Of a stretch of DNA of 64,000 nucleotides, positions 1 to 64,000 are shown in pieces. Where the stretch lies: the sequence record OR352945.1. One strand, 5' to 3'. How positions within the stretch are numbered: the first letter of the stretch is position 1; each line of letters begins with the position of its first letter. The notes beneath the pieces were generated by a model, which did no database searches, had not been told where the DNA came from, and saw only the letters and a program-made list of their open reading frames with translations. Origin of the DNA: Escherichia phage AV115. The translations under genes and the position numbers were made by a program.

Positions 1-70
1 AACGAAAGGCCACCGGGCAAAATTACTTAATGCACATGACGGCCACTTAAAATTGCTTCTTATTTCTAAT

Positions 71-289
71 TCAGACATCTTTAACACTTATAATTTCAAT
101 ATCAGCCCAATGACCGTATCCAGGTATACGGTCTTCGATAGATAAATTTCCGTCATTTTTAGGCATTTTAATTGACGTAACGTATGGTTCTAGACGGTTT
201 TCTGCATAATACGGAAAAACGTCTGTTACACGATAAGTAACTTCGATCATTTCTGTACCCAACAATTTCTGAATTAATTTCTTTAACAT
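71..289 (-). CDS. hypothetical small early protein (72 aa)
   Basis: ORF in minus-strand early block; no recognisable motif. Confidence 0.4.
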   Translation of the reverse strand: MLKKLIQKLLGTEMIEVTYRVTDVFPYYAENRLEPYVTSIKMPKNDGNLSIEDRIPGYGHWADIEIISVKDV

Positions 290-290
290 A

Positions 291-485
291 TTATCCTCGC
301 TTTAAACATTTGATTACAGACAGTTCACCACCCATGCGAACGTCTTCAGTTCCATCGACCCATAGGACGGTGTAGGCTTCTTTAATAGTAGCATTACCTA
401 ATTTAAAAGCAGGTAAAACCTTTGAAATCATACCAGGAATACCTATACCTTTTAACTGGACAGTTTGTGATAAGAATAGTTGCAT
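291..485 (-). CDS. hypothetical protein (64 aa)
   Basis: ORF packed head-to-tail with neighbours. Confidence 0.35.
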   Translation of the reverse strand: MQLFLSQTVQLKGIGIPGMISKVLPAFKLGNATIKEAYTVLWVDGTEDVRMGGELSVIKCLKRG

Positions 486-772
486 TAGAACCTCATCTGA
501 AATCCGTGTGATTTAACATTACCGCCATAAATGTCAGAGGTATTGACTTCACGTGCGGCGCTAGGGTCGATGTTAATATCATGGTTGAGCTTAGTGATTG
601 CTAAGGTGTCACGACCGTTAACAGTACGGAATTCTACCGGGCACACATCATCAGCATAAGCCTTAATGGATTCATGAGTAGGTTGTTTGTCGACAGGAAC
701 GTCTTTACCTGCTTTAGAGAAAACAACTTCACAGAAATTTTTACGGGTATCAAAATAAGTGGTCATAAACAT
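485..772 (-). CDS. hypothetical protein (95 aa)
   Basis: ATG at 770-772 preceded by GAGGAAAA RBS. Confidence 0.5.
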   Translation of the reverse strand: MFMTTYFDTRKNFCEVVFSKAGKDVPVDKQPTHESIKAYADDVCPVEFRTVNGRDTLAITKLNHDINIDPSAAREVNTSDIYGGNVKSHGFQMRF

Positions 773-787
773 AATATTTTCCTCAAA

Positions 788-810
788 GGAGGCCGAAGCC
801 TCCTTTTTTA
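788..810. terminator. intergenic hairpin GGAGGC-CGAA-GCCTCC plus T-tract (possibly bidirectional)
   Basis: Perfect 6-bp stem, tetraloop, TTTTTT on plus side. Confidence 0.4.
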
Positions 811-813
811 AGA

Positions 814-1179
814 TTAGATATCGAATTCGTTAAGAACTACATCAAAGATTGCTTCGAGATGTTCAGGTTTAGCTCGGTTACTCAGGATATGACGAATCCA
901 AGTTTTAACCAGAAGTTTACGATTAACACCGTTCCAGCAAGGATGAGTACCTAAATCACGTTGACGGAAATCATCATCTAATGCAATTTTGAAGTTGGAA
1001 CCTTCCATCATGATTGAAACAGTAATGCCATTTTCAAATCGCATATAAACGTAATTAGGAGTCATATACTGCTCAATTTCACATACTGAACCATTTTTAT
1101 GCTTCCACAAGCAAACCATGTCGATAGAACCAGCGATACCGTTAGAAACATATTTACGTTCGAAGTTGATGTAGTTCAT
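814..1179 (-). CDS. hypothetical protein (121 aa)
   Basis: ORF downstream of early promoter at 1215-1250. Confidence 0.5.
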   Translation of the reverse strand: MNYINFERKYVSNGIAGSIDMVCLWKHKNGSVCEIEQYMTPNYVYMRFENGITVSIMMEGSNFKIALDDDFRQRDLGTHPCWNGVNRKLLVKTWIRHILSNRAKPEHLEAIFDVVLNEFDI

Positions 1180-1214
1180 TTTATTCTCCGGTTGTTTTAT
1201 TGATTAGGTGGTAC

Positions 1215-1250
1215 AAGTCTATAGTAACACATCCTACAGGAGAGTAAACA
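1215..1250 (-). promoter_or_regulatory. T4-type early promoter
   Basis: Minus strand GTTTAC, 17 nt, TGnTACTAT. Confidence 0.5.
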
Positions 1251-1285
1251 TCTTTTTAAACTTTTTCTGCCCTAAACGCACAAAA

Positions 1286-1303
1286 GGGAGACCGAAGTCT
1301 CCC
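1286..1303 (-). terminator. intrinsic terminator hairpin GGGAGAC-UUCG-GUCUCCC
   Basis: 7-bp GC-rich stem with UUCG loop then UUUUG on minus transcript. Confidence 0.6.
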
Positions 1304-1308
1304 TAAAA

Positions 1309-1488
1309 TTATGCAACAACCTTTCCAAAACGAGAAGCATCATCTCGAAGAACTGCACGTGCTCTGCGCATGATCTTCTCAACGGTTTGATTAATACGAG
1401 AGTTCGACCCACGCTTGTATCCAGCGCGTTTAGAGGTACCATCAACTTTCTTTTCAACTGCTTTCTTTGCTTTAGCTTGTTTTGCCAT
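1309..1488 (-). CDS. small lysine-rich basic protein (59 aa, MAKQAKAKKAVEKK...)
   Basis: ATG-initiated frame followed by terminator hairpin at 1286-1303; preferred over overlapping track ORF 1272-1457, which starts at TTG in another frame. Confidence 0.45.
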   Translation of the reverse strand: MAKQAKAKKAVEKKVDGTSKRAGYKRGSNSRINQTVEKIMRRARAVLRDDASRFGKVVA

Positions 1489-1651
1489 TATAAATTCTCT
1501 TTAAATGAAAATGCAGGACTTATTGACATTGCCTGCTCAAGCCCTCAATGGGAACATAGGTTTTGGATATTTAACGACAGGATAACCATAAACCCGTCAT
1601 CATACCTACCATGACTTACACAGCTAACCTTTTGCTGACGCATGATAGCAA

Positions 1652-1900
1652 TTATTTCAAAGTAATAACAAAATGACGTACTGCTTTACGAGCTGCAGAA
1701 GCCAAAGGCTTAGCATATTTCAGTTCATCTTTTGCTTCCAGTTCAGAAGCCAAAGCTGCCTGGACCGGGTTCAGATGTTTGAAATAACGAAGGATTTCAA
1801 GAGCTTCGGCTTCAACATCAATAGATGCGCCATAGTTTTCATGACCATTATTCCATGCGTTTCGTTGCAGTTCAAGAGCGTGTTGTAATTGTTTAATCAT
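1652..1900 (-). CDS. rIII: lysis inhibition accessory protein rIII (82 aa)
   Basis: Length and sequence match recalled T4 rIII; sits next to gene 31. Confidence 0.75.
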   Translation of the reverse strand: MIKQLQHALELQRNAWNNGHENYGASIDVEAEALEILRYFKHLNPVQAALASELEAKDELKYAKPLASAARKAVRHFVITLK

Positions 1901-2024
1901 TTTAAATTCTCAATTCGAGATAATATTTAGTAGCCACGTTCGTCTGAATTTCACCTTCTTTCGACAAGTCTCTCAGTTGTAGGCTACCGCTTAGAAGAGT
2001 GTTCTCTTCATATAGTTATTTATA

Positions 2025-2357
2025 TCACTTATAAAGACACGGAATAGCTTTATAGTGGCATGTTACGAATTTCTGTTTAATTTCTTTAGGTTGTTTAAGT
2101 CCCAAAGCCACAAATGGATGTGGAACATTTCGAATTTGTCCAACTGGTAGTGGAGTCAAATCACCGACTTCAACAAAACCTTCAGGAACATCAGGACCTA
2201 CAGAATGAACTACACATAGTTCAGGAACTTCACCTTGAACACGTTTACCAATCACAAGTCCTGATTCGGTAACTTCTTCATCACCTGCTTGAGCGGGTTC
2301 AGAAACCAGAATGACATATTCACCAACAGCACGAATTGGGAGTTGTACTTCAGACAT
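2025..2357 (-). CDS. 31: co-chaperonin gp31 (GroES analogue for capsid folding)
   Basis: 110 aa, near-identical to recalled T4 gp31 (MSEVQ...[22 protein letters not shown]...). Confidence 0.9.
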
Positions 2358-2414
2358 CTTATTTCCTTGTTGTTTGACGATAGATTAATAATACCATACT
2401 ATTCGTAAAGCATA

Positions 2415-2723
2415 TTACATAAGAAGCAAACGTTCTACCGGAGTACCATCAACCGAAATTACTTTATCAAGGCGGAAAGAACGCCACTGACCTAACTCGG
2501 TATCGAATGCTCGAACTGATTCACGAGGTTCAGAACGAACTTCTGTTGATGGGTTACTATTTTCATATTTGACTTCAAGTTCGTCGCGGGAAGCAAACAT
2601 CGTACGAACATCACCGTTAGCCTTTTCAAATACAACACAATGAACGCCTACAGACAGAATAGTTTTAATACGTTCACGAAGAACCATAGTTTCTTGTTCA
2701 GTTAAAATCATATTATTCACCAC
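2415..2723 (-). CDS. hypothetical protein (102 aa)
   Basis: ORF between cd and gene 31. Confidence 0.45.
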   Translation of the reverse strand: MVNNMILTEQETMVLRERIKTILSVGVHCVVFEKANGDVRTMFASRDELEVKYENSNPSTEVRSEPRESVRAFDTELGQWRSFRLDKVISVDGTPVERLLLM

Positions 2724-3294
2724 AAAAGTTTCGAATTTGTTCCCAATTCAGAGAACGAAGATTATTACGAGAGTACTGAATTACTTCAATACCGGCTTTT
2801 TTTAGAATGTCTGCCCAATTTTCAGGAGATCGGTCATATAATTCTGCATATACAACCTTTTTAATACCTGACTGTGTAATAGCTTTAGTGCAATCAGGAC
2901 ATGGAGAAAGCGTCGTATACAACGTAGCACCTTCAATAGAATTACCTTTACGAGCTGCAAACAAAATTGCATTCAATTCCGCATGGATTTCGTTATTAGC
3001 AGACCATGCACTATGAGCGGCCCGATGTTCTTTAGCCAAAACAAAATTATCCACCCGTCCAAATGCTGTAGTGCCTTCTTTATGCCCAGCAACGATGACC
3101 GGGCTTGGTTTATTCTTCAACCAACCATTTTCGGATGCATGTTCGCAACAGTTTGTACCACCTGAAGGAGAGCCATTATAACCTGTAGAAATAATGCGTC
3201 CATCTTTTTCAATGACGGCGCCAACTTTCCATGAACAACATTTTGATTCTTGAGAAATCAGATAAGCAATCTGAAGATATGTGCTAGCTTTCAT
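2713..3294 (-). CDS. cd: dCMP deaminase
   Basis: 193 aa; cytidine/deoxycytidylate deaminase zinc motifs (CEHA...SPCPDC); T4 cd length. Confidence 0.9.
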   Translation of the reverse strand: MKASTYLQIAYLISQESKCCSWKVGAVIEKDGRIISTGYNGSPSGGTNCCEHASENGWLKNKPSPVIVAGHKEGTTAFGRVDNFVLAKEHRAAHSAWSANNEIHAELNAILFAARKGNSIEGATLYTTLSPCPDCTKAITQSGIKKVVYAELYDRSPENWADILKKAGIEVIQYSRNNLRSLNWEQIRNFCGE

Positions 3295-4286
3295 TATTGA
3301 ACCTTATTAATATAAGTTAACAGCTCTTTAGTTTGTTCCCAACTGATGCACGCATCGGTAATGGAAACGCCATAGGACATATTATCAGAAATTTTTTGAT
3401 TTCCTTCATGTAGGAATGATTCTATCATAATTCCTTTGACCAAATCATTAGCTGCTAAATTTTTACCAATACCAATTTGATTGCTATAATGCCCATCAGC
3501 GTTTGCATGGCTACAGTCAACCATTACATAATGATTCAGACCTACTGCCCTTGCTTTGTTAGAAGCTTCTTGAATATCAGAAGAATGATAGTTCGGGCCG
3601 TTGGTCCCGCCACGCAATACGATATGCGTATTCTGATTACCTTCAGCTTCAACAATGCCTACAGTACCATCGACGTCCATACCCATATACCGATGAGGCC
3701 AGGCGGCACTATACATCGCGTCTGTAGCTACTTTAATAGAACCATTGGTTGCGTTCTTGAAGCCTACGCACATCGGTAGACCTGAAGCAATTTCACGATG
3801 TGTCTGACTTTCAGTCGTACGGGCGCCAATAGCAACCCATGAGAAAATACCAGAAAGATACTTAATCGTGAATGGGTCTAATACTTCAGTTGCTAATGGA
3901 AGTCCCATACGTAGAAGTTTACGACACAATGTTCGTGCAACTATAAGACCGTGGTTCATATCAAAACTTCCGTCAAGATATGGATCATTTACAAGACCTT
4001 TCCAACCTACGGTAGTTCGAGGCTTTTCAAAATAAACGCGCATCACTAACAGAACATTAGGAAGACGAGTTTGAAGTTCAGCCAGACGTTTGCCGTATTC
4101 AACAGCAGCAATAGGGTCATGAATTGAACAAGGACCTACAACAATAAGTTTGCGTGGGTCTTCACCGTTCATAATCGAATTAACTTGTTCGCGATGAGAA
4201 GCCACTTGTGATGCGTAAGCTTCCGACAAAGGAATAATCTCAGCCAGTTCTTTTGGAGAAATAAGTTTTCCGACGACAGGTAACAT
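3294..4286 (-). CDS. 3-deoxy-7-phosphoheptulonate (DAHP) synthase, class I AroF/AroG/AroH-like
   Basis: 330 aa with blocks GPCSIHD, MRVYFEKPRTTVGWKGL, AIGARTTESQTHRE, VGFKN, DCSHAN, ITDACISWE that I recognise from E. coli DAHP synthases; ATG at 4284-4286 with TAAGGA RBS. Confidence 0.85.
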   Translation of the reverse strand: MLPVVGKLISPKELAEIIPLSEAYASQVASHREQVNSIMNGEDPRKLIVVGPCSIHDPIAAVEYGKRLAELQTRLPNVLLVMRVYFEKPRTTVGWKGLVNDPYLDGSFDMNHGLIVARTLCRKLLRMGLPLATEVLDPFTIKYLSGIFSWVAIGARTTESQTHREIASGLPMCVGFKNATNGSIKVATDAMYSAAWPHRYMGMDVDGTVGIVEAEGNQNTHIVLRGGTNGPNYHSSDIQEASNKARAVGLNHYVMVDCSHANADGHYSNQIGIGKNLAANDLVKGIMIESFLHEGNQKISDNMSYGVSITDACISWEQTKELLTYINKVQ

Positions 4287-4406
4287 AACAATCCTTAGGA
4301 GATATAAACAGATTCTGATTCAACAATACCTTTAACCGGATTAGACAGGCTAAGTTGGTAGTGCTCAGATTTATGACCATTCTCGATAGTAATGAGATAG
4401 CTCTCA

Positions 4407-4643
4407 TTATAGTGTTCCATATACTCGAGTTGCTTCAACAAGACCATCACTGCCTAATTTAAGATTAGTAATTTGGTCACCATCTTTAGGATTAACGATT
4501 ATGAGAAAAGAACGTGGAGATTCTTGAATAACTCGTAATGTTGCATCTTGGAAACGTTCAGACACTTTATTGATGAGTGCTTGAGCAAATTCTTTTACTT
4601 TAATCTGAAATTCGTGTACTGTAATTGGGTTTTCACTTAGCAT
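4407..4643 (-). CDS. hypothetical protein (78 aa)
   Basis: ORF only. Confidence 0.4.
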   Translation of the reverse strand: MLSENPITVHEFQIKVKEFAQALINKVSERFQDATLRVIQESPRSFLIIVNPKDGDQITNLKLGSDGLVEATRVYGTL

Positions 4644-4703
4644 TTCTATTTCCTCATTTGTTGGTAGAGTTATAGTATCACAACTCCACCATGTTGTAAA
4701 CCA

Positions 4704-4979
4704 TTAAATTGCTTTGCATTCAATTTTTTGTGTACCGAAATTGATATCACATTGGATAACTAAATCGCCGTCAAGATCAAATACCACTATGACGTGTGCA
4801 GACCCAGGGAGAAGAGTAATAGCAATAGAATCTACTTGGTCTGGGAGCAAAGCATTGAGTACATGAGTTAGTTGAGCATGAACTCTGAGTTCGGCTGCAA
4901 TATCAAGCACTTCAAACATATTATTAGCAATAATCTGACTGAAGACTACCTTTACAATTTCAGAATATTTAGGGAACAT
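4704..4979 (-). CDS. hypothetical protein (91 aa)
   Basis: ORF only. Confidence 0.4.
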   Translation of the reverse strand: MFPKYSEIVKVVFSQIIANNMFEVLDIAAELRVHAQLTHVLNALLPDQVDSIAITLLPGSAHVIVVFDLDGDLVIQCDINFGTQKIECKAI

Positions 4980-4986
4980 AATTACC

Positions 4987-5211
4987 TCAGTGCACAGTAT
5001 TTACTTTAACTCGAACAACAAATCGCTCGGTTGGTTCACCGACGGGAACAAACTCTACATGATATTCACCTTTGTAACGAGTATTCAGATCATTACGAAT
5101 TCCTGCGAGTTTGTTGATTAATGTAGGACTCATATTAAGTCCCACTAGTTTACGAAGCATTTTGTATGCTTCATCTTCGATTTCATGATGTTTATCGTAC
5201 ATAGTTTTCAT
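4987..5211 (-). CDS. hypothetical protein (74 aa)
   Basis: ORF only. Confidence 0.4.
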   Translation of the reverse strand: MKTMYDKHHEIEDEAYKMLRKLVGLNMSPTLINKLAGIRNDLNTRYKGEYHVEFVPVGEPTERFVVRVKVNTVH

Positions 5212-5382
5212 TTAACCATTCAATTGCCTGGTCGACGTTATCAAATATACCGCCGTCCAAACGTTCTTCACGCTCATAGTCCATCACATCAATACCGAAC
5301 TGTCCATTTACTAAAGGCCAGGCTACAAACAAATATTCTTTATGATGTTCGATGGCCTCAATCACTTCATATAATCGTTTCA

Positions 5383-5383
<1 letters not shown>
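5192..5383 (-). CDS. hypothetical protein (63 aa)
   Basis: ORF abutting pseT. Confidence 0.4.
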
Positions 5384-6469
<1,086 letters not shown>

Positions 6470-6470
<1 letters not shown>

Positions 6471-6769
6471 TATTTTATTCCTAAGAAAGTTTCAAGAATA
6501 CGAATGTTATGCTCGCGCCGGTCTTTATTAATTTCAGCAACGTTTTTATTGATTGACGTACTTCTAACGTTTGAAGAAATAAATTTAATCATATGACTTT
6601 TGAGTTGTTGCAAATCCAACCCTTTTTCTTTAGCAGCTTTACGAAGAGCTTTACCTGCTTCATCTAGTGCCTTTGCTGCATCTTTGTCATAATCGACAAG
6701 TGACATTCCACGGCAGATATCAATATACTCATCAGACCGTTTGATGTAATTCTCTAGTAATGTTTTCAT
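6470..6769 (-). CDS. hypothetical protein (99 aa)
   Basis: ORF downstream of early promoter at 6795-6828. Confidence 0.45.
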
Positions 6770-6794
6770 TTAGATTTCCTCAATTATCCATAGG

Positions 6795-6828
6795 AGCATT
6801 ATACTCTGCTCCCGAGAGTTTGTAAACT
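6795..6828 (-). promoter_or_regulatory. T4-type early promoter
   Basis: Minus strand GTTTAC, 18 nt, TATAAT. Confidence 0.55.
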
Positions 6829-7051
6829 ATTTTACTAAAGATTCAATATACTCATGAAGAGCTTTAGTAGCTACTGCCCACTTATTCTGATATTCATTTT
6901 TCAGATTAGCACGAGACTGAACTAACAAGCGGTCATTAGTCGGAGGCAAAGATTCTAATCGTTGAATCTGGCGCCCATAAATCATAGCCGCCATTTCAGA
7001 TTCATAGATAAGCCCTTTAATGTATTCATGCTGTTCTTTAGTCATTGGCAT
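6827..7051 (-). CDS. hypothetical protein (74 aa)
   Basis: ORF only. Confidence 0.4.
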   Translation of the reverse strand: MPMTKEQHEYIKGLIYESEMAAMIYGRQIQRLESLPPTNDRLLVQSRANLKNEYQNKWAVATKALHEYIESLVK

Positions 7052-7332
7052 TTTTCCTCTTTTAAACCACTACGATAATAACATAACATAGTCTTCTGGT
7101 CATGTACATATCTTTTTATGTCGTTTAACCAGATACGAAATTCTTGAGAGTCTTCAAATGGCATTCCAACCCATGGATTACCATCAATAACCTTTACTTG
7201 CCATTTCTGGTTATATTCAGCAATAGATTCAGGCCATGGCGGATGTAAAGTTTCTTTAGGGCTTAAGGGCACATCCTGGGCACATCCAGCCAAAATGCCA
7301 ATAGATAATACAACTGCGGTTAATTTAATCAT
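7042..7332 (-). CDS. putative lipoprotein (96 aa)
   Basis: N-terminal signal with lipobox-like LAGC (MIKLTAVVLSIGILAGCAQ). Confidence 0.5.
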   Translation of the reverse strand: MIKLTAVVLSIGILAGCAQDVPLSPKETLHPPWPESIAEYNQKWQVKVIDGNPWVGMPFEDSQEFRIWLNDIKRYVHDQKTMLCYYRSGLKEEKCQ

Positions 7333-7685
7333 TCTGAGAGCTTCCTGAGGTCTTCTGCAAAGGAATCGAAGGACCTGTTGATTTGTTTTTCGACCAATCC
7401 TGGCTTACTTGCCACCACGTTCTTCTTCTTCGAATCCTGACGGAGCTTTTCATTTTCGGCCTTAAGTTGGTCAACTAAAACACGGTTCTTATAAGTCATT
7501 TCTTCGATTGACTGATATTGAACCTTGAAGTCGTCTAATACTTTAGCATTGTTTTTAGCGGTCTCTTTGACAGAAGCTAATTCAGTATTCAACGAATCAA
7601 CTTTGTTGTTTAAGACCACTATTGTTACCGTAGAAACTAGAGCAAAAGCTGCTACTATAGCATAAATCGGATTTACTTTAAGCAT
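7329..7685 (-). CDS. hypothetical membrane-anchored coiled-coil protein (118 aa)
   Basis: N-terminal hydrophobic segment then charged helical region. Confidence 0.45.
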   Translation of the reverse strand: MLKVNPIYAIVAAFALVSTVTIVVLNNKVDSLNTELASVKETAKNNAKVLDDFKVQYQSIEEMTYKNRVLVDQLKAENEKLRQDSKKKNVVASKPGLVEKQINRSFDSFAEDLRKLSE

Positions 7686-8173
7686 GTTTTAATAATCTCA
7701 ATGATTTCATCTCGGGATAAACCATTAATAAGAACGGTTTTCAAACCATCACACTGGACTTTGTATGATTCAAACAATACACACAACTCTTCTGCTGTAT
7801 GATATGGACTTGAAATTCCAAGGCGGTTGAATTTGTCGGTAAGAGGGTCGCAAATGATGTAGAATTTTATACCTGCGATATGTACGTTTGGTTGACTAAT
7901 ATTAATGAACACATTAGCGTCGTATTTAGTCAAATTGTTTTGAAGAAATTCTACCATGGCATTAACTGCTTCCGGCATCGCTTCGCGTTTCTCTTCAGCG
8001 TATCGGGTGGAATACTCTTTTTGTTTTACTTTCTTTTTAAGATTTTTGGCCAGTGTAACACGTAGGTCAGTAAGATAACCAACTGGACGTCCTTTCTTAA
8101 AGACCCGGATTCCGTCAGTTGTATCTCCAAAAGCGGTTACGACCATATCGTTAGTAATCAATTGCATATTCAT
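7673..8173 (-). CDS. hypothetical protein (166 aa); positional candidate for alc
   Basis: Start moved to ATG 8171-8173 with GAGGAG RBS and early promoter at 8200-8234; identity to alc not verified. Confidence 0.45.
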   Translation of the reverse strand: MNMQLITNDMVVTAFGDTTDGIRVFKKGRPVGYLTDLRVTLAKNLKKKVKQKEYSTRYAEEKREAMPEAVNAMVEFLQNNLTKYDANVFINISQPNVHIAGIKFYIICDPLTDKFNRLGISSPYHTAEELCVLFESYKVQCDGLKTVLINGLSRDEIIEIIKTCLK

Positions 8174-8199
8174 AATTTTCTCCTCTGGTTGTTGATAAA

Positions 8200-8234
8200 A
8201 GCCATAGTAACACCTTCCTTGGTGTTTGTAAACC
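8200..8234 (-). promoter_or_regulatory. T4-type early promoter
   Basis: Minus strand GTTTAC, 17-18 nt, TACTAT. Confidence 0.5.
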
Positions 8235-8235
8235 A

Positions 8236-9369
<1,134 letters not shown>

Positions 9370-9384
9370 TCAGTTAGTTTTTTT

Positions 9385-9417
9385 AAATTGTACCACAATC
9401 CTTGTGGTGTGTAAACT
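9385..9417 (-). promoter_or_regulatory. T4-type early promoter upstream of gene 63
   Basis: Minus strand GTTTAC, 18 nt, TACAAT. Confidence 0.5.
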
Positions 9418-9826
9418 ACTTTTTCTTATGTTGGATATTCCAAGGCGGGTTGAACTTTTTGATAAAAAGTGGTTCTTCAAGGTCCATTGTTGCGATGGTC
9501 ATTGAACCAAGTTCGTTGGTGACTGAAAGGTCAAAACATTGGCGGGCCCAGAATTCAACCTTTTTGCCTTGCATTAAGGCATCCAAAATCATAAGTGATT
9601 TTCTTGAATCTGAAGTCTGGTCTTTTCGATTTATGGCTGTTCGATAATAGTTAATGCGTTTCTTTAAATTCTTGGTTTTACCAATATACACAAGTTCGTC
9701 ATCTATAGCAATAGCATATATAACATTTTTCTTATTAGGGGCATCAATGGTTTTAATTGTTGCATCTTCTAATAGCTCCAATTCTATATATTTAATAAAG
9801 GAATATTCGGCGGCAATATCTTTCAT
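9416..9826 (-). CDS. denA: endonuclease II (GIY-YIG family)
   Basis: 136 aa with GIY-YIG-like VYIGKTKNLKKRINYY; position between gene 63 and nrdB. Confidence 0.85.
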   Translation of the reverse strand: MKDIAAEYSFIKYIELELLEDATIKTIDAPNKKNVIYAIAIDDELVYIGKTKNLKKRINYYRTAINRKDQTSDSRKSLMILDALMQGKKVEFWARQCFDLSVTNELGSMTIATMDLEEPLFIKKFNPPWNIQHKKK

Positions 9827-9834
9827 AATAAAGT

Positions 9835-9848
9835 GGGACCGAAGTCCC
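9835..9848 (-). terminator. intergenic UUCG hairpin between nrdB and denA
   Basis: GGGAC-UUCG-GUCCC on minus transcript; weak U-tract, may be stability element. Confidence 0.35.
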
Positions 9849-9852
9849 GTCC

Positions 9853-10355
9853 TTAGAAATATTTTTTGTATGAATTGATTACATTTTGGTCTACATCATT
9901 ATCAATTTGTGCGACAAGATAAGAACTGATTTCAACTTCCTGAGGAGCTGCTTGAACTAAATCAGAGTTCAGATATTCACGAATCCAAGGATAAGGATGT
10001 TTGGTCGGAGCATCAGTAATTGGACACGGCAAACCACACTGTTTCATACGAGACACAGTCAAGTAATCAACAAAAGCACACATACTCTGTGTATTGATAC
10101 CTGGACATGTACCGTCTTTAAAGAGGTGTGCAGCCCATTCCTTCTCTTGACTATTTACTTCCATAAAAATGTCAACTGCTTCTTGTTCACATTCTTTAGC
10201 AATTTGAACCCACTCATCACCATCAGTACCGGATTGAAGTTGACGGATAATGTACTGAGTACCCTTGAGATGGAGTTGTTCGTCACGAGCAATGAACTTC
10301 ATAATCTTTGCATTGCCTTCCATAATTTCCATATTCTTATGGAAATTAAATGTAC
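9853..10355 (-). CDS. nrdB: ribonucleotide reductase small subunit NrdB, exon 2
   Basis: C-terminal R2 sequence (FNFHKNMEIMEGNAK...); joins exon 1 to give conserved Cys codon TGT. Confidence 0.85.
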
Positions 10356-10947
10356 CGTTATGTTCGATTGAGCTCGCTAATTCTCAACCCGTTCTCTTAT
10401 GAACTGCTGCATATTACTATGCAGACCAGACTATATCACAATCCCGGAGGGATTCTCCCCATTTCGAGTCGCTTGACCCTACGTCCGAAGACTAGTCGTT
10501 GAACCTTGCTTTGCAATTGTCGCCGTGCCATCGTTTATATGTCGATGGTGATAAATCTTTCTTTTCACAATATGGACAATTCAATTGAATTCTATTTGGA
10601 TTTAATTTGCATCTGTCATTATGTTTTAGATAAAACCCAGGACCTTTACCAATGTGACCGCAGAAATCACATGTGATTTCTTTTTGTGCAGGATGGGTTC
10701 CGTTCTTAACCATTTCTAATGTTTTTGCTGATGTTCTTCCATCAGAATCTTTAGGTATAGGCCCGTTAGCATCCATCCAAATTTTTCTATAATTCAATTG
10801 TGCATCCTCTTAAAAGTATAATCATATTTATTTTATAATATACTAATTAAAGGTGCAAGCAAAACCTTGGCTGCTAGTTTTCCTATAAAGGACTTTCCAG
10901 CAATTAAAGGAGTTTTCGATAAACGTTACCGTTTAAAGGCGCATTTT
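10356..10947 (-). mobile_element. group I intron in nrdB (about 592 nt; boundaries approximate)
   Basis: Interrupts conserved R2 sequence; 3-prime end GAACATAACG and core blocks shared with td intron. Confidence 0.8.
10492..10797 (-). CDS. intron-encoded HNH/zinc-finger endonuclease remnant (I-TevIII-like, 101 aa)
   Basis: ORF inside nrdB intron with CxxC...H...C and CxxC...HGDNC motifs; short, so probably truncated. Confidence 0.6.
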   Translation of the reverse strand: MNYRKIWMDANGPIPKDSDGRTSAKTLEMVKNGTHPAQKEITCDFCGHIGKGPGFYLKHNDRCKLNPNRIQLNCPYCEKKDLSPSTYKRWHGDNCKARFND

Positions 10948-11623
10948 ACGCAAAAGATACATAAAAACGAATAGCTTCCAATGCATTGATGACATGCAAA
11001 CAAAGATAAAGAGATTTCATTAGGTCTCGTTTAGCTTCGGTCTCTTGTTTAATAGCTCGGTTTAAACGAAGGTCGGCATCAGGAGATTCTTTAGCTTGTT
11101 CTACAAATTCTTTAGCATTTTCCCAATTACGAGTCTTGACTAGAACATCATCATAATATTTACCTATTGATTCAGCTCGTTTCATGATTGCTTCGTCTAA
11201 TACAATCTCATCAAATACTTTGGATGGATCGGTATAAAGATTTCGCATAATATGAGTATACGAACGAGAGTGAATAGTTTCACTGAATGTCCATGTTGCA
11301 ACCCACGTATCTAATGAAGGGTCGGAAAGCAGTGCCATAAGTACCGCAGATGGGGCCCTGCCTTGGATAGAATCTAATAATGATTGATACTTAAGGTTGT
11401 TTGTAAAGATGTCCTGTTGGAACTGAGGAAGCTTATTGAACTGGGCCGAATCCAGCATCAGGTTTACTTCTTCTGGTCGCCAGAAAAACGACAATTGCTT
11501 TTCAATAAGTTCTTCAAAAACTTTATGTCGCTGAATATCATAACGTGCGAGGCCAAGACCAGAACCAAAGAACATTGGTTCATTCAAAACATCGACTTGT
11601 TGTGTGTTAAAAACTGTACTCAT
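10948..11623 (-). CDS. nrdB: ribonucleotide reductase small subunit NrdB, exon 1
   Basis: N-terminal R2 sequence ending ...RFYVSFA then in-frame stop at exon/intron junction. Confidence 0.85.
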
Positions 11624-11678
11624 TATATTTTCTCACTTAGTTATTAACTCATCCATGAGTAAATTATAATCAAAAGTC

Positions 11679-13943
11679 TTAAAGCTTACAAGCAGAACAA
11701 TCTTCAGCTTTAGGTGTTTCTAATTCATAGTCATCTGTACCTGACCCATCACGAGTGTTATGATAGTAGAGGTTTTTTCCGCCAAAGTACCAGAAGTAAA
11801 GCAGATCGTCAAGCATTACTGACATTGGCACTTTACCTTTCTCAAATACTGCAGGGTCATAGTAAGTATTAGCAGAAGCAGATTGGCACACCCATTTCAA
11901 CATGATAGCAACTTGGGTCAAATAAGGTTTATTACCTTTCTTAGCAAGTTTCCACGCGTAGTCGTAAAGACTCATGTTATGTTCTATATTAGGAACAACC
12001 TGTCGGAAGTTGCCTTCTTTAGATTCTTTAATACTTACAGGTCCACGAGGTGGTTCTATACCATTTGTGCTATTTGAGACTTGACTGCTTGACTCACAAG
12101 GCATGAGTGCAGACAACGTTGAGTTACGAATTCCATGTTCTTTGAGTTCAGCTCGAAGTTCTTCCCAGTCACAGACATAGTTCGGGGCTGCGATTTGGTC
12201 AATCTTTTTATTGTACCAGTCGATAGGTAATTCGCCTCTAGACCATTTAGTGTCTGAATAATACTCACAAGGTCCTTTTTCTTTGGCGAGTTTGATTGAT
12301 GCTTTGATAAGGCCATATTGCAATCTCTCGAACAATTCATGGGTCAAATCGTTAGCGTCTTCATATGAAGCAAAGTTAGAAGCTAACCATGCAGCATAGT
12401 TCGTCACACCAACACCGAGATTTCGACGCTTTTTAGCTTTTAAAGCTTCTGGAACCGGATAATCTTGATAGTCTAACAGGTTATCAAGTGCACGTACTTG
12501 TACTTCAGCAAGTTCATTAATTTTATCTTGGTCTTGCCAATCAAATTTATCTAATACAAAAGCAGATAATGTGCATAAACCAATTTCAGCATCAGGACCA
12601 TTCACATCATTAGTTGGAATAGCGATTTCACAACATAAGTTACTCTGACGAATTGGAGCTTTTTCACGAATAAACGGAGTGTAGTTATTCGTGTTATCAA
12701 CAAACTGTGGATAAATTCGAGCAGTGCCAGAACGTTCAGTCATGAACAATTCAAAGAGTTCTAGTGCTTTGATTCTTTTCTTTCTGATTGTTGGGTCTTT
12801 TTCAGCTTTCTCATAAAGCTCACGGAATTTATCTTGATCTTCAAAGAACGAGTAGTATAGTTCACCTGACATTTCGTGAGGGCTAAATAAAGTAATATAA
12901 TCATTTTTACCAAGGCGTTCCATCATAAGGTCATTAATCTGAATTCCGTAGTCCATATGTCGAATACGGTTTTCATCCACGCCTTTGTTATTTTTCAGAA
13001 CTAATAGGTTCTCTACTTCTAAGTGCCACATCGGATAATACGCTGTAGCAGCACCACCACGAATACCACCTTGAGAACAAGATTTTACTGCAGTTTGGAA
13101 ATGTTTCCAGAATGGAATAACACCTGTATGTCGAACTTCACCCGTACCGATCTTAGAACCTTCTGCACGAAGCATACCAACGTTGATACCGATACCAGCT
13201 CGTTTAGAAATATATTCAATAATTGATGCTGAAGTTTTGTTAATAGATTTTAACGAATCACCTGCTTCAATAACTACACAACTAGAGAACTGGCGAGTTG
13301 GAGTACGAGCACCTGCCATAATTGGGGTTGGCAATGAAACTTGATGAGTAGAAACGGCATCATAAAAACGAATAATATGTTTCAAACGGTCATGAGTTTC
13401 GTCTTGGTGTAAGGCCATGCCAATAGCCATGATAGCAAACTGGGGAGTTTCATAAATCTTCCCAGTTGTTTTATCTTTAACTAGATATTTTTCTTTAAGC
13501 TGCATAGCACCAGCATAAGTCAGGTCAAAGTCTCGTTCATGTTTAATCTGTGAATCGAGATAAATGATTTCTTCTGCTGAATATTGAGACAACAGCTCAG
13601 GGTCATATTTGCCTTCATTAACACAGTAAGAAATATGGTCTATAAAAGCAGGCGGTTCAAACTGCCCATATACATCTTTACGAAGTGCAAACATTAGCCC
13701 TTTGGCGGCGACATACTGATAATCAGGTTCTTCGACAGAAATCAAGTTAGCTGCAACTTTAATACAAATCTTCTGAATATCTTTGGTGCTCATCCCGTCG
13801 ACAAGATGGGTCTTAATTTCTTCATACAATTCGTATGGGTCGATTTGTGTTCCTTCACACTGCCAAGTTAATACTTGAATAATTTTCTGTGCATCAAAAT
13901 TTTGGGATACACCTGAATTTTTCACTACTTTAAAATTATACAT
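11679..13943 (-). CDS. nrdA: ribonucleotide reductase large subunit NrdA
   Basis: 754 aa; class Ia R1 features; T4 length and synteny. Confidence 0.95.
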   Translation of the reverse strand: MYNFKVVKNSGVSQNFDAQKIIQVLTWQCEGTQIDPYELYEEIKTHLVDGMSTKDIQKICIKVAANLISVEEPDYQYVAAKGLMFALRKDVYGQFEPPAFIDHISYCVNEGKYDPELLSQYSAEEIIYLDSQIKHERDFDLTYAGAMQLKEKYLVKDKTTGKIYETPQFAIMAIGMALHQDETHDRLKHIIRFYDAVSTHQVSLPTPIMAGARTPTRQFSSCVVIEAGDSLKSINKTSASIIEYISKRAGIGINVGMLRAEGSKIGTGEVRHTGVIPFWKHFQTAVKSCSQGGIRGGAATAYYPMWHLEVENLLVLKNNKGVDENRIRHMDYGIQINDLMMERLGKNDYITLFSPHEMSGELYYSFFEDQDKFRELYEKAEKDPTIRKKRIKALELFELFMTERSGTARIYPQFVDNTNNYTPFIREKAPIRQSNLCCEIAIPTNDVNGPDAEIGLCTLSAFVLDKFDWQDQDKINELAEVQVRALDNLLDYQDYPVPEALKAKKRRNLGVGVTNYAAWLASNFASYEDANDLTHELFERLQYGLIKASIKLAKEKGPCEYYSDTKWSRGELPIDWYNKKIDQIAAPNYVCDWEELRAELKEHGIRNSTLSALMPCESSSQVSNSTNGIEPPRGPVSIKESKEGNFRQVVPNIEHNMSLYDYAWKLAKKGNKPYLTQVAIMLKWVCQSASANTYYDPAVFEKGKVPMSVMLDDLLYFWYFGGKNLYYHNTRDGSGTDDYELETPKAEDCSACKL

Positions 13944-14583
13944 AATAATTCCATGTTGGATAATTTGATGATTTTAGACGGCGTCTAACCGTTTGGGTGC
14001 TCATAGATAAAATTATTGACGCTTCATTTAATGTATCATATATTACGTCGTTTATAATTACTTTCTTTGCAAATGGATTCTTAGCTCCTATCATAGCGTT
14101 AGAAATAGCTTGCTTAGTTGATTCTTTTAATGGGACTCCTTTAGAAATTTTTGTTTTAATTTTTATATTGTATTGTCCGCGTTTTTTACCTAATAAAGAA
14201 TTTCGTATCTTTTCTTTAGTCTCTTCAGATTTAACATGTCCTAGTTTGGAACGAGATATTTTATCTTTTGTTTTTTGGTCTAATTTTCGCCCTTTAAGCA
14301 AATCAACCATTTTTGCTCTAGCCCATCCAAATTCTTTATTATTTCTAGAACTCATTAAATTAACCGCGGTTGCTAAACCTAAATTGTTCGGATATATTTT
14401 TAATAAAAGAAGATGAGCCAAATAATGTTCTGAATATGTTAATTTAACTAGATTGTATGACTCATTGGTGCCACCTAAACATTTTGGGATTATATGATGC
14501 CATTCACCATCGATATCTTCAAAATTTCTTTCTTTATTTACTAAGTTTTTATATATTTTTAAATAATCCATAGTATAATCCAC
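13936..14583 (-). CDS. free-standing HNH homing endonuclease (215 aa)
   Basis: HHIIPKCLGGTNESYNLVKLTYSEHYLAH motif; 3-prime end overlaps nrdA start by 8 nt. Confidence 0.75.
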   Translation of the reverse strand: MDYTMDYLKIYKNLVNKERNFEDIDGEWHHIIPKCLGGTNESYNLVKLTYSEHYLAHLLLLKIYPNNLGLATAVNLMSSRNNKEFGWARAKMVDLLKGRKLDQKTKDKISRSKLGHVKSEETKEKIRNSLLGKKRGQYNIKIKTKISKGVPLKESTKQAISNAMIGAKNPFAKKVIINDVIYDTLNEASIILSMSTQTVRRRLKSSNYPTWNYYV

Positions 14584-14646
14584 TTTGTAGTATCAACGGG
14601 ATAGTATTTATCCCGTTAATTTATTATACACTTTTAAACTGAAGCG

Positions 14647-14901
14647 TTAATTATCCTCAGCAATAATTTCTTCGTATTCTTTAGGTGTCAAGACCGTGAT
14701 ATTGAAATAAACCAACGGTTCTTTTTCCACACCGTAACCACCACAGAATTCACGATATTCATAAATTCGTTCATGTGAATAACAAATGAATCGTTCACCT
14801 TTAACTATGATTTCACTATTCGGTGAAGGGATATCTAGTTCGGTAGGATTTTTCATTTCAAAAATTGTGGTGCCATATGAATTAATAAAACGTAAAATCA
14901 T
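14647..14901 (-). CDS. hypothetical protein (84 aa)
   Basis: ORF between td exon 2 and the HNH gene. Confidence 0.45.
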   Translation of the reverse strand: MILRFINSYGTTIFEMKNPTELDIPSPNSEIIVKGERFICYSHERIYEYREFCGGYGVEKEPLVYFNITVLTPKEYEEIIAEDN

Positions 14902-14902
14902 T

Positions 14903-15214
14903 TTATACCGCCATTTTAGCTTTGATAGCTGGATGTGATTCGTAATTTTTAAGAACGAAATCAGAATGTGTCATCGTTCCGGTAACCCAGTCCATTTGGA
15001 TTTTTGTAGGCCAATTCTCAAAATTACTAGGCCAATTAATTTCAAGAGAACATAACTCTTTAGGTTCATGACGAAGAACTTCTTTGCATTGTTCTACATG
15101 ATTGCTGTAGATATGCGTGTTGCCGCCTGAGAACACTAAATCACCTGGGATAAGGTTACACATCTTCGCTACAATATGTGTCAAGGCAGCGTACGAGGCG
15201 ATGTTGAACGGTAG
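14903..15214 (-). CDS. td: thymidylate synthase, exon 2
   Basis: Begins LPFNIASYA..., matching recalled T4 td after the intron. Confidence 0.9.
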   Translation of the reverse strand, partial: LPFNIASYAALTHIVAKMCNLIPGDLVFSGGNTHIYSNHVEQCKEVLRHEPKELCSLEINWPSNFENWPTKIQMDWVTGTMTHSDFVLKNYESHPAIKAKMAV

Positions 15215-16230
15215 CATTATGTTCAGATAAGGTCGTTAATCTTATCCCGGAATTATATCCAGCTGCATGTCACCATGCAGAGCAGACTATATCTCCAACT
15301 TGTTAAAGCAAGTTGTCTATCGTTTCGAGTCACTTGACCCTACTCCCTAAAGGGATAGTCGTTAGGCATTTATGTAGAACCAATTCCACTTATCAGATTT
15401 TACACGGTAAGTAACTAATCCTGATGAAATTTCAAAATGTCTAGCCGCATCGGCTGCACATTCAAAAATAATCCCATCGCATGAAATCTTTTTGATGTTA
15501 GCTGGCTTTTTGCCTTTCATCTTTTCAGATAGTTTAGTTTTAGTTTTTTCTGAATGTTTGTGATTAAAGAACGGGTTATTTTCACCTGAACGTTTTCGGC
15601 ACTTTCCACAAGTATCGGCCGAAGATGGTATGCGAACACCGCATTTACAAAACTTGTGGTTTTCTGGATTCCATCGGCCATTTTTACTTCCGTGTTTACC
15701 ATAAAGAGCTTTCCGACCATCAGGACCAAGCTTAAGCATCTTAGCTTTAACAGTTTCAGCTCGTTTCTTAGCAATTTCTTCTTTTAATGGATGATTTGAA
15801 AGCACATCGCCAAAAGACGCATCAGCAATATTATATCCATTAATTTTAGAATTTAGCTCTTTAATCCAAAAATTTTCTCGTTCAATAATCAAATCTTTCT
15901 CATATGGAATTTCTTCCAGTATAGAGCATTCAAAAACATTACCATGTTTATTAAAAGACCTTTGAAATTTTATAGAAGAGTGAACACCGTTTTCAAGGTC
16001 TTTAAAATGTCTCTTCCATCTTTTCTCAAAATCTTTAGCACTTCCAACATACACTTTACCGTTTAAAGTGTTTTTAATCTGATAAATTCCGCTTTTCATA
16101 AACACCTCTTTTTATATAGAAGTATTTATTAAAGGGTAGTCCTACAATTTAGCACGGGATTGTCTACTAGAGAGGTCCCCCGTTTAGATAGATTACAAGT
16201 ATAAGTCACCTTATACCTAGGCCTAAATTA
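15215..16230 (-). mobile_element. group I intron in td (1016 nt)
   Basis: 5-prime end TAATTTAGGCCTAGGTATAAGGTGACTTATAC and 3-prime end GAACATAATG on the minus strand; length equals recalled T4 td intron. Confidence 0.9.
15362..16099 (-). CDS. GIY-YIG homing endonuclease I-TevI
   Basis: 245 aa from ATG 16097-16099; MKSGIYQIKNTLNGKVYVGSAKDFEKRWKRH closely matches recalled I-TevI. Confidence 0.9.
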   Translation of the reverse strand: MKSGIYQIKNTLNGKVYVGSAKDFEKRWKRHFKDLENGVHSSIKFQRSFNKHGNVFECSILEEIPYEKDLIIERENFWIKELNSKINGYNIADASFGDVLSNHPLKEEIAKKRAETVKAKMLKLGPDGRKALYGKHGSKNGRWNPENHKFCKCGVRIPSSADTCGKCRKRSGENNPFFNHKHSEKTKTKLSEKMKGKKPANIKKISCDGIIFECAADAARHFEISSGLVTYRVKSDKWNWFYINA

Positions 16231-16779
16231 ACCTAAGAAAACATCTACACTGCGTTGATACCATTGTAAATCAAGATGACCATTACGCACATTGAACTGA
16301 TAGAACATATGGCAAGGAGGAAGAGCCATTTGATTTATTTCAGCCGGATTCCAGGCAGAAACAATTTGACGACGATCAGTTGGTAATTTTTTAATACGGT
16401 CGATTGTTTCAACTAATTGGTCTACACCACCAAAATCACGCCATTGCTTACCATAAATAGGACCAAGTTCGCCGCTATGATATCCAAGGTCTTTTGCCTG
16501 ATTTTCATAGTTGTCGTCCCAAATAGTTTTACCTTGAATAAGACTACCATGAGTACGAATACGCAAATCATTAACATTGGTAGAACCAGACATGAACCAC
16601 AGTAACTCGGCAATACAAGCTTTCCATGCTAATTTCTTAGTTGTTACTGCAGGAAATCCTTTAGTAAGGTCCCAACGTAATTTAGTTCCGAACAGGGCAA
16701 TAGTGCCGGTACCTGTACGGTCGTCTGTTTCGTAGCCATTTTCTAAGATATCTTTAATCAGGTATTGGTATTGTTTCAT
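16231..16779 (-). CDS. td: thymidylate synthase, exon 1
   Basis: Ends ...SVDVFLG; in-frame TAA is the first three intron nucleotides. Confidence 0.9.
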
Positions 16780-17363
16780 TTATATACGCTCTCAGTAATT
16801 TCGGTGAGTTCATCGATTCTGTAGTAATGAGATTCTACCATAGAACGTTGAAGCATAATATCTTGGACGAAATCTTTATCAAGTTGAACATCGGAATTAA
16901 CACGACATTTCTTAATGATTTTAGTCATCACGATTTCATCGGCATAAGGCAGTGCTTGTTTTAATAGAGCAGGGCCACCAATAATAGATACATCAACATG
17001 TTCAGTAGAAAGTTTAAACGGTACGTCAGTTGCAGGGCTAAACAGGTTAATTTCACCACCCGTTACCAAGGTAATAAATTCTGCTTGGGTGATATAGAAC
17101 CGTGCAAGTTCGTTGGTTTTGGTCCTAGGCAGTTTTCTGGCCATATCAGTGACAACCACATGAGTACGATCCTGGAGTAGACGAGGTAATGATGCAAAAG
17201 TCTTAGCACCCATAACCATTACAGTGTTTTTAGTGCGAGCAACAAAGTTACTCATATCTTGTTTGATATGCTTCCATGGAAGTCCATCACCTAATCCAAA
17301 AGCATATTCCAGTTTATCATCAACTGTTTTAGTCGGAGCGCATGCGAATACTAATTTAAGCAT
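16776..17363 (-). CDS. frd: dihydrofolate reductase
   Basis: 195 aa; matches recalled T4 Frd (GLGDGLPW...VIGGPALL...ALPYADE). Confidence 0.9.
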   Translation of the reverse strand: MLKLVFACAPTKTVDDKLEYAFGLGDGLPWKHIKQDMSNFVARTKNTVMVMGAKTFASLPRLLQDRTHVVVTDMARKLPRTKTNELARFYITQAEFITLVTGGEINLFSPATDVPFKLSTEHVDVSIIGGPALLKQALPYADEIVMTKIIKKCRVNSDVQLDKDFVQDIMLQRSMVESHYYRIDELTEITESVYK

Positions 17364-17366
17364 TTT

Positions 17367-17615
17367 TTATTTCCTCAGATTTTTCTTAACAACTTTCCAA
17401 TCAGCTTTAAACGATTCAACATCAGAGTGGTGAATCCAGAATCCTGCACTTTCACCATCTTCGTAGAGTGGACATCCATCGCATTCTTCGTTCCAACCCA
17501 TTTCACGTAAAGCTTCTTCAGCTTGTTCAAGGAGTTCAGCGTCTTTACCAACGATGTTGAAGTACCATTTACCTCTAACTTCAGAATCTTTGATGCTCTG
17601 GCGTTGCAATCTCAT
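17367..17615 (-). CDS. hypothetical protein (82 aa)
   Basis: Start moved to ATG 17613-17615 with AAGGAG RBS. Confidence 0.5.
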   Translation of the reverse strand: MRLQRQSIKDSEVRGKWYFNIVGKDAELLEQAEEALREMGWNEECDGCPLYEDGESAGFWIHHSDVESFKADWKVVKKNLRK

Positions 17616-17677
17616 TTTATTCTCCTTCACTTTTGATTTGATAGGGCTACTATAACATAACCCTATCTGATTATACA

Positions 17678-18070
17678 CTACTTTTTAAAAGTTTTTTGCA
17701 AAAGTTTGATGATTTCGTCGACGTTGGTTTCATCTACGATACAATGGATTTTTGTTACACCTAAAGTTATACCTTCGTTAGTAGGTTGAGGCTTTACTAA
17801 ATCTACTTCAATAAAGTATTTGAACTCGTCAGGATAAATCTCGAAATAAGTTTCAATTTCACCACCGGCAGAACATACAGTACCGTCTTCCATAGTTACA
17901 CTTACTACGTTTGACGTATCGCTATCATAATCAGGTTCCATTCCGTTTACAACAAAACTAGGCCCATGGAGTTCAATCAATTTTAACATCTTAGCGTTAT
18001 TGTGTGGTGCTTCTTGAACAAAGTCGTCTTTAAATAAAGGGTTAATGATATAAGATTTTCCGATTTCCAT
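17678..18070 (-). CDS. hypothetical protein (130 aa)
   Basis: ATG with GAGGAA RBS; early promoter at 18095-18129. Confidence 0.5.
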   Translation of the reverse strand: MEIGKSYIINPLFKDDFVQEAPHNNAKMLKLIELHGPSFVVNGMEPDYDSDTSNVVSVTMEDGTVCSAGGEIETYFEIYPDEFKYFIEVDLVKPQPTNEGITLGVTKIHCIVDETNVDEIIKLLQKTFKK

Positions 18071-18094
18071 TTTGATTTCCTCATGTTGTTGATA

Positions 18095-18129
18095 GGTCTA
18101 TACTAACACATCCAGGTAAGAAGTAAACA
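18095..18129 (-). promoter_or_regulatory. T4-type early promoter
   Basis: Minus strand GTTTAC, 17 nt, TAGTAT. Confidence 0.5.
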
Positions 18130-18159
18130 ACTTTTTCGGCAATTTACAGATACTCAAAA

Positions 18160-18177
18160 GGGAGACCGAAGTCTCCC
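18160..18177 (-). terminator. intrinsic terminator after gene 32
   Basis: GGGAGAC-UUCG-GUCUCCC then CUUUUG on minus transcript. Confidence 0.6.
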
Positions 18178-18183
18178 AATTTA

Positions 18184-19083
18184 TTATAGACCAGCTAACA
18201 GGTCATCGAGGTCACCATCGTCAGAAGACGAGGAACTCATGAAGTCATCTTCAGTTTTTGCAGAACCAAAGGCTTCCATGTCTTTATCAAAATCGTCAAG
18301 GTCAGAAGCAACTTTATCTGCAACAGAAGCTGCTGCGGCTGCTGCACCACCAAGAGCGGCAGTACCAAGAACTTGATTAAATTTAGTATTCAATTCTTCA
18401 AACGATTTGAACTTATCTTTAGAAGTCATTTCAGAAAGGTCGACCATTTGTTCGAACAATTCTTTCTGGAAAGATTCATCATCAATGTTTGGAATCGCAG
18501 ATTGATTCAGGAATTTAGATTCGTCGTAGTTACTGAAACCAGAAACCTGTTTAACTTTCAGCACAAAGTTAGCACCTTCCCACGGGCAAGTTACATCAAC
18601 AGGAGTTTCACCCATTTCAGTATCGACTGCAATCATTGCATTGATTTTGTCCCAAATCTTTTTACCGAAACGATATTTGAATACTTTACCTTCATTATCT
18701 GGAGCTTGAGGGTCTTTAACAACCAGAATATTAGCCCAATAAGAAGTTTTACGTTTCAGTTGAGAATATTCAGTTTTGTTGGTATTGTACAGGTCATTTT
18801 TACTAATGTACTGACATACAGGACAAGAGTCATAATCGCCGTGTGTAGATGAACAGGTTTCAATATACCATTTACCATTTTTCTTGAACCCGTGGTTAAC
18901 AAGAATTGTAAACGGAAGTGCGTCATCTGTTTTTGCCGGCAGGAAACGAATTACCGCTTGACCATTACCGGATGCATCGAGTTTCAGCTTCCATTCACCT
19001 TTATCTTCTGAAGAGAAACCTTTGTTACCATTCAGTTTAGCCATCTGAGCTGCGAGGTCTGCGGTACTTTTACGTTTAAACAT
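18184..19083 (-). CDS. 32: single-stranded DNA-binding protein gp32
   Basis: 299 aa; near-identical to recalled T4 gp32 including acidic C-terminus. Confidence 0.95.
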
Positions 19084-19150
19084 TTTATTTGCCTTTATTT
19101 AGATTATTAATTAAATTTTACAGTTGGTTGCTACGACACTTATACCTCGT
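19084..19150 (-). promoter_or_regulatory. gene 32 5-prime leader, putative autoregulatory operator
   Basis: Unstructured AU-rich leader before the gene 32 ATG; T4 gp32 autoregulation is established. Confidence 0.4.
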
Positions 19151-19163
19151 AGCTGGTATGATT

Positions 19164-19171
19164 TATTTATA
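19164..19171 (-). promoter_or_regulatory. late promoter (TATAAATA) upstream of gene 32
   Basis: Exact TATAAATA on minus strand about 80 nt upstream of gene 32 start. Confidence 0.55.
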
Positions 19172-19200
19172 AAGTAATTTTAACACACAAGAAATAAAGC

Positions 19201-19854
19201 TTAATACTTACATGATTTGATTGTTTCTATGAACAATTTCTTAGCAGCATTTCTATCGATTTGAAGTATTTTTCGATATGCCTTTAATTTGGTAGAATAA
19301 TTTTGCCAGACTAAGTTATCGGTGAGTTCGTCGTGCTTATCTATAATATTCAAAAACGAGTCCAACAATAAGAAAGTTTCAAATGAAATTATATTGCTTT
19401 GTAGCAATTTAAATATGTAGCTCGACTGAACGTTGTTATTATAATCAAATATCTCTTGAAGCGCACTAACTTCAACTTTCTTACTGAAATAGTAGATGTT
19501 ACGTACGTCTTCAGCAAACGTCTCCTTGGCTTGTTTGAGACGTCCAATATATTCCCTATAGAAAACTAATGCATCAGCGTCTGATATCTCACCAATCCAT
19601 GCGTCTTGGTTAGCAACTAAGTTGCTTATGAATATCAAGGTGAGTTCCTTCAATTTATATTTCTCTGCTAGTTTTTCAAAGAAATATTTATCTCGGCGTT
19701 TTTGATACGCATTATCCGAAACACGCATGCACCAGTTATATTTGATTACGTCATACCGACCACCAAAGTGGTTTTTGCACATCAAGTATAGTTTATATAC
19801 TGATTTTCCATTAATATAACGTTCTCCGTCAGGAGGCATGCGTATTTTAATCAT
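19201..19854 (-). CDS. 59: helicase loader gp59
   Basis: 217 aa; near-identical to recalled T4 gp59. Confidence 0.9.
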   Translation of the reverse strand: MIKIRMPPDGERYINGKSVYKLYLMCKNHFGGRYDVIKYNWCMRVSDNAYQKRRDKYFFEKLAEKYKLKELTLIFISNLVANQDAWIGEISDADALVFYREYIGRLKQAKETFAEDVRNIYYFSKKVEVSALQEIFDYNNNVQSSYIFKLLQSNIISFETFLLLDSFLNIIDKHDELTDNLVWQNYSTKLKAYRKILQIDRNAAKKLFIETIKSCKY

Positions 19855-20530
19855 AGTTCCATCCAGGCCATTTTGAAGATTTAAGTCTATATGTAACTAA
19901 AGACGCAGAAATATTAAAAACATTTGAAACTTCTTTACACGAGGCGTATTTTACACCATCAATAATTATAGGTTTTTGTTTTTTAATAGTTCTTTCTTTA
20001 GAATGCGGCTTTGAATTTGCTATTCTAAGAGCTTCTTTGGTTGAATCAGGCATCGGCTTATTCGTTTTTCGCCCTTTTCGGACTTTACTCAAGGCCAATT
20101 TGTGAGCTTCAGATAGTTTCTTACCCTTATTAGGTGACGGTATTTTTCTTTCTAGTCTTGTTTTAGATACTTTAGCCTTAGTCTCTTCAGATCTAGGTTT
20201 ACCTAATTTAGAAAGTGAAATAGACCTTTTAGCTTCATCACTTTGTTTTTTACCAGGACCACCTTTACCACCGGGAACTAAGTTATAAGTATCATCTCGC
20301 AAAACAAAATCTTCATTAACCAATTCTGCTTCTTTTTTATAGGCGTCCTTGTCATTATCATATTCATAAAGAATTTCGGTATAAAAATTTTTTAGTCCAT
20401 ATTTAGCTTTGGCCGCTAATATAGCGCGGCCTGATCCAATATACCAATCTTTCTCTTTATGTTTTTTGTGTACGCCTATATAAATTTTACCATTTATTTT
20501 ATTGGTAGTTTTATACACAACGTATTTCAT
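19847..20530 (-). CDS. free-standing GIY-YIG homing endonuclease (seg-like, 227 aa)
   Basis: N-terminal VVYKTTNKINGKIYIGVH GIY-YIG motif, basic C-terminal DNA-binding region. Confidence 0.75.
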   Translation of the reverse strand: MKYVVYKTTNKINGKIYIGVHKKHKEKDWYIGSGRAILAAKAKYGLKNFYTEILYEYDNDKDAYKKEAELVNEDFVLRDDTYNLVPGGKGGPGKKQSDEAKRSISLSKLGKPRSEETKAKVSKTRLERKIPSPNKGKKLSEAHKLALSKVRKGRKTNKPMPDSTKEALRIANSKPHSKERTIKKQKPIIIDGVKYASCKEVSNVFNISASLVTYRLKSSKWPGWNYD

Positions 20531-20865
20531 AATAAGAAATCTAGCGTATTAGTTTTTTCACCACGAGCAACTGATGGGCGAAGCATGTTTTCGTCAATTG
20601 CTTCGCTTGTAATTTTTTCAACAATTCCTGTAGGAATAAATTTAGCAAATTGTGTTTCTGGAATAGAATTTTCTTCCAAGAAAGCAGTTGTTGCTTCTAA
20701 ATAAGACATACCAAATTGTTCAACCATGGATTCGATAATGAATCCGTTTTCTTGACGGTCAAGCAATTTAGCGATATCATCTTTATCGTGTTTTACTGCT
20801 AATTCTTGTTCAGATAAACCGGCCTCATCAACCGGTTTAATATCACTTAGTGAAAACTGTGTCAT
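20527..20865 (-). CDS. 33: late transcription co-activator gp33
   Basis: 112 aa; near-identical to recalled T4 gp33. Confidence 0.85.
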   Translation of the reverse strand: MTQFSLSDIKPVDEAGLSEQELAVKHDKDDIAKLLDRQENGFIIESMVEQFGMSYLEATTAFLEENSIPETQFAKFIPTGIVEKITSEAIDENMLRPSVARGEKTNTLDFLL

Positions 20866-21112
20866 AAAGCTCGACTACCTCTTCGTTTTCAGCTTCAAAT
20901 TGGTCACGAGCGTCTTTATGATAAAGAGCTAACAAACGATTAAACATTTTTCCATCGACACCAAGCTCTTCTTTAGCACGAGTACGAATGTCTTTAATCA
21001 GTTCATTATAACCAGAAATTTTAAGTTTGTTATCGGAAGCTTCCTTGACTAGTTTAGCCAGTTCTTCACCATGCACATCTTGATTAAATTCAACTGCTTC
21101 TTTCTTAGCCAT
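20843..21112 (-). CDS. dsbA: dsDNA-binding late transcription protein DsbA
   Basis: 89 aa from internal ATG (MAKKEAVEF...); track ORF has a 6-codon N-terminal extension. Confidence 0.7.
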   Translation of the reverse strand: MAKKEAVEFNQDVHGEELAKLVKEASDNKLKISGYNELIKDIRTRAKEELGVDGKMFNRLLALYHKDARDQFEAENEEVVELYDTVFTK

Positions 21113-21119
21113 GTTTACC

Positions 21120-22037
21120 TCAGAATTCATTAATTACACTTGTCAATTTAGAAAGACCAGATTTTACAAAGTATGAATAAATCTTGCCTTTAGGTTGTGG
21201 TTTATATGAGTTATAATACTCTATAATGGTTGAAGCAATATTATCAGGGATATAATCAAAATCAATGAGAACCAAATTTTCTTGATACCGTTTATATTCT
21301 TCTGCACTTAATAATACTTCAGCTTGAGAGCGGTCATTGGCAATTGCTTCAATAATCGTTGTTTTCATGCTTGGAGTTCGTTCACCATCAACTCTGGTAA
21401 ACCAGAAGTCACCACGAACTCGAACCGATGCAACACCGTCTTTACGGTCACCTTTAAGAATTTTAGTCATGCAATCAATTTCAGCAGAACCGTTCTTAAT
21501 TTTAACCCATTTTTTCTGTGGTGGCGACCACTGTTTAACGTTAGGATATTTGTGTAATTGTGTAAAGTCACCATCTGATGCAACAATACATACTTTATGT
21601 CCAGCTAATGACAAATATTTAGTTAATACACCGATATGGTCATCCGCTTCATACTTGTCAATATCCATTACAACGTATGGCATGTATTTCTTAATCTCAT
21701 CAACAACTTGATGGAGTGCAGTAAAATATCCTTCCCAATCCCACTTTGAAGCTTCACGATCGGTTTTACGATTTTTCTTGTAATAGTAAGCAAAGTCACG
21801 TCGCCAATAACCTGAAGTAGCATTATCCATACACAATACAAATTTTGTATAGCCTTGCTTACGGAACATCACTACGTTTTTACGAATTGAATTCAAGATT
21901 ACATGGCGAACCATCGGAACAGTAATTTTATCGCCGTCTTCAAAGTTGTTTAATGCGGCTGCCAATGCAATGTTACTAAAGTCGGCAAGTGCAATACCTT
22001 CTTTGTAATCTTCATCCAACATCATTTCTAAATCCAT
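21120..22037 (-). CDS. rnh: RNase H (5-prime to 3-prime exonuclease / flap endonuclease)
   Basis: 305 aa; near-identical to recalled T4 RNase H. Confidence 0.9.
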   Translation of the reverse strand: MDLEMMLDEDYKEGIALADFSNIALAAALNNFEDGDKITVPMVRHVILNSIRKNVVMFRKQGYTKFVLCMDNATSGYWRRDFAYYYKKNRKTDREASKWDWEGYFTALHQVVDEIKKYMPYVVMDIDKYEADDHIGVLTKYLSLAGHKVCIVASDGDFTQLHKYPNVKQWSPPQKKWVKIKNGSAEIDCMTKILKGDRKDGVASVRVRGDFWFTRVDGERTPSMKTTIIEAIANDRSQAEVLLSAEEYKRYQENLVLIDFDYIPDNIASTIIEYYNSYKPQPKGKIYSYFVKSGLSKLTSVINEF

Positions 22038-22064
22038 ATGAACCTCTTGTTCAGTTAGTCAACT

Positions 22065-22100
22065 TGTCTATAGTAACACACTCATTTGAAAGCGTAAACT
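22065..22100 (-). promoter_or_regulatory. T4-type early promoter for rnh
   Basis: Minus strand GTTTAC, 18 nt, TACTAT; back-to-back with gene 34 late promoter. Confidence 0.5.
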
Positions 22101-22102
22101 GG

Positions 22103-22110
22103 TATAAATA
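22103..22110 (+). promoter_or_regulatory. late promoter (TATAAATA) for gene 34
   Basis: Exact TATAAATA about 30 nt upstream of gene 34 ATG. Confidence 0.7.
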
Positions 22111-22140
22111 AGTATTATTGAAACAATAAAGGAAAAACGA

Positions 22141-25100
22141 ATGGCCGACATCAAACGTAAGTTCAGAGCCGAAGACGGTCTGGACGCCGGTGGCGACAAG
22201 ATTGTTAACGTAGCATTAGCCGACCGTACAGTAGGTACTGATGGCGTAAACGTTGACTTCCTGGTACAAGAAAACACCGTTCAAGTATATGATTCTACGC
22301 GTGGATATAACAGAGGATTTGTTGTTCTTTATGACAACCGCTTATATCAAGCAATAAATGATATCGTGTCTCCTTCCGGGGCATTTAACCTTTTACAATG
22401 GCGTGCAGTTCGTACTGATGCACAATGGATAACCGTCGCTTCTGGGACTTATCAACTTTCTTCAGGCGAATCGATTTCTGTTAACACTGGTGCCGGCAAT
22501 GATATGGTTTTCACGTTGCCAAATACTCCGGTTGATGGTGATACTGTTGTTTTGGCTGATATTGGTGGAAGAACCGGGACAGTTAAAGTACAGATTAACG
22601 CGTCTGTGCAGAGTATTTTAAACTTTAGAGGTGAACAAGTTCGTACAGTTTTAATGACGCGCCCACGTTCACAACTATTGTTTGTGTTTAGTAATCGTTT
22701 GTGGCAGATGTATATTATCGATTATGGTAAAGAATCAATCACTGTTACACCTGCGACACCATATCAAGCACAAGCAAATGATTTTATCGTTCGTCGTTTT
22801 ACTAGTGCAGCACCAATCAACATTACACTTCCACGTAATGCTAACAATGGTGATATAATCAGCCTAGTCGATTTAGATAGATTAAACCCACTGTATCATA
22901 CAATTGTTAAAACATTTGATGATACAACGTCTATTGGTGAAGTCGGGACTCATATTGCCGAAGGCAGAAATGACTCTGACGCGTTTTTTGTTTTTGATGC
23001 CGCAAATAGTTTATGGCGTATATGGGAAGGCGACCAGAAATCGCGTCTTCGTATTATCCGTGCGGATTCAAATATTCGTCCAAATGAAGAAGTTCTTATT
23101 TTTGGCACAAATAACGCTACAGCCGGAACTATTAATCTTACGCTGCCTTCCGGAATTTTGAGTGGTGACACTGTTAAAATTTCAATGAACTACATGCGTA
23201 AAGGCCAAACAGTAAAAATTAAAGCTGCCGAAGGTGATACAATTGCTTCTTCTGTCGCATTACTTCAGTTCCCTAAACGTTCTGAATATCCACCTGATGC
23301 TCAATGGGTTTCTGTTACTGAACTAGAATTCAATGGCACTACTTCATATGTTCCTGTGTTAGAATTAGCGTATATCGAAGACACTGTTGCTGGTACACGT
23401 TATTGGGTTGTTCAACAAAACGTCCCTACAGTAGAACGTGTTGATGCTGGAACTGATGCTACACGAGCTCGTTTAGGTGTTATTGCTCTTGCTACTCAAG
23501 CGCAAGCAAATGTTGATTTAGAGAATACTCCAGCTAAAGAAGTGGCTATTACTCCGGAAACATTGGCAAATCGTACAGCAACTGAAGCTCGACGTGGTAT
23601 CGCTAAAATTGCTACAACAGCACAAGTTAACCAGAATTCCACAGCATCATTTGTGGACGATACTATTGTTACGCCTAAAAAACTAAATGAGCGTACAGCA
23701 ACTGAAACTCGTCGCGGTCTTGCTGAAATTGCTACTCAGACCGAAACCGATGCTGGTCTTGATGACACAACGATTATTACACCTAAGAAATTGCAGGCAC
23801 GTCAGGGTTCTGAAACACTATCGGGTATAGTTAAATATGTATCAACTACTTCTGCTACTCCTGCTGAAACTCGTGGGGCTGCAGGCACTAACGTTTATAA
23901 TAAAGACACAACTACGTTAACTATTTCGCCTAAAGCTCTCGATCAGTATAAAGCGACTTCTACTCAACAGGGTGCTACTATTCTGGCTCTTGAAAGTGAA
24001 GTAATTGCTGGTCAATCCCAAGCAGGTTATTCTCATGCTGTAGTAACTCCTGAAACACTACATAAGAAAACTTCTACTGATGGACGTATTGGTTTAATTG
24101 AAATTGCTACGCAAGCAGAAACTAATGCTGGGACTGATTATACACGTGCAGTAACGCCTAAGACGTTAAATGATAGGAAAGCTACGGAAGGATTATCCGG
24201 CATAGCCGAACTTGCTACGCAAGTTGAATTTGATACTGGAACTGATGATACTCGTATCTCGACTCCACTGAAAATTAAAACTCATTTTGATTCTTCTGAC
24301 CGTACCAGTGTTAATTCTGATTCCGGACTTATTGAAGAAGGAACCTTGTGGAACCATTATACTCTTGATATTTCTAAAGCAAATGAAACACAACGTGGTA
24401 CACTTCGCGTAGCGACCCAGGCAGAATCTAATGCAGGAACTTTAGATGATGTTCTTATTACTCCTAAAAAGCTTTTAGGGACTAAGTCCACTGAAACGTC
24501 TGAAGGCGTAATTAAGGTTGCTACTCAGGCTGAAACTGTAACAGGAACTTCTGCTAATACTGCTGTATCTCCTAAGAATTTAAAATGGATTGTCCAGAAA
24601 GAACCAACATGGGCTGCTACTACAGCAATTCGCGGATTCGTTAAAACTTCATCCGGTTCTATTACATTCGTTGGTAATGATACAGTCGGTTCTACCCAAG
24701 ATTTAGAACTGTATGAGAAAAATAGCTATGCAGTATCACCATATGAATTAAACCGTGTATTGGCAAATTATTTGCCGTTAAAAGCAAAAGCCGTAGATAG
24801 TAATTTATTGGATGGTCTAGATTCATCTCAGTTCATTCGTAGGGACATCGCCCAGTCAGTTAATGGTTCACTAACCTTAACCCAACAAACGAATCTGAGT
24901 GCCCCTCTTGTATCATCTAGTACTGCTACGTTTGGTGGTTCAGTTTCGGCAAATAGTACATTAACTATTTCTAACTCTGGAACAGCTACTCGTCTGATTT
25001 TTGAAAAAGGACCTCAGTCCGGAACAAATCCTGCTCAAACGATGACTATCAGAGTTTGGGGAAATGAATTTGGTGGTGGTTCAGATACAACACGTTCTAC

Positions 25101-26016
25101 TGTATTTGAAGTTGGTGATGAAACATCTAATCACTTTTATTCTCAACGTAATAAAGCTGGGAATATAACGTTTAGCATTAATGGTACTGTGATGCCAATA
25201 AATGTTAACGCTTCAGGCACGTTAAATGCGAATGGTGTAGCAACATTTGGTCGTTCAGTTACAGCCAATGGTGAATTCATTAGCAAGTCTGCAAATGCTT
25301 TTAGAGCAATAAACGGTGATTATGGATTCTTTATTCGTAATGATGCCTCTAATACCTATTTTTTGCTCACTGCAGCCGGTGATCAGACTGGTGGTTTTAA
25401 TGGATTACGCCCATTATTAATTAATAATCAATCCGGTCAGATTACAATTGGTGAAGGCTTAATCATCGCCAAAGGTGTTACTATAAATTCAGGCGGTTTG
25501 ACTGTTAACTCGAGAATTCGTTCTCAGGGTATTAAAACATCTGATTTATATACTCGTGCGCCAACATCTGATACTGTAGGATTCTGGTCAATCGATATTA
25601 ACGATTCAGCCACTTATAACCAGTTCCCAGGTTATTTTAAAATGGTTGAAAAAACTAATGAAGTGACTGGGCTTCCATACTTAGAACGCGGCGAAGAAGT
25701 TAAATCTCCTGGTACATTGACTCAGTTTGGTAATACACTTGATTCACTTTACCAAGATTGGATTACTTATCCAACAACTCCAGAAGCACGTACCACTCGC
25801 TGGACACGTACATGGCAGAAAACTAAAAATTCTTGGTCAAGTTTTGTTCAGGTATTTGATGGAGGTAACCCTCCTCAACCATCTGATATTGGTGCTTTAC
25901 CATCTGATAATGCTACAATGGGGAATCTTACTATTCGTGATTTCTTAAGGATTGGTAATGTCCGCATTATTCCAGACCCTGTGAATAAATCTGTTAAATT
26001 CGAGTGGATTGAATAA
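22141..26016 (+). CDS. 34: long tail fibre proximal subunit gp34
   Basis: 1291 aa; late promoter upstream; internal repeats ending in ATQAE..AG. Confidence 0.95.
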   Translation: MADIKRKFRAEDGLDAGGDKIVNVALADRTVGTDGVNVDFLVQENTVQVYDSTRGYNRGFVVLYDNRLYQAINDIVSPSGAFNLLQWRAVRTDAQWITVASGTYQLSSGESISVNTGAGNDMVFTLPNTPVDGDTVVLADIGGRTGTVKVQINASVQSILNFRGEQVRTVLMTRPRSQLLFVFSNRLWQMYIIDYGKESITVTPATPYQAQANDFIVRRFTSAAPINITLPRNANNGDIISLVDLDRLNPLYHTIVKTFDDTTSIGEVGTHIAEGRNDSDAFFVFDAANSLWRIWEGDQKSRLRIIRADSNIRPNEEVLIFGTNNATAGTINLTLPSGILSGDTVKISMNYMRKGQTVKIKAAEGDTIASSVALLQFPKRSEYPPDAQWVSVTELEFNGTTSYVPVLELAYIEDTVAGTRYWVVQQNVPTVERVDAGTDATRARLGVIALATQAQANVDLENTPAKEVAITPETLANRTATEARRGIAKIATTAQVNQNSTASFVDDTIVTPKKLNERTATETRRGLAEIATQTETDAGLDDTTIITPKKLQARQGSETLSGIVKYVSTTSATPAETRGAAGTNVYNKDTTTLTISPKALDQYKATSTQQGATILALESEVIAGQSQAGYSHAVVTPETLHKKTSTDGRIGLIEIATQAETNAGTDYTRAVTPKTLNDRKATEGLSGIAELATQVEFDTGTDDTRISTPLKIKTHFDSSDRTSVNSDSGLIEEGTLWNHYTLDISKANETQRGTLRVATQAESNAGTLDDVLITPKKLLGTKSTETSEGVIKVATQAETVTGTSANTAVSPKNLKWIVQKEPTWAATTAIRGFVKTSSGSITFVGNDTVGSTQDLELYEKNSYAVSPYELNRVLANYLPLKAKAVDSNLLDGLDSSQFIRRDIAQSVNGSLTLTQQTNLSAPLVSSSTATFGGSVSANSTLTISNSGTATRLIFEKGPQSGTNPAQTMTIRVWGNEFGGGSDTTRSTVFEVGDETSNHFYSQRNKAGNITFSINGTVMPINVNASGTLNANGVATFGRSVTANGEFISKSANAFRAINGDYGFFIRNDASNTYFLLTAAGDQTGGFNGLRPLLINNQSGQITIGEGLIIAKGVTINSGGLTVNSRIRSQGIKTSDLYTRAPTSDTVGFWSIDINDSATYNQFPGYFKMVEKTNEVTGLPYLERGEEVKSPGTLTQFGNTLDSLYQDWITYPTTPEARTTRWTRTWQKTKNSWSSFVQVFDGGNPPQPSDIGALPSDNATMGNLTIRDFLRIGNVRIIPDPVNKSVKFEWIE
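23460..24600 (+). repeat. tandem degenerate coding repeats within gp34 (about 7 copies of a roughly 40-aa unit)
   Basis: Recurring ...T.E.RRG.A.IAT.A...AG... units in the translated sequence. Confidence 0.5.
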
Positions 26017-26024
26017 GAGGTATT

Positions 26025-27152
26025 ATGGAAAAATTTATGGCTAAGTTTGGACAAGGATACGTCCAAACGCCATTTTTATCGGAAAGCAATTCAGTACGAT
26101 TTAAATTAAGCATAGCGGGCTCTTGCCCGCTATCAACATCTCCTGCTTATATTAAGTTCCAGGATAATCCACTTGGTTCCCAGGTTTTTTCCGTTGGATT
26201 AAACGTTCGTGTAATAAATCCTACAACAGGTGCAGTAGTTGAATCTAAGTCATATAATTTCTCTACTGAAAACGACGCCACGTCAAGTGCATTTGTTACT
26301 TACATGGATACATATGCTTCAAATTTTATATTTGCTCTTGTTACTAACGCTAAAACAAACTTTCCTCCTGAAGTTCTCGCATGGTTTACCAAAGCTGGGA
26401 GTTCTGCTATTCCATTAGCTCAACAAGTTTTAAATATAGTGGACATTTCTTATTCTGCATTTTATATTTCTGGTAAGAACGCTATAGCACTAGAACATAT
26501 TAAGTATAGTAATAAGAAAACTTCAACCGACTATAGTACACCACTTGATGTTGTGTACGACACTATCGATGATATTGGTGCTACCGGCTTCCCTAGTCGT
26601 ACGTACGAATCGACAGACACATTTTTATCTGCTGTTGGAGGTACTAATAACGAAATTAAAAGGATGCCTACAACATCCCTTATTACACCTCTCGCTGGGT
26701 ATAAATTGAAGCCTGGAGATTTCCTTTATATGAAATTCCAACTAATGGCCGATGCTGATTTGTTAGCACAAGGGACGACACGACTCTCTATTCGTTTCTT
26801 TAAATCTCCTTCTACTTCACCTATTTCATTTAAGGATATAAACTTTGATGGGGCTGCAGGTGAATGGAAGATATATGAAGACTACATAGAAATTCCTGCT
26901 GGTGCTGACGGGTTCACGATTTATTGTTATCGTACAGCTCCAGTCGGGCAAGGTGGATTAAGAAACGTTATATTCACTGAAGTATCATGTAATGGAAGCG
27001 TTTCAAAACCTGCTGAGTTTGGTATAAATGGTATTCGTGTAAATTATGTTTCAGAATCTTTAAGTGCCCCAGACATAATGACATTACCTACTCAATCTTC
27101 AACTGATACCGGTAAGGTATTTGGACAAGAATTTAAAGAAGCATCAGAATAA
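26025..27152 (+). CDS. 35: long tail fibre hinge protein gp35
   Basis: 375 aa; matches recalled T4 gp35. Confidence 0.85.
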   Translation: MEKFMAKFGQGYVQTPFLSESNSVRFKLSIAGSCPLSTSPAYIKFQDNPLGSQVFSVGLNVRVINPTTGAVVESKSYNFSTENDATSSAFVTYMDTYASNFIFALVTNAKTNFPPEVLAWFTKAGSSAIPLAQQVLNIVDISYSAFYISGKNAIALEHIKYSNKKTSTDYSTPLDVVYDTIDDIGATGFPSRTYESTDTFLSAVGGTNNEIKRMPTTSLITPLAGYKLKPGDFLYMKFQLMADADLLAQGTTRLSIRFFKSPSTSPISFKDINFDGAAGEWKIYEDYIEIPAGADGFTIYCYRTAPVGQGGLRNVIFTEVSCNGSVSKPAEFGINGIRVNYVSESLSAPDIMTLPTQSSTDTGKVFGQEFKEASE

Positions 27153-27157
27153 ATTTA

Positions 27158-27180
27158 GGGAGACCGAAGTCTCCCATTTT
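27158..27180 (+). terminator. intrinsic terminator after gene 35
   Basis: Same 18-mer palindrome followed by AUUUUU on plus transcript. Confidence 0.55.
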
Positions 27181-27182
27181 TG

Positions 27183-27190
27183 TATAAATA
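27183..27190 (+). promoter_or_regulatory. late promoter (TATAAATA) for gene 36
   Basis: Exact TATAAATA 25 nt upstream of gene 36 ATG, just after gene 35 terminator. Confidence 0.7.
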
Positions 27191-27214
27191 TGGTATACAT
27201 ATAAGGAGACAACT

Positions 27215-27877
27215 ATGGCCGATTTAAAAGCTGGTAGTACAACTGGCGGTGCCGTTATATGGCATCAAGGTAATTTCCCTTTAATGCCAGCAGGTGATGA
27301 CGTCCTGTATAAAACGTTTAAACTCTATTCAGAATATAATAAACCACAAGCTGCTGATAATGATTTCGTTTCTAAAGCTAATGGTGGTACTTACGCTGCA
27401 ACTGTTCGATTTAACGGAGGCGTACATGTTCCTACTGTAGGTAGTAGTCAACAGTGTGGTGTTTATCCAGGTAACGGTGATGCAGCTACTTTTGATATGG
27501 CAAATATTGACATCGTTTCGTGGAATGGTATTGGTTTTAAGTCATCACAAGGTTCAGCAGACCGAACTGTTGTTATTAACGCTCGTAATGGTGATATTAG
27601 TACAAAAGGCGTTGTGACAGCAGTAGGTCAAGTAAGAAGCGATGCGACTTCTCCTATAGCAGCGAATGATCTCACAAGAAAAGATTATGTTGATGGACGA
27701 ATAAATATTGTTACGGATAACGCAAATTCCCGTGTATTGCGTAAAGGCGATACCATGATTGGTACTTTAACAGCACCAAACTTTTTCTCACAGAATCCGG
27801 CGTCTGAGGCTAATCATGTTCCTCGTTTCGACCAGATTGTAATTAAAGATTCTGTTCAAGATTTCGGCTATTATTAA
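27215..27877 (+). CDS. 36: long tail fibre distal connector gp36
   Basis: 220 aa; position and T4 length; TATAAATA late promoter upstream. Confidence 0.85.
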   Translation: MADLKAGSTTGGAVIWHQGNFPLMPAGDDVLYKTFKLYSEYNKPQAADNDFVSKANGGTYAATVRFNGGVHVPTVGSSQQCGVYPGNGDAATFDMANIDIVSWNGIGFKSSQGSADRTVVINARNGDISTKGVVTAVGQVRSDATSPIAANDLTRKDYVDGRINIVTDNANSRVLRKGDTMIGTLTAPNFFSQNPASEANHVPRFDQIVIKDSVQDFGYY

Positions 27878-27885
27878 GAGGACTT

Positions 27886-30800
27886 ATGGCTACATTAAAA
27901 CAGATACAATTTAAAAGAAGCAAAGTAGCAGGAGTTAATCCTACTGCAGCACAATTAGCCGAAGGCGAATTAGCGATAAACTTAAAAGATCGAACTCTTT
28001 TTACTAAAGATGACCTCGGTAATATTATTAGCCTAGGCTTTGCTAAGGGTGGGGATATTAACGGTAATGTAACTCAAACTGGCGATTATTTACAAAACGG
28101 CACGTATAATCTCAATGGAAATCAGTTTGTTTACGCAGGAAAATACATTGAATTTTTACCTAAAACCACTGGAAATGGCGCTTGGGCTAACCAACATTCG
28201 AATAAAGCCCCTATCTTTACAGATTTAAGTTCAACTACTTCTGTTTCAGAATACCATCCACTGATTAAACAACGTTATAAAGATGGAACTTTTTCTGCTG
28301 GTACATTAGTAAACGAAGGTAGTTTTAAATTCCATTATATTGATGAAACCGGGACTTCAAAATACTGGACTTTTAATCGAAACGGTAATTTTCAAGTTGA
28401 TTCCGGAAGTTTATTAGTATCTAATGGATATTTAGTTACTCAAAGTAATATTGAAACTAAAGCTGGTTCTTTAATTGGTCCTAAAGTTATTACCAAAAAT
28501 ATCAATGTGAGTACTAAATCTTGGGACACTAATATTGATACTGCATATGATTTAGTTTCATTACCGACTTGGCACTATACTCCAACCGAAACAGATTTGG
28601 ATACTAATGGTATAAACTACCTTCGTAAATTCCGCGGACATGTTTCTTCTGCTATTTTCCATGAAGTTGCTGATGCTCGTTCAGGTAAACCACAGAATAT
28701 TTCGTATTGGACGGGACGTAATGCTGAAGTTTATCAATGGTCTTATACCACAGACGGGCGTATGTCTGTTGCTAATTCGATAGGTATAGGTCTTGCTGAT
28801 GTTGGTGACCAAGGACGTTATCCATTGGTTTCGTTTGGTAAAGGTATTGCAATTGGTGACAATGATACTGGTATTAAATGGGTTCGTGACGGCGTTATTG
28901 ATTTGATTGCTAACGGTGTTTCGACCGGTACAATAAACAGTACTGGTGTTAATAGTACAAAGAAATTAACAGTTGGGTATAGCCGTGATTCTGGATCTAC
29001 TTGGGATTATCCGAATACCAACCAGGCAATGTTCAGCGCTAGAACAGAAGTTGATGGTAATAATAACGGTGATGGTCAAACTCACATTGGTTATAGTTCT
29101 AATGCTAAGATGTATCATTATTTCCGTGGCGCTGGCCGCATGGCCATCAGCATGGGTGAAGGTCTTATTGTCGAACCAGGAATTCTTGATATTAAAACCG
29201 GTTCAAATTCGTTAAATTTGCGTGCTGATGGTACCATCGCTTCTGTTCAAACGTTAAAACTTAATAATGGATTATATTTTAATGGTGATGGAACTAATGC
29301 TTCTCTAATTTTTAAAGCAGCTTCAGGTATTGATGGTACTAAGCAAATTTTGTGGGAAGGCGGTACTCGTGCAGGTCAGAACAAAAGTTATGTGACCGTG
29401 AAAGCATGGGGTAACTCATTTAATGCTACTGGTGATAAAGCTCGAGAAACCGTATTTGAGGTTTCTGATGGCCAAGGTTATTATTTCTATTCTCAACGCG
29501 TAGCTCCGACCGGTTCTGAAACTACAGGCCCTGTTGTAACTCAGTTCAATGGACAGGTTAATGCTAGAGGAAGCTTAATAACCGACGGAAGTCTTAGAGT
29601 TAACGGATTAAGCACTCTAGTTGGCAACGTTACAATGAATAATGGATTGTTTGTTCAAGGCGGTTCTTCTATTACTGGACAAGTTAAAATTGGTGGAACA
29701 GCTGATGCATTAAGAATTTGGAATGCTGAATACGGTGCTATTTTCCGTCGTTCTGAAGATAAGCTTTATATTATTCCAACTCCGCAGAATGCTGGTGAAT
29801 CAGGTGGTATTTCTAATTTACGTCCGTTCTATATTGCATTAAGTAATGGTAAAGTTTCTATGGATCATGATGTAGATATCGGCGGCGGCAGATTTAAAGT
29901 AGAAGCTGCTGGAACTACGGCTGGTCAACGCATAACAGTAAATATGGCATCAGATGCTATTAGAATAAATGCTCCAACACAAGAGTCTTCTAACTTCATT
30001 CAAGGACGTAAAGCAGATGTTCCGAAATGGTATTTAGGTATTGGCGACGGCGGCAACGTCGTTCGTATGCACAGTTACACATATTCACATGGTATTGCAT
30101 TAAACTCTGATTCTGTCGATATTACTAAACCTCTTAAAGTCGGAAATGCCCAACTAGGAACCGATGGCAATATCACGGGCGGTTCAGGAAACTTTGCTAA
30201 CTTGAATACAACTTTAAACCGTAAAGTGAATTCTGGTTTTATTACTTATGGAGCAACTGCAGGTTGGTACAAGTTTGCAACAGTAACAATGCCTCAAGCT
30301 ACATCAACCGTTTCAATTACAGTCACTGGCGGAAATGGATCTAATTCTGGATCATTTAATCAGTGCGCAATTTCTGAAATTGTTCTTCGTACAGGAAACA
30401 ATACTCCTAAAGGATTAAATGCTGTTCTATATAGAAGAGGACTAAATTCATTTAGAGATATTGCTTGGGTTAATACATCTGGCGATACATATGACATTTA
30501 TGTCAATATGGGAACATATGCTAATCAGTTAATATTCAATTACAGTTCTGTTGATAATGCAACAGTTCAAATAATTGGCGCATTTAGCTCAGCTCAAAGT
30601 CCTGTTGATACATTACCGGAAACAAATGTTAAAGGACAGGTAGCAGATGTATTGACTAACTTAGTTGATTCAGGAAAAACAAAGCGTTTTGTTGCTGAAT
30701 CTGAAATAGCTGTTAATAATCAAACTGGATTACGTATTACGAGTAATGGTGATAAATCTGGTTCAAATTCAGTATTATTTAGAAATGACGGTGGAAGCTT

Positions 30801-31779
30801 CTATATTTTACTGACCGACAAAAACTCTTCAGACGGCGATAATAAAGCAACTGAAGGTGGTTGGAATGGAAAACGACCATTTTCAATTGATATGACTGCT
30901 GGTACTGTTCGTCTTGGCGAAAATACTTCTTTTGGTAAAGATGTTACTATTGATGGAAGCATTAATTCACGAGTTAAAGTTGTCGGACAGTGGAGTGTTA
31001 GCTTTTCTGATATTTCAGATGTGACTCGTGACCGTTCTGCATTTTTAGTGAATACGGGTGGCATTTCCAAGACAAGTCAATCTTATTACCCGCTATTTTC
31101 TGGATACAGTTTTTTAACTGACGCAGGTTATCGCCAATCGTTTGAATTTGGATGGTTAGGTGTTTCTGGTACTTGGCGTCAAGGCATTATTCGCATGCGT
31201 GGTGACAACCCATCGGGGCAACAGGCTCGTTGGACTTTTGATATGGACGGAACATTTTATGCTCCTATACTATCATGCGGATCTGCGAGAGCATTCGGTG
31301 TCAATACAACAAATGGATGGGGTGGTAACTCAATTGCGATAGGTGATAGTGATACTGGTTTTAGACAAGTAGGCGATGGGCTTTTAGAAACATGGGCAAA
31401 CAACGTTAAGGTCGTTCGTTATACTTCAAGTGAAGTTTATTCCGAGAAAAACGTCAACGCTCCTAACGTTTATATTCGTTCTGATATTCGTTTGAAATCT
31501 AATTTCAAGCCTATTGAAAACGCGCTCGAAAAGGTTGAACAACTTGATGGTTTAATCTATGACAAAGCTGAATATATAGGCGGTGAACCTGTCCAAACAG
31601 AAGCGGGTATTGTGGCTCAAACACTGCAAGATGTTTTACCAGAAGCAGTTCGTGAAGTTGAAGATATTAAGGGTAATAAAATACTCACTGTTTCTTCTCA
31701 ATCCCAGATTGCTCTTCTGGTTGAAGCTGTGAAAACACTTTCTTCTCGTGTAAAAGAACTTGAATCTAAACTTATGTAA
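27886..31779 (+). CDS. 37: long tail fibre distal subunit gp37 (T2-type, with C-terminal chaperone-like module)
   Basis: 1297 aa; C-terminal roughly 100 aa resemble intramolecular chaperone domains. Confidence 0.9.
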   Translation: MATLKQIQFKRSKVAGVNPTAAQLAEGELAINLKDRTLFTKDDLGNIISLGFAKGGDINGNVTQTGDYLQNGTYNLNGNQFVYAGKYIEFLPKTTGNGAWANQHSNKAPIFTDLSSTTSVSEYHPLIKQRYKDGTFSAGTLVNEGSFKFHYIDETGTSKYWTFNRNGNFQVDSGSLLVSNGYLVTQSNIETKAGSLIGPKVITKNINVSTKSWDTNIDTAYDLVSLPTWHYTPTETDLDTNGINYLRKFRGHVSSAIFHEVADARSGKPQNISYWTGRNAEVYQWSYTTDGRMSVANSIGIGLADVGDQGRYPLVSFGKGIAIGDNDTGIKWVRDGVIDLIANGVSTGTINSTGVNSTKKLTVGYSRDSGSTWDYPNTNQAMFSARTEVDGNNNGDGQTHIGYSSNAKMYHYFRGAGRMAISMGEGLIVEPGILDIKTGSNSLNLRADGTIASVQTLKLNNGLYFNGDGTNASLIFKAASGIDGTKQILWEGGTRAGQNKSYVTVKAWGNSFNATGDKARETVFEVSDGQGYYFYSQRVAPTGSETTGPVVTQFNGQVNARGSLITDGSLRVNGLSTLVGNVTMNNGLFVQGGSSITGQVKIGGTADALRIWNAEYGAIFRRSEDKLYIIPTPQNAGESGGISNLRPFYIALSNGKVSMDHDVDIGGGRFKVEAAGTTAGQRITVNMASDAIRINAPTQESSNFIQGRKADVPKWYLGIGDGGNVVRMHSYTYSHGIALNSDSVDITKPLKVGNAQLGTDGNITGGSGNFANLNTTLNRKVNSGFITYGATAGWYKFATVTMPQATSTVSITVTGGNGSNSGSFNQCAISEIVLRTGNNTPKGLNAVLYRRGLNSFRDIAWVNTSGDTYDIYVNMGTYANQLIFNYSSVDNATVQIIGAFSSAQSPVDTLPETNVKGQVADVLTNLVDSGKTKRFVAESEIAVNNQTGLRITSNGDKSGSNSVLFRNDGGSFYILLTDKNSSDGDNKATEGGWNGKRPFSIDMTAGTVRLGENTSFGKDVTIDGSINSRVKVVGQWSVSFSDISDVTRDRSAFLVNTGGISKTSQSYYPLFSGYSFLTDAGYRQSFEFGWLGVSGTWRQGIIRMRGDNPSGQQARWTFDMDGTFYAPILSCGSARAFGVNTTNGWGGNSIAIGDSDTGFRQVGDGLLETWANNVKVVRYTSSEVYSEKNVNAPNVYIRSDIRLKSNFKPIENALEKVEQLDGLIYDKAEYIGGEPVQTEAGIVAQTLQDVLPEAVREVEDIKGNKILTVSSQSQIALLVEAVKTLSSRVKELESKLM

Positions 31780-31780
31780 A

Positions 31781-31798
31781 AGAGGGCTTCGGCCCTCT
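31781..31798 (+). terminator. intergenic UUCG hairpin between genes 37 and 38
   Basis: AGAGGGC-UUCG-GCCCUCU on plus transcript directly before gene 38 RBS. Confidence 0.4.
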
Positions 31799-31809
31799 AA
31801 GGATTTTTA

Positions 31810-32601
31810 ATGGCAATTGTAGGTGTTCCTGGCTGGATTGGTGAATCTGCCGTGAATGAAACTGGACAACGTTGGATGGATGCTGCAATGAAAGCAGTTC
31901 GTGTTTCAGTTCCTGGTTGGATGAGTTCAATGGCTGGGCAATCTAAAGAGATTCATTATAGCATTGGTGCTAGCAATTCTTACAATAAAGACACACTAAT
32001 AAACTGGATAAAAGCCCAAGGAAGCACTCCTGTTGTTATTACTATTACAGGAAATATTGTTTCTCAATCTACCGGTGTTCCATGCTTAGATTTTCCTAGC
32101 TCATTAACTAATGCATATGTTACCTTAAATATTAATAGTGGTGTTCATGTATTAGGTCGGGGAGGAAATGGCGGAAGTAACTCTGCTGGCGGAGCAGGAG
32201 GAACTGCAATAAATAACGGAATTGGAACTCGTTTAAGAATAAACAATAATGGTATTATTGGTGGCGGCGGAGGTGGCGGCGCTGGTGCTAGATACCATCC
32301 TTTCCCTCAAATGGATATGATATTTGGTGGCGGCGGAGGTCGTCCATTTGGCGCAGCTGGCGCAGCAGGAGGTGGCGCAGCGGCAGCATCCGCTGGTACA
32401 ATTTCTGCTCCTGGTAAAGGTACTGTTTCTGGGGTTCACTATGGAGGAAATGGTGGAGATTTGGGAGCTGCTGGCAAATCTTCATATATTCAAGGTGGTA
32501 CTGGAGGAACTGTTCACTCGGGTGGTGCAGCAGGTAAAGCTGTTACTGGTAATGCTCCAACTTGGACTAAAGTTGGTACAATATACGGTTCAAGAGTATA
32601 A
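31810..32601 (+). CDS. 38: tail fibre adhesin gp38 (T2-type, glycine-rich)
   Basis: 263 aa; MAIVGVPGWIGESAVNETGQRWM N-terminus and poly-Gly islands typical of T2-like gp38. Confidence 0.85.
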   Translation: MAIVGVPGWIGESAVNETGQRWMDAAMKAVRVSVPGWMSSMAGQSKEIHYSIGASNSYNKDTLINWIKAQGSTPVVITITGNIVSQSTGVPCLDFPSSLTNAYVTLNINSGVHVLGRGGNGGSNSAGGAGGTAINNGIGTRLRINNNGIIGGGGGGGAGARYHPFPQMDMIFGGGGGRPFGAAGAAGGGAAAASAGTISAPGKGTVSGVHYGGNGGDLGAAGKSSYIQGGTGGTVHSGGAAGKAVTGNAPTWTKVGTIYGSRV

Positions 32602-32606
32602 TTTTG

Positions 32607-32614
32607 AATAAATA
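32607..32614 (+). promoter_or_regulatory. possible late promoter variant (AATAAATA) for holin t
   Basis: One-mismatch late box 18 nt upstream of t start. Confidence 0.3.
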
Positions 32615-32632
32615 TCCTTAAAAGGAGGTATT

Positions 32633-33292
32633 ATGGCAACACCAAAAGTGGCATTTTCACCTAGTGATATTCTATTTGGGTTGCTAGATCGTATTTTCAA
32701 AGATAACGCTACTGGAAAGGTTTTAATGTCCCGAGTAGCGGTAATTATTCTTTTGTTCCTAATGGCACTAATATGGTACAAAGGAAGTATTTTGCTGGAT
32801 TATTATGTAAGAGCTAAGTATGATACTTATACTGAAATAATCCAAAAAGAACGAGCTTTACGTTTTGAATCTGCGGCTCTAGAACAACTGCAAATAGTTC
32901 ATATCTCATCTGGTGCAGATTTTAGTGCTGTGTATTCTTTCAGACCTAAAAACTTAAATTATTTTGTCGACCTTATAGCTTATGAAGGCAAACTACCTAG
33001 CACAATTTCTGAAAAGTCCCTTGGCGGATTCCCGGTGGATAAAACGGCCAATGAATATATAATTCATTTAAGTGGCCGTCATTTCTTATCTAAATCAGAA
33101 TTTGCATTTTTGCCTACAAAATCTAAGACTGCCGAACTTTCTTATATGTATAGTTGTCCATACTTTAATTTGGATAACATCTATGCTGGAACTGTGACGA
33201 TGTATTGGTATAAGGGGAGTAATATACTTGAGGAAGATCGCTTAGCGGCTATATGCAACCAAGCGATCCGAATACTAGGAAGGGCTAAATAA
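32633..33292 (+). CDS. t: holin T
   Basis: 219 aa; near-identical to recalled T4 holin; one N-terminal TM segment. Confidence 0.9.
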   Translation: MATPKVAFSPSDILFGLLDRIFKDNATGKVLMSRVAVIILLFLMALIWYKGSILLDYYVRAKYDTYTEIIQKERALRFESAALEQLQIVHISSGADFSAVYSFRPKNLNYFVDLIAYEGKLPSTISEKSLGGFPVDKTANEYIIHLSGRHFLSKSEFAFLPTKSKTAELSYMYSCPYFNLDNIYAGTVTMYWYKGSNILEEDRLAAICNQAIRILGRAK

Positions 33293-33565
33293 TTAGTTGT
33301 TAGAATACATCGCTAAATGACGATAAATATTTTCAAAACCTTCATTGAATTCACTAATCAGTGTTTTCTTTTCTTCGGCAGTTAAATTTGTAATTAGTTT
33401 TCTGAACGAATTCTGATTTAACTGCCGACCATCTTTTTTAATTCCAATCTCATTCAAGAATCCGATGAAACTTGCTCGGTCTTCAACAATATCTTCCCTA
33501 GAGAATTTAATCAAAATAGAAGCAATAGTAATAATTTCACGTACGATTTCAATGTCTTTATTCAT
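33293..33565 (-). CDS. asiA: anti-sigma70 factor AsiA
   Basis: 90 aa; near-identical to recalled T4 AsiA. Confidence 0.9.
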   Translation of the reverse strand: MNKDIEIVREIITIASILIKFSREDIVEDRASFIGFLNEIGIKKDGRQLNQNSFRKLITNLTAEEKKTLISEFNEGFENIYRHLAMYSNN

Positions 33566-33611
33566 AACGTTTTATTCATTCCACTTAGTTGATATGGATA
33601 TAGTACCATTA

Positions 33612-33773
33612 TCAGTGTTGATTGTAAACGGCTTTTTCTACGCTTTTAACGTAATTGGTGTAGTCTTCCTGTTCGTACGAGTGTAAGGCCAAGAACGGAA
33701 CTAATAGTTCATTATAGACTAAAGCCTCACGCTCACGTTCGGCCTCTACTACGTTCTGAAGATTATGACTCAT
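33612..33773 (-). CDS. hypothetical protein (53 aa)
   Basis: Start moved to ATG 33771-33773 with AAGGA RBS. Confidence 0.4.
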   Translation of the reverse strand: MSHNLQNVVEAEREREALVYNELLVPFLALHSYEQEDYTNYVKSVEKAVYNQH

Positions 33774-34062
33774 ATTGTTCCTTATAACTATCAATATAGT
33801 CCTGTATGTCGAAGAACGATATTTCATATTCTAGGGCATTAAGAGCCTGTTCTTCGGTGTAGTCAGAACCAAATACAATAGTGATTTCACCTGGTTTAGA
33901 ATGACTGAAATCAACACTAAACTCAATTCTAGAGCAGACTTCATCTTCCATATCTATGATAACACTACGATACACTTCTCGGTTAACCTGATAAAGCTCT
34001 GCAAGTTCTTCACAACGAATAACAAGTTCAGTGGCAGGATTTTCTTTGATTTTAGTAAGCAT
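33763..34062 (-). CDS. hypothetical protein (99 aa)
   Basis: Internal ATG at 34060-34062 chosen; upstream part of track ORF overlaps neighbour. Confidence 0.4.
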   Translation of the reverse strand: MLTKIKENPATELVIRCEELAELYQVNREVYRSVIIDMEDEVCSRIEFSVDFSHSKPGEITIVFGSDYTEEQALNALEYEISFFDIQDYIDSYKEQYES

Positions 34063-34145
34063 AGTCTTTACCCTTATGTTTTTGTTTACGTTTAGATTGA
34101 AGTTCTGATTTCTTTTTGTCCTTATGGACGGAAGCCTTATTGAAA

Positions 34146-34364
34146 TCATGTTTTGCTACAAGATTGTTCATAATGCTTTATAACCTCGTTTAAACATTTA
34201 TCGGTAAAAGAAAACTTTTTAGCCACAGAACATTCGATAATGTGCTCTTTCAAATCTTTAGAGTCGGTATATCCCATCTCAGTAATAAAGTGGCGAATTA
34301 AAGCTTTATTCTTATCATTAACAGAATTAAAATAATCTGCTTTAGAATCAATTATTCTCATCAT
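34146..34364 (-). CDS. hypothetical protein (72 aa)
   Basis: ORF in asiA-motA interval. Confidence 0.4.
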   Translation of the reverse strand: MMRIIDSKADYFNSVNDKNKALIRHFITEMGYTDSKDLKEHIIECSVAKKFSFTDKCLNEVIKHYEQSCSKT

Positions 34365-34629
34365 CTAATTTCCTTAATTGATATTGCAACGAGCTAATAA
34401 TTTCTTCGTTCATTTTAATATACATGTCACGCAAGAAAGGTTTTAACCCATCACGAATAATTGCTAACGTATCACCTTTACATAAATTAACCAAATAAGG
34501 ATGGTCTAAAGCGTCCCAACCAGGCTGATTAGCATACATACCATAGTTTTCTTCCATCATATGATTAAGACGTTTGATATCTTGGATACGTGATTCAATA
34601 GCATCTTTCTGGAGTTGTTTAATATTCAT
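34348..34629 (-). CDS. hypothetical protein (93 aa)
   Basis: ORF in asiA-motA interval. Confidence 0.45.
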   Translation of the reverse strand: MNIKQLQKDAIESRIQDIKRLNHMMEENYGMYANQPGWDALDHPYLVNLCKGDTLAIIRDGLKPFLRDMYIKMNEEIISSLQYQLRKLDDENN

Positions 34630-35090
34630 TAATAAAGGTCCTCTGAATAAAGTTCTTTCTCACTTCCACCACGTTCAATACGTACCTGTCCAGCATACGT
34701 TGCAATAATCATTGCTTCTTCACGCGTCCAGTAATTAGAGTATTGGTCAATAAAGCCTTGGTCGTCACCACAAACTTGTTGCGAGACTAATTGAGGACCA
34801 ACTATATCAAGTACTTCAGCCATATCTTTAGAGTAATGACGAACTCCAGGAATAACTAGAGTTCCACCACTCTTCAATTTAAACCTATTAGCCGCACATA
34901 CTATAACACGTTGAACTTTTTGGTCATTATTCCAATAGCACGTTTGCCAACAGATTTCAGGAACTTCATTCATTATATCATCAGCAGAATAATTATAACC
35001 GTAGGACTGGAATTTTTCTGCTAGACTTTCAGGAGTCTCACGAGACAAGGCCAAATCTAATAGCTCTAAACGTTCTTTAAATGATTTCAT
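34629..35090 (-). CDS. hypothetical protein (153 aa)
   Basis: ORF in asiA-motA interval. Confidence 0.45.
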
Positions 35091-35416
35091 TTAAACCATT
35101 CCTTAATACGTTGCCAAATAGATTTTTGTGCTTGTTTATTTACACCAATCGAACGAATAATCGGTTGTGACTGCTGATATTCTTTATAATCTTCTTTATA
35201 GATTTCGTAAGCTGCATCAACAAATGAACTGATCGCTGCCATGTAGTTTTTACGAAGGCCAAATGAAGCGTCATTATTTTCACGAATAACCGTATATTGG
35301 CCTGCTTTAATCTTTACAATTGTCCCTAAATAAGCCCCGTGGTACCAAATATCCCATCCTTCCTGAGTAGGTTCTGCACATTTACGAAGTTCGTTAATAA
35401 TATTCAGCTTATTCAT
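35087..35416 (-). CDS. hypothetical protein (109 aa)
   Basis: ORF immediately downstream of motA. Confidence 0.45.
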
Positions 35417-35426
35417 TATATATTCC

Positions 35427-36059
35427 TCACAGTACGTTAGTTACAAGGGTAATGATTTCTTTGGACACATTAGGGAAGTCAATGTAAGTATATTTACCAC
35501 CGATCTTAATCTTAACATCATTTTCAAGAGAAGTAAACAGCTTTGATTCAGTTTCTGACATGTTGTATGCAAAGATTCTAAGAGCGCCATCTCGTCGAAT
35601 TTCAATTTGGCGAATGCCTAGAACTCGTTTAGCGAATCGAACTTCCAAGTTACTACGGTTTTCACCAATTTCTTTAACTTCAACTTTATCTTTAATATTT
35701 TCAAAAACAAAGTTTGCTAATTCATGCATTTCAGGAGTAACTCCACGTGCTTTTCTAGTGTTACGTTTCTGAAGAAGTTCTGGAGCATTTTCTTGGGCAA
35801 AGAGGTCTGCAGCTTTTTGGATAATATCCATTGCTTCGCCTGTTGCTATAAGTCCATCACCAGATTTTTCGACTAAACCTTTCTTAATCAATACACCAAT
35901 GTTAGAGTTAACAACCGATGCATTGTATTCCGCTTCCAGGGCTTCACGGACATTGGCAGCAGTGGTGAAGTTGTTCTTAATGATATAAACCATTATTGCA
36001 GCAGTTTTTTCATTCAGAGCGTTTTCAGAAGCTTTGATGATGTAAGTAACTTTAGACAT
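35427..36059 (-). CDS. motA: middle transcription activator MotA
   Basis: 210 aa; N-terminal half near-identical to recalled T4 MotA. Confidence 0.85.
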   Translation of the reverse strand: MSKVTYIIKASENALNEKTAAIMVYIIKNNFTTAANVREALEAEYNASVVNSNIGVLIKKGLVEKSGDGLIATGEAMDIIQKAADLFAQENAPELLQKRNTRKARGVTPEMHELANFVFENIKDKVEVKEIGENRSNLEVRFAKRVLGIRQIEIRRDGALRIFAYNMSETESKLFTSLENDVKIKIGGKYTYIDFPNVSKEIITLVTNVL

Positions 36060-36094
36060 TTTATTTCTCCAATTTGGTTGTTTTGTTTTGATAG

Positions 36095-36128
36095 GTCTAT
36101 AATATCATGTTTGAAGCATATGTAAACT
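36095..36128 (-). promoter_or_regulatory. T4-type early promoter for motA
   Basis: Minus strand GTTTAC, 17 nt, TATTAT. Confidence 0.55.
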
Positions 36129-36152
36129 GTTTTGTGAGAAAAATGCACAAAA

Positions 36153-36168
36153 GGGAGCCGAAGCTCCC
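36153..36168 (-). terminator. UUCG hairpin downstream of gene 52
   Basis: GGGAGC-UUCG-GCUCCC on minus transcript. Confidence 0.45.
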
Positions 36169-36244
36169 TAATCATGTTTGTCCAACCAATACAGCCAAAT
36201 CACTAGTGCAGCTATTGCGCCGAGAAATCCTAAGGCTATGGCAC

Positions 36245-37570
36245 TCAAAGTGCCTCCAAGTCTTTAGTGTACTCTGTCACAACATCAGTAGACTTCCAAT
36301 ACTCATTTTCTTCTTTCTTAGCTTTAGCTTCTTCTGCTAGTTTACGTGCTTCATCGGAAGTGATATGGAAGATGTTAAGACCTACCAGTTTATCGACATG
36401 TTCTTTATACATTTCGATTTGTGCGAGCTCTTCAGTCAAAGCTTTACGAGTCTTGCCCTGAATCACAATTTCGCCGTTGATAACTTTTTTGATGAAGTGT
36501 GCCTTAGCAAAAGCCAGTTTAAATGCTTTTTCAGATTCAAGGATTTTGTTGTCAATACGTTTCTGAACGTAAGTCTTACGGACTTCAACAAAATCTTTGA
36601 TTAAGTCCACTACGTTATCGTAGACAGCTAATTTACCCTTTTCATTAATCACTGTGATGTTTTGTGAACGACGTTCGATGAGACTAAAATCTTTCATGAT
36701 TTTTTCATGACGTAGCTCTTCATCATCAGGAAGCGAGTACTCTTTACGGAACTTCACCTTAAACCCAAAGCCGTGTTCACCGCAATCATCTTCCCATGAG
36801 ATTAGACCTTTGTCTTCCAACGGGTCAAGAACCTTACTCACATACGTTTCACGGTCGAATTTATATGGGATTTCAGTTATCTGCATTTGAGTGCGAGATG
36901 TGAACTTATATGTTCCGCGAATCTCATAACGCCCATCAACTTCATGTACTTCACCACGGAATTCCGGGAATTCAACTTTTGGCTTAGTGACATTTTTACC
37001 TTGAAGAGCTTGTAATACAGCCTTTTTGACTGATTTAAAACTATGAGGCAGAATATTTGTTGCGTAACCGGTTGCAATACCAGAGACGCCATTCAAAAGA
37101 ACTGTCGGAATAATAGGAAGATAGAATTTTGGCGGAATGTGTTCTTTATCTTCATGAGCTGGAGCATATTCAGTATCTTTATATACGTTATAGAAATTTT
37201 TACTTACACGAGCAAAAATATAACGAGATGCTGCAGCTTTTTGGACTGTTCTAGAACCAAAGTTGCCTTGGCCATCTAACAGTGGATAGTTGTTGTTCCA
37301 TGTGTTAGCCATTAATGCACCTGCATCTTGTGCGGAAGATTCACCATGGTGATAACCTAAATCTGCAACACCGCCTGCAATTGACGCAAGTTTATGAAAT
37401 TTTTCTTTATTACCACGAGCCAAATCTAACGCACGATGAACCACAAAACGTTGAACCGGCTTAAATCCATCAATCATGTTTGGGATTGCACGGTTTTCAA
37501 CGGTGTACATCGCATATGCTAAGGCTTCGTTATCAATAATACTTTTTAGATTACGAGAATTCAATTGCAT
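36245..37570 (-). CDS. 52: DNA topoisomerase II medium subunit gp52
   Basis: 441 aa; GyrA-like N-terminal region with catalytic-Tyr context. Confidence 0.9.
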   Translation of the reverse strand: MQLNSRNLKSIIDNEALAYAMYTVENRAIPNMIDGFKPVQRFVVHRALDLARGNKEKFHKLASIAGGVADLGYHHGESSAQDAGALMANTWNNNYPLLDGQGNFGSRTVQKAAASRYIFARVSKNFYNVYKDTEYAPAHEDKEHIPPKFYLPIIPTVLLNGVSGIATGYATNILPHSFKSVKKAVLQALQGKNVTKPKVEFPEFRGEVHEVDGRYEIRGTYKFTSRTQMQITEIPYKFDRETYVSKVLDPLEDKGLISWEDDCGEHGFGFKVKFRKEYSLPDDEELRHEKIMKDFSLIERRSQNITVINEKGKLAVYDNVVDLIKDFVEVRKTYVQKRIDNKILESEKAFKLAFAKAHFIKKVINGEIVIQGKTRKALTEELAQIEMYKEHVDKLVGLNIFHITSDEARKLAEEAKAKKEENEYWKSTDVVTEYTKDLEAL

Positions 37571-37574
37571 ATTT

Positions 37575-37715
37575 TCACCATATTAATGAACGAATATCCA
37601 TTATAACATCTGAAATGAAAAGCACTACTTGGATTAGTCCAAACATCACACCATAGTACAGAACCGTAAGCAACAACAAGAGCCCGAAGGCTCCTGCTAA
37701 GATTTTCTTAATCAT
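37575..37715 (-). CDS. small hydrophobic peptide (46 aa)
   Basis: ATG 37713-37715 overlaps upstream stop (TAATG); predicted single TM helix. Confidence 0.3.
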   Translation of the reverse strand: MIKKILAGAFGLLLLLTVLYYGVMFGLIQVVLFISDVIMDIRSLIW

Positions 37716-37861
37716 TACTCGCCTTTTAACACGTTAAGAAGAGCTAAGACCGCTAAGGTACCTTGTGATACGGCCTGTTGAAATACTGTTGTTTCGCCTG
37801 TAACTAAAGTGCTAACGAATAAAAATGTCCAACACAGCAATGCAACAATCCATGCTATCAT
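37715..37861 (-). CDS. small hydrophobic peptide (48 aa)
   Basis: ATG 37859-37861 with GAGGT RBS; predicted TM helix. Confidence 0.35.
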   Translation of the reverse strand: MIAWIVALLCWTFLFVSTLVTGETTVFQQAVSQGTLAVLALLNVLKGE

Positions 37862-37913
37862 TTTAATTACCTCAAAAATAAATTAAAGGCCTATTAAGCT
37901 AGGCCTATATAAA

Positions 37914-38360
37914 TTAGTAACTCTGCAGAATGAATTTGAAATTATCTGCCAGAAGACGGTTCATTTCAGTGAGTGTTTGATATTCTGATGTATGGTTGCG
38001 AGTGAATGCCAGAGCCAATTGTCCTTTACCGTAACCAGTAGTCAGGGGTTTCATGTTCTTAGCTGCAACAAAGATTACATCATATTCAATATTGTTAGTG
38101 CCCATAGTACGGCCTAGTTGCGAACGGCCTTGACGAATATGAGAAAGAATTGCATCCAACCCTTGTTTAGAACGTTGACGTCCTACAAAGAATCGTGCTG
38201 CTACTTGTCGCCAATCAGATGAACCTTTAACAAAGAAGTAAAAACCTTCACGAGAACGAAACTCTTTAGAAACTTCGGAACCATATTCACCATTACGAAC
38301 TACTGCAACAACTTCACCACCAACTGCCAGAAGGTCTTTACGAGTTAAATATTTGGACAT
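37914..38360 (-). CDS. ndd: nucleoid disruption protein Ndd
   Basis: 148 aa; C-terminal half near-identical to recalled T4 Ndd. Confidence 0.85.
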
Positions 38361-38436
38361 ACTAATTTCCTCAATTGATTAATGTTTTTGTAATCCATGA
38401 GAGCATTATACTCTGCTCTCAAGAGTTTGTACAATT

Positions 38437-38637
38437 TTATTCGGTTATATCAGAACGTTCAAAAAGCTCTTCAACAGTTAAACATTCAGTGTCATCTTCA
38501 ATAAAGAATCGAGTCCAACACGTTGGGGCGATGCAGTTGTGAGTTTGTCCGGCTATAGAAGCTACACGAATAAGTTGCTGACCATTATTCAGGACAAATT
38601 TTTCACCAATTTCAACATCTTTAAAAAGCTTAGCCAT
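38437..38637 (-). CDS. hypothetical protein (66 aa)
   Basis: ORF downstream of early promoter at 38660-38696. Confidence 0.4.
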   Translation of the reverse strand: MAKLFKDVEIGEKFVLNNGQQLIRVASIAGQTHNCIAPTCWTRFFIEDDTECLTVEELFERSDITE

Positions 38638-38659
38638 TTTGTGTTCCTCATGTTTCAGT

Positions 38660-38696
38660 AGGACTACTATACCATAATCCTACCGTGATGTAAACA
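38660..38696 (-). promoter_or_regulatory. T4-type early promoter
   Basis: Minus strand GTTTAC, 18 nt, TATAGT. Confidence 0.5.
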
Positions 38697-38887
38697 ATTA
38701 AATTACATTAAAATATGTTAAAGCCAACCATGTTCCAGTGAACGAACATGCAATGTAAAAACCAGTATCACAAATTGTTCTTAGTACAATAAGAAGTGCA
38801 TTTTTCATAAGTACCTCAATGCAATTGAAAATATTATACAAATCATAGGGATACTAAGCAACCATATTCCGATCCACATTTTAGAGC

Positions 38888-39151
38888 TCATATCTCAACT
38901 TCCGCGAGTTCCATATATCCTTTGTTGATAACCTCTTTAAGGTCTTTAGAAAGAATAACACCAAAATGGTCGTTCATATGTCCATTAACTAAACGAGTTA
39001 TTTCGGCTTCAGATGACATATAAGGCACGTCTGAGTCCCAATGAGATAGTCCCAAATGGGTATAAATCATCCCTTCGTCATCTGCAGTGTTGTACATTGA
39101 AACAAATTCGCCTGTTACTTTATGTTTTGCGTAGAAAAATTTAAATTTCAT
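38888..39151 (-). CDS. hypothetical protein (87 aa)
   Basis: ORF downstream of early promoter at 39172-39208. Confidence 0.4.
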   Translation of the reverse strand: MKFKFFYAKHKVTGEFVSMYNTADDEGMIYTHLGLSHWDSDVPYMSSEAEITRLVNGHMNDHFGVILSKDLKEVINKGYMELAEVEI

Positions 39152-39171
39152 GATGTTATCCTCTTTTAGAT

Positions 39172-39208
39172 AGGACTACTATATCATAGTCCTACTTAGT
39201 TGTAAACA
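39172..39208 (-). promoter_or_regulatory. T4-type early promoter
   Basis: Minus strand GTTTAC, 18 nt, TATAGT. Confidence 0.5.
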
Positions 39209-39219
39209 CTTTTATGAAA

Positions 39220-39840
39220 TTAAAGATGAAGATACCACCCGTTGTAGTTGCTCTTGCGGACGATTTTCTTTAGGTCTTCATGGTCTCCCACGAACTTTAT
39301 AGAATAAGAGAAGACGTCAGGTGAGGTTTCTTTGACATCTAATATAATAATGCAATCTGCGACTCGATGATTCAAGAAGGGCCCTATATTGATTCCATTA
39401 CCACCCGGATAATCACCACTGTATCCTGTGGTAACCGAAATCCATTTAGAATCTATCTGGTGCGTCTTGACTTCGACACGCAACCCGCAGTATTTAGGAT
39501 GAGCTAAAACGTCCCATGCATACGTGTACGGGTCTTCTACGTCTTCATTACCTTTATTAACATATCCGTCTAGCCAATTTGCTACTACATACTCTGCAAA
39601 GACTGCAACCTTACAACGTCGAACAACGTCTTCTTTTATTTGACCTGGATCTTGTTTCAACGAGTACCGAGCAGTATCAGCGATCTTAACCTTCATTTCG
39701 CTAGTCAAAAACTCATTCGACAGGATAAATGTCGGAAGACTCTTCAGCCTCAACAGCCCCAAGTTCGTCTTTACCATAGATACCTCTGATGTGTAGTTCG
39801 CCAAAATAAATGCGGTCACCTTCTTCAAGATATTCTGCAT
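39220..39840 (-). CDS. hypothetical protein (start uncertain, 158-206 aa); positional candidate for denB
   Basis: Long ORF between ndd cluster and rIIB; N-terminal part overlaps next ORF. Confidence 0.4.
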   Translation of the reverse strand: MQNILKKVTAFILANYTSEVSMVKTNLGLLRLKSLPTFILSNEFLTSEMKVKIADTARYSLKQDPGQIKEDVVRRCKVAVFAEYVVANWLDGYVNKGNEDVEDPYTYAWDVLAHPKYCGLRVEVKTHQIDSKWISVTTGYSGDYPGGNGINIGPFLNHRVADCIIILDVKETSPDVFSYSIKFVGDHEDLKKIVRKSNYNGWYLHL

Positions 39841-40000
39841 CTACCGGCGGAATTTCATTAACAACTTCGTCGCATTCTAACCAGCCGTAGTGTGCATCGC
39901 CCGGGTGTTTTACCAATTTAGCACAATAAACTGATTTACACTTATGATGACCACGAAGATTAGCAATTTTGGATTCTGATACGTCAAATGGATGAATCAT
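39713..40000 (-). CDS. hypothetical protein (95 aa)
   Basis: ORF just downstream of rIIB. Confidence 0.35.
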   Translation of the reverse strand: MIHPFDVSESKIANLRGHHKCKSVYCAKLVKHPGDAHYGWLECDEVVNEIPPVDAEYLEEGDRIYFGELHIRGIYGKDELGAVEAEESSDIYPVE

Positions 40001-40021
40001 AATTACCCCTAAAGAAAAAAA

Positions 40022-40035
40022 GGGACCGAAGTCCC
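40022..40035 (-). terminator. terminator hairpin after rIIB
   Basis: GGGAC-UUCG-GUCCC then U-rich tract on minus transcript. Confidence 0.5.
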
Positions 40036-40041
40036 CAATTA

Positions 40042-40968
40042 TTATTCTGCAAATAATTCAGTAACGTCTGAAATTACTTCATAACGACAAGTACGCATCT
40101 TAGCATCACCATAGTCAACTGGGATGGATACAACATCACGTGGATGAACTTTAACTTTCACAACTTTATCTGAGCTTGAACCAAAGTGGCGAATATAAGA
40201 TTTAGCACAAACGTGGAGACCGCGAGAACAGGTTTGAGTATCATCGTCGTTAACTCGAGTACGAGGCATTGAAACAACTTTACCTGGGGAGTTATCAAAT
40301 GTACCACTATAGCAGTCTAAATAGTCCTTACGAACTACTTTCCACGCATAGAAATGACCATCTTCAGTGATTTCAATATCGTTTGCAACCAAGAAGTCGA
40401 ATAAACGTTGTACAGCTTTTTCACTCGGGTTTTCTAACAGGTTTTCAAGGAATGGCAGATAGAATTTAAAGTCTTCACCTTTTTCCATGGAATCAATAAT
40501 ACGGTTAACCAGCCCTGAACGAATCTCTATACCTTGATAAAATAAACTACCACCTTCAATAGTAACATTACCATCAACAAACTTAGTAATAGCTTTCTTG
40601 ATGTTAATAAGTTCGACAGCTTTACTAAGGTTTCCTGCGACCAAATTAGCTTTAATTTCTTCAAAATTTGCATGACTTGATGGGGTCGCATTGTATGCTA
40701 CGCGTCCTTCAATGATTGAAATAAATTTAGATGACGCATTCCATACGATTTCTGGACGATGACCTGTAATAATAGGTTCATCATTTTTCGGAACTTCTTC
40801 AACTTTAGAAGTCTCATCTTCGTCTTTAAAATTCTTAACAATCTTACGAAGAGTGTCAGTGGAAATATTGAAGTAATCAGCAATTTCCCGACGGGTCCAT
40901 TGACCTGATTCAACCAGTCTGTAAGCTTCTAACTGTTCTTCTTTAGACAAGCATTTAATATTGTACAT
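40042..40968 (-). CDS. rIIB: rapid-lysis / RexAB-exclusion protector rIIB
   Basis: 308 aa; C-terminal two thirds near-identical to recalled T4 rIIB. Confidence 0.9.
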   Translation of the reverse strand: MYNIKCLSKEEQLEAYRLVESGQWTRREIADYFNISTDTLRKIVKNFKDEDETSKVEEVPKNDEPIITGHRPEIVWNASSKFISIIEGRVAYNATPSSHANFEEIKANLVAGNLSKAVELINIKKAITKFVDGNVTIEGGSLFYQGIEIRSGLVNRIIDSMEKGEDFKFYLPFLENLLENPSEKAVQRLFDFLVANDIEITEDGHFYAWKVVRKDYLDCYSGTFDNSPGKVVSMPRTRVNDDDTQTCSRGLHVCAKSYIRHFGSSSDKVVKVKVHPRDVVSIPVDYGDAKMRTCRYEVISDVTELFAE

Positions 40969-40977
40969 AATGTTTCC

Positions 40978-43191
40978 TTATTTGGCTGCTTCCACAGCCT
41001 TCATGAATTTAACGATTTGAGCGACCTGTTCTTTTGAAAGAGTACCACGTCGTCCCATGTATTCTGACACAATATGATAATTGGTTTCGAATTCAATAAC
41101 CATTTTATCATCATTATCGTAAGCATTATCTTTAAGCTTATCGAAAATTTTAGCACACAATTCTAACTTCTTATTCAGGTCTGTATTAGTAGCACCTGCG
41201 AATCGATTCCATCCCCAACGATTATTTACTGTTGAGAGTTTTGCAAAATCTTTACTGATTTCTTTGTTCTTAGAGCTAAAATACTTACTAAGGAAGTTAA
41301 GCTCTTCATTACGAGTAATATGATTCAAATAAGGCTGTGCTCTACGACTTGGTGATACATACTCATCATAATCCACTTTATCAATTAGCATAATATAGTC
41401 ATTAATTGATTTTTCGAACAAGCATTCTACTTCACCAAGTTTACGAACTTTCTTAGCAATCTGTGGACGGACTACAGTGAACTCTTTAATACCTGACAAA
41501 TCGGCAATACGAGTCAAGAAATTAGAATCATAGTTCAACCAACCTTTATCTGCGTCAAGACATTCAGCGTTAGAACGATTACGAATTACAACATAACCTT
41601 GAATCTCGTCAGCTTTACCGGCCGGAATAAAGAGATCTTCTGATACCCAAACATCGTTTTCATTCTTAAAGAATCGATGAGCACTTGGCGATTTAGGACG
41701 AGGCTCATTAGTCCGTTTCTTGACTTCAATCCATGGCTTAACGATTTGTAAAAGCTCTGAAGTCTTGTACATGTTAATGTTGTCGCCATCAAAGATAACT
41801 TTAAGGCGTTCCAAAAGTTTCATTGCATCTTCGTCTGTAGGGTCAACGAATAGTATGCTTTTACCAAAACCGCGCGGAACTTTACCAGTTAATTTAACAT
41901 CGTCTTTAGACATTTCAATTGAATTAAGAGCTCGCATTAATGGAACGCGTCCCTTAACGTCGTCAATAACAATTTCAACATTTTTAATGTTAATGCCAAT
42001 CAGACTGTTAATTGAAATAGTCGCCGATGAGCTACCACTTTCACGAATACGACGAAGACGAGGGGATTCAGCTATATCGTATACTACGCCAAGATTACAC
42101 CACTCAGGCCCCATTTTAAAACGTTTGTACAACTCAGAATAAGTTAGTTGTTCTTTAGAGTATTTCAGTGATTCAATATTAGACCCGGCCTTTTCCATGT
42201 ATTTACGAGCGGTATAGCCAAGAGAATCAATTTCACGGAACACATGACGTGGGTATTTACAATCAATCCATTTCTTAGAATCTTCAGCGAACAATTTAGC
42301 ATCAATTTCTGCAACGCGTTTATGGATATTTGCTACTGTACGTTTATCAAATGACAATGCTTCACGAGACGGGGCTACATCTAGTTCACCCATAGGGAAT
42401 TTAATATAAGCTGTAGTGCATCGCGTCATCATCCATGTTTGTTCTTTAATAACACTTCCGATTGGATATACAATACCACCATAAACAGCCATGATATTAC
42501 CACGTTCACCCCATGGAGCTTCCTTGGCTAAATAAACATCATCGAATTCCGGGAAGTATTTGATATCTTTAACACCACGAACTTCTGCAATATCGCCGAG
42601 AGGACGCATAACATAAGCAATTTCGGATGCGAACTTTTCAAAATCTTCTGGGTTAACAGGCACAACTACTTCAACGCCGGTCCGGTCATCAGGACCCATC
42701 TTATCTACGAAGGTCGGCTTAATCTGGGGACCCGTGTCATCTTGGTAGATTACGTAACCACGAACTTCACCGTTGTGATAAGACGTAAGGTTAAACGTAT
42801 CGGTATATGCTAATGGAGCTTTAGAGCCGAGTCCGAATCCACCAATGAAATCGTTACTCGATGTTTTAGTTGAAGCAAAATATGAGTTATAAATTCCTGG
42901 CTCTTTGTCATTACCTCGAATGGTGAAATCACTCATACCCGGTCCAAAATCACGAACTACAAAACGTGGGTCTAAACGACCTGGAGCCTGAACAATAAAC
43001 TTATCAGTGCAACCATTAAGAATTTGCCCATCAATACAGTTTGTGATTAATTCACGTACACAAGCCAATTCTTTGTTTGTATAAAGGTCATTAGACAAAA
43101 TCTTATAAACTTTGCTATTGCCTTGAATAGTAAATGCTGTGCTCTTACCGCCTGAACCAATAATCGTTTCTTTAGCCGTTTCGATAATCAT
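40978..43191 (-). CDS. rIIA: rIIA protein
   Basis: 737 aa; T4 rIIA length and synteny with rIIB. Confidence 0.9.
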   Translation of the reverse strand: MIIETAKETIIGSGGKSTAFTIQGNSKVYKILSNDLYTNKELACVRELITNCIDGQILNGCTDKFIVQAPGRLDPRFVVRDFGPGMSDFTIRGNDKEPGIYNSYFASTKTSSNDFIGGFGLGSKAPLAYTDTFNLTSYHNGEVRGYVIYQDDTGPQIKPTFVDKMGPDDRTGVEVVVPVNPEDFEKFASEIAYVMRPLGDIAEVRGVKDIKYFPEFDDVYLAKEAPWGERGNIMAVYGGIVYPIGSVIKEQTWMMTRCTTAYIKFPMGELDVAPSREALSFDKRTVANIHKRVAEIDAKLFAEDSKKWIDCKYPRHVFREIDSLGYTARKYMEKAGSNIESLKYSKEQLTYSELYKRFKMGPEWCNLGVVYDIAESPRLRRIRESGSSSATISINSLIGINIKNVEIVIDDVKGRVPLMRALNSIEMSKDDVKLTGKVPRGFGKSILFVDPTDEDAMKLLERLKVIFDGDNINMYKTSELLQIVKPWIEVKKRTNEPRPKSPSAHRFFKNENDVWVSEDLFIPAGKADEIQGYVVIRNRSNAECLDADKGWLNYDSNFLTRIADLSGIKEFTVVRPQIAKKVRKLGEVECLFEKSINDYIMLIDKVDYDEYVSPSRRAQPYLNHITRNEELNFLSKYFSSKNKEISKDFAKLSTVNNRWGWNRFAGATNTDLNKKLELCAKIFDKLKDNAYDNDDKMVIEFETNYHIVSEYMGRRGTLSKEQVAQIVKFMKAVEAAK

Positions 43192-43203
43192 GTTTTTCTC
43201 TCA

Positions 43204-43434
43204 TCACAAGTTACGTTTAAAAATTTCTGCCACTTCGAGAAGTTCTTCTTTAGTAGCTGTGTCGGTTTGTATTTTATATCGAATTTCCTTAAAGCGTTCT
43301 TTAAAGGCTTCAGCTGATTCGATATCAAAAAATCTTTGGATAAGCCGGAATTCCCGGAGCACTGCTTTATCAAAAAGTTCCAAGTCCACGTTATATGTTC
43401 TCATAATATTCTCTTCAGTAGATTCCTGAGGCAC
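43204..43434 (-). CDS. rIIA.1-like small protein
   Basis: 76-aa ORF immediately upstream of rIIA. Confidence 0.5.
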   Translation of the reverse strand: MPQESTEENIMRTYNVDLELFDKAVLREFRLIQRFFDIESAEAFKERFKEIRYKIQTDTATKEELLEVAEIFKRNL

Positions 43435-43496
43435 TATTACTAAAGACCATATAATCTATCATCTTATGTGTAATAGTGCCTCAGGCGATTCAGGAT

Positions 43497-44597
43497 TTAC
43501 GCTGTGAAGATTTTATCCCACATCGCAACAACTGCATCTCGATTATACTTCTTCCATACTGCTTCAGCACGTTTAACTCGAGCTTCGTATGTGTCAGTGA
43601 ATTCTAATACAGCTTTTGTGTAAAGCGCAACTACTTCTTTCTTAGGAGTAGAGGAATCAATTTCTACACGCACAGTATCTGGGTCGTATTCAAATGTCGC
43701 ATGAGGATAATCCTTAAAAACTAACTGGATTACAGGGACACCTTTAGAGATGGCTTCAATAGAACTATTCTCTACCGTACCTGTGTCAGGACACGTATTA
43801 ATAAGTGCTTTAGCTGTTTTAAGACGTTCCATGATTTCACTATGTGGAGCATCAATAATAACAGGATACTTAGCCGGTGGTGCCCATTTACTAGGACAGT
43901 ATCCTGCACCATTTTCGCCTAGTGCTTTAATCGCTTCAAGAGCAACATCAGTGCGACGCATTTTAGTGTCATAACGTTGGGCACTAATAATCAAATCAGT
44001 TGCTGGGAGAACTTCTGGCTTTTCGGTCAAACAAATAACCGGGTAGTCATCATGTTCAAATAATGGATTTTCACGCCAGTAATCATAATCAATGCTATCA
44101 GTAAGAGCTGAAGTCATATGGCAATATTTACGTTCAAATTCACGGAATGCTTTAGTAGGAGCATAGCTCTTACCACCGTATTTGTGGGTAAGAATAGTTT
44201 GTTTCCAAATTTCTACAATACCGCGAGATACAGGCTCAAATGGAGTTGCCATAAAATTTCTATGAACACTGGATAAACCGGCATCTTTAATTGCGTTAAC
44301 AGTTAGTTTAGTCGGTTCCATAGTAACAACAAAATCGTATTCATGGATGCCGGCTAGTTCAACAATCTTACGAGCCATAGTATAACTCATACCTAGACTG
44401 AATTTAGTCAGATGACCAACAGGATGATGATTAACTTTCCAGTCACCAAACGTGTCATTATCAAAGCCGATATAATCAATATCAGCACCGATGGACACAA
44501 GATATTTCAACACATTTAAATGTACTGCTTCAAGGCCACCTTGTACACGGTCAGGATTAAATGGGACTGCACGAGATGGGATAAACATAACTTTCAT
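43497..44597 (-). CDS. putative GT-B fold glycosyltransferase (366 aa)
   Basis: N-terminal MKVMFIPSRAVPFNPDRVQGGLEAV and C-terminal GTVENSSIEAISKGVPVIQ resemble GT4-type motifs; no T4 counterpart recalled at this locus. Confidence 0.6.
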   Translation of the reverse strand: MKVMFIPSRAVPFNPDRVQGGLEAVHLNVLKYLVSIGADIDYIGFDNDTFGDWKVNHHPVGHLTKFSLGMSYTMARKIVELAGIHEYDFVVTMEPTKLTVNAIKDAGLSSVHRNFMATPFEPVSRGIVEIWKQTILTHKYGGKSYAPTKAFREFERKYCHMTSALTDSIDYDYWRENPLFEHDDYPVICLTEKPEVLPATDLIISAQRYDTKMRRTDVALEAIKALGENGAGYCPSKWAPPAKYPVIIDAPHSEIMERLKTAKALINTCPDTGTVENSSIEAISKGVPVIQLVFKDYPHATFEYDPDTVRVEIDSSTPKKEVVALYTKAVLEFTDTYEARVKRAEAVWKKYNRDAVVAMWDKIFTA

Positions 44598-44624
44598 AAT
44601 TAAGCCTTATTAAAATTAAAATGA

Positions 44625-44640
44625 AGCTCCCGAAGGAGCT
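44625..44640 (-). terminator. UUCG hairpin between HNH gene and glycosyltransferase gene
   Basis: AGCUCC-UUCG-GGAGCU on minus transcript. Confidence 0.35.
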
Positions 44641-45437
44641 TAGGACATCCAACACATTTTATAACCTTTGCAGGTTCTGTTAGGATTATTTAATGCTTTC
44701 AATATATTAGAAGACCCTATATCTAAATACTCCCTTAATTCATAAAGATAGTTAAAATCAATAGTTTCACCTGTTTTTACACTTGTGATTCTTATAGGCC
44801 TTCTTTCATATTTAGATTTATACAACTCTCTAGTCTTAGCTTTAGTTTCTTCTGACCTAGGAGTGTATGGTTTAAATCCTTTTGTTTTAAATGTTTCCAT
44901 TCTTGATTTAGTTATTTTATCCTGGTGTTCTTTTGTTTTTACAGGTGCTTTTCGCCCATTCTCCCAAGATAACTTGTTGGCCTGTATTATTTTATCTATT
45001 GCTTCTTGCGTATGAGTTTTACCATAAAATGGATTTAATTCGCCTATACGTTGTGAAGCAATATGTGACATTAATTCTCTTGTTGCTTTAGTATGTTTTT
45101 TACCTTTAAATGGATTGCCATTTTTAGCAATCCATTCTTTCATAAATCTAGAGTGCTCTTTAGAGAATTCTTGTTTAAGCCAATCATAATCTCTAGAATT
45201 TCTAGCTCCCATGTAAAAAGCTCTAATAGCCATAAGCATAGAACGGTTCTTATGAATTTTATAAAGCAATAAATGGGCGATAAAATGCTCTCTAGGGGTC
45301 ATTTTAACTAGATTTGATTTAGCATTACTCCCACCCATAGATTTAGGCAAAATATGGTGAGTTTCAGTATAATTAGGAATAGTGCTGCGGTTTTTAGCCG
45401 CAGCGATAAGTTTATCATAAATTTTACGATAATTCAT
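44640..45437 (-). CDS. HNH homing endonuclease (mobA-like position, 265 aa)
   Basis: THHILPKSMGGSNAKSNLVKMTPREHFIAH motif and NPFYG/NPFKG repeats; ATG overlaps gene 39 stop as TAATG. Confidence 0.75.
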   Translation of the reverse strand: MNYRKIYDKLIAAAKNRSTIPNYTETHHILPKSMGGSNAKSNLVKMTPREHFIAHLLLYKIHKNRSMLMAIRAFYMGARNSRDYDWLKQEFSKEHSRFMKEWIAKNGNPFKGKKHTKATRELMSHIASQRIGELNPFYGKTHTQEAIDKIIQANKLSWENGRKAPVKTKEHQDKITKSRMETFKTKGFKPYTPRSEETKAKTRELYKSKYERRPIRITSVKTGETIDFNYLYELREYLDIGSSNILKALNNPNRTCKGYKMCWMS

Positions 45438-47260
45438 TATCCTAGCATCCAATCTTTACGGAGTTCAGGGTCGTTACCCATGAGCATTTCAAATAGTTCT
45501 TTCCAATTTTCAGGAAGTTTAACTACGTCGTACACAGGGTTTTGAATCATTTCTTTATATTCATCCCGCTGAAGTGAGCCCAATCCCTTGATGTATCGAA
45601 TACTATGCTTAGGCAGTGTATCTTTAACTTCTTCATACTCAGCTACAGTATAAAACCATTTTTGAGTTTTGCCAATTTGTGCAATAATTACAGGCGTTTT
45701 AACAAAGCGAATACGTCCTTGTTCAAACAATTCAGGCCAATTACTAAAGAAAGCAAGCAAAGCCGGATAAATACTTCCAAGGCCGTCATGATCGGCATCG
45801 GTCATAATTGCAATATTACGGTAGTTCGTATTCTCTGCCTTTTCACCAAGAATAAGACCGGTGATAGCACAGATATCAAAGAGCTCTTTGTTCTTCATCA
45901 TATCAGCATATGACATACCCCAGCTATTCATCACCTTACCACGTAATGGGAATCCGCCGTGTAGTTCACGGTCACGAACATCAATGAGATAACCAATTGC
46001 AGAATCACCTTCTGTTAAGAACAATGTCGTATCTGCATCTTTACCGCATTGGTTAGCTTTAATATGCTTATGAACCTTAGCTTTAGTTGCCTTTTTAGCT
46101 GCTTTAGTTTCTGCAGCCTTTTCTGCTGCCAATTTACGAGCTAATGCGGCTTCAATTATAGGCATTAAAACTGCTTCAGAATTCAAAATATTTTTTGCCA
46201 ATTTTTTTGTATCTAATTTAATATGCGTCCGAATTTCGCCATAAGGACTTGTTAAACGCTCTTTGGTTTGGGAATCAAAACGAAGGTTCTTCATTCCACG
46301 AACGAACATTAAGAGAGTGAGACATTCCTTGATGCGCGCTTTAGTCACGTCGATTTTATATTTGCGTTTAATAGCCGGAATTAATTCTTCGCAAATGTCG
46401 TCCATCACACATTCAATGTGATGACCACCGTTTTTGGTATGGATGTTATTCACATAAGTTAAATGACGGAAGCCATCTGGTGACCGTCCAATGGCAATAG
46501 AGCATCCGTCTTGTTCTTGAATGATGGTCTCTTCATCAAATTGTTTAGCAAACTTCTTAAAGTTACCTTGAATCTTTTTGCCATTAAATTTAAATTCAAT
46601 ACCAGGATAAACGACCGCCAATGTTTGGAGCCGGTCTATAGTAATATCTTGGTATATTTTTTCAAATTGATTCATTTCAAAATGTGAGAAATCAGGAATA
46701 AACTCGACCTTAGTACCGTTGTTTTTAGACGGCTTAGATTTCCAAGAAATATTATCAGCGTTATTAGAACAATTAACGGTCAATTCATTTTTACCATCTG
46801 AAGTAGTGCCAACAAAAGAGACAGAAAAAATATTTGTTAATGAAGAACCGACACCGTTTTGTCCACCCGTAACACGTTCTTTGTCGTCACCAAAGTTGCC
46901 ACCGGCTTTTGTACGTGTCCACGCCGCAACTGGTCCTGGAATTTCTTCTCCTTCAGGAGTAATAACTGTTTCTTGAGGAATACCTCGACCATTATCTTCA
47001 ACAGTCACTTTATTAGAATTTAAATCAATACTAACGGAAATTTTATTAGCATATTTGAAATTGGTTCGAATAGCTTCGTCTACTGAGTTGTCAATAATTT
47101 CATCAATTAATTTGAGAACACCTGCAACATATTTAACCTTTTTAAATTCACCGAATAGGAAACGTTCTTGTTCTTCATTGGCAACACTTCCAATATACAT
47201 GCCAGGACGCTTCAAACAATGCTCTTTATCAGATAGCATTTCAATTTTATTATCAATCAT
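45437..47260 (-). CDS. 39: DNA topoisomerase II large subunit gp39, unsplit 39+60 form
   Basis: 607 aa from ATG 47258-47260; GyrB-like ATPase and Toprim regions in one ORF. Confidence 0.9.
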   Translation of the reverse strand: MIDNKIEMLSDKEHCLKRPGMYIGSVANEEQERFLFGEFKKVKYVAGVLKLIDEIIDNSVDEAIRTNFKYANKISVSIDLNSNKVTVEDNGRGIPQETVITPEGEEIPGPVAAWTRTKAGGNFGDDKERVTGGQNGVGSSLTNIFSVSFVGTTSDGKNELTVNCSNNADNISWKSKPSKNNGTKVEFIPDFSHFEMNQFEKIYQDITIDRLQTLAVVYPGIEFKFNGKKIQGNFKKFAKQFDEETIIQEQDGCSIAIGRSPDGFRHLTYVNNIHTKNGGHHIECVMDDICEELIPAIKRKYKIDVTKARIKECLTLLMFVRGMKNLRFDSQTKERLTSPYGEIRTHIKLDTKKLAKNILNSEAVLMPIIEAALARKLAAEKAAETKAAKKATKAKVHKHIKANQCGKDADTTLFLTEGDSAIGYLIDVRDRELHGGFPLRGKVMNSWGMSYADMMKNKELFDICAITGLILGEKAENTNYRNIAIMTDADHDGLGSIYPALLAFFSNWPELFEQGRIRFVKTPVIIAQIGKTQKWFYTVAEYEEVKDTLPKHSIRYIKGLGSLQRDEYKEMIQNPVYDVVKLPENWKELFEMLMGNDPELRKDWMLG

Positions 47261-47936
47261 TAGATTTTCTCTCAAATTGCATGACTATATTTTTGTATGA
47301 ACCTTCCGGAAATCCACGTTTAATGCTTTCTTTAGCAAATTTCCCAACCTTTGGTTTATCCAATTCTAACCATAATTTATATAAAGCAGATTCATATTCC
47401 CATACAGGACTTTTACGATTTTTAAGCCCACACTTTATAAGCGCTTCCTTTGTATGTTTCTTATTATAAAATGGATTGTTTTTGCCACTCATTGCTTTAG
47501 AATGTTCCGGGCGCTTAATTCCATACATCGGATTAAGATCGCCTTTCTTGATAACGGATTGTAGTTCAATAGTTTCTTCAGAGTGATTGTGTCCATAAAA
47601 TGGATTTAACTCTTTTGAAACATCCATACCAAAGCACCCATCGACTGTGGCATAAGACATGTTGAAAAATTTTTCAGATTTAACCACATTATGCAATTTC
47701 TGGTAATACAACTCACAAAACGTCGCTTCTTCCCGTGTATCAAATTCGCCAATAATACATGAATCAAATAAATGAGGATTATCTTTTATCTCTTTATCAT
47801 AAATTTGTTTATATTTTTTCGACTTTACCGTACCATGATAGTGATTGTTTGTATGTTTATCAAGATAAGTAGACCCTATATAAAACGGTGGCAACTTATC
47901 GCCTGTGTATATTGTTAAGTATGTTATGTATTTCAT
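47253..47936 (-). CDS. GIY-YIG-like homing endonuclease (seg-like, 227 aa)
   Basis: N-terminal YITYLTIYTGDKLPPFYIGST and repeated NPFYG/NPMYG/NPFYN motifs; overlaps gene 39 start. Confidence 0.65.
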   Translation of the reverse strand: MKYITYLTIYTGDKLPPFYIGSTYLDKHTNNHYHGTVKSKKYKQIYDKEIKDNPHLFDSCIIGEFDTREEATFCELYYQKLHNVVKSEKFFNMSYATVDGCFGMDVSKELNPFYGHNHSEETIELQSVIKKGDLNPMYGIKRPEHSKAMSGKNNPFYNKKHTKEALIKCGLKNRKSPVWEYESALYKLWLELDKPKVGKFAKESIKRGFPEGSYKNIVMQFERKSND

Positions 47937-47970
47937 AAAGGTATTCTATCATCCGAAATCTAAAGCAAAA

Positions 47971-47984
47971 AGGGCCGAAGCCCT
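47971..47984 (-). terminator. UUCG hairpin
   Basis: AGGGC-UUCG-GCCCU then U-rich tract on minus transcript. Confidence 0.45.
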
Positions 47985-48406
47985 TATTTAAATTTAATTT
48001 TCTGAAGTGCATCAATTGCAGCCAAACGCCCTTGTTCACTTTTAACTGTAACGACCACATCGCCTGATACGATCACCGAACCATCAACAAATTCTATAGA
48101 GCCTTTTTTGAAATCGACAGCTGTATCTGGTTCCGGAACTTCTTCAAAGAATTTAAATTCTGCACCATAAAGCAGAATATCACCTTGCATACTAATGATT
48201 GTACGTCCAGGTCCATCGGTTTCAGCGGCAATAATCGAAACGCCGTAACCAATCATCTCTTCCACAATAAAATCTTTGGACAATAAAGTAGTATGCAGAT
48301 TAGTATTAAGACGTTTACCAGTCGTATTAAGAATTCTCAAGAAATTATCTTCTTGTCCTTTGATAATACGATATTTCTTACCAACTTCAAAACCTTTAAA
48401 AGCCAT
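47984..48406 (-). CDS. hypothetical protein (140 aa)
   Basis: ORF followed by hairpin at 47971-47984. Confidence 0.45.
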   Translation of the reverse strand: MAFKGFEVGKKYRIIKGQEDNFLRILNTTGKRLNTNLHTTLLSKDFIVEEMIGYGVSIIAAETDGPGRTIISMQGDILLYGAEFKFFEEVPEPDTAVDFKKGSIEFVDGSVIVSGDVVVTVKSEQGRLAAIDALQKIKFK

Positions 48407-48408
48407 AA

Positions 48409-48588
48409 TTAACCCTTCTTAAGTAAGTCGTAAAAACCACCGTTCACATGTTTAGGAGCAGAAACCCGACGAGTAGACAGACGATGACATTCAGGGCAAA
48501 CATCGTTTTCTCGTTCAGAAATTCTTTTAATTTTTTCATATTCATGACCACAATCTTCAGATTGACATTTATAGTCGTATAACGGCAT
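48409..48588 (-). CDS. FmdB-like zinc-ribbon protein (59 aa)
   Basis: Hand-translated: [18 protein letters not shown]...CPECH; ATG overlaps upstream stop (TAATG); below track size cut-off. Confidence 0.5.
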   Translation of the reverse strand: MPLYDYKCQSEDCGHEYEKIKRISERENDVCPECHRLSTRRVSAPKHVNGGFYDLLKKG

Positions 48589-49019
48589 TATTGTTCCTTA
48601 AAGTGAGCTTTCAACATTTGATACAAAGACCATGCCTGGTCGTTATTTTCGATAGTAATCGTCATCACCGGAAATTCAGACAATTCATCAAGTTCACCAG
48701 AATCTTGCTCTTCGGACGCTTGATATGGATTTCCAACTTCGTCAAAGAATTCTGCTTCATTCGTGGAGAGCCAGATAAAGTTTTCATCAAGGATATCACC
48801 GCCTGTTGCGTATCCAACCGTGCCGGTAGATGTCACAATTTTAGTAGGACGACCAAGATGGTCAACATCTAATACTTTAAATGGTTCCATGCCAAGACGT
48901 CGTGCATAAATCCCATTATCAGTGTGGTCTTTAATAAACTCTTCTTGGACACGTTTATCTTTAAATTGATACCACGAGTTAACGCAGAATTTATTAGCCA
49001 TTAGTAAGTTTCCTTCCAA
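48588..49019 (-). CDS. hypothetical protein (143 aa)
   Basis: ORF only. Confidence 0.45.
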
Positions 49020-49273
49020 TAAGTTGTACCATTTTCAGTGATTTCACGGAAGATACCATAGATAGGCATTTCATCGCCTAGTTTTTCGTAAACGTAAACC
49101 ACTTCAGTGTAGCATAAAAATTCAGTCCAGTTTTTCTGTACAACAACTAAATCAGGATTAAACAGAACATCTTCAAACTCATCGATGTTTGAATCAGTAG
49201 TTACGTTTTTAATGATTTGACGTTTCATAATATTCTCCTCTTGTTTTGATAGGTCTATAGTATCATAGACCAT
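49001..49273 (-). CDS. hypothetical protein (90 aa)
   Basis: ORF only. Confidence 0.4.
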
Positions 49274-49285
49274 AGTTGTTGTACA

Positions 49286-49810
49286 TCATTTTAGCAAAAT
49301 AAAATCAACTTGTTCTGCCAATGAACGTCTAAACATTAATTGACAACTTCCGAGGATGAAATCAGGTGCTTCATAGACCGCGATGTAGTATCCTTTAGCT
49401 TTCAAGAGTTCAACATCCACCTGGTCATCAAACCATGCATAAACCGCGTCAACACTTTCAAATCCAAAATAGAACCCTTGAGCCCAATCTTCACTCAATT
49501 CAAATGTGTTCTCAATTCTATAATATCTTAAGATATTTTGTTCAAGGAGTTTGTCTTCATTTATTGTAGGACGATTAGGGACATTATAGTTGTCGCCGTG
49601 ATGGTAGAAGTTACCCGAGATTATTCCATGCTTATCAAGGAACTCCCATGTTTCTTCAGAGTTGTCGGTGCCCGACCAACCGTATGGCGAACGAGGTTCT
49701 TTATTCCAAGAGGTTTCCCAAATTCTGACGGCTTTACCGTCTTCGATAGCAATTCCTGGTAATGATTCACGTTGAGTACAAAAACTACGTTCTACGCGGT
49801 AAACTAACAT
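49286..49810 (-). CDS. hypothetical protein (174 aa)
   Basis: ORF downstream of early promoter at 49832-49866. Confidence 0.45.
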   Translation of the reverse strand: MLVYRVERSFCTQRESLPGIAIEDGKAVRIWETSWNKEPRSPYGWSGTDNSEETWEFLDKHGIISGNFYHHGDNYNVPNRPTINEDKLLEQNILRYYRIENTFELSEDWAQGFYFGFESVDAVYAWFDDQVDVELLKAKGYYIAVYEAPDFILGSCQLMFRRSLAEQVDFILLK

Positions 49811-49831
49811 ATTATTCTCCTCTGGTTGATA

Positions 49832-49866
49832 TGGTTATAATATCAAAACCAGAGGAGAAGTAAACA
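49832..49866 (-). promoter_or_regulatory. T4-type early promoter
   Basis: Minus strand GTTTAC, 17 nt, TATTAT. Confidence 0.5.
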
Positions 49867-49869
49867 ACT

Positions 49870-50289
49870 TTATGCAAAAGATGCTGGACAATATTTTTTG
49901 ATTTGGAACTCAGGAACTACCATGAACTGTCCAGCAAAAACAATGTTATAAAGCTTGACGCCATCTTCAACCCATTGGTCCGAAATAAAACCAGCAACTT
50001 GATTCGTTGTCCATGGAGACCCATCAGTTGCGGCAGCAATAGTAAATTCATGGTCTTTTACAACTAAAACTGACCTGCACAGTTTCCATTTGAACGCTTT
50101 TTCTTCTGGTTCAATGAACTGGCTTGAGACGTAACCAATGTTACCATTAACATCTCGAACTTTAACTTCGTTACGTCCAAAAACCGGATCACTCACAGAA
50201 AGAACTTCAACCAACTTCCCGGCAACTTTAGAGCGAGAAGCAACAGATACATATACGTAATCACCTGTAGAGAGATTCACAATATTCAT
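49870..50289 (-). CDS. hypothetical protein, tandem paralogue A (139 aa)
   Basis: Shares SxASRSKxAG, EVKVR, FKWxLC and GFISDQWVEDGxKLYNIVF blocks with the next ORF. Confidence 0.5.
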   Translation of the reverse strand: MNIVNLSTGDYVYVSVASRSKVAGKLVEVLSVSDPVFGRNEVKVRDVNGNIGYVSSQFIEPEEKAFKWKLCRSVLVVKDHEFTIAAATDGSPWTTNQVAGFISDQWVEDGVKLYNIVFAGQFMVVPEFQIKKYCPASFA

Positions 50290-50298
50290 AATAATTCC

Positions 50299-50754
50299 TT
50301 AAGCTTTACGAGGAGACACATAGCGAGTGATTTCAGATTCTTTAACAACTCGGAAGTCACCTAAGAATACAATATTGTATAACTTTTCACCATCTTCAAC
50401 CCATTGGTCGCTAATGAAGCCACACATAGTATCAGTTTTGCTTGGATAACCGTATTCATCGATGAAGTCAAATTCTTTATCAGTCTGGAATTCAACACCT
50501 TTACACAAGGCCCATTTGAACTGTACATTAGGTTCAGTAGAAGCAGATGGAGCGCTCACACGAGTTTCCAGGAATTTAGGACTTACGTAAGCGTACTGAG
50601 TATCCTGACGTCCAAAACTAGGAATGATTCGAACTTTAACTTCTTTAATACGTCCCATGCCATTTGTGCGAAGTCCGACAACTTCAACCAGACGACCTGC
50701 AGCTTTAGAACGAGAAGCTGTCGATACACGTTTAATTTCACCAATATTAATCAT
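50299..50754 (-). CDS. hypothetical protein, tandem paralogue B (151 aa)
   Basis: Start moved to ATG 50752-50754 (GAGAGA RBS) because early promoter at 50780-50815 covers the track start. Confidence 0.5.
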   Translation of the reverse strand: MINIGEIKRVSTASRSKAAGRLVEVVGLRTNGMGRIKEVKVRIIPSFGRQDTQYAYVSPKFLETRVSAPSASTEPNVQFKWALCKGVEFQTDKEFDFIDEYGYPSKTDTMCGFISDQWVEDGEKLYNIVFLGDFRVVKESEITRYVSPRKA

Positions 50755-50779
50755 ATTTTTTCTCTCTTTGTTTAAGTTG

Positions 50780-50815
50780 AATTCATTATACTCCAACCAT
50801 CCTTGGTTGTAAACT
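50780..50815 (-). promoter_or_regulatory. T4-type early promoter
   Basis: Minus strand GTTTAC, 18 nt, TATAAT. Confidence 0.55.
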
Positions 50816-50819
50816 GGTT

Positions 50820-51497
50820 TTATCGCTGTTTTACACTTAACGGGTCAGGATTCTCAGGGACATCTTCAAGGCCAAGCGCATAACGCTGAGCATATTTTAA
50901 CATCAAAATATCTTTAGCACAATCATGAATACTATCATGGGCAACGAATCCTTTTAGCGTACCCATCGGTAATGGACACATACTTAATCCTCGTGTCAAC
51001 GAGTAAGCTTCGATTGCTGTACGAATATCGCGTTGTGCCCAGAATTTAACCGGTTCTAATTTATCGGTATCAATCTCTGGTTCAAGAACACCTTCATCAC
51101 GATAGAGGTCACGAATCAAATCGACCAATATCGGGAAGTCAAAGCTCATACCACGGCACCACATCTGTGATTTCCATTGGTCAACTTTATTAGCTCGGCA
51201 ATAGTCTAAAAAGATTTTAATGCCTTCAAGCGTAGTGACATCGTCTTCAGACGGGGCCAAGTTTTTACGTGCTTCAGCTGATTGTTCTTTCCACCATTTC
51301 ATAGTGGATTTAGCGAAAACTCGCTTCCCTTTCTGAGAAGCTAAATTAAATTTAATTCGCTTACCTCGTTGAACAAGTTCTTCAAATGATTCAACAACTT
51401 CAGGGTCGGAATTATATGCAATAACCGCAAGGTCAATAACAGCCGCTTTTGATGTATTGCCGAATGTTTCAAAATCTATAATAACATCAGTGCTCAT
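50820..51497 (-). CDS. dexA: exonuclease A (DnaQ-like)
   Basis: 225 aa; N-terminal DFETFG exonuclease motif; T4 length and position before dda. Confidence 0.85.
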   Translation of the reverse strand: MSTDVIIDFETFGNTSKAAVIDLAVIAYNSDPEVVESFEELVQRGKRIKFNLASQKGKRVFAKSTMKWWKEQSAEARKNLAPSEDDVTTLEGIKIFLDYCRANKVDQWKSQMWCRGMSFDFPILVDLIRDLYRDEGVLEPEIDTDKLEPVKFWAQRDIRTAIEAYSLTRGLSMCPLPMGTLKGFVAHDSIHDCAKDILMLKYAQRYALGLEDVPENPDPLSVKQR

Positions 51498-51506
51498 AAT
51501 TTTCTC

Positions 51507-52820
51507 TCAAATAAAATGGACGTCAAACCGACCACGAGTCGTGCCGACATACAATAACTGTTTAGCTAATTCTGAATCAGCATAATGGATACACGGTGTA
51601 TAAACAAAGGCCGTGTCAACAGACATACCCTGGGCCTTATGGAAGGTTGATACTGGTAGTGCCTTCACCTTAGTGAACATACGTTTAGCATCCCAGAATT
51701 CGCTCCATGGAGCTTTACCGCCTTTATTCCAGAATTTGTATGTTTCTGCGGTCTTAGCCAAAAACAAATTGAATTTATAAAGCTCTTCTTCAGAAGAAAT
51801 AACCTTTATATCTTCGCGGATGTATTCTTCATCATCCCCATATGTTTCTACTGTAAGATTCCAGTATCGTATCATATATTCGCCCGAAACACCACGTGCT
51901 TTAACGAATGTAGACGTTTCTACAGCATCTCGAATACGAACGAATTGCCCGTTATTGAAAAGCATTTCAGTCATATTTTTGCCATCTAGCTTGTATGTCT
52001 TAGTAAATGGCTCTTGTAGAACAATGACTTCATCTTTAATAAATGGCTTTTCTGTTTCAAGAAGTTTTCGGCGAATAATTGAATTTAACTTGTCCACCGA
52101 CTTATTTGTGAATGCCATCATTCGATTTTCGAAAAGGTCTTCAGGAGTTTTAACGACGTTAAAATAGTTCATCATATACGATTTAAGGTCTGTATATCCA
52201 TGAACACCGTGCCCATCAACTACTTTATCGTAAATCCATTTGCCATTACGAATATCAGTCGCAACATCAATAATTGGTGCATTGCTACGTTTAACTTCTG
52301 TAAGGTTGCATTGCACGAAGTCTTTGTGAGTGAAGAAAGGACTTAGATACGCAGTTGATTCGCCTGGGTCTACCGGTCGAATCTGGCATCGGTCACCAAT
52401 TCCAATTACTGTACACCATTTAGGGATACTAGCTAACATTATTTTAAACAGAGAACGGTCGCACATTGACGCTTCATCAAATAACAGTACACGACACAAG
52501 GCTAAGTCGGGAACCTTTTTCTGTTCAAACAATACGTTTTCTTCGTATGTAGTTGGGTTGATTTTAAGAATGCTATGAATAGTCGATGCTTCTTGACCAG
52601 CAAGTTTGCTTAGAACCTTTTTAGCGGCATGTGTTGGTGCTGCTAAAATAATACCTGATTCTCCAGAAGAAATAAGAGCTTCAACGATAAATCTAGTAAG
52701 GGTTGTTTTACCTGTACCGGCAGGCCCATTAATAGTTACGTGATGTTTCTTTTCTTTAATAGCTTTCATAACAACGTTGAAGGCGTTTTTCTGGCCTTCA
52801 GTCAAATCATCAAATGTCAT
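51507..52820 (-). CDS. dda: Dda DNA helicase (SF1B)
   Basis: 437 aa; near-identical to recalled T4 Dda including GPAGTGKTT Walker A. Confidence 0.9.
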   Translation of the reverse strand: MTFDDLTEGQKNAFNVVMKAIKEKKHHVTINGPAGTGKTTLTRFIVEALISSGESGIILAAPTHAAKKVLSKLAGQEASTIHSILKINPTTYEENVLFEQKKVPDLALCRVLLFDEASMCDRSLFKIMLASIPKWCTVIGIGDRCQIRPVDPGESTAYLSPFFTHKDFVQCNLTEVKRSNAPIIDVATDIRNGKWIYDKVVDGHGVHGYTDLKSYMMNYFNVVKTPEDLFENRMMAFTNKSVDKLNSIIRRKLLETEKPFIKDEVIVLQEPFTKTYKLDGKNMTEMLFNNGQFVRIRDAVETSTFVKARGVSGEYMIRYWNLTVETYGDDEEYIREDIKVISSEEELYKFNLFLAKTAETYKFWNKGGKAPWSEFWDAKRMFTKVKALPVSTFHKAQGMSVDTAFVYTPCIHYADSELAKQLLYVGTTRGRFDVHFI

Positions 52821-53128
52821 CGTAAAGTCCCTGCAATTGGAATACTAACAATACGGCCTGTGTCCAGGATTCGTTGATACAATCTTTGTGTCTCCGCATC
52901 TAGTTTAACGTGTTTCATTTCAAGCTTATTAAACCAGAACTTACGCGGAGTTTCGACCATTCTTAGAACTCCCATTTTTAAATCTGTTTTATACTGTGTT
53001 TTCAAAGTATCGAAAACTTTATCTGCAATATCCTTTCTAAAAAATACTGCAGGACGATGCTCATCAAGTGGAACCGGGACAGTAAATCCTTCCATATCTC
53101 GATAAACTATTGCATATACATAAACCAT
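52817..53128 (-). CDS. hypothetical protein (103 aa)
   Basis: ORF overlapping dda start by 4 nt. Confidence 0.45.
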   Translation of the reverse strand: MVYVYAIVYRDMEGFTVPVPLDEHRPAVFFRKDIADKVFDTLKTQYKTDLKMGVLRMVETPRKFWFNKLEMKHVKLDAETQRLYQRILDTGRIVSIPIAGTLR

Positions 53129-53130
53129 AA

Positions 53131-53436
53131 TTAACCTTTAATCAGTTGGAATAATGATGCGCTAAGTGGTAAGCCACGTTTCAATTTTAATTTACCAATG
53201 AAACCAATCTTTTCAAAACGTTGCAGACCTTGGATAACTTTATCATATGTATCGAAAAGCGATTCAGCGTCAGTTAATTTAGTTTTAGTTTTCCAGTCAG
53301 AGCCTTTAAGAAGAACGTTGAGTTTAGTAAGTTCATGGCCTTCTGCTTGATGTGAGCCATTAATGCGTGCTTTCAAAGCAACAATTCTAAGTTTAGACTC
53401 ATTAGATAAAGGTTGATTTTTCATCATGTTCGCCAT
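53131..53436 (-). CDS. hypothetical protein (101 aa)
   Basis: ORF only. Confidence 0.4.
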   Translation of the reverse strand: MANMMKNQPLSNESKLRIVALKARINGSHQAEGHELTKLNVLLKGSDWKTKTKLTDAESLFDTYDKVIQGLQRFEKIGFIGKLKLKRGLPLSASLFQLIKG

Positions 53437-53606
53437 ATGCTTAACACGGTTTTCACGTTTTGCTCGGATTTTTAAAATAGTACCATAAACCTTTTTAATT
53501 TGGGCCCATTTCTTCTCGTCGAGATTAAGTTTCTCTACTTTACGAGCAGAAGGATTAGCGATACGTCTTGCAATAGCATCACGTTTCTCAATAAGTTCTT
53601 CTAATG

Positions 53607-53876
53607 TTAAATCAGAACGAGCCGTGTTATATTTTTCTTAACTGGGATAACATTACCTTTAATGTAGCCTATATCATTATTAAAACGTTCTAAGGATAAT
53701 TTCTCACCTTCAACAGAGTTATTAAAAGATTCACCTGAGTAAGCGCAGACCTTTTGATCAAGAATGTTTTTAAGGTAATTAAAGTCTAAGTTAAAATCCT
53801 TAGAGCGTCTCTTCGCAGAAGCTCTGGTGTGGTCAAGACGACGATTGATTTTGTTAATTTTATTATTTGATAACAT
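53607..53876 (-). CDS. hypothetical protein (89 aa), possible HNH-like fold
   Basis: Motif SLERFNNDIGYIKGNVIPV resembles a degenerate HNH element. Confidence 0.35.
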   Translation of the reverse strand: MLSNNKINKINRRLDHTRASAKRRSKDFNLDFNYLKNILDQKVCAYSGESFNNSVEGEKLSLERFNNDIGYIKGNVIPVKKNITRLVLI

Positions 53877-54029
53877 AATATTTTCCTCTGTCTTACGGAC
53901 GTTAAGGTCATTTAGCTGATAAGCTTATAATATCATGCCCTCAGGTAGTGTACACTCTTTTTTCGTAAAATGCTTTAATTTTTTATGTGTTATAATGGTT
54001 CTGAGTTCCATCCGGTTATTCCAATTCAG

Positions 54030-54638
54030 TCAGTAACTGACAATAGACAGATTCCAGATTGTATAACGTCCATCTTGAATAATAGAATCTACACGCAGTG
54101 TAGTCCCTATAGGGAGCATAAATTCACATTCGTCAGATATAAGTCTAGCATTAGACCGTCTTGTCGCTTCAGGGAAAGCTCCATTGAACTCACAAGATGG
54201 CGCAGCCAGAATCATGTTAAGCATATGTTCACGGAAGTTGAAAGCAAATGGTGCATCTTTGATGCAGAACATATTAAATGTTCCGTAAAAATTATACGAA
54301 GCAAAGTTACGTGCTACACCGAACACTGGGCTGAAGCTCATTACTCTGTCAAATTTAATAATACTACCAATGCCTTTATCATCGAGTGTGGCCATAGTTT
54401 TCTTAGAGATTCCACGATACATTGTCTCAGGAACAGAAGACGTCCAATTTCTACGAACGATTGAACTTAACTCCTGTTGAATACAGTCTGGCTTGTTTTC
54501 CATACACTGCCAAAGGATGCTTTGTTCATTATCGTTGAATTGACTATCAATTTCGTACTGCAATACATCTTGATATTCGGGGTTTTGAGCACGACGAACC
54601 ATTTCTTCAATTTCACACTCGTTATACGGCATAAACAT
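54030..54638 (-). CDS. ADP-ribosyltransferase (ModA/ModB family)
   Basis: R-S-EXE triad context: YRG, SFS, ECEF; 202 aa. Confidence 0.75.
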   Translation of the reverse strand: MFMPYNECEIEEMVRRAQNPEYQDVLQYEIDSQFNDNEQSILWQCMENKPDCIQQELSSIVRRNWTSSVPETMYRGISKKTMATLDDKGIGSIIKFDRVMSFSPVFGVARNFASYNFYGTFNMFCIKDAPFAFNFREHMLNMILAAPSCEFNGAFPEATRRSNARLISDECEFMLPIGTTLRVDSIIQDGRYTIWNLSIVSY

Positions 54639-54695
54639 TTAGGTTTCTCCTGTGGTTGATAAAGGTATAATATCATCATCGGAAGAGTTTGTACA

Positions 54696-55277
54696 CTAAA
54701 AATTCAACATTTTCAAATGAATGATTTTGTATAATCGAGATAAAGGGTCATATTCTAACTCTTCAATTTTCACAATCTCAAATCTAGAGATACCTGAAAC
54801 CATGTACTCTTGTTCAGATTCAATCATATCTAGGACATCAACACGCGTTTCTTCCATAACATGCTTAGGGTTCTTTCCGGCGAGTACAATGTTAACCATG
54901 TTTTGGTAGTAATCAAAAATGAATGGAGCATTCCTGAGACTAAGAATAGTGTACGTCTGATACTCCCAACTCCCAGAGAATTGACGAGCTGTACTGAAAT
55001 CAGTTGTGAACGATGTTACTCGTCCAGGAGACCAATGGCATCCAACAGAAAGAAGTGAAAGACGTTCTACTTCTTCTGGAGTTACACCACGGTAGAGTTC
55101 TACCGGTACTGTAGAAGTCATATGCTTACGAACAAGATGGTCTAATTCATAGTGGAAATCCGGGTCTTCCTTAGAATCAGTGCAAGCCCAGAGAATGTTT
55201 TGTTCTTGGCGGGTGAATTTGCTATCAATCAGATTTGTTAGGTATTCGCGTTCTTGAAGTTCAGATTGACATGTCAT
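54696..55277 (-). CDS. ADP-ribosyltransferase (ModA/ModB family), tandem paralogue
   Basis: R-S-EXE triad context: YRG, TSFT, SEQEY; 193 aa. Confidence 0.75.
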   Translation of the reverse strand: MTCQSELQEREYLTNLIDSKFTRQEQNILWACTDSKEDPDFHYELDHLVRKHMTSTVPVELYRGVTPEEVERLSLLSVGCHWSPGRVTSFTTDFSTARQFSGSWEYQTYTILSLRNAPFIFDYYQNMVNIVLAGKNPKHVMEETRVDVLDMIESEQEYMVSGISRFEIVKIEELEYDPLSRLYKIIHLKMLNF

Positions 55278-55302
55278 GATAGACCTCCGTTTAAAGATAA
55301 GC

Positions 55303-55334
55303 CTATCATAACACGAGAGGAGGGAATGTAAACT
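55303..55334 (-). promoter_or_regulatory. T4-type early promoter upstream of modB-like gene
   Basis: Minus strand GTTTAC, 17 nt, TATGAT. Confidence 0.5.
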
Positions 55335-55493
55335 ACTTTTTAAGCTTTCCTACTAAAGGACCATCAGGACCAGGTTGTTCTAACATGAATAAGGATGCTT
55401 TAAAAAGCAATGTCAACCCTTTCACCATTCGATACCATGTCTCAAAGTCTTTTTCCTTGATTTCTAGTAAGAATTTCTCTTTCAATTTATCTT

Positions 55494-55682
55494 TCATTTC
55501 CAAGGACTCCATGGTGGAGGGTCGTCATAATAAGAGGCAAGGTCTTTCAGGGCTTCAACAGGTAAACTAAAGCCATGTCGTTGTATAATACTATCTAGTT
55601 CATCAACAAGTTCACTACGATGCACTTTAGGAGCCTCAACTTCAGGCTCGTCAAACATACTCATAAGGTCCATATTATTCAC
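55494..55682 (-). CDS. hypothetical acidic protein (62 aa)
   Basis: ORF only. Confidence 0.35.
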   Translation of the reverse strand: MNNMDLMSMFDEPEVEAPKVHRSELVDELDSIIQRHGFSLPVEALKDLASYYDDPPPWSPWK

Positions 55683-56139
55683 CTAAATAAAAACTAGGCT
55701 GCTCGGAGAATGTTTCTAGCGCTACACCTTTTGTCTTAAAAAATTTCCAAATAGCTCGTTGCAAATGGATTAAATCTGCTAATGATGTAATAAAGTATTT
55801 TTTGGCAAAATACTTATGGTCTCGCTTTTCAAACAAGTCTAAACGCTTTTCAGGATTCACATAAACTGCATTTTCCGTAGATTCATAACCTAAGTCCTTT
55901 ATGCCTTCTTCAAGACTAAACGGAGAATTTTTAGAACGAGTAATAGCTCCAACTCGCTCTACACGAATTTTGTAACCTTTAGGAATCTGCAATTTGCAGA
56001 ATTCTTCTACGATATATTGCGGATTATTTAGACTTTTGTTAATGAGAATAGCTATTTCTAGTGGAGTCTTATCTTCTACTGGTATATGTTTAAACGACTT
56101 GGCTTCAAGCAAATACATTTTAAATAACATAGCATCCAT
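55675..56139 (-). CDS. hypothetical protein (154 aa)
   Basis: ORF in modB-soc interval. Confidence 0.45.
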   Translation of the reverse strand: MDAMLFKMYLLEAKSFKHIPVEDKTPLEIAILINKSLNNPQYIVEEFCKLQIPKGYKIRVERVGAITRSKNSPFSLEEGIKDLGYESTENAVYVNPEKRLDLFEKRDHKYFAKKYFITSLADLIHLQRAIWKFFKTKGVALETFSEQPSFYLGE

Positions 56140-56345
56140 TATAATTTCCTCGGTGGTTCACCCATATAAAGTTTTACGATACGTTCGCCTTCATCTTCGA
56201 CGAGCTTCTCTTCGTGTTTCTGGAATTCTTTAGCCATATTCTCTTCAAGAACATCCAGCCAATCTTCCGGACCGACACCATCGTCCCAGCTTTTAAACCA
56301 TCTTACCACTCTGTTCATTCGCAGCTCCCTGAGCTTGAACCACAA
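56139..56345 (-). CDS. hypothetical protein (68 aa)
   Basis: ORF only. Confidence 0.35.
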   Translation of the reverse strand: MWFKLRELRMNRVVRWFKSWDDGVGPEDWLDVLEENMAKEFQKHEEKLVEDEGERIVKLYMGEPPRKL

Positions 56346-56638
56346 TCAGAATAACTTGACCCAGAATCACCAGACCAAGACGGTACGTATGAATGATTAT
56401 AACTTGAAGAGCTTGAAGCATTAACCTGTTTTGTTTTTGGACGAACAACTTCTTCCATCATCCCGTCACAGATATATTCCCAACTTTTTTCGTGTGTATC
56501 AGGAATAGGCATCATACCTTCGCCTGGTTTAACAGCAAATAACTTCTTCAGCGTCGTAAGCATTAATTGTTCCTCGAACAAAACGAACACCACCATCGCC
56601 CAAACGGATTTCGGCATTAAATTTGACGTCTTCACCAT
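56315..56638 (-). CDS. hypothetical protein with Ser/Gly/Cys-rich C-terminal tail (start uncertain)
   Basis: C-terminus NASSSSSYNHSYVPSWSGDSGSSYSDCGSSSGSCE; upstream part overlaps neighbour. Confidence 0.35.
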   Translation of the reverse strand: MVKTSNLMPKSVWAMVVFVLFEEQLMLTTLKKLFAVKPGEGMMPIPDTHEKSWEYICDGMMEEVVRPKTKQVNASSSSSYNHSYVPSWSGDSGSSYSDCGSSSGSCE

Positions 56639-56756
56639 CCATCATGAATGAGTGTACGACTACATCATCGTAATATCCAAGACCGTATTTCAACGAAACT
56701 TCTTGAGCAATCAAAGCACCTAATGTGTTATTAGGTTTAATCCAACGATTTAACAT
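56529..56756 (-). CDS. hypothetical protein (75 aa)
   Basis: Start moved to ATG 56754-56756 with GAGGAG RBS, downstream of early promoter at 56780-56815. Confidence 0.4.
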   Translation of the reverse strand: MLNRWIKPNNTLGALIAQEVSLKYGLGYYDDVVVHSFMMDGEDVKFNAEIRLGDGGVRFVRGTINAYDAEEVICC

Positions 56757-56779
56757 ATTGTTCTCCTCTTGAGTAAGTA

Positions 56780-56815
56780 AGAATATCTTAACACAGTTTT
56801 TAGTGGTTGTAAACT
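56780..56815 (-). promoter_or_regulatory. T4-type early promoter
   Basis: Minus strand GTTTAC, 18 nt, TAAGAT. Confidence 0.4.
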
Positions 56816-56830
56816 GTAGAAACAAAAAAA

Positions 56831-56850
56831 AGGAATCCCGAAGGATTCCT
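56831..56850 (-). terminator. terminator hairpin after soc
   Basis: AGGAAUCC-UUCG-GGAUUCCU then U-tract on minus transcript. Confidence 0.55.
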
Positions 56851-56858
56851 TAAATTAT

Positions 56859-57095
56859 TTAACCACTTACTGATGTAGGGGTAAACATTGCAGCGTTCTT
56901 AGTTTTCCAAGTTGCTGCATCAGAAACGACATCAGAATAAGCTGCCTTTTCTGACGGAAAGATTTGGTAATGAGAATCTGCAATCCGATGTTCGTTTGAA
57001 TAAATCTCAAACGGTACAGAAACTTCCATACCTTTGACTTCTTTGCCTTCACCAGCCGGACGTGTAAAGGTTTTGATATTAACGTAACCACCCAT
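56859..57095 (-). CDS. soc: small outer capsid protein Soc
   Basis: 78 aa; GYVNIKTF...HYQ.FPSEKAAYS matches recalled T4 Soc; AAGGAG RBS; late promoter upstream. Confidence 0.8.
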   Translation of the reverse strand: MGGYVNIKTFTRPAGEGKEVKGMEVSVPFEIYSNEHRIADSHYQIFPSEKAAYSDVVSDAATWKTKNAAMFTPTSVSG

Positions 57096-57126
57096 AATTA
57101 ACTCCTTTGTTGTTTAATTACAGGTG

Positions 57127-57134
57127 TATTTATA
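57127..57134 (-). promoter_or_regulatory. late promoter (TATAAATA) for soc
   Basis: Exact TATAAATA on minus strand about 30 nt upstream of soc ATG. Confidence 0.65.
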
Positions 57135-57140
57135 ACTTAA

Positions 57141-57662
57141 TCAGTAACCATTATCCTGACGTTCAAAGTTGTGTTGGTTTTTCAAGTAGTAAAGTTTAAA
57201 GATTTCTTCAGCGGAAAGACCCAAACCTTGGAACATATTCAGAACAAAGTGGAGAATATCAATCATCTCGAATTTAATTTCAAGCTGGTCTTCAGGAGAC
57301 AGTTCATCGATACGACGATTACGATATTCAGCATGTTGTGCTTTCCATGGCTTCCACACAGAGCTGGCAGCTTTTTCACCGTTGGACATACCACCGAGTG
57401 AAGTCAGCAGTTCACGGAATTCATCATCAATATAATCTTTCTGATTACGCAGCCAATCAACAACATCACCGGCAGTAGCCAATTCATCAGGATGTTTGTT
57501 ATGTTCAGGCTTGTCATTTGCCAGACGAACCTGTAAAGATTTCTGCATATCAAGCATTACCTGCAGTGGGTCTTTATCTTCGTGAATCAGAGCATTAAAA
57601 TAAGCTTCTTCTGCTTTATCAACACCAGAAATAAGTTGTGAACATTCGTTAAAGTGTGCCAT
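57141..57662 (-). CDS. 56: dCTP pyrophosphatase gp56 (MazG-like)
   Basis: 173 aa from ATG 57660-57662 (MAHFNEC...), AAAGGA RBS; matches recalled T4 gp56 N-terminus. Confidence 0.85.
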   Translation of the reverse strand: MAHFNECSQLISGVDKAEEAYFNALIHEDKDPLQVMLDMQKSLQVRLANDKPEHNKHPDELATAGDVVDWLRNQKDYIDDEFRELLTSLGGMSNGEKAASSVWKPWKAQHAEYRNRRIDELSPEDQLEIKFEMIDILHFVLNMFQGLGLSAEEIFKLYYLKNQHNFERQDNGY

Positions 57663-57751
57663 TATTTTTCCTTTCAATTCAGTATAAGAGAGTTAATTCT
57701 AACATTAATTTTATAAAGCGTAATAAATAATAAGGTAACTAAGGAGATATT

Positions 57752-57949
57752 ATGTTTAAACTTCCATCGTTAATCAACGCTATTAAAGGCAATAAAAAGA
57801 AAACTGCTATCGCTGCAATAGTTGTAGGTGGCATTATTTCATGGAACTTCGGGATTGCACCATTGTTAGTTGCCAATGGTATTATAGTTCCTTCTGTTCC
57901 ATTGGATACTGTAGTTGATTTGGCCTTTGCTATTATAGGGCTTGTTTAA
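57752..57949 (+). CDS. small hydrophobic protein (65 aa) on plus strand
   Basis: AAGGAGAT RBS 6 nt before ATG; two predicted TM segments; sits between minus-strand genes 56 and 61. Confidence 0.4.
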   Translation: MFKLPSLINAIKGNKKKTAIAAIVVGGIISWNFGIAPLLVANGIIVPSVPLDTVVDLAFAIIGLV

Positions 57950-58968
57950 ATCTTCGAATAACGAGATAATCTCATTTTAGCATGCAACCCACTTGAAATA
58001 TTCTGTTTCATATATTCTAAAATTTCTTGTGGTGTTGCATTTTCTTTCATTACCATATCATTCACATCCTTTGAACTCCATGGAGCTCGGTCCCAGAACA
58101 TGACACGTTCGCCTGCATCAACTAATCGCTTCATACGAGCTATAGTATCCGGATGCCTAGGTTCATTATCCATTACCCATACCCGGCGTTCTTTAAATGG
58201 TACCACATCTAAATCTATTGAGCCGCCTGTAATAGCGATTGCATTGGGTATGAATAAACTATCAATAGGACCTTCCATTACCCAGACGTCCCCTTCCTTA
58301 ACACGTTCAACACCATAAATTTTTGTTGCAGACTCAAACGCTTTAATAGTGATATATTTCTGAGGAGCATCTTTACGAAGTGCACGTCCTTGGAATGACT
58401 CGGCCTTCCCATCTTTATTAAAAATAGGAATCACTAAACGCGGTTCAGGAATCTCTTTCTTATACGTACCTGGTTGAATCTTGTTGACCAATTTAGGCCA
58501 TTCTAATGTGAACCATAATCTGTTCCATGATTCTTTAGGAATGCATCGAGACTTAACATATTTCACAATAGGATGCTCTTCAGGCAACTTGTCCAGACGA
58601 GAACAAGACGGCAAAGAATTTATAGTCTTTTTCTCTGGCTCCGGCTTAGCTTCAGGAACCTTTTCAATCTTTGGTTCCATTCTAGCTTTTTCTTTACGAA
58701 CTTCCATTAGATATTCGCGATAAAGCTCTTCATCATACTCTTTTAAGTATCCGGAAATTGTATTGTGGTATTGACAGTTATAGCAATGTACATTACCAGG
58801 AGTACCACCGTAATACCATCCACGAGCTTTCATTGCATCTGTCTGAGAATCGCCACAAACTGGACAACGAAACGTTAATTTAAATGTGCTTGAATTATTG
58901 ATTTGTCTAAAACGAGGGAGGTGAGAAAACGCACGATAAGCAAATTCATTATCTATCCATTCAGCCAT
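57946..58968 (-). CDS. 61: DNA primase gp61
   Basis: 340 aa; zinc-ribbon CPVCGDS...CYNC and Toprim region; near-identical to recalled T4 gp61. Confidence 0.9.
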   Translation of the reverse strand: MAEWIDNEFAYRAFSHLPRFRQINNSSTFKLTFRCPVCGDSQTDAMKARGWYYGGTPGNVHCYNCQYHNTISGYLKEYDEELYREYLMEVRKEKARMEPKIEKVPEAKPEPEKKTINSLPSCSRLDKLPEEHPIVKYVKSRCIPKESWNRLWFTLEWPKLVNKIQPGTYKKEIPEPRLVIPIFNKDGKAESFQGRALRKDAPQKYITIKAFESATKIYGVERVKEGDVWVMEGPIDSLFIPNAIAITGGSIDLDVVPFKERRVWVMDNEPRHPDTIARMKRLVDAGERVMFWDRAPWSSKDVNDMVMKENATPQEILEYMKQNISSGLHAKMRLSRYSKI

Positions 58969-59007
58969 AGTATTCTCCAGAGGCCTTAAATTAATAAGGC
59001 CATCTTA

Positions 59008-59502
59008 TCACAACTTATTAATATTTACTTTAATTCGCTTTCTTTTCTTGGAAGGAATTTGGTCTGGACCTTTATTTACGACTGCACCTGTAGTTGTTCC
59101 TGATGCAATAGCTTGAGGGCTGCCACCTGAATCGCCAGCAACCATATCCTCAAATAAAGGGAGCTCTTTAAATATTTCTTTCTGTTGTTCTTCCGTAATG
59201 TTATAGCGTGAAGCTACAGCACTCCAGGCAGACATCATTGAGGCCATTCCATTAAGACCCGGAACAGTGCTCATCATTCGCTTCATTGAACGAACTGAAG
59301 CATGAAAAGGTGTATACGCCGCTTTCTCTTCAGGAGTGGAAGGGCGTTTAAGAACACTTCCACGTTCATCGATGATTTTGGCTTCATATGCTTTCCATTC
59401 GGTAAAAGGTTTTTGCATTAGTCGAATAAACTTATATGCGTAAACAGAATCTATTGCAGTGTTAATAATACCCATAGGTACCTCCTGAGTATATTTAATC
59501 AA
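59008..59502 (-). CDS. hypothetical protein (164 aa)
   Basis: ORF in gene 61-41 interval. Confidence 0.45.
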   Translation of the reverse strand: MIKYTQEVPMGIINTAIDSVYAYKFIRLMQKPFTEWKAYEAKIIDERGSVLKRPSTPEEKAAYTPFHASVRSMKRMMSTVPGLNGMASMMSAWSAVASRYNITEEQQKEIFKELPLFEDMVAGDSGGSPQAIASGTTTGAVVNKGPDQIPSKKRKRIKVNINKL

Positions 59503-59692
59503 TTACAAAGATTGCTTTGTCACCATTTATATCTGTGACTTCATATGTAGTGCCTTCATACTGTGGAATATTCCAAATTACACCGTCATTAGCTTTTACG
59601 CTAATATGGCATTGGTGTTTTGAAACAACTTCATAATCTTCAAAACTTGTAAAAACACTAATTTTAGAACCAGTGCAAATTGCAGTAGTCAT
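59495..59692 (-). CDS. hypothetical protein (65 aa)
   Basis: ORF only. Confidence 0.4.
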   Translation of the reverse strand: MTTAICTGSKISVFTSFEDYEVVSKHQCHISVKANDGVIWNIPQYEGTTYEVTDINGDKAIFVID

Positions 59693-59693
59693 T

Positions 59694-60353
59694 TTAACCT
59701 CGATTCATAAATGCATTAAATATTTGGTCATCAACAGAAATTTCTAATTCGACTTCAATTGTTTCAGCCTTTTCTTCAGGTGGTAATTCGTATCCACACA
59801 CTACAATTTTTTCATCGATATCAAAATATACAGAAGCAATACGATTAATGTTATTTTCAGTTAAGTCTAAATCAACATCAACATCTTTTTGACCTACACT
59901 TAAAGGATAACTAATGCGGGTTATTTTATTATCTTTAACAAAGAGTCCGCCAACGTACTCTGTACTACGTTTGAAGTTTACACGTTTCCGAATTGAAAGA
60001 TATGATACATCTTTACCGTGAGCTCGGCTCATAGGACATAATGAATAGCTAGAATAAGAGATGTCAAATCCTACACCTTCAATATGAGCCAACGTGTCAT
60101 GATTAAACCAATTATAATCATATGCCAAATCCATTATATTGTAATATGTGAAAGGCACAGGATTAACATCATATGTTGTACCTTTAAAATCTGCCCAGGC
60201 AACGATTTCGTTATCTTTAACAATTACAAAAATTACACCAATATGGTATCCGTTATTATTTTCATTCGGCGTTATATTATAACATTGTGCATTAGGAAAT
60301 TTACCATATTTAAATGGCGCATTTTTGTGCATATAATAAATCATATTATTCAC
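59694..60353 (-). CDS. hypothetical protein (219 aa)
   Basis: ORF only. Confidence 0.45.
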   Translation of the reverse strand: MNNMIYYMHKNAPFKYGKFPNAQCYNITPNENNNGYHIGVIFVIVKDNEIVAWADFKGTTYDVNPVPFTYYNIMDLAYDYNWFNHDTLAHIEGVGFDISYSSYSLCPMSRAHGKDVSYLSIRKRVNFKRSTEYVGGLFVKDNKITRISYPLSVGQKDVDVDLDLTENNINRIASVYFDIDEKIVVCGYELPPEEKAETIEVELEISVDDQIFNAFMNRG

Positions 60354-60639
60354 CTGTGATTTCGGTTACGATATCTTTGTTATCGAAATTAGGGTCACAA
60401 TACAAAACATAGTTGTACTGCATGATACCGCCAGACTTAAGTTGTTCAACAACTTTATTAACCATATTAGGACGGTCTCGTTTAGTGATGTTCATGATAT
60501 CAGAGAAGATTTGTTGTTCAACATCTTCTTGATTTGCAGTCATTGACCACTCACAGAGGTCTTTATCATAACCTGCCGTAACTGGAGCCGGTGCACATGA
60601 TACTGCAAGTAAGATTGCTGCCAATGATAACTTTTTCAT
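60346..60639 (-). CDS. sp: periplasmic spackle protein Sp (superinfection exclusion, lysozyme inhibitor)
   Basis: 97 aa with signal peptide; AGYDKDLCEWSMTA...GGIMQYNYVLYCD matches recalled T4 Sp. Confidence 0.8.
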   Translation of the reverse strand: MKKLSLAAILLAVSCAPAPVTAGYDKDLCEWSMTANQEDVEQQIFSDIMNITKRDRPNMVNKVVEQLKSGGIMQYNYVLYCDPNFDNKDIVTEITGE

Positions 60640-60664
60640 TTTAACTCCTTAGTTGATTTGATAG

Positions 60665-60699
60665 GACTACTATACTATAGTCCATCTATAATGTAAACA
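60665..60699 (-). promoter_or_regulatory. T4-type early promoter upstream of sp
   Basis: Minus strand GTTTAC, 15-18 nt, TAGTAT or TATAGT. Confidence 0.45.
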
Positions 60700-60702
60700 A
60701 GT

Positions 60703-60951
60703 TTATTCTTTTTCGCGAATAATAATTACTTGTTGAGGCTGCTGAGCAGATTTCTTTTCGGCAACGATAGACCAAATTAAAGTTCCAATCCAACCAATCA
60801 TCGTCCAGTTAAAGAGTAAAGATACAAAGAAGATTGCTGTTGTGCTTTTTGTGCCACGAATAAGTGCTATTACCCAAGGCAACATGTAAATGATGATTGA
60901 ACCAATACCTGCGATTAAAACTGCTACTGAACTAGCTACGAATAATTCCAT
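60703..60951 (-). CDS. small inner-membrane protein (82 aa, two TM helices)
   Basis: Hydrophobic segments; early promoter at 60975-61010. Confidence 0.45.
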   Translation of the reverse strand: MELFVASSVAVLIAGIGSIIIYMLPWVIALIRGTKSTTAIFFVSLLFNWTMIGWIGTLIWSIVAEKKSAQQPQQVIIIREKE

Positions 60952-60974
60952 GTTAATTTCCTCTTGATTTGTTA

Positions 60975-61010
60975 TGTTTATAGTATCTTGTTTTAACTTT
61001 GGTGTAAACC
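60975..61010 (-). promoter_or_regulatory. T4-type early promoter
   Basis: Minus strand GTTTAC, 18 nt, TACTAT. Confidence 0.5.
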
Positions 61011-61012
61011 AA

Positions 61013-61381
61013 TTAATTAAATTTGTTTAAACGTTCAATACACTGGACGTAGTTATTCGCGATTTGTTTCTGGGTAGGCTCTTTACCAGTTGTTTCAACA
61101 TAGCGAATGAATGCGATTTCAGTAGCCTGTAAGCAATGTTCTTTAACGCGCTGTTCTTTTGACATAGCTACAGTATCAGAATCACGATAACGTTGAGCAT
61201 GGGCATCAGCTTGAATCATTCGATTACCTACAGTAACCGGGTCTTCCACTTCAACTTTAGGTTGGTCGTACTGTTTAACATTCGGATTGTAAATCAATTG
61301 GCCGACGTTATTAGGGATAAAGCCATGGGCACCACATCCGGTTAATCCAAATACCATTGCTAAAGCGATTAATTTTTTCAT
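61013..61381 (-). CDS. putative lipoprotein (122 aa)
   Basis: Signal peptide with LTGC lipobox (MKKLIALAMVFGLTGCGAHG). Confidence 0.45.
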   Translation of the reverse strand: MKKLIALAMVFGLTGCGAHGFIPNNVGQLIYNPNVKQYDQPKVEVEDPVTVGNRMIQADAHAQRYRDSDTVAMSKEQRVKEHCLQATEIAFIRYVETTGKEPTQKQIANNYVQCIERLNKFN

Positions 61382-61404
61382 TTCAATTTCCTCTGTAGTT
61401 GATA

Positions 61405-61440
61405 GAAAGATAGTAACACAGTATGTGGTGCTTGTAAACA
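61405..61440 (-). promoter_or_regulatory. T4-type early promoter
   Basis: Minus strand GTTTAC, 18 nt, TACTAT. Confidence 0.5.
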
Positions 61441-61452
61441 GTTATTTTAAAA

Positions 61453-61641
61453 TTATCGAAAATCTGCTTCGAAAACTTTCTCGTCATTAACAAATGCTTT
61501 AACTAATGCTTTGTTCACTTCAGCAAGTTGTACCGTAACCCACTCGATTTCTTCGCGATCACCTGATAACATGATATCTTTAGTGAACATCTCACCGCTT
61601 TTAAACCAACCGATAAAAGTAACTTTAGTTAATTTGCTCAT
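61453..61641 (-). CDS. dmd: Dmd antitoxin (discriminator of mRNA degradation)
   Basis: 62 aa from ATG 61639-61641 (GAGGAAAT RBS); VTFIGWFKSGEMFTK...AEVNKALVKAF matches recalled T4 Dmd. Confidence 0.8.
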   Translation of the reverse strand: MSKLTKVTFIGWFKSGEMFTKDIMLSGDREEIEWVTVQLAEVNKALVKAFVNDEKVFEADFR

Positions 61642-61955
61642 ATTTCCTCGCAAAATGCCCATTCAGCGTGATAAACTGTAGCGCCTTTAGTATCATTCAT
61701 TTGAACTACATCTACCGGAGAAATTACTCGATAGAGACGTGGTTCACCTCCATAAGAGCGTGCTGCTCGTCCTGCATAAATCTTTGCTAAACCGATATCT
61801 TCAGTAAAGAATACACGATCCAAGTTTTTCTTACGTCCAGTTTCAGACAGAACTCCTGTTTCTTCAGGAGGACAAAGCATGTTTTCGATGTTAGCTGAAC
61901 TACTTGAACCGTGATAAAAAATCTTAAATTCTGCTTTACAATCGATGGTTTTCAT
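61638..61955 (-). CDS. hypothetical protein (105 aa)
   Basis: Stop overlaps dmd start; early promoter at 61978-62011. Confidence 0.4.
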   Translation of the reverse strand: MKTIDCKAEFKIFYHGSSSSANIENMLCPPEETGVLSETGRKKNLDRVFFTEDIGLAKIYAGRAARSYGGEPRLYRVISPVDVVQMNDTKGATVYHAEWAFCEEI

Positions 61956-61977
61956 TTTGTTCTCCAGTAGTTGATAG

Positions 61978-62011
61978 GTCTATAATAACACAACTACTGG
62001 AGAAGTAAACT
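61978..62011 (-). promoter_or_regulatory. T4-type early promoter
   Basis: Minus strand GTTTAC, 17 nt, TATTAT. Confidence 0.5.
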
Positions 62012-62385
62012 TAAAAACGTAATTTAGATATATCTGCGTTGATTTCGTTTTGGTTTGCGTCGTATGCAATTAAACGAACCGCTTTAGATGGGTCATTCAA
62101 TGCATAGAAATGATGGAACATTGCTCGAACGATATCACCATTTACGAGTTCTACCTGGATAGGAGAACCTTTTTCGAGTTGGAAATGTTCATAAGCTTTG
62201 ATGGTTCGTAGATAATCAAGTTTTTGATTTCCGGCTCCAACTATTTGTACGATACGTTTGCCCATGTTTTCCATACGAGATACAATAGTTTTAGGAGCAA
62301 GAATAACGTAGGTTGCCAGCGGAGAAACTACTTCAACAGTTGTGTTTTCGGTGATTGCAGTAAAAATTGCTTGAGACATATTCAT
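62011..62385 (-). CDS. hypothetical protein (124 aa)
   Basis: ORF downstream of early promoter at 62410-62445. Confidence 0.45.
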   Translation of the reverse strand: MNMSQAIFTAITENTTVEVVSPLATYVILAPKTIVSRMENMGKRIVQIVGAGNQKLDYLRTIKAYEHFQLEKGSPIQVELVNGDIVRAMFHHFYALNDPSKAVRLIAYDANQNEINADISKLRF

Positions 62386-62409
62386 AATGTTTTCCTCTTG
62401 GTTGGTGTA

Positions 62410-62445
62410 AGTACATCATATCATGCCTAGAGGAAGATGTAAACC
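62410..62445 (-). promoter_or_regulatory. T4-type early promoter
   Basis: Minus strand GTTTAC, 18 nt, TATGAT. Confidence 0.5.
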
Positions 62446-62450
62446 CCGAA

Positions 62451-62468
62451 AGGAGACCGAAGTCTCCT
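62451..62468. terminator. palindromic hairpin after gene 41 (A/T tracts on both sides)
   Basis: AGGAGAC-CGAA-GTCTCCT flanked by AAA and TTTTT. Confidence 0.45.
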
Positions 62469-62473
62469 TTTTA

Positions 62474-63916
62474 TTAAAATTTTAACTCGTTGGCTAAGCT
62501 ATCTAGGTCAGCACGTGTTGCTTTGGCTTTACCTACGCGTTCCGTACGATTCACCTCTGCCTGACGCATCTGAGCACCTGCGTTTTCATTTACTGTGTTA
62601 GGTGTGTTCATGCCTTCTTGCTCAATCTCAACCCATTTCTGATTGCCTTTACGTACACCCATCAGGAATTTATTCCACTTATTCTTATCACCATATCGTG
62701 ATTTGATTTGTTTGATAAGTTGTTGTTCAGCTTGTGCAAGTTCTTCGGTTTCAATTACGGCCAACATGAAATCTGCCGTTGCTGGTAAACCTGCTGATTC
62801 TGCAATATCACTCATGTTCATGTCTGAAGCATCCCATGCTGCACGTCCTACTTGAGCTGCAGTCCATAGAACTGTTTCAGATTCTACTGCTAATGCACGA
62901 AGTTCTTCTGCGATAGCTTTAACTAATGTGTAGCTATTTTCAGTGTAAACTCTGATACGACAAGACCCACAAATACCTAAGTAATCAACCATGATTACAG
63001 ATGGCACAAAGTTCTTCTTGAGTTTCAATTCATTAAGCAATGCACGGAATGTATTAGCATTAGCTCCGCCAGTAGGATACTGTTTAACTACTAAACGTCC
63101 TAATGTGGATTTTGAACGCCATTTTTCCATCTTGGCTTTATATTCAGCATAAGATACGTTACCATCATCAATATCATCGAGCGATACGTCAAGCATGTTT
63201 GCATCTATACGCTTAGCACAAACTTCTTCAGCCATTTCCATAGAAATATAAAGAACATTATGACCTGTTTGAAGATAATCTGCAGCAAGTGAACAAAGGC
63301 CTAAAGATTTACCAACGTTAACACCGGCCATTAAAACATTCAGTGTACCGGTTTCAGCACCACCTTTAGTGATTTTATTCAAAATGTTTAATTTGAACGG
63401 GACCTTACGTGCTTTGTTCAGATAAGAAAGCCAGCGTGCTTCATAGTCTTCCATCCAGTCATGTCCAACATAACTATCGAACGAAATTGAAAGTGCTTGA
63501 CGCATAATATCAGGAATAGCTCCTACGTCAGGCATTTTCTTGTTACGTTGTTCTGGAGGTAGTTCAGCATTAGACTGAATCTCAATGATTTTGGATGTAG
63601 CATTATACATCGCTTTTTGCTGGACATATTTCTCAGTTTCTTTAACCAACCATTCATGGTCTTCAGGAGTATCAGCCAATTTTTCAATTAGGTCCGAAGT
63701 TCCTTTATATTCGGCTTCAGTTAAAGAACTGTTATCTAAAGCCACCTTTAATGCATTGATAGATGGCATTGCATTATATTCGTTAACGTGGCTCTTTATA
63801 ATTTTAAAGACATTTTTTGCCGGTCCACGCTCAAAATACTCAGAATCCATATAAGGCCAGACCTTAGAAAAATAAGCCTGGTCATATACTAGATGAGACA
63901 AAATAATTTCTACCAC
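62474..63916 (-). CDS. 41: replicative DNA helicase gp41 (DnaB-like)
   Basis: 480 aa; GTG start with AAGGAG RBS; Walker A GVNVGKS; near-identical to recalled T4 gp41. Confidence 0.95.
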   Translation of the reverse strand: MVEIILSHLVYDQAYFSKVWPYMDSEYFERGPAKNVFKIIKSHVNEYNAMPSINALKVALDNSSLTEAEYKGTSDLIEKLADTPEDHEWLVKETEKYVQQKAMYNATSKIIEIQSNAELPPEQRNKKMPDVGAIPDIMRQALSISFDSYVGHDWMEDYEARWLSYLNKARKVPFKLNILNKITKGGAETGTLNVLMAGVNVGKSLGLCSLAADYLQTGHNVLYISMEMAEEVCAKRIDANMLDVSLDDIDDGNVSYAEYKAKMEKWRSKSTLGRLVVKQYPTGGANANTFRALLNELKLKKNFVPSVIMVDYLGICGSCRIRVYTENSYTLVKAIAEELRALAVESETVLWTAAQVGRAAWDASDMNMSDIAESAGLPATADFMLAVIETEELAQAEQQLIKQIKSRYGDKNKWNKFLMGVRKGNQKWVEIEQEGMNTPNTVNENAGAQMRQAEVNRTERVGKAKATRADLDSLANELKF

Positions 63917-63925
63917 GATAACTCC

Positions 63926-64000
63926 TTAAAAGAATTTAAATTTTTTCTTGGTTCGTTCATTAAAAGCTTGTTGTACTTGCATTGTAACACATTTTTCAAC
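63926..64000 (-). CDS. 3-prime end of upstream gene (partial, runs off window); possibly gene 40
   Basis: Open frame ending ...NERTKKKFKFF stop, just before gene 41 RBS. Confidence 0.3.
   Translation of the reverse strand, partial: VEKCVTMQVQQAFNERTKKKFKFF

Follow-up and report, generated by a model that had tools for sequence, protein, structure and literature searches.

Features and divergence of the known motB/motB-like gene pair in an RB69-like Escherichia phage

The 64,000-nucleotide stretch of Escherichia phage AV115 (OR352945.1) that we analysed, here called the window, carries on its minus strand the gene order dda, dexA, motB, motB-like, motB.2, cef, goF, 39.2 and ORF005c. Over the 2.4 kb between 49200 and 51600 it matches Escherichia phage AV118 (OR352948.1, Mosigvirus) at 100% identity, and JS09, APCEc01 and other RB69-like phages at about 96-97%. 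We refer to motB as copy 1 and to the motB-like gene as copy 2. The features of this segment are:

50820..51497, minus strand: dexA
50785..50813, minus strand: early-type (sigma-70 / T4-early-type) promoter-like site, TTTACA-17-TATAAT, 11/12 matches, the top score in the promoter scan
50299..50754, minus strand: motB (copy 1), 151 aa, ATG start at 50754
50290..50298, minus strand: 9-nt spacer ggaattatt, between the copy 1 stop and the copy 2 ATG
49870..50289, minus strand: motB-like (copy 2; RB69ORF010c family), 139 aa, ATG start
49811..49869, minus strand: hairpin at the 3' boundary of the pair, RNA fold -24.1 kcal/mol, z = -6.4
49864..49837, minus strand: promoter-like site in the hairpin, TTTACT-16-TATTAT, TG-extended, with its -10 element in the loop
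49286..49810, minus strand: motB.2

Copy 1 was also listed as a longer open reading frame that begins at a TTG (50299..50796, 165 aa) and whose extension overlaps the TTTACA-17-TATAAT site. The true start is almost certainly the ATG at 50754, as annotated in the identical AV118 record.

A preliminary description of the window had reported two neighbouring related ORFs here, sharing the blocks S-x-ASRSK-x-AG, EVKVR, FKW-x-LC and GFISDQWVEDG-x-KLYNIVF-x-G-x-F-x-VV, and had proposed a pairwise alignment as a check. Both ORFs are present, with 139 and 151 aa (the latter from the ATG at 50754), and every quoted block appears in the BLASTP alignment, which gives 64/145 identities (44%, residues 6-133 and 2-145) at E 2e-32, far above chance. 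Chance similarity is ruled out by this value together with the independent matches of both proteins to PF17613. In a codon alignment the two genes are 55% identical at the nucleotide level over the aligned codons, and their longest exact run, 20 nt, falls within the DQWVEDG block. The two genes thus have the features of tandem paralogs: they are neighbours on one strand, 9 nt apart, with significant similarity over their full length. The pair had been placed upstream of dexA; it lies downstream (3') of dexA and is transcribed in the same direction, on the minus strand.

Both proteins match the Pfam MotB family PF17613, copy 1 with 131.4 bits (E 3.7e-38, residues 1-146) and copy 2 with 79.3 bits (E 3.7e-22), against a whole-protein gathering threshold of 25 bits, and both match phrog_1671 ("MotB-like transcriptional regulator"; E 1.8e-64 and 2e-51). 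Copy 1 is 48% identical to T4 MotB over its full length (E 3e-45) and copy 2 38% identical (E 5e-27), while copy 2 is 88% identical to RB69ORF010c (E 5e-77). Like other members of the MotB family, both lie in a Tevenvirinae genome, in its early region from dexA to cef. In relatives copy 1 is annotated: the AV118 record has it as a CDS, and those of JS09 and RB69 call it MotB. Because both match the MotB profiles, a comparison that either could have failed, the two ORFs are very probably motB and its tandem paralog, RB69ORF010c or 'MotB-like', in a Mosigvirus genome. The earlier assignment to a motB/cef/goF neighbourhood was right about the region, but it did not recognise that the ORFs themselves are motB and its known paralog.

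The existence of this pair is not new. The RB69 GenBank record of 2003 annotates RB69ORF010c as "similar to motB" (AAP75912.1), Nolan et al. 2006 cited "RB69ORF010c with motB" as a case in which a conserved gene has a paralogous duplicate beside it (PMC1524935), Patterson-West et al. 2021 stated that RB69 "had two copies of motB" (PMC7827196), and both genes carry the label "MotB-like transcriptional regulator" in RefSeq and PHROGs. The duplicate pair is therefore already known, annotated and published for RB69-like phages, and the details of expression, selection, divergence, distribution and recombination given below are modest refinements. Indeed, RB69ORF010c and copy 2 are the same gene, in the same place right after motB and with the same 9-nt junction, and show allelic differences only. 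Adjacent paralogous duplicates of a conserved early gene also occur as alt, alt.-1 and alt.-2 in T4-like phages, which belong to a different family (ADP-ribosyltransferases); Nolan et al. 2006 named the alt paralogs and motB/ORF010c in one sentence (PMC1524935).

The promoter scan found no site comparable to 50785..50813 between copy 1 and copy 2. The same promoter sequence is found upstream of both motB.1 and motB in JS09, and the site in the dexA-motB intergenic region is likely to be the promoter of the motB/motB-like pair. The junction of the two genes, aaagct-TAA-ggaattatt-ATG (aaagctTAAggaattattATG), is invariant in 13/13 genomes, even though the flanking coding sequence has diverged to a dS of up to about 0.6 in the same genomes. 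Within it, the TAA stop and the spacer form an AAGGA Shine-Dalgarno-like element for copy 2. A single predicted promoter upstream, none between the genes, and an invariant 9-nt junction with AAGGA suggest that the pair is expressed as one early bicistronic transcript with translational coupling.

The two copies also share one reading frame, with only TAA and three codons (GGA ATT ATT) between them (50287-50301, minus strand). Read-through of the TAA, if it occurred, would give a 294-aa MotB/MotB-like fusion; translational coupling is the simpler reading.

At the other end of the pair, none of 200 shuffled sequences folded as stably as the hairpin at 49811..49869. Its 3' arm holds the motB.2 Shine-Dalgarno sequence (GAGGAG), paired with the upstream arm. 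The hairpin is kept in Mosigvirus relatives and absent from RB27 and pSe_SNUABM_01, where motB.2 is elsewhere, and as a predicted structure it marks the 3' end of the motB/motB-like unit. The fold also predicts that RNAs reading through from upstream would have the motB.2 ribosome-binding site masked, and that in RNAs begun inside the hairpin the site would be free.

The two copies differ in linker and in charge. In an alignment of 61 family sequences from both clades, 35 columns never vary. Among them are VKV, FKW, three residues of the SRSK loop (S18, R19 and S20) and most positions of the DQWVEDG-x-KLYN-x-VF-x-G core; the loop residue K21 and the core residue Q105 are kept in 90% or more of the sequences. 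Missing from copy 2 are a 6-residue hairpin (IIPxxG) and the entire inter-domain linker. Medians over cluster representatives, with net charge as a rough stand-in for affinity to DNA, are as follows:

Copy 2 (25 representatives): linker 0-5 aa; N-terminal core net 0 (range -2 to +1); C-terminal domain net 0
RB69-type copy 1: linker 15-40 aa; N-terminal core net +7; C-terminal domain net -4
Single-copy MotBs: linker 0-50 aa (median 26); N-terminal core net +5; C-terminal domain net -1

In this genome, the N-terminal domain plus linker of copy 1 has a net charge of +7. A flexible linker and a net-basic N-terminal domain, which are traits of T4 MotB and not a formal criterion of the family, are thus present in copy 1 and missing from copy 2. 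T4 has a single motB, whose product shares its domain order and its dexA-cef neighbourhood with copy 1; unlike copy 2, it has a linker and a basic N-terminal domain. Its C-terminal domain has a net charge of +2, whereas that of RB69-type copy 1 is acidic (net -4). Within the copy-1 clade the MotB linker is hypervariable in length (15-50 aa, alignment columns about 70-125), and acidic repeat-like insertions such as VEEVESHDGYVCESNDIRGVVAQ are present or absent among otherwise close relatives.

The AF2 models of both proteins are confident and consist of two beta-barrels, an N-terminal KOW/SH3-like barrel with the SRSK loop and a C-terminal barrel with FKW and the DQWVEDG-x-KLYN core. The copy 2 model has pLDDT 84.6 and pTM 0.66, and that of copy 1 has pLDDT 80.8 and pTM 0.46, with linker residues 66-76 disordered (pLDDT below 50). 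With its higher pTM, copy 2 would be a rigid body of two barrels, and copy 1 more like beads on a string. The barrels resemble the 53BP1 Tudor, Spt5 KOW6-KOW7 and NusG KOW domains in fold only (8-21% identity, TM-scores about 0.3), with no sequence relationship, and this resemblance does not imply an aromatic-cage or NusG function for either copy. The published HHpred assignment of the MotB C-terminal domain is an OB-fold (PMC7827196), as against the Tudor/KOW-like resemblance seen here. A PDB sequence search with copy 1 gave no match at E ≤ 1, so the PDB has no MotB structure. T4 MotB.1, which has been described as an LSm-like N-terminal domain followed by a MotB-type C-terminal domain (Kim et al. 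2025, PMC12152347), has in common with the pair only the C-terminal core motif G-W/F-V/I-T/S-DQW-I/V-EDG-x-x-L-x-N-V/I-V (60% over 30 residues). Its LSm/SH3-like N-terminal domain is unrelated, and its gene, which lies in the same cluster in relatives, is absent from this window.

For copy 1 the median dN/dS over 13 genomes (78 pairs, Nei-Gojobori method) was 0.24; for copy 2 it was 0.14. These values indicate that both copies are under purifying selection and functional, and that copy 2 is the more constrained; a pseudogene reading of copy 2 is excluded by the same analysis (dN/dS 0.14). Between the paralogs dN is 0.52 and dS about 1.8, which is saturated; the duplication is old. Because copy 1-T4, copy 1-copy 2 and copy 2-T4 are nearly equidistant (48, 44 and 38% identity), we judge it to be of about the same age as the split between the T4-type and RB69-type MotB lineages.

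A tblastn search of 50,697 phage records with copy 2 found 773 records with a MotB homolog, at 981 matching places. Identity to copy 2 was at least 80% in 207 records, between 60 and 80% in none and below 60% in 566, and among the matches listed the high-identity records have two places each and the low-identity records one. A second copy is thus found in about 207/773 (about 27%) of the phage records with a motB homolog, which supplies the copy number in relatives that the preliminary description had proposed to check. That description had read the pair as a local duplication followed by divergence. Duplication and divergence are borne out by adjacency on one strand, the 9-nt gap, the 44% identity and membership of one family, but the event is not confined to this genome: it is old and common to about 200 sequenced phages. 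Carriers of copy 2 are mostly Mosigvirus, and include the Tequatrovirus phages RB27, Ac3, KRT47 and pSe_SNUABM_01, as well as phiE142. An IMG/VR scan yielded two loci with copy 2, too few for statistics, so the comparison drew on GenBank phage loci. The C-terminal domain of RB69-type copy 1 was present in 201 records, essentially the same set as copy 2. We rejected this co-occurrence (207 versus 201 records) as proof of co-adaptation, since the segments are physically adjacent; it may be simple linkage over a distance of 9 nt.

Hybrid motB genes are found in Logan assemblies, at the following loci:

L006:1373-1894
L007:4001-4492
L008:2199-2690
L009:37-528
L010:1368-1859
L011:555-1073

In one of the hybrid proteins (P0028) a copy-1 N-terminal domain is joined to a copy-2 C-terminal domain, with the crossover at FKW, and in another (P0031) the crossover lies within the 20-nt identical block. 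A third (P0029) combines a T4-type N-terminal domain and linker, a copy-2 C-terminal domain and a T4-type 3' tail, that is, a double crossover; it occurs on 5 contigs from at least 4 runs, and it is the only full-length motB-type gene between motB.1 and cef there. P0029 was not found in sequenced phage isolates (best match 76%), and no hybrid motB genes were found in GenBank isolates, so that they are known from Logan assemblies alone. Collapse during de Bruijn assembly is unlikely to have produced the hybrid junctions because all junction homologies are shorter than 31 nt. The copy-1 N-terminal domain is also swapped in LF82-1 and phiE142. Together, the hybrid sequences suggest that the C-terminal domains are exchangeable modules, with domain swapping between the paralogs.

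Few T4 early "host-takeover" proteins have a defined activity; MotB is among them, as a phage nucleoid-associated protein countering H-NS. T4 MotB binds host and modified phage DNA without sequence specificity and co-purifies with H-NS and StpA, and H-NS footprints are altered; on its overexpression 75 host genes go up and H-NS-dependent repression of specific host DNA is altered. Its overproduction is toxic, and burst size gains 2-fold with MotB (PMC6070864, PMC7827196). Nucleoid compaction by MotB has been proposed (Son et al. 2021, NAR, as cited in PMC13096335). By homology to the T4 protein, the basic N-terminal barrel of copy 1 (net +7) would coat DNA and antagonise H-NS-type silencing. 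The single early promoter would give a bicistronic transcript on which translation of copy 2 is coupled to that of copy 1, and the C-terminal module that copy 2 shares with MotB might then act with it on the same nucleoprotein complexes, or might meet a different partner.

What copy 2 itself does can be read in several ways. We tentatively favour a sub- or neo-functionalised MotB that would act jointly with MotB or on another partner and would not be a second bulk DNA coater, because it has kept the invariant residues, lost the charge and the linker, and is under tight constraint; this reading is possible but short of probable. The related MotB.1 carries the C-terminal module as well. Given the retained SRSK loop, copy 2 could still bind DNA much as MotB does. 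More specifically, and more doubtfully, copy 2 might be a dedicated partner or modulator, forming a two-component nucleoid-associated system with the RB69-type MotB and its acidic C-terminal domain, or a MotB-type activity retargeted to another host silencer. The locus would then have two alternative solutions, a split pair as in RB69 or, as in T4, a single all-basic MotB, and the pair would travel as a cassette between genera with its C-terminal domains as exchangeable modules.

Alternatively, both copies might do the job of T4 MotB, coating DNA non-specifically and antagonising H-NS, and having two might simply raise MotB activity. All family-invariant residues and the same predicted fold in both copies agree with this, as do the one promoter predicted for both and the segmental amplification of useful accessory genes described in T-even phages (PMC13096335). 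However, the copies are just 44% identical with saturated dS, the linker and the N-terminal positive charge are missing from copy 2 in 25/25 cluster representatives, and copy 2 is the more tightly constrained of the two. Because this combination is typical of a distinct retained function and not of a dosage copy, we regard simple redundancy as unlikely. Decay runs into the same constraint: that copy 2 is a non-functional remnant might be read from its length (139 versus 151-197 aa) and its lack of segments found in all other MotBs, but an ORF that is intact, with at least 80% identity, across about 207 phage records, a median dN/dS of 0.14, an invariant start context and a confident AF2 fold make it extremely improbable.

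The origin of copy 2 can likewise be read in another way, as a diverged motB allele of another Tevenvirinae lineage that recombined in beside the resident motB. The near-equidistance of the three lineages (copy 1-T4 48%, copy 1-copy 2 44%, copy 2-T4 38%) fits this account, and a mosaic locus with N-terminal domains swapped in LF82-1 and phiE142, the occurrence of the cassette in both Mosigvirus and Tequatrovirus, and the hybrid genes in assemblies are in line with it. Yet no phage with a copy-2-type gene as its sole motB was found in the GenBank phage set, the records with at least 80% identity always show two places among the matches listed while the rest fall below 60%, and duplication is the simplest explanation of a head-to-tail tandem with 9 nt at the junction. 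We regard such an import as unlikely.

The occurrence of a conserved and tightly constrained second copy, charge-altered and linkerless, in roughly a quarter of the motB-bearing records suggests that the single-gene picture from T4 is incomplete for T-even phages. Studies of MotB/H-NS antagonism in RB69-like phages should take both genes into account.

Several neighbouring genes also deserve mention. The gene motB.1, which JS09, RB69 and most Mosigvirus relatives carry between dexA and motB, is missing from AV118 (window 50755-50819). JS09 (L002:4040-4760) has near-identical early promoters, …CCAA(A/G)GATGG(T/A)TGGAGTATAAT, before motB.1 and before motB, whereas AV118 has a single one, with the motB.1-promoter sequence up to the common TATAAT followed by the motB leader. 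Because the AV118 promoter is a hybrid of the two JS09 promoters, the roughly 560-bp motB.1 gene appears to have been removed in AV118 through recombination between the repeated promoters. In RB69 (L005:1482-1978), motB.1 (132 aa) and the 29-aa RB69ORF012c resemble one motB.1 split by a frameshift, and RB69ORF012c (…VELLNVVHAGDFSVVPRSAVVNILN) is identical to the C-terminus of MotB.1 in JS09, where the protein is intact (164 aa). What Patterson-West 2021 lists as a '29-aa peptide, Category 3' is thus probably the frameshifted tail of motB.1 rather than a gene of its own.

A 227-aa ORF (47253-47936, minus strand) sits between ORF005c and the gene for the topoisomerase II large subunit, a place where JS09 and RB69 have no gene. 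It has a seg-type GIY-YIG-like N-terminus and three NUMOD3 motifs (PF07460, E 8.7e-12), and looks like a free-standing homing-endonuclease insertion. At this position the AV118 record has only a 135-aa hypothetical CDS, one base off the ORF end. Finally, goF (48588-49001) and ORF005c (47984-48406), both on the minus strand, flank 39.2 and match phrog_622 with E 5e-38 and 3e-20; a direct BLASTP comparison of the two gives only E 0.04, too weak to call them a clear paralog pair. They may nevertheless form a second and far older pair of paralogs, within the LSm-like GoF/MotB.1/Frd.2 family that Kim et al. 2025 described (PMC12152347).

Follow-up and report, generated by a model that had tools for sequence, protein, structure and literature searches.

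The genes modA and modB have been characterised in phage T4 since the 1990s, and T4 carries a further ADP-ribosyltransferase (ART), Alt, a 682-aa protein that is packaged in the head and injected from the virion. ModA is an ART that modifies Arg265 of both alpha subunits of RNA polymerase (PMC2988021). ModB is an arginine-specific ART that modifies ribosomal protein S1 (rS1), EF-Tu and trigger factor and, in addition, RNAylates rS1 and rL2 with NAD-capped RNA (PMC10468400). A catalytically dead ModB has been made by mutating R73 (PMC10468400), and a preprint that cites Tiemann 2004 describes R73 and E173 as indispensable to NAD binding and to catalysis (bioRxiv 10.1101/2025.07.11.664405). Arginine-specific ARTs are generally recognised by a glutamate at position -2 of the catalytic glutamate, which makes up the E-x-E motif (PMC3102197). 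Functional labels for Mod proteins are copied from genus to genus without evidence. Moreover, now that T4 ModB has been shown to join NAD-capped RNA to proteins of the ribosome, it is worth learning which homologues in other T4-like genera have this activity as well, a question for the family as a whole and not for any single locus.

The locus considered here lies in a 64,000-nt stretch of Escherichia phage AV115 (OR352945.1), hereafter the window, which belongs to Mosigvirus, the RB69 group of T4-type coliphages; the analysis established the structure of the genes, the family they belong to, the conservation of their catalytic residues, their predicted fold and the synteny of the locus. The segment from 54030 to 55277 consists of exactly two minus-strand ORFs, both opening with ATG and separated by 57 nt: ORF1 (54030..54638, 202 aa), the srd-proximal copy in the position of T4 modA, and ORF2 (54696..55277, 193 aa), the srd-distal copy in the position of T4 modB. 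In the window, dda (51507-52820) is followed by dda.1, srd, ORF1 and ORF2, and then by two small ORFs and a homologue of mrh. The pair thus has its place in the early-gene cluster, between srd and modA.2/mrh, and lies on the early-gene strand. The order dda-dda.1-srd-mod-mod-modA.2-mrh is common to T4, RB69 and JK45, and that of AV109 matches as well. Searched with the Mod profile, the window yielded no third Mod-like ORF and none resembling Alt, and there is no ORF of Alt size at the window start.

At close range the locus is anything but novel. The 2.8 kb around the pair is 99.8% identical to the corresponding segments of Escherichia phages AV109, AV114 and AV118, with a few point substitutions relative to AV109 (six differences over the 2.8 kb), and identity of at least 90% is found in about 150 other phage genomes. 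The Mosigvirus relatives with the same mod genes at the same locus include AV109, vB_EQ1, JK45, APCEc01 and SHSML-52-1, among others. ORF1 is 94% identical to RB69 modA (NP_861708), whose annotated start lies two codons downstream of the possible ORF1 start (MPYNE as against MFMPYNE), and it is 100% identical to a protein of phage vB_EQ1 annotated as “RNA polymerase ADP-ribosylase.” ORF2 differs from RB69 modB (NP_861709) at about 4 of its 193 residues, as read from the alignment blocks, and is 99% identical to a “ribosyltransferase” of phage AV112. Since the RB69 reference genome labels these same two genes modA and modB, the pair was already known; it is real, ordinary, and already annotated in RB69 and about 150 related genomes. 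Its remaining value is comparative, and as a discovery it counts for little.

A sequence-only reading of the window had proposed that this segment holds a tandem pair of ADP-ribosyltransferase paralogues, each with an R-S-EXE arrangement, consistent with T4 ModA and ModB, and all of this was borne out; the one point that it left unstated is the minus-strand location of both genes. The two adjacent proteins share 34% identity over 147 aa in BLASTP (E 7e-28), a similarity that is clearly far above chance and that, as judged from sequence, makes them paralogues. In ORF1 the arginine motif is Y74-R75-G76, the serine motif S101-F-S103 (S-x-S) and the glutamate motif E170-C-E172 (ECE); in ORF2 the counterparts are Y62-R63-G64, T88-S89-F90-T91 (TSFT) and E155-Q-E157 (EQE). 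The codons were checked directly in the minus-strand sequence, as reverse complements of 54414-54416 for R75 and 54129-54131 and 54123-54125 for E170 and E172 of ORF1, and of 55089-55091 for R63 and 54813-54815 and 54807-54809 for E155 and E157 of ORF2.

For comparison, the T4 ModA and ModB proteins were taken from NC_000866. Both window proteins align with both T4 proteins from end to end, and all four are of single-domain size, around 200 aa (202 and 193 aa here, 200 and 207 aa in T4). Identity is low throughout: BLASTP gives ORF1 31% with ModA (E 3e-21, 74 bits) and 30% with ModB (E 1e-32, 103 bits), and gives ORF2 26% with ModA (E 6e-10, 43 bits) and 38% with ModB (E 3e-28, 92 bits). The catalytic columns are nevertheless kept. 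R73, G74, E171 and E173 of T4 ModB correspond to R72, G73, E163 and E165 of T4 ModA, to R75, G76, E170 and E172 of ORF1, and to R63, G64, E155 and E157 of ORF2. Among 14 aligned sequences from seven T4-like genera, R75, G76, S101, E170 and E172 (ORF1 numbering) are among the positions that never vary, and these same R, G, S, E and E columns are invariant in a 35-member family alignment too. The Mod proteins diverge fast, at 26-38% identity between Mosigvirus and T4, yet their catalytic core is retained. Loss of the catalytic arginine or glutamate, the finding that would have told against the proposal, did not occur in either copy: by sequence alignment R75/E172 and R63/E157 occupy the T4 columns.

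This bears directly on the possibility that one of the copies is a catalytically inactive pseudoenzyme or a decaying duplicate, with a binding role at most. Duplicated phage accessory genes are often lost. Nothing specific to this locus favours such a fate; in the T4-like phage ECML-134, modB is split into two CDSs. Here both ORFs are intact, and each keeps every invariant residue of the family, the R, G, S and E-x-E positions included; both proteins fold confidently in prediction, and about 150 Mosigvirus genomes have conserved both copies, with identities of 90% and above. We accordingly give an inactive copy almost no weight.

Profile searches lead to the same family. ORF1 (E 1e-37) and ORF2 (E 3.6e-38) both hit PHROG 832, “RNA polymerase ADP-ribosylase”; the profile has 1480 positions, of which the Mod proteins cover only about 1252-1440, the C-terminal catalytic part. 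Precomputed Pfam assignments place PF26816 on all homologues recovered from a large protein collection, many of which are labelled NAD--protein ADP-ribosyltransferase, ModA or ModB. Local scans of the Pfam-A and NCBIfam libraries returned no meaningful match for either ORF. Together with the BLASTP results, the aligned R-S-EXE residues, the predicted fold and the genomic slot, the PHROG match supports assignment of both proteins to the T4 ModA/ModB family, and nothing contradicts that membership. T4 Alt belongs to the same ART superfamily and appears to share PHROG 832, but each window protein amounts to a catalytic domain on its own, some 200 aa long. A virion-packaged ART of the Alt type, of about 680 aa and with an N-terminal packaging region, was considered and set aside for these ORFs, which have 193-202 aa and match the catalytic part of the profile only.

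The fold was predicted with AlphaFold2 on the 35-sequence alignment, and both models are of high confidence (pLDDT 94.2 and pTM 0.88 for ORF1; pLDDT 89.5 and pTM 0.84 for ORF2). In the ORF1 model R75 sits on strand 72-76, S101 on strand 100-103 with helix 106-113 following, and E172 immediately before strand 173-175; in both models the arginine lies on beta-1, the serine on a strand that leads into a helix, and the E-x-E motif runs into a strand. Foldseek against the PDB at E<=1e-3 returned 91 matches for ORF1 and 85 for ORF2, and all 50 of the matches listed for each model are ADP-ribosyltransferases, with probability 1.00 and TM-scores of 0.4-0.57. Among these listed matches are C3, iota toxin Ia, CDTa, VIP2, Vis, Certhrax, HopU1, XopAI and Tre1. 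Against predicted viral structures of phage ModA and ModB, the ORF1 model gives a TM-score of 0.85 and an rmsd of 1.7-2.9 A. Both proteins are therefore predicted to have an ARTC-type ADP-ribosyltransferase fold with the triad of R on beta-1, S on beta-2 and E-x-E before beta-5, where the equivalence of the catalytic residues is drawn from the sequence alignment and from secondary-structure position. By sequence the PDB offers less: phmmer searches of PDB sequences gave no match for ORF1 and only chance nucleophosmin matches for ORF2, the family profile has one marginal match, to the XopAI ART (E 0.13, over the E-x-E strand), and such searches, in line with the preprint cited above (bioRxiv 10.1101/2025.07.11.664405), found no solved structure of any Mod protein.

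With the ARTC toxins and effectors (C3, iota Ia/CDTa, Vis, Certhrax, HopU1, Tre1), then, the window proteins share the predicted catalytic fold, at Foldseek E values of about 1e-5, and the logic of R, S and E-x-E. They differ from them in sequence, with identities of 8-17% only, and in having no secretion, translocation or immunity partners; moreover, an N-terminal region of four helices is found only in the phage Mod family. The Mod profile also picks up ART domains that sit inside proteins of 1000-4285 aa, encoded in metagenomes as well as genomes and presumably polymorphic toxins. Through these very large proteins the phage Mod family is connected in sequence with the ART domains of bacterial toxins.

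Taken together, these results lead us to read the region, with a probability of about 0.93, as the two early mod genes of Mosigvirus, encoding single-domain ARTC-type (R-S-EXE, cholera-toxin-like) ADP-ribosyltransferases of about 200 aa that are predicted to act on arginines of host proteins. From homology to T4 we infer enzymatic activity, arginine specificity, timing of expression, identity of the targets and, with them, the following mechanism. Early in infection, host sigma-70 RNA polymerase would transcribe both genes, apparently each from an early promoter of its own. NAD+ would be bound through the beta-1 arginine (R75 in ORF1, R63 in ORF2) and the serine motif (S101, S89); the second glutamate of the E-x-E motif (E172, E157) would catalyse transfer of ADP-ribose, and the first (E170, E155) would steer it onto the side chains of arginines in host proteins. 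If T4 is a guide, the pair probably acts on Arg265 of RNA polymerase alpha and/or on components of the translation machinery such as rS1, EF-Tu and trigger factor, and one of the copies might also accept NAD-capped RNA as a substrate for RNAylation. In this way the enzymes would help the phage to reprogramme transcription and translation in its host. It is plausible, again by analogy, that the divergence between ORF1 and ORF2 reflects different host targets, as the sequence-only reading suggested.

The choice of target invites a different view, in which these ARTs are mainly counter-defence enzymes that act on host immunity proteins or on nucleic acids and have little to do with remodelling transcription and translation. 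Anti-defence ARTs do exist in phages, AcrIF11 being an example (PMC12421852), the distant profile matches include the ART domains of the very large toxin-like proteins, and the physiological role of T4 ModA is itself unclear, deletion of modA having little phenotype (PMC2988021). In none of our searches, however, was there a sequence link to AcrIF11 or to DNA ARTs of the DarT type, and for T4 ModA and ModB, which among characterised proteins are the closest relatives, the targets are established, in RNA polymerase and the ribosome (PMC2988021, PMC10468400). The pair, moreover, sits among modulators of host transcription: in the window these are srd and a homologue of mrh, and at the T4 locus srh is a further one. 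On this evidence a mainly counter-defensive role is improbable, and the modification of host transcription and translation proteins remains our reading of the pair.

Assigning the two copies to ModA and ModB is far less straightforward than assigning them to the family. ORF1 occupies the srd-proximal slot of T4 modA (NP_049635) and has its motifs (R72, E163 and E165 aligned), but the two are only 31% identical, and 26% for ORF2; T4 ModA, moreover, sits on a long branch and has SAS as its serine motif, as against SFS and SFT in the window proteins. T4 ModB (NP_049636) resembles the window proteins in family, size, R-S-EXE residues (R73, E171 and E173 aligned), predicted fold and genomic neighbourhood; it differs in its limited identity (30% with ORF1, 38% with ORF2), in a longer insert ahead of the E-x-E helix, and in showing no supported grouping with either window clade in neighbour-joining (NJ) trees. 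Isoelectric point and net charge do not discriminate between the copies, since all are acidic.

A reading contrary to simple positional orthology is that the duplication in Mosigvirus and Dhakavirus was independent of the one that gave T4 modA and modB, or else that all the copies diverged in star-like fashion from one ancestral mod gene; neither window copy would then correspond in function to T4 ModA, and the host proteins modified by the pair would differ in part from those that the T4 pair modifies. Several observations point this way. The best T4 match of both window proteins is ModB (103 versus 74 bits for ORF1, 92 versus 43 for ORF2), and a tblastn search of Tequatrovirus genomes with ORF1 likewise finds its best place in modB. 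Several T4-like genera have a single mod gene in the slot, between srd and the modA.2/dCTPase region: Winklervirus (Serratia phage X20), Jiaodavirus (Klebsiella phage vB_VIPKPNUMC01) and Krischvirus (Escherichia phage G2248). When scored with HMMs of the proximal and distal clades, the single-copy Winklervirus protein is nearly equal on both (173 and 169 bits) and lies far above either T4 protein (95 and 32 bits for ModA, 122 and 89 for ModB, which prefers the proximal clade only slightly).

The trees, which are distance-based NJ trees with bootstrap for 14 and 37 sequences, are clear at the tips and poor at the base. A proximal clade of Mosigvirus, Dhakavirus and Gaprivervirus is recovered at 99-100% bootstrap and a distal clade of Mosigvirus and Dhakavirus at 100%, with further subfamilies for T4 ModA, for T4 ModB and for the distal copy of Gaprivervirus, which thus falls in a different subfamily from the distal copy of Mosigvirus and Dhakavirus, as the independent or star-like origin would have it. 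All the nodes that join the Mod subfamilies have less than 50% bootstrap in both trees; since these are NJ trees only, such poor resolution is no evidence of independent duplication, even if it accords with a star-like history. Against independent origin stands the clear preference of T4 ModA for the srd-proximal clade (95 versus 32 bits), in keeping with a history in which position marks the orthologues and T4 ModA has evolved fast. Moreover, gene order and orientation are identical in all the genera with two mod genes (Tequatrovirus, Mosigvirus, Dhakavirus and Gaprivervirus).

As far as the sequences go, then, two histories are compatible with the data: orthology by position, with fast divergence, or a diversification from one ModB-like ancestor that was star-like or partly independent. 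An independent or star-like duplication, with no functional ModA in the pair, is possible, though we doubt it. The specific proposal that the Mosigvirus pair are ARTs independently diverged from a single ModB-like ancestor, and not simple ModA and ModB orthologues, we consider unlikely, and somewhat more so. Were it true, the label “modA = RNAP alpha R265” as transferred from T4 would be wrong for this group of phages, and the division of labour between the copies would be another, with different host targets, for example, or with a different copy doing the RNAylating. In any case, the reading of the pair as Mod-family ARTs holds under both histories.

The arrangement of the two genes also differs from that in T4, where modA and modB overlap by 4 nt; here a spacer of 57 nt, which holds a promoter-like site, separates the two, and the two-copy loci of Dhakavirus and Gaprivervirus have spacers of 44-54 nt. 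The site in the spacer, upstream of ORF1 on the minus strand (54667..54695), reads TGTACA-17-TATTAT with a TG extension, and the gene has a Shine-Dalgarno sequence, AGGAG, 8 nt before the ATG. Upstream of ORF2, also on the minus strand (55305..55332), there is a G-TTTACA-16-TATGAT match (10/12) with a TG extension, and GGAGG precedes the ATG; a third similar minus-strand match was found ahead of srd (53954-53927) in the consensus scan. These calls come from a scan with a sigma-70/T4-early-like consensus and are consensus matches only, and the region as a whole holds 11 promoter-like matches as against 12.4 +/- 3.1 in shuffled sequences, so that their number is not above expectation. At window position 54670 the -10 hexamer of the ORF1 match is TATTAT here and TACTAT in AV109.

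Three further observations concern the neighbourhood and its relatives. First, a 159-aa ORF on the plus strand (53985-54464) lies antisense to ORF1; it is annotated in no related record, and we rejected it as a gene, since it is most likely a by-product of the coding sequence on the opposite strand. Second, modB of Escherichia phage ECML-134, a Tequatrovirus, is recorded as two overlapping CDSs of 180 nt and 486 nt (1374-2004 of the locus compared), which suggests a frameshifted or decaying gene, or a sequencing error. Third, the homologue of srd, which encodes an anti-sigma factor and adjoins the mod pair (53131-53876, minus strand), is split by a 1-nt deletion at about 53631, within a homopolymer run that is T5 here and T6 in AV109 (plus strand). 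Codons 1-81 match AV109 Srd at 100% identity in one frame, and codons 84-248 do so in another. What remains is an N-terminal ORF of 89 aa (53607-53876) and an internal one of 101 aa (53131-53436), and the split is due either to a sequencing error in the homopolymer or to an inactivation in the very recent past.

Follow-up and report, generated by a model that had tools for sequence, protein, structure and literature searches.

Between genes 56 and 61 of Escherichia phage AV115 (OR352945.1), the 64-kb stretch of DNA that we analysed (the window) contains a 65-codon open reading frame (ORF) on the plus strand. The ORF starts with ATG, translates as MFKLPSLINAIKGNKKKTAIAAIVVGGIISWNFGIAPLLVANGIIVPSVPLDTVVDLAFAIIGLV, and follows a strong Shine-Dalgarno site (Table 1), as an earlier sequence-only reading of this DNA had stated; the stretch quoted there, AAGGAGAT, occupies positions 57741-57748. 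Both neighbours lie on the minus strand. To the left is gene 56, encoding dCTPase (57141..57662; PHROG 173, E=1.8e-45), and to the right is gene 61, encoding primase (57946..58968; PHROG 47, E=3e-102), which converges on the ORF so closely that the two stop codons overlap. The ORF is isolated on its strand within the early replication block, again as first described. From 33.3 kb to the window end, all ORFs of at least 150 aa are on the minus strand with one exception (53985..54464, plus), and that exception falls almost wholly inside a minus-strand ORF at 54030..54638. The closest supported plus-strand gene is holin t (32633..33292; PF11031, E=1.9e-91), about 24 kb away. The late-promoter-like box that had been reported upstream of the ORF, AATAAATA, can also be read in the sequence.

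Table 1. Features of the ORF between genes 56 and 61, in window coordinates
Feature	Position	Strand	Remarks
Late-promoter-like box AATAAATA, A at -13	57722..57729	+	22 nt before ATG; T4 consensus TATAAATA at -13..-6
Inferred late transcription start (+1), 6 nt past box	57735	+	Leader of about 17 nt; placed by analogy with T4 box position
Shine-Dalgarno site AAGGAG	57741..57746	+	5 nt upstream of ATG
CDS, 65 aa	57752..57949	+	RB69ORF029w; member of PHROG 2024
Basic cluster KGNKKK, codons 12-17	57785..57802	+	Predicted cytoplasmic by positive-inside rule; alignments
Predicted transmembrane helix, codons 18-41	57803..57874	+	Hydropathy; AlphaFold 15-41; TMHMM 21-41 (RB69ORF029w)
Predicted short amphipathic helix, codons 51-62, with acidic D/E52 and D/S56	57902..57937	+	AlphaFold; hydrophobic moment 1.2-1.4; conservation
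TTAA, overlap of the stop codons of the ORF (+) and gene 61 (-), genes convergent	57946..57949	.	Read in sequence; T4 arranged alike

Is this ORF new? It is already catalogued as RB69ORF029w and as PHROG 2024, and nothing in the ORF as such is new. In RB69 the counterpart, RB69ORF029w (NP_861719), is 96.9% identical and lies likewise on the plus strand between genes 56 and 61. The match to PHROG 2024 ('unknown function') is full length, with residues 1-65 aligned to profile positions 1-65 of 65 (E=1.4e-26). We found no difference that would separate the ORF from either entry; they are the same gene. The T4 member lacks a RefSeq annotation. The counterpart in HX01, D299_gp163, is a 'hypothetical protein', a label that the ORF carries in hundreds of genomes. 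The region belongs to Mosigvirus; it matches Escherichia phages AV109 and AV114 at 100% identity, and HX01, APCEc01 and further members of that genus at 97-98%.

The gene is widespread in T-even phages. Using the ORF protein as a tblastn query, we matched 692 phage records, with identities of 93-100% in Mosigvirus, about 50-54% in Tequatrovirus and 43% in the Gaprivervirus CJ20. Two more divergent homologues downstream of gene 61, one of 66 aa in the Dhakavirus UP19 and one of 63 aa in the Jiaodavirus KEN22, were missed by tblastn but match PHROG 2024 at E=1e-24 to 1e-28; across the Dhakavirus, Jiaodavirus, Gaprivervirus and tandem-paralogue versions the E-values for this profile range from 1e-20 to 1e-28. 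The UP19 subtype occurs in a further 140 records and the KEN22 subtype in a further 169, from phages of Escherichia, Klebsiella, Salmonella, Citrobacter, Enterobacter, Edwardsiella and other Enterobacterales. Altogether the family is found in roughly 1,000 Tevenvirinae genomes of Enterobacterales, at the same place and on the same strand. In Mosigvirus, Tequatrovirus, Gaprivervirus, Dhakavirus and Jiaodavirus alike, the gene is on the plus strand and converges on the 3' end of gene 61. Conservation among T-even genomes and an undisrupted frame in relatives, on which the sequence-only reading had staked its ORF, both hold: T4 itself has a homologue, and 685 of the 692 matching records carry an intact frame, with coverage of at least 80%. 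The gene is missing from the gene 61 locus of Karamvirus KMB20 and Krischvirus GEC-3S, and the family is absent from gene-61-bearing relatives among the Aeromonas, Acinetobacter and Vibrio phages and the cyanophages.

Two subtypes can be told apart by their N-termini. Subtype A begins MGxxFYQIWKL and subtype B begins MxKLxxLxxAIKGNKK; the window ORF and the T4 homologue are of type B. Tandem A and B copies are present in ESCO47, VR25 and the metagenomic contig L012. The T4 homologue has 66 codons (NC_000866.4 17738..17938, plus strand) and sits inside the 309-nt gap between dam and gene 61, where RefSeq NC_000866.4 carries no annotated gene. That the T4 reference annotation lacks a conserved gene is a useful by-product of this analysis, since omics and knock-down screens built on that annotation never score the gene.

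Database searches yielded only the family itself. The ORF protein had no match in Pfam or NCBIfam at E-values up to 10, nor in PADLOC, and its sole match among PDB sequences was YejA at E=0.07, a chance hit. When 1.84 billion representative proteins were searched with a profile, six clusters emerged, all of them the PHROG 2024 family, and a word-index profile search returned 118 clusters at 90% identity, all from T4-like phages of Enterobacterales and none with a credible functional name. Foldseek with the AlphaFold model against BFVD recovered, at E<1, just 63-aa proteins of T4-like phages that resemble family members, although a three-helix 65-mer is a query for which fold searches are incapable of meaningful matches. 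An Rfam scan of positions 57000-58300 gave one sub-threshold chance match.

The ORF is almost certainly a real coding gene, judging from what is conserved across genera. The sense frame keeps its ATG, its Shine-Dalgarno site, its stop codon and its length (63-69 aa) across five genera, with AGGAGG or AAGGAGG in the same position in T4, CJ20, L012, UP19 and KEN22, and it is on this conservation that we regard the plus-strand ORF as a gene. dN/dS for the gene is 0.08-0.25. Between the window and L006 there are 11 synonymous and 3 non-synonymous changes (omega 0.08), and between T4 and L008 there are 9 and 4 (omega 0.12). Within genera most substitutions are synonymous, and between genera omega is 0.1-0.34 where computable. 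The gene may be dispensable in the laboratory, as suggested by two T4-derived records that could each contain a sequencing error: in T4_ev240 the homologue is frameshifted in an A-run, and in the mutant clone T4_583L the copy is disrupted.

When would such a gene be transcribed? In T4 late promoters the box occupies positions -13 to -6 (PMC1524935). A perfect box is present at 32 of the 50 T4 late sites listed in PMC2988020, and A(-13), the commonest variant, at 9. Conservation of T(-13) is poor in RB69 and other T4-like phages (PMC1524935). The ORF has what defines a T4-type late gene, a TATAAATA-type box about 6 nt before the predicted start of transcription and no -35 element, and we found no sigma-70-like site on the plus strand near it. 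One sigma-70-like site on the minus strand (57777-57749) was dismissed as being at chance frequency. The same AATAAATA box, followed by a Shine-Dalgarno site and ATG, precedes holin t in the window (box at 32607, ATG at 32633) and also an I-TevI-like endonuclease gene, and a perfect TATAAATA precedes soc and genes 34 and 36 (the last two named by order and size).

Every lineage that we examined has an xATAAATA box 12-22 nt before the first plus-strand ATG, in flanking DNA that cannot be aligned. The box is AATAAATA in the window and RB69 (22 nt to the ATG, 21 in RB69), in T4_ev240, which lacks dam (22 nt), and in Dhakavirus UP19 (21 nt). It is GATAAATA in T4 and its relatives (19-21 nt). It is CATAAATA in CJ20 (16 nt), upstream of the tandem pair in L012 (22 nt) and in Jiaodavirus KEN22 (12 nt), where a second box, GATAAATA, lies 21 nt farther upstream. 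Where T4-type phages differ in their upstream neighbours (T4 with dam, L011 and T4_ev240), similarity restarts at the box. With both strands counted, the 64-kb window has just 16 copies of ATAAATA, and the retention of this core amid unalignable flanks therefore points to a footprint rather than to chance.

The strand of the ORF leads to the same conclusion. Early and middle transcripts of T4 have a single polarity, whereas late transcripts may have either (PMC2988020). Since that single polarity is the one shared by the neighbours of the ORF, a gene on the opposite strand could only be late. Taking the sequence, the conservation of the box and this polarity together, we consider it probable that the gene is transcribed only late, from the AATAAATA box, by RNA polymerase modified by gp55, gp33 and gp45. 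Some observations weaken this case. A hidden Markov model scan for late promoters in RB69 reported 31 sites, none of them at RB69ORF029w (PMC1524935), and the T4, CJ20, L012 and KEN22 boxes have G or C at -13, where documented late promoters of T4 more often have T or A (PMC2988020). Moreover, the Mosigvirus box lies directly against the MotA box of a predicted divergent middle promoter of gene 56 on the minus strand (GCTTTA at 57719-57714 and TAGAAT at 57701-57696 in the window), which was predicted in RB69 as Pm:16038 (PMC1524935 supplement), so part of the local conservation could belong to that promoter. The T4 context has no such MotA box, however, and the ATAAATA core is still kept there. 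In the searchable literature we found no transcript, ribosome-profiling, proteomic or mutant data for the ORF, and likewise nothing on late transcription of T4 in the interval from dam to gene 61 or on small T4 proteins missing from the annotation.

Could the conserved element be something other than a protein-coding gene? The ORF might be a by-product of promoter and terminator DNA, or its constraint might come from an antisense frame that continues gene 61 beyond its stop codon. This frame is open throughout the ORF in both the window and T4, and because it shares wobble positions with the sense frame and its omega is low too, dN/dS alone does not discriminate between the two. Its openness follows, however, from the T-rich second codon positions of a hydrophobic ORF. 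Neither a start codon nor a Shine-Dalgarno site is conserved for the antisense frame, which is also broken in CJ20 and L012, both of which have a terminator that sets gene 61 apart. The interior of the T4 homologue contains no minus-strand ORF of at least 25 aa apart from one of 28 aa that overlaps only the first 22 nt, and in L012 no minus-strand ORF of at least 30 aa is listed within the homologue. Set against the sense-frame signals kept in five genera, the idea that the ORF is not a gene is scarcely credible. Another proposal is that the late plus-strand RNA is the main product, acting antisense to gene 61 and aiding the late shut-off of primase mRNA, with the peptide being secondary. Several T4 sites are transcribed from both strands at different times (PMC2988020). 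The ORF and gene 61 overlap at their stop codons, and neither the window nor T4 has a terminator between the two genes, so that a late transcript would continue antisense into gene 61. In CJ20, L012 and KEN22, by contrast, a G+C hairpin with a T-run stands between the ORF homologue and gene 61, and antisense read-through is therefore not conserved. An RNA function would also leave unexplained why start, Shine-Dalgarno site, length and invariant residues are preserved at the protein level while the DNA can no longer be aligned, and we regard it as very unlikely. A terminator-like hairpin inside the ORF (57859-57880) was dismissed because such structures occur there at chance frequency.

The encoded protein very probably resides in a membrane. 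It has a GRAVY of 1.24 and a net charge of +3, and residues 18-65 are uniformly hydrophobic on the Kyte-Doolittle scale. The AlphaFold model, built from 11 sequences (mean pLDDT 79.8), has helices at residues 3-11, 15-41 and 51-62, with a loop at 42-50. For RB69ORF029w, TMHMM predicted one transmembrane segment, at 21-41, and SignalP 3.0 no signal peptide (PMC1524935 supplement). The 'two hydrophobic segments' of the sequence-only reading are thus borne out as to hydrophobicity but not as to number: topology prediction and the model agree on one long helix, and the second, at 51-62, has 12 residues and is too short to span the membrane. On balance, these models favour an N-in topology in which a single transmembrane helix (about residues 18-41) leads to a tail of some 24 residues, with its acidic amphipathic helix, at the periplasmic face. 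Alternatively, the hydrophobic stretch, 48 residues in all, might fold into a hairpin or undergo signal-peptidase cleavage. The further suggestion of a late-expressed membrane protein is plausible in both its parts, which we infer from the conserved box and strand polarity for the timing and from hydropathy, TMHMM and AlphaFold for the location. The functions offered with it as examples, a superinfection or lysis-timing factor, find no support in our results.

Conservation within the protein is unevenly distributed. It peaks at residues 31-47 (pairwise identity 0.51) and is lowest at residues 18-30 (0.17). Among 115 family members, W31 and N32 are invariant, P37 is present in 113, and G43, P47 and G63 are near-invariant. 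Position 39 is Ala in 105 members, and 112 have Ala, Thr or Ser at position 41; the window ORF reads L39-V-A41. Position 52 is D or E in 110 members, and D or S occupies position 56. The protein ends in ...DLAFAIIGLV, a hydrophobic and acidic C-terminus that lacks basic residues. An invariant Asn in mid-membrane together with a conserved juxtamembrane tail suggests binding to a membrane protein, or self-association.

How might such a protein act? Late transcription from the AATAAATA box by the gp55/gp33/gp45-modified polymerase would be followed by translation from the strong Shine-Dalgarno site into the 65-aa protein. Once inserted in the inner membrane, the protein would have its basic N-terminus on the cytoplasmic side, a single transmembrane helix, and some 24 residues at the periplasmic face. 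The Trp31-Asn32 face of the helix and the juxtamembrane tail (G43, P47 and D/E52) would then bind another membrane protein. Late transcription, translation and inner-membrane location, taken jointly, are likely, and we read the ORF as a genuine accessory gene of T-even-type phages. On the modelled topology, the product is most likely a late, non-essential inner-membrane accessory protein with protein-protein contacts at the periplasmic side.

As the partner, we would prefer the late lysis machinery, namely holin T or its regulators, in which case the protein might tune lysis timing or lysis inhibition without being required for lysis. Such known late-expressed small membrane proteins of T4 as T, RI and the spanins all serve lysis. 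This precedent and the AATAAATA box shared with t are what favour a lysis partner. T4 RI, a membrane-tethered periplasmic regulator of holin T, offers a parallel, since this antiholin, too, is small, comes from a T-even phage and combines an N-terminal membrane segment with a short C-terminal part facing the periplasm; the ORF protein would likewise be present late, at the time when holin T acts. We detected no sequence or fold similarity between the two, however, and the ORF tail of about 24 residues is hydrophobic and not a globular domain. We know of no genetic link of the ORF to an r phenotype. The distance of 24 kb from t, the absence of homology to lysis proteins and the lack of a charged C-terminus also speak against a role in lysis, and lysis timing is accordingly a tentative suggestion about the mode of action, one that may well prove wrong.

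Other readings of the same protein have to be weighed against a regulator of lysis. The main rival keeps the gene and its membrane site but makes the target a host envelope component, a superinfecting phage (late exclusion) or a membrane-embedded host defence (counter-defence). The family occurs only in T4-like phages of Enterobacterales, and its variable copy number and two divergent subtypes resemble the outcome of an arms race; but the taxonomic limit may be mere phylogeny, and dN/dS is low rather than diversifying. The nearby 61.x block carries genes for envelope and anti-defence functions, namely spackle, an Imm-like protein and an AdfA domain, and the Imm-like gene of the window (60703..60951, by the HX01 annotation) is 3 kb from the ORF. 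T4 Imm (83 aa) is similar to the ORF protein in being a hydrophobic T-even inner-membrane protein of comparable size. It is encoded on the early strand, though, and has two clear transmembrane segments, and the known exclusion proteins of T4, Imm and Sp, are both early genes. Across Pfam, NCBIfam, Foldseek with BFVD, and PDB sequences, we found no homology of the ORF protein to Imm, Sp, RI, RIII, T or any holin family, and it matched no PADLOC model; Spackle, by comparison, is recognised in related loci as PF25676. A target of this kind is conceivable, but we think it doubtful. In a second reading, residues 1-41 would be a long cleavable Sec signal peptide, and signal peptidase I would cut after A/T/S41, releasing as the active species a peptide of 24 residues, acidic and hydrophobic, NGIIVPSVPLDTVVDLAFAIIGLV, to the periplasm or outer leaflet. 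The small residues at 39 and 41 fit the -3/-1 rule, the helix breaker Pro37 is at -5, a basic n-region (K12-K17) lies ahead, and the best-conserved residues are at and beyond the proposed cut. Yet the core before Pro37 has about 19 residues (23 to A41), more like a signal anchor than the short h-region (about 7-15) of a cleavable signal. The published predictions for RB69ORF029w were negative for a signal peptide and positive for a transmembrane segment, the AlphaFold helix runs unbroken through the proposed site, and small residues are equally suited to helix packing. Cleavage is improbable on this evidence. Finally, the protein could itself be a holin or pinholin, as the homologue from OE5505 is named in UniProt ('Holin', A0A482MZV5). 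We dismissed this label as annotation noise; other labels in the family, 'DNA packaging ATPase' and 'dCTP pyrophosphatase', are equally stray. Like class II and III holins and pinholins, the ORF protein is small (these have 60-70 aa), has at least one transmembrane segment and is probably late. Unlike them, it has no match to a holin family in Pfam or NCBIfam, even at E-values up to 10, its C-terminus is not the charged, hydrophilic tail of a holin, and it lies in no lysis cassette, with dCTPase and primase genes as neighbours and no adjoining endolysin. Holin T is already encoded in the window, and T4 phage null for t does not lyse its host. A holin is thus among the least probable identities for this protein.

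Why does the gene matter? For the window itself, it is a routine, correctly spotted and already annotated hypothetical gene. Within T-even biology, it is among very few plus-strand, and hence late, genes inside the early replication block. Its conservation in roughly 1,000 genomes, together with a late-type box of its own, makes it a clean and easily deleted candidate for a late envelope function. The comparison also lends support to xATAAATA variants, including those with G or C at -13, as late promoters. A bolder view, which we think unlikely, is that the gene encodes an overlooked late envelope component of T-even phages, either the small membrane protein or a 24-residue peptide freed by signal peptidase, that binds holin T, its regulators or a host envelope protein and sets lysis timing, lysis inhibition or late exclusion. 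If this were so, six decades of T4 genetics could have missed it, since it is very small, non-essential and almost undetectable by tryptic proteomics. The protein yields a single tryptic peptide of detectable size, LPSLINAIK in the window ORF and LMALVNAIK in T4.

Gene 56 and the 65-aa ORF are separated by 89 nt, in which two divergent promoters are predicted to lie back to back (window 57696-57729). The plus-strand late box of the ORF (57722-57729) directly adjoins the putative MotA-type middle promoter of gene 56 on the minus strand, which is the counterpart of RB69 Pm:16038, a prediction by Nolan et al. 2006. AATAAATA also precedes holin t and an I-TevI-like GIY-YIG homing endonuclease, which suggests that the genome of the window regularly uses the late-box variant with A at -13. 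The perfect TATAAATA before soc is a late promoter sited on the 'early' strand, and its counterpart in the published RB69 late-promoter list is Pl:15279.

The ORF has a 66-codon homologue in T4, which lies together with GATAAATA, AAAGGAGG and an ATG in the 309-nt gap between dam and gene 61. RefSeq NC_000866.4 annotates no feature in this gap; the homologue is listed as a 'hypothetical protein' in other T4 records, such as OZ209057. T4 and RB69 encode only type B, the subtype to which the window ORF belongs, and Dhakavirus encodes only type A. Some phages (ESCO47, VR25 and that of the metagenomic contig L012) carry two divergent paralogues in tandem, type A followed by type B, whose genes overlap by 8 nt downstream of one single CATAAATA box.

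Is the gene required, and is its frame the one under selection? Frameshifts interrupt the homologue in two laboratory-derived T4 records, T4_ev240 (L014, 1410-1460) and T4_583L (L015, 1490-1570). The gene may therefore be dispensable in culture, or these frameshifts may be sequencing errors in homopolymer runs. On the opposite strand, the gene 61 frame stays open for about 65 codons beyond its stop (window 57739-57949, minus strand), antisense to the entire ORF, and in T4 it is likewise open past the stop, antisense to the homologue. This open antisense frame is probably a by-product of composition. Because both strands are open, dN/dS alone cannot separate the two frames.

Coordinates of promoters, homologues and neighbouring genes
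Feature	Position	Strand	Context
AATAAATA, then Shine-Dalgarno site and ATG	32607-32635	+	before holin t (32633..33292)
AATAAATA, then Shine-Dalgarno site and ATG	16130-16103	-	before endonuclease (15362..16105, -)
Perfect TATAAATA	57127-57134	-	just upstream of soc (56859..57095, -)
Predicted gene 56 middle promoter	GCTTTA 57719-57714; -10 TAGAAT 57701-57696	-	sequence
T4 homologue	NC_000866.4 17738..17938 (L002 3239..3439)	+	dam-61 gap
Tandem type A, type B	L012 2305..2508, 2501..2698		metagenomic contig
Tandem type A, type B	locus tags 00131/00130		ESCO47
Tiny 'hypothetical proteins'	L001 2213..2326, 2333..2410, 3555..3632	+	HX01 RefSeq annotation
Hotspot loci	L018 2595..3245		Jiaodavirus KEN22
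Hotspot loci	L017 2326..2610, 3164..		Karamvirus KMB20
Hotspot loci	dam, segF		T4

Genes 56 and 61 flank an interval that is an insertion hotspot. It contains dam in T4 and homing endonucleases in Jiaodavirus and Karamvirus; in KMB20, the small membrane gene is absent from the interval, which holds an unrelated 94-aa ORF on the gene 61 strand. The HX01 RefSeq record annotates three more tiny plus-strand proteins (25-37 aa) in the block around the ORF, one of which overlaps the start of gene 56. In contrast to the 65-aa ORF, these look like over-prediction. The early strand carries an envelope-protection pair at a distance of 2.4-3 kb from the ORF. One member is a spackle homologue (60346..60639, minus strand) that bears a signal peptide; next to it is a protein of 82 aa (60703..60951, minus strand) that has two hydrophobic segments and is annotated in HX01 as 'immunity to superinfection'.

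Follow-up and report, generated by a model that had tools for sequence, protein, structure and literature searches.

The dmd gene of Escherichia phage AV115, an RB69-type homologue of T4 gene 61.5 that probably neutralises RnlA/LsoA-class toxins

Does the short reading frame that lies between gene 41 and imm.1 in Escherichia phage AV115 encode a homologue of the T4 antitoxin Dmd, and what would such a protein do during infection? In T4 dmd mutants the middle and late mRNAs are lost to the host endoribonuclease RnlA (RNase LS), and purified Dmd blocks RnlA cleavage in vitro (PMC3014915, PMC8266594, PMC7180214). [quoted passage not shown] Here we analysed the AV115 frame together with the whole 64-kb stretch of phage DNA that contains it (henceforth referred to as the window).

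The dmd reading frame and its family

The frame lies on the minus strand at 61453..61641 and consists of an unbroken series of 62 codons followed by a TAA stop; upon translation, both the coordinates and the 62-amino-acid length given in an initial annotation of this DNA were found to be exact. The translated product, MSKLTKVTFIGWFKSGEMFTKDIMLSGDREEIEWVTVQLAEVNKALVKAFVNDEKVFEADFR, is small and acidic (computed mass 7.2 kDa, pI about 5.0), and the 64-kb window contains a single copy of the gene. When the product was compared with all PDB chain sequences by phmmer, it matched 5i8j_A (‘Dmd discriminator of mRNA degradation’; E 2.2e-36, 60 of 62 residues identical) and 5hy3_B (T4 ‘Antitoxin Dmd’; E 1.1e-17), and no other chain. 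The product also matched Pfam PF17587 ‘Dmd’ with 75.2 bits against a gathering cut-off of 27 bits, with residues 4-62 lying on positions 3-59 of the 60-position profile, and PHROG 2102 (Dmd) with an E-value of 3.8e-33. BLASTP alignment with T4 Dmd (taken from NC_000866) spanned the full length and gave 34 identical residues out of 59 (58%) with one gap of two residues. This alignment bears out the homology to T4 Dmd that the initial annotation had claimed, as do the 97% identity to RB69 Dmd, the Pfam and PHROG matches and the preserved gene order described below. That the product of 61453..61641 belongs to the Dmd family is, in our judgement, close to certain.

The RB69 dmd translation is the very protein of entry 5I8J, which is entitled ‘Crystal structure of Dmd from phage RB69’ and holds the free Dmd rather than a complex; entry 5HY3 is entitled ‘E. 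coli toxin LsoA in complex with T4 phage antitoxin Dmd’. An AlphaFold2 model of the window Dmd, computed from the single sequence (pLDDT 74), has the order strand-strand-long helix-strand (E3-12, E18-27, H29-50, E59-61), and a fold search of this model against the PDB retrieved only the two 5i8j chains at E ≤ 0.001, with 5hy3_B third at E 0.014. These matches had low TM-scores (0.43-0.46; rmsd to 5i8j 10 Å), owing to the mediocre quality of a model made from one sequence; we consequently gave more weight to the 97% identity in sequence to the 5I8J chain, whose structure is solved, than to the fold matches.

Two other accounts of the frame were weighed. That it is a chance or decaying open reading frame without function is the least credible of all the readings considered here: its small size is the one feature that would speak for it, whereas E-values of 1e-17 to 1e-36 against solved Dmd proteins refute it in practice, the frame is intact and matched over at least 80% of the Dmd length in 790 phage records, the codon changes relative to RB69 are mostly synonymous, and both the Shine-Dalgarno sequence and the start are conserved. 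Scarcely more credible is a longer, 69-amino-acid product (MGILRGNMSKL...) initiated at the ATG at 61662, even though 61453..61662 is the longest form of the frame in the ORF listing. We preferred the start at 61641 because it is preceded by the sequence GAGG (61646..61649, minus strand), because it is the annotated start in RB69, JK45 and AV109, whose depositors all chose the short version, and because it is aligned with the first methionine of T4 Dmd and six other homologues. The GAGG, read from the sequence, lies 4 nt before the dmd ATG within the 3' end of the upstream ORF040c and is invariant in an alignment with RB69 and JK45; ahead of 61662, on the other hand, there is no Shine-Dalgarno sequence, and the additional 21 nt fall in the 3' end of ORF040c, which is read in a different frame. 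The start at 61662, with this overlap and with homologues that do not align there, was rejected. An antisense frame at 61511..61681 (plus strand, TTG start, 56 amino acids) was unsupported and lies wholly inside dmd and ORF040c, and was treated as a shadow ORF.

Relatives, gene order and conserved residues

The 2.4 kb around dmd are 99.9% identical to the corresponding region of Escherichia phages AV109 and AV114 (Mosigvirus) and 98.8-99.4% identical to that of two dozen other RB69-like phages. Most RB69-like records label the gene ‘discriminator of mRNA degradation’ (as AV109 does) or ‘antitoxin’, and, codon for codon, the window gene exactly matches the dmd annotated in AV109 and in JK45. 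The gene is thus already known: it is the ordinary dmd (T4 gene 61.5 orthologue) of an RB69-like Mosigvirus, annotated in near-identical genomes and with the structure of a near-identical protein solved. The 790 records matched by tblastn belong nearly all to phages of Escherichia, Shigella, Yersinia, Salmonella and Citrobacter; RB69-type Dmd (at least 90% identity) was found in 140 of them, and a large T4-type group lies near 56-58% identity.

On the minus strand the window holds, in order, the gene 41 helicase (62474..63916, from the ORF list and profile matches), a homologue of RB69ORF041c (62011..62385; 124 amino acids, 100% identical, PHROG 10668, without a Pfam match), ORF040c, dmd, imm.1 (DUF5481), imm, sp (Spackle), adfA and then two small ORFs. 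RB69, JK45 and AV109 share this gene order, which in these genomes runs on to the primase gene 61. Downstream of dmd, at a distance of 1.1 kb, is the adfA gene (59694..60353, minus strand) for anti-DarT factor A, whose product scores 398 bits on Pfam PF23813 and shares 98.6% identity with RB69 gp61.2. Taken together, ORF040c, dmd, imm.1, imm, sp and adfA are a compact counter-defence and superinfection-exclusion block. No Rfam family at gathering thresholds and no tRNA was detected in the whole 64-kb window. RefSeq places the Shigella phage JK45 (NC_054940) in Tequatrovirus (‘Tequatrovirus jaykay’). The genes of its 41-61 region are ordered as in RB69, and the region is 99.2% identical to the window; AV109, at 99.9%, is filed under Mosigvirus, so that the placing of JK45 looks like a taxonomic inconsistency.

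RB69 Dmd (NP_861729) is the closest relative of solved structure: it is identical to the window Dmd at 60 of 62 residues, and the two genes agree in genomic position, in having ORF040c upstream, in the ATGA overlap and in the Shine-Dalgarno sequence. The window protein differs from it by N44K, which restores the residue found in T4, by I51V and by the loss of the C-terminal Gly63. At the DNA level there are six codon differences, four synonymous and two conservative non-synonymous, all of which lie in codons 44-62 beside the site of the tifA indel, the first 129 nt being identical; this clustering suggests, from the sequences compared, a recombination junction and not uniform drift.

T4 Dmd (PDB 5HY3 chain B) belongs to the same Pfam family and the same length class (60 versus 62 amino acids), is likewise small and acidic, and its gene likewise lies between gene 41 and sp/61; it has a different N-terminal tripeptide and lacks two residues that are inserted in the window Dmd in the loop leading into the helix. 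According to Wan et al. (2016), residues W31 and N40 of T4 Dmd are reportedly required for binding to LsoA. By phmmer, BLASTP and an eight-protein alignment, these conserved residues correspond to W34 and N43 of the window Dmd. N43 and the AEVN motif are invariant in all eight aligned Dmd proteins, drawn from Mosigvirus, Tequatrovirus, Dhakavirus and Krischvirus, and the tryptophan is present in six of the eight. The whole helix segment AEVNKALVKAF is common to the window Dmd and T4 Dmd, including K44 beside N43, where RB69 has asparagine.

The identity of dmd alleles within Mosigvirus spans 56% to 100%, with the genes on either side unchanged. The Dmd of phage OLB35 (gene at 1501..1695 of the compared segment) is 67% identical to the window Dmd and that of LH01 (1501..1704 of the compared segment) 56%, and around both alleles ORF041c, ORF040c, imm.1, imm and sp are in place. 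The OLB35 protein has a scrambled middle segment (YQVIAKKSSGLRYN) and is missing the conserved tryptophan; its record is marked UNVERIFIED, and either two frameshifts or an error in sequencing could account for the scrambled segment. In LH01 the tryptophan is replaced by arginine, and a different ORF of 46 amino acids follows dmd.

ORF040c, candidate expression signals and the absence of tifA

The gene directly upstream of dmd, a homologue of RB69ORF040c (61638..61955, minus strand; 105 amino acids, 99% identical, PHROG 2110), is probably co-transcribed with it. The dmd ATG (61641..61639) overlaps the ORF040c TGA (61640..61638) in an ATGA sequence at 61638..61641, and the annotations of RB69, JK45 and AV109 show this overlap too. 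The arrangement is typical of translational coupling, and ORF040c and dmd are possibly coupled in this way.

Consensus matching revealed a T4-early-type promoter-like site at 61982..62009 (minus strand; GTTTACT and TATTAT separated by 16 nt, with a TG extension). It lies 26 nt ahead of the start codon of ORF040c and appears to be the likeliest candidate promoter for an ORF040c-dmd transcript. A second such match (62415..62443, minus strand; GTTTACA and TATGAT, spacing 17 nt) lies between gene 41 and ORF041c and is a possible additional source of read-through transcripts. After dmd, a further site was matched at 61438..61410 (minus strand) in the spacer before imm.1, and matches of the GTTTAC(A/T) type at 61008..60980 and 60697..60669 (minus strand) stand ahead of small genes in the dmd block. 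Over the scanned region the early-promoter consensus gave 20 matches versus 12.7 ± 4.0 in shuffled sequences. The simplest reading of these consensus matches would be an early bicistronic ORF040c-dmd message; T4 dmd is itself early and promoter-proximal (PMC9391042, PMC3014915). The leaders before ORF040c and imm.1 have CTATCAACTAC in common, and such repeated promoter cassettes could act as recombination sites for gene shuffling, the tifA indel being one example.

With regard to hairpins, a terminator-like hairpin at 61870..61853, inside ORF040c, was set aside as being at chance level (1 found versus 2.2 expected). Just past the gene 41 stop codon (62474..62476), at 62452..62467 (minus strand), six perfect base pairs capped by a UUCG tetraloop form a hairpin (GGAGAC-UUCG-GUCUCC), with UUUC after it; it stands immediately upstream of the early-promoter-like site in the gene 41-ORF041c interval. 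It was absent from the output of the terminator scan, and could be an RNA-stabilising or terminator element between the two genes.

ORF040c had no match in Pfam up to E 10, nor in the PDB by phmmer or with a six-sequence profile, and a literature search on RB69ORF040c and PHROG 2110 returned nothing relevant. As sequence and profile searches were blank, structure comparison provided the sole lead on this protein. An AlphaFold2 model built from a 37-sequence alignment (pLDDT 86, pTM 0.78) had its best PDB fold matches in the rifampin ADP-ribosyltransferase Arr (2hw2, 9iaf; TM 0.61-0.63, probability 1.00, E about 0.01-0.02), followed by Tpt1/KptA 2'-phosphotransferases and then by ADP-ribosyltransferases of the cholera-toxin and ParT types; the protein is thus predicted, from this model, to have an Arr/Tpt1-like ADP-ribosyltransferase fold. 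In its YHG[ST] motif H15-G16 is invariant, and some of its homologues have already been labelled ‘ADP-ribosyl transferase’ by a few depositors. ORF040c is absent from T4 but occurs in 609 records, and its identity of 64-72% in T4-like phages of Klebsiella, Acinetobacter and Aeromonas is unusually high for an accessory gene. In many phages without dmd, ORF040c adjoins gene 41, and its adjacency to dmd is accordingly positional and does not imply a functional link.

On the other side of dmd, the window departs from RB69. In T4, dmd comes directly after gene 41 and opens an early operon that it forms with tifA (PMC9391042); tifA (gp61.4) encodes an inhibitor of ToxN (PMC9391042, PMC10853763). In contrast to T4, the window dmd is placed as a second cistron behind ORF040c and no tifA follows it. 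RB69 tifA starts one base after dmd (5751..5963 of the compared RB69 segment), whereas the window, JK45 and AV109 show a clean gap of ~206 bp relative to RB69 from the dmd stop codon onwards, with tifA gone. The window Dmd ends in DFR and a stop versus DFRG and a stop in RB69, the RB69 codons AGA GGA, which supply the tifA Shine-Dalgarno sequence, being replaced by CGA TAA. In the alignment with RB69 and JK45, the site of RB69 tifA corresponds to a spacer of 71 nt 3' of dmd (61382..61452, minus strand), which holds the promoter-like site at 61438..61410 and the Shine-Dalgarno sequence of imm.1. Searches of the 64-kb window with T4 and RB69 TifA as queries gave nothing better than E 1.6. In the phage collection, RB69-type Dmd occurs in about 140 records but RB69-type TifA in only 69.

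Proposed mode of action and range of targets

We consider it likely (probability roughly 0.87) that the gene is a Mosigvirus dmd, probably expressed early as a second cistron, whose product neutralises freed RnlA/LsoA as in T4. In the mechanism proposed, early transcription from a sigma-70/T4-early-type promoter would yield an ORF040c-dmd message with dmd as its second cistron, and ribosomes would start on dmd at the GAGG that precedes it, possibly in a manner coupled to the termination of ORF040c. As infection halts host gene expression, the labile antitoxins RnlB and LsoB would vanish and the HEPN toxins RnlA and LsoA would be freed. By analogy with T4, Dmd would then bind directly to the toxin, in the groove that separates the NRD (the second TBP-like domain) from the HEPN (Dmd-binding) domain, take the place of the vanished host antitoxin and stop RNA cleavage, and the middle and late phage mRNAs would survive. 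The LsoA-Dmd crystal structure shows Dmd in this groove of LsoA, beside the conserved Arg/Glu residues (PMC3014915, PMC8266594, PMC7180214).

To judge by homology, the window Dmd probably acts early in infection by binding RnlA-family HEPN RNase toxins directly and neutralising them, and it would be reasonable to expect from T4 genetics and biochemistry that AV115 counters RnlA/LsoA-class toxins. We hold this function with less confidence than the family assignment because a literature search found no published experiment on an RB69-type Dmd protein. For the window Dmd itself, we infer the timing of expression, the coupling, the binding to toxin and the toxin specificity.

Other small proteins do comparable work. 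The host antitoxins RnlB and LsoB presumably do the same job by binding directly to the HEPN domain of RnlA and LsoA (PMC8266594, PMC7180214), but they do not resemble Dmd in sequence (PMC7180214); neither can replace the other, unlike T4 Dmd, which acts on both toxins, and they are labile host proteins whereas Dmd is a phage early protein. TifA (T4 gp61.4) and AdfA (T4 gp61.2) are, like Dmd, small early proteins of the 41-61 region that neutralise TA toxins, namely ToxN and DarT; however, they are unrelated to Dmd in sequence and have other targets, and AdfA is encoded in the window whereas TifA is absent.

The 58% identity to T4 Dmd and the two-residue insertion before the helix imply that the toxin range of the window Dmd may differ from that of T4 Dmd. 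In its strong form, which we think unlikely, the protein is a true Dmd whose target has shifted to diverged RnlA-family or other HEPN toxins of the natural hosts of Mosigvirus, so that it acts weakly or not at all on K-12 RnlA and pOSAK1 LsoA. The limited identity to T4 Dmd would agree with such a shift, and so would the spread of Mosigvirus dmd alleles between constant flanks, which is the pattern expected of an arms-race gene, and the LH01 allele without the tryptophan. The distribution of possible targets points the same way. With E. coli K-12 rnlAB (5919..7356 of the compared segment) as the query, DNA similarity was found in 436 of 5,426 complete E. coli genomes: K-12-type rnlAB was present in 363, at 99% identity or above, these being largely K-12 derivatives, and diverged loci of 60-80% DNA identity were present in 73 more, one example being a locus in NZ_OZ369314. 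All matches were chromosomal, no plasmid rnlAB being detected in the 5,426 genomes at the DNA-similarity sensitivity used. Few sequenced E. coli thus carry the classic target of Dmd, and the toxin family has diverged members; from these counts the natural targets of Dmd are probably diverse. Against a shifted target stand the conservation with T4 of W34, N43 and the AEVNKALVKAF segment, and the fact that T4 Dmd already covers two diverged toxins, RnlA and LsoA (PMC7180214), such that broad cross-reactivity is the norm of the family. Even if it were correct, a shifted specificity does not change the kind of gene, which would still be dmd. We regard as slightly less likely again the more far-reaching proposal that RB69-type Dmd has a toxin range unlike that of T4 Dmd and is perhaps paired with the coupled ADP-ribosyltransferase-fold ORF040c as a two-part early counter-defence cassette; if this were true, the lineage without tifA would show a single state of an anti-TA island made up of modules, flanked by promoters and rearranged through recombination.

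The reading of the gene as an ordinary dmd acting on RnlA/LsoA-class toxins has little discovery value in itself, given that essentially identical genomes carry it annotated as dmd and that the crystal structure of the RB69 orthologue has been solved. It is useful for annotation and for reasoning about host range: phage AV115 is expected to be insensitive to abortive defence of the RnlAB/LsoAB type and, since the window is without tifA, may be more sensitive to ToxIN than RB69, which is a prediction. More widely, the variable content of the ORF040c-dmd-imm.1-imm-sp-adfA island could help to predict the plating range of therapeutic Mosigvirus phages.
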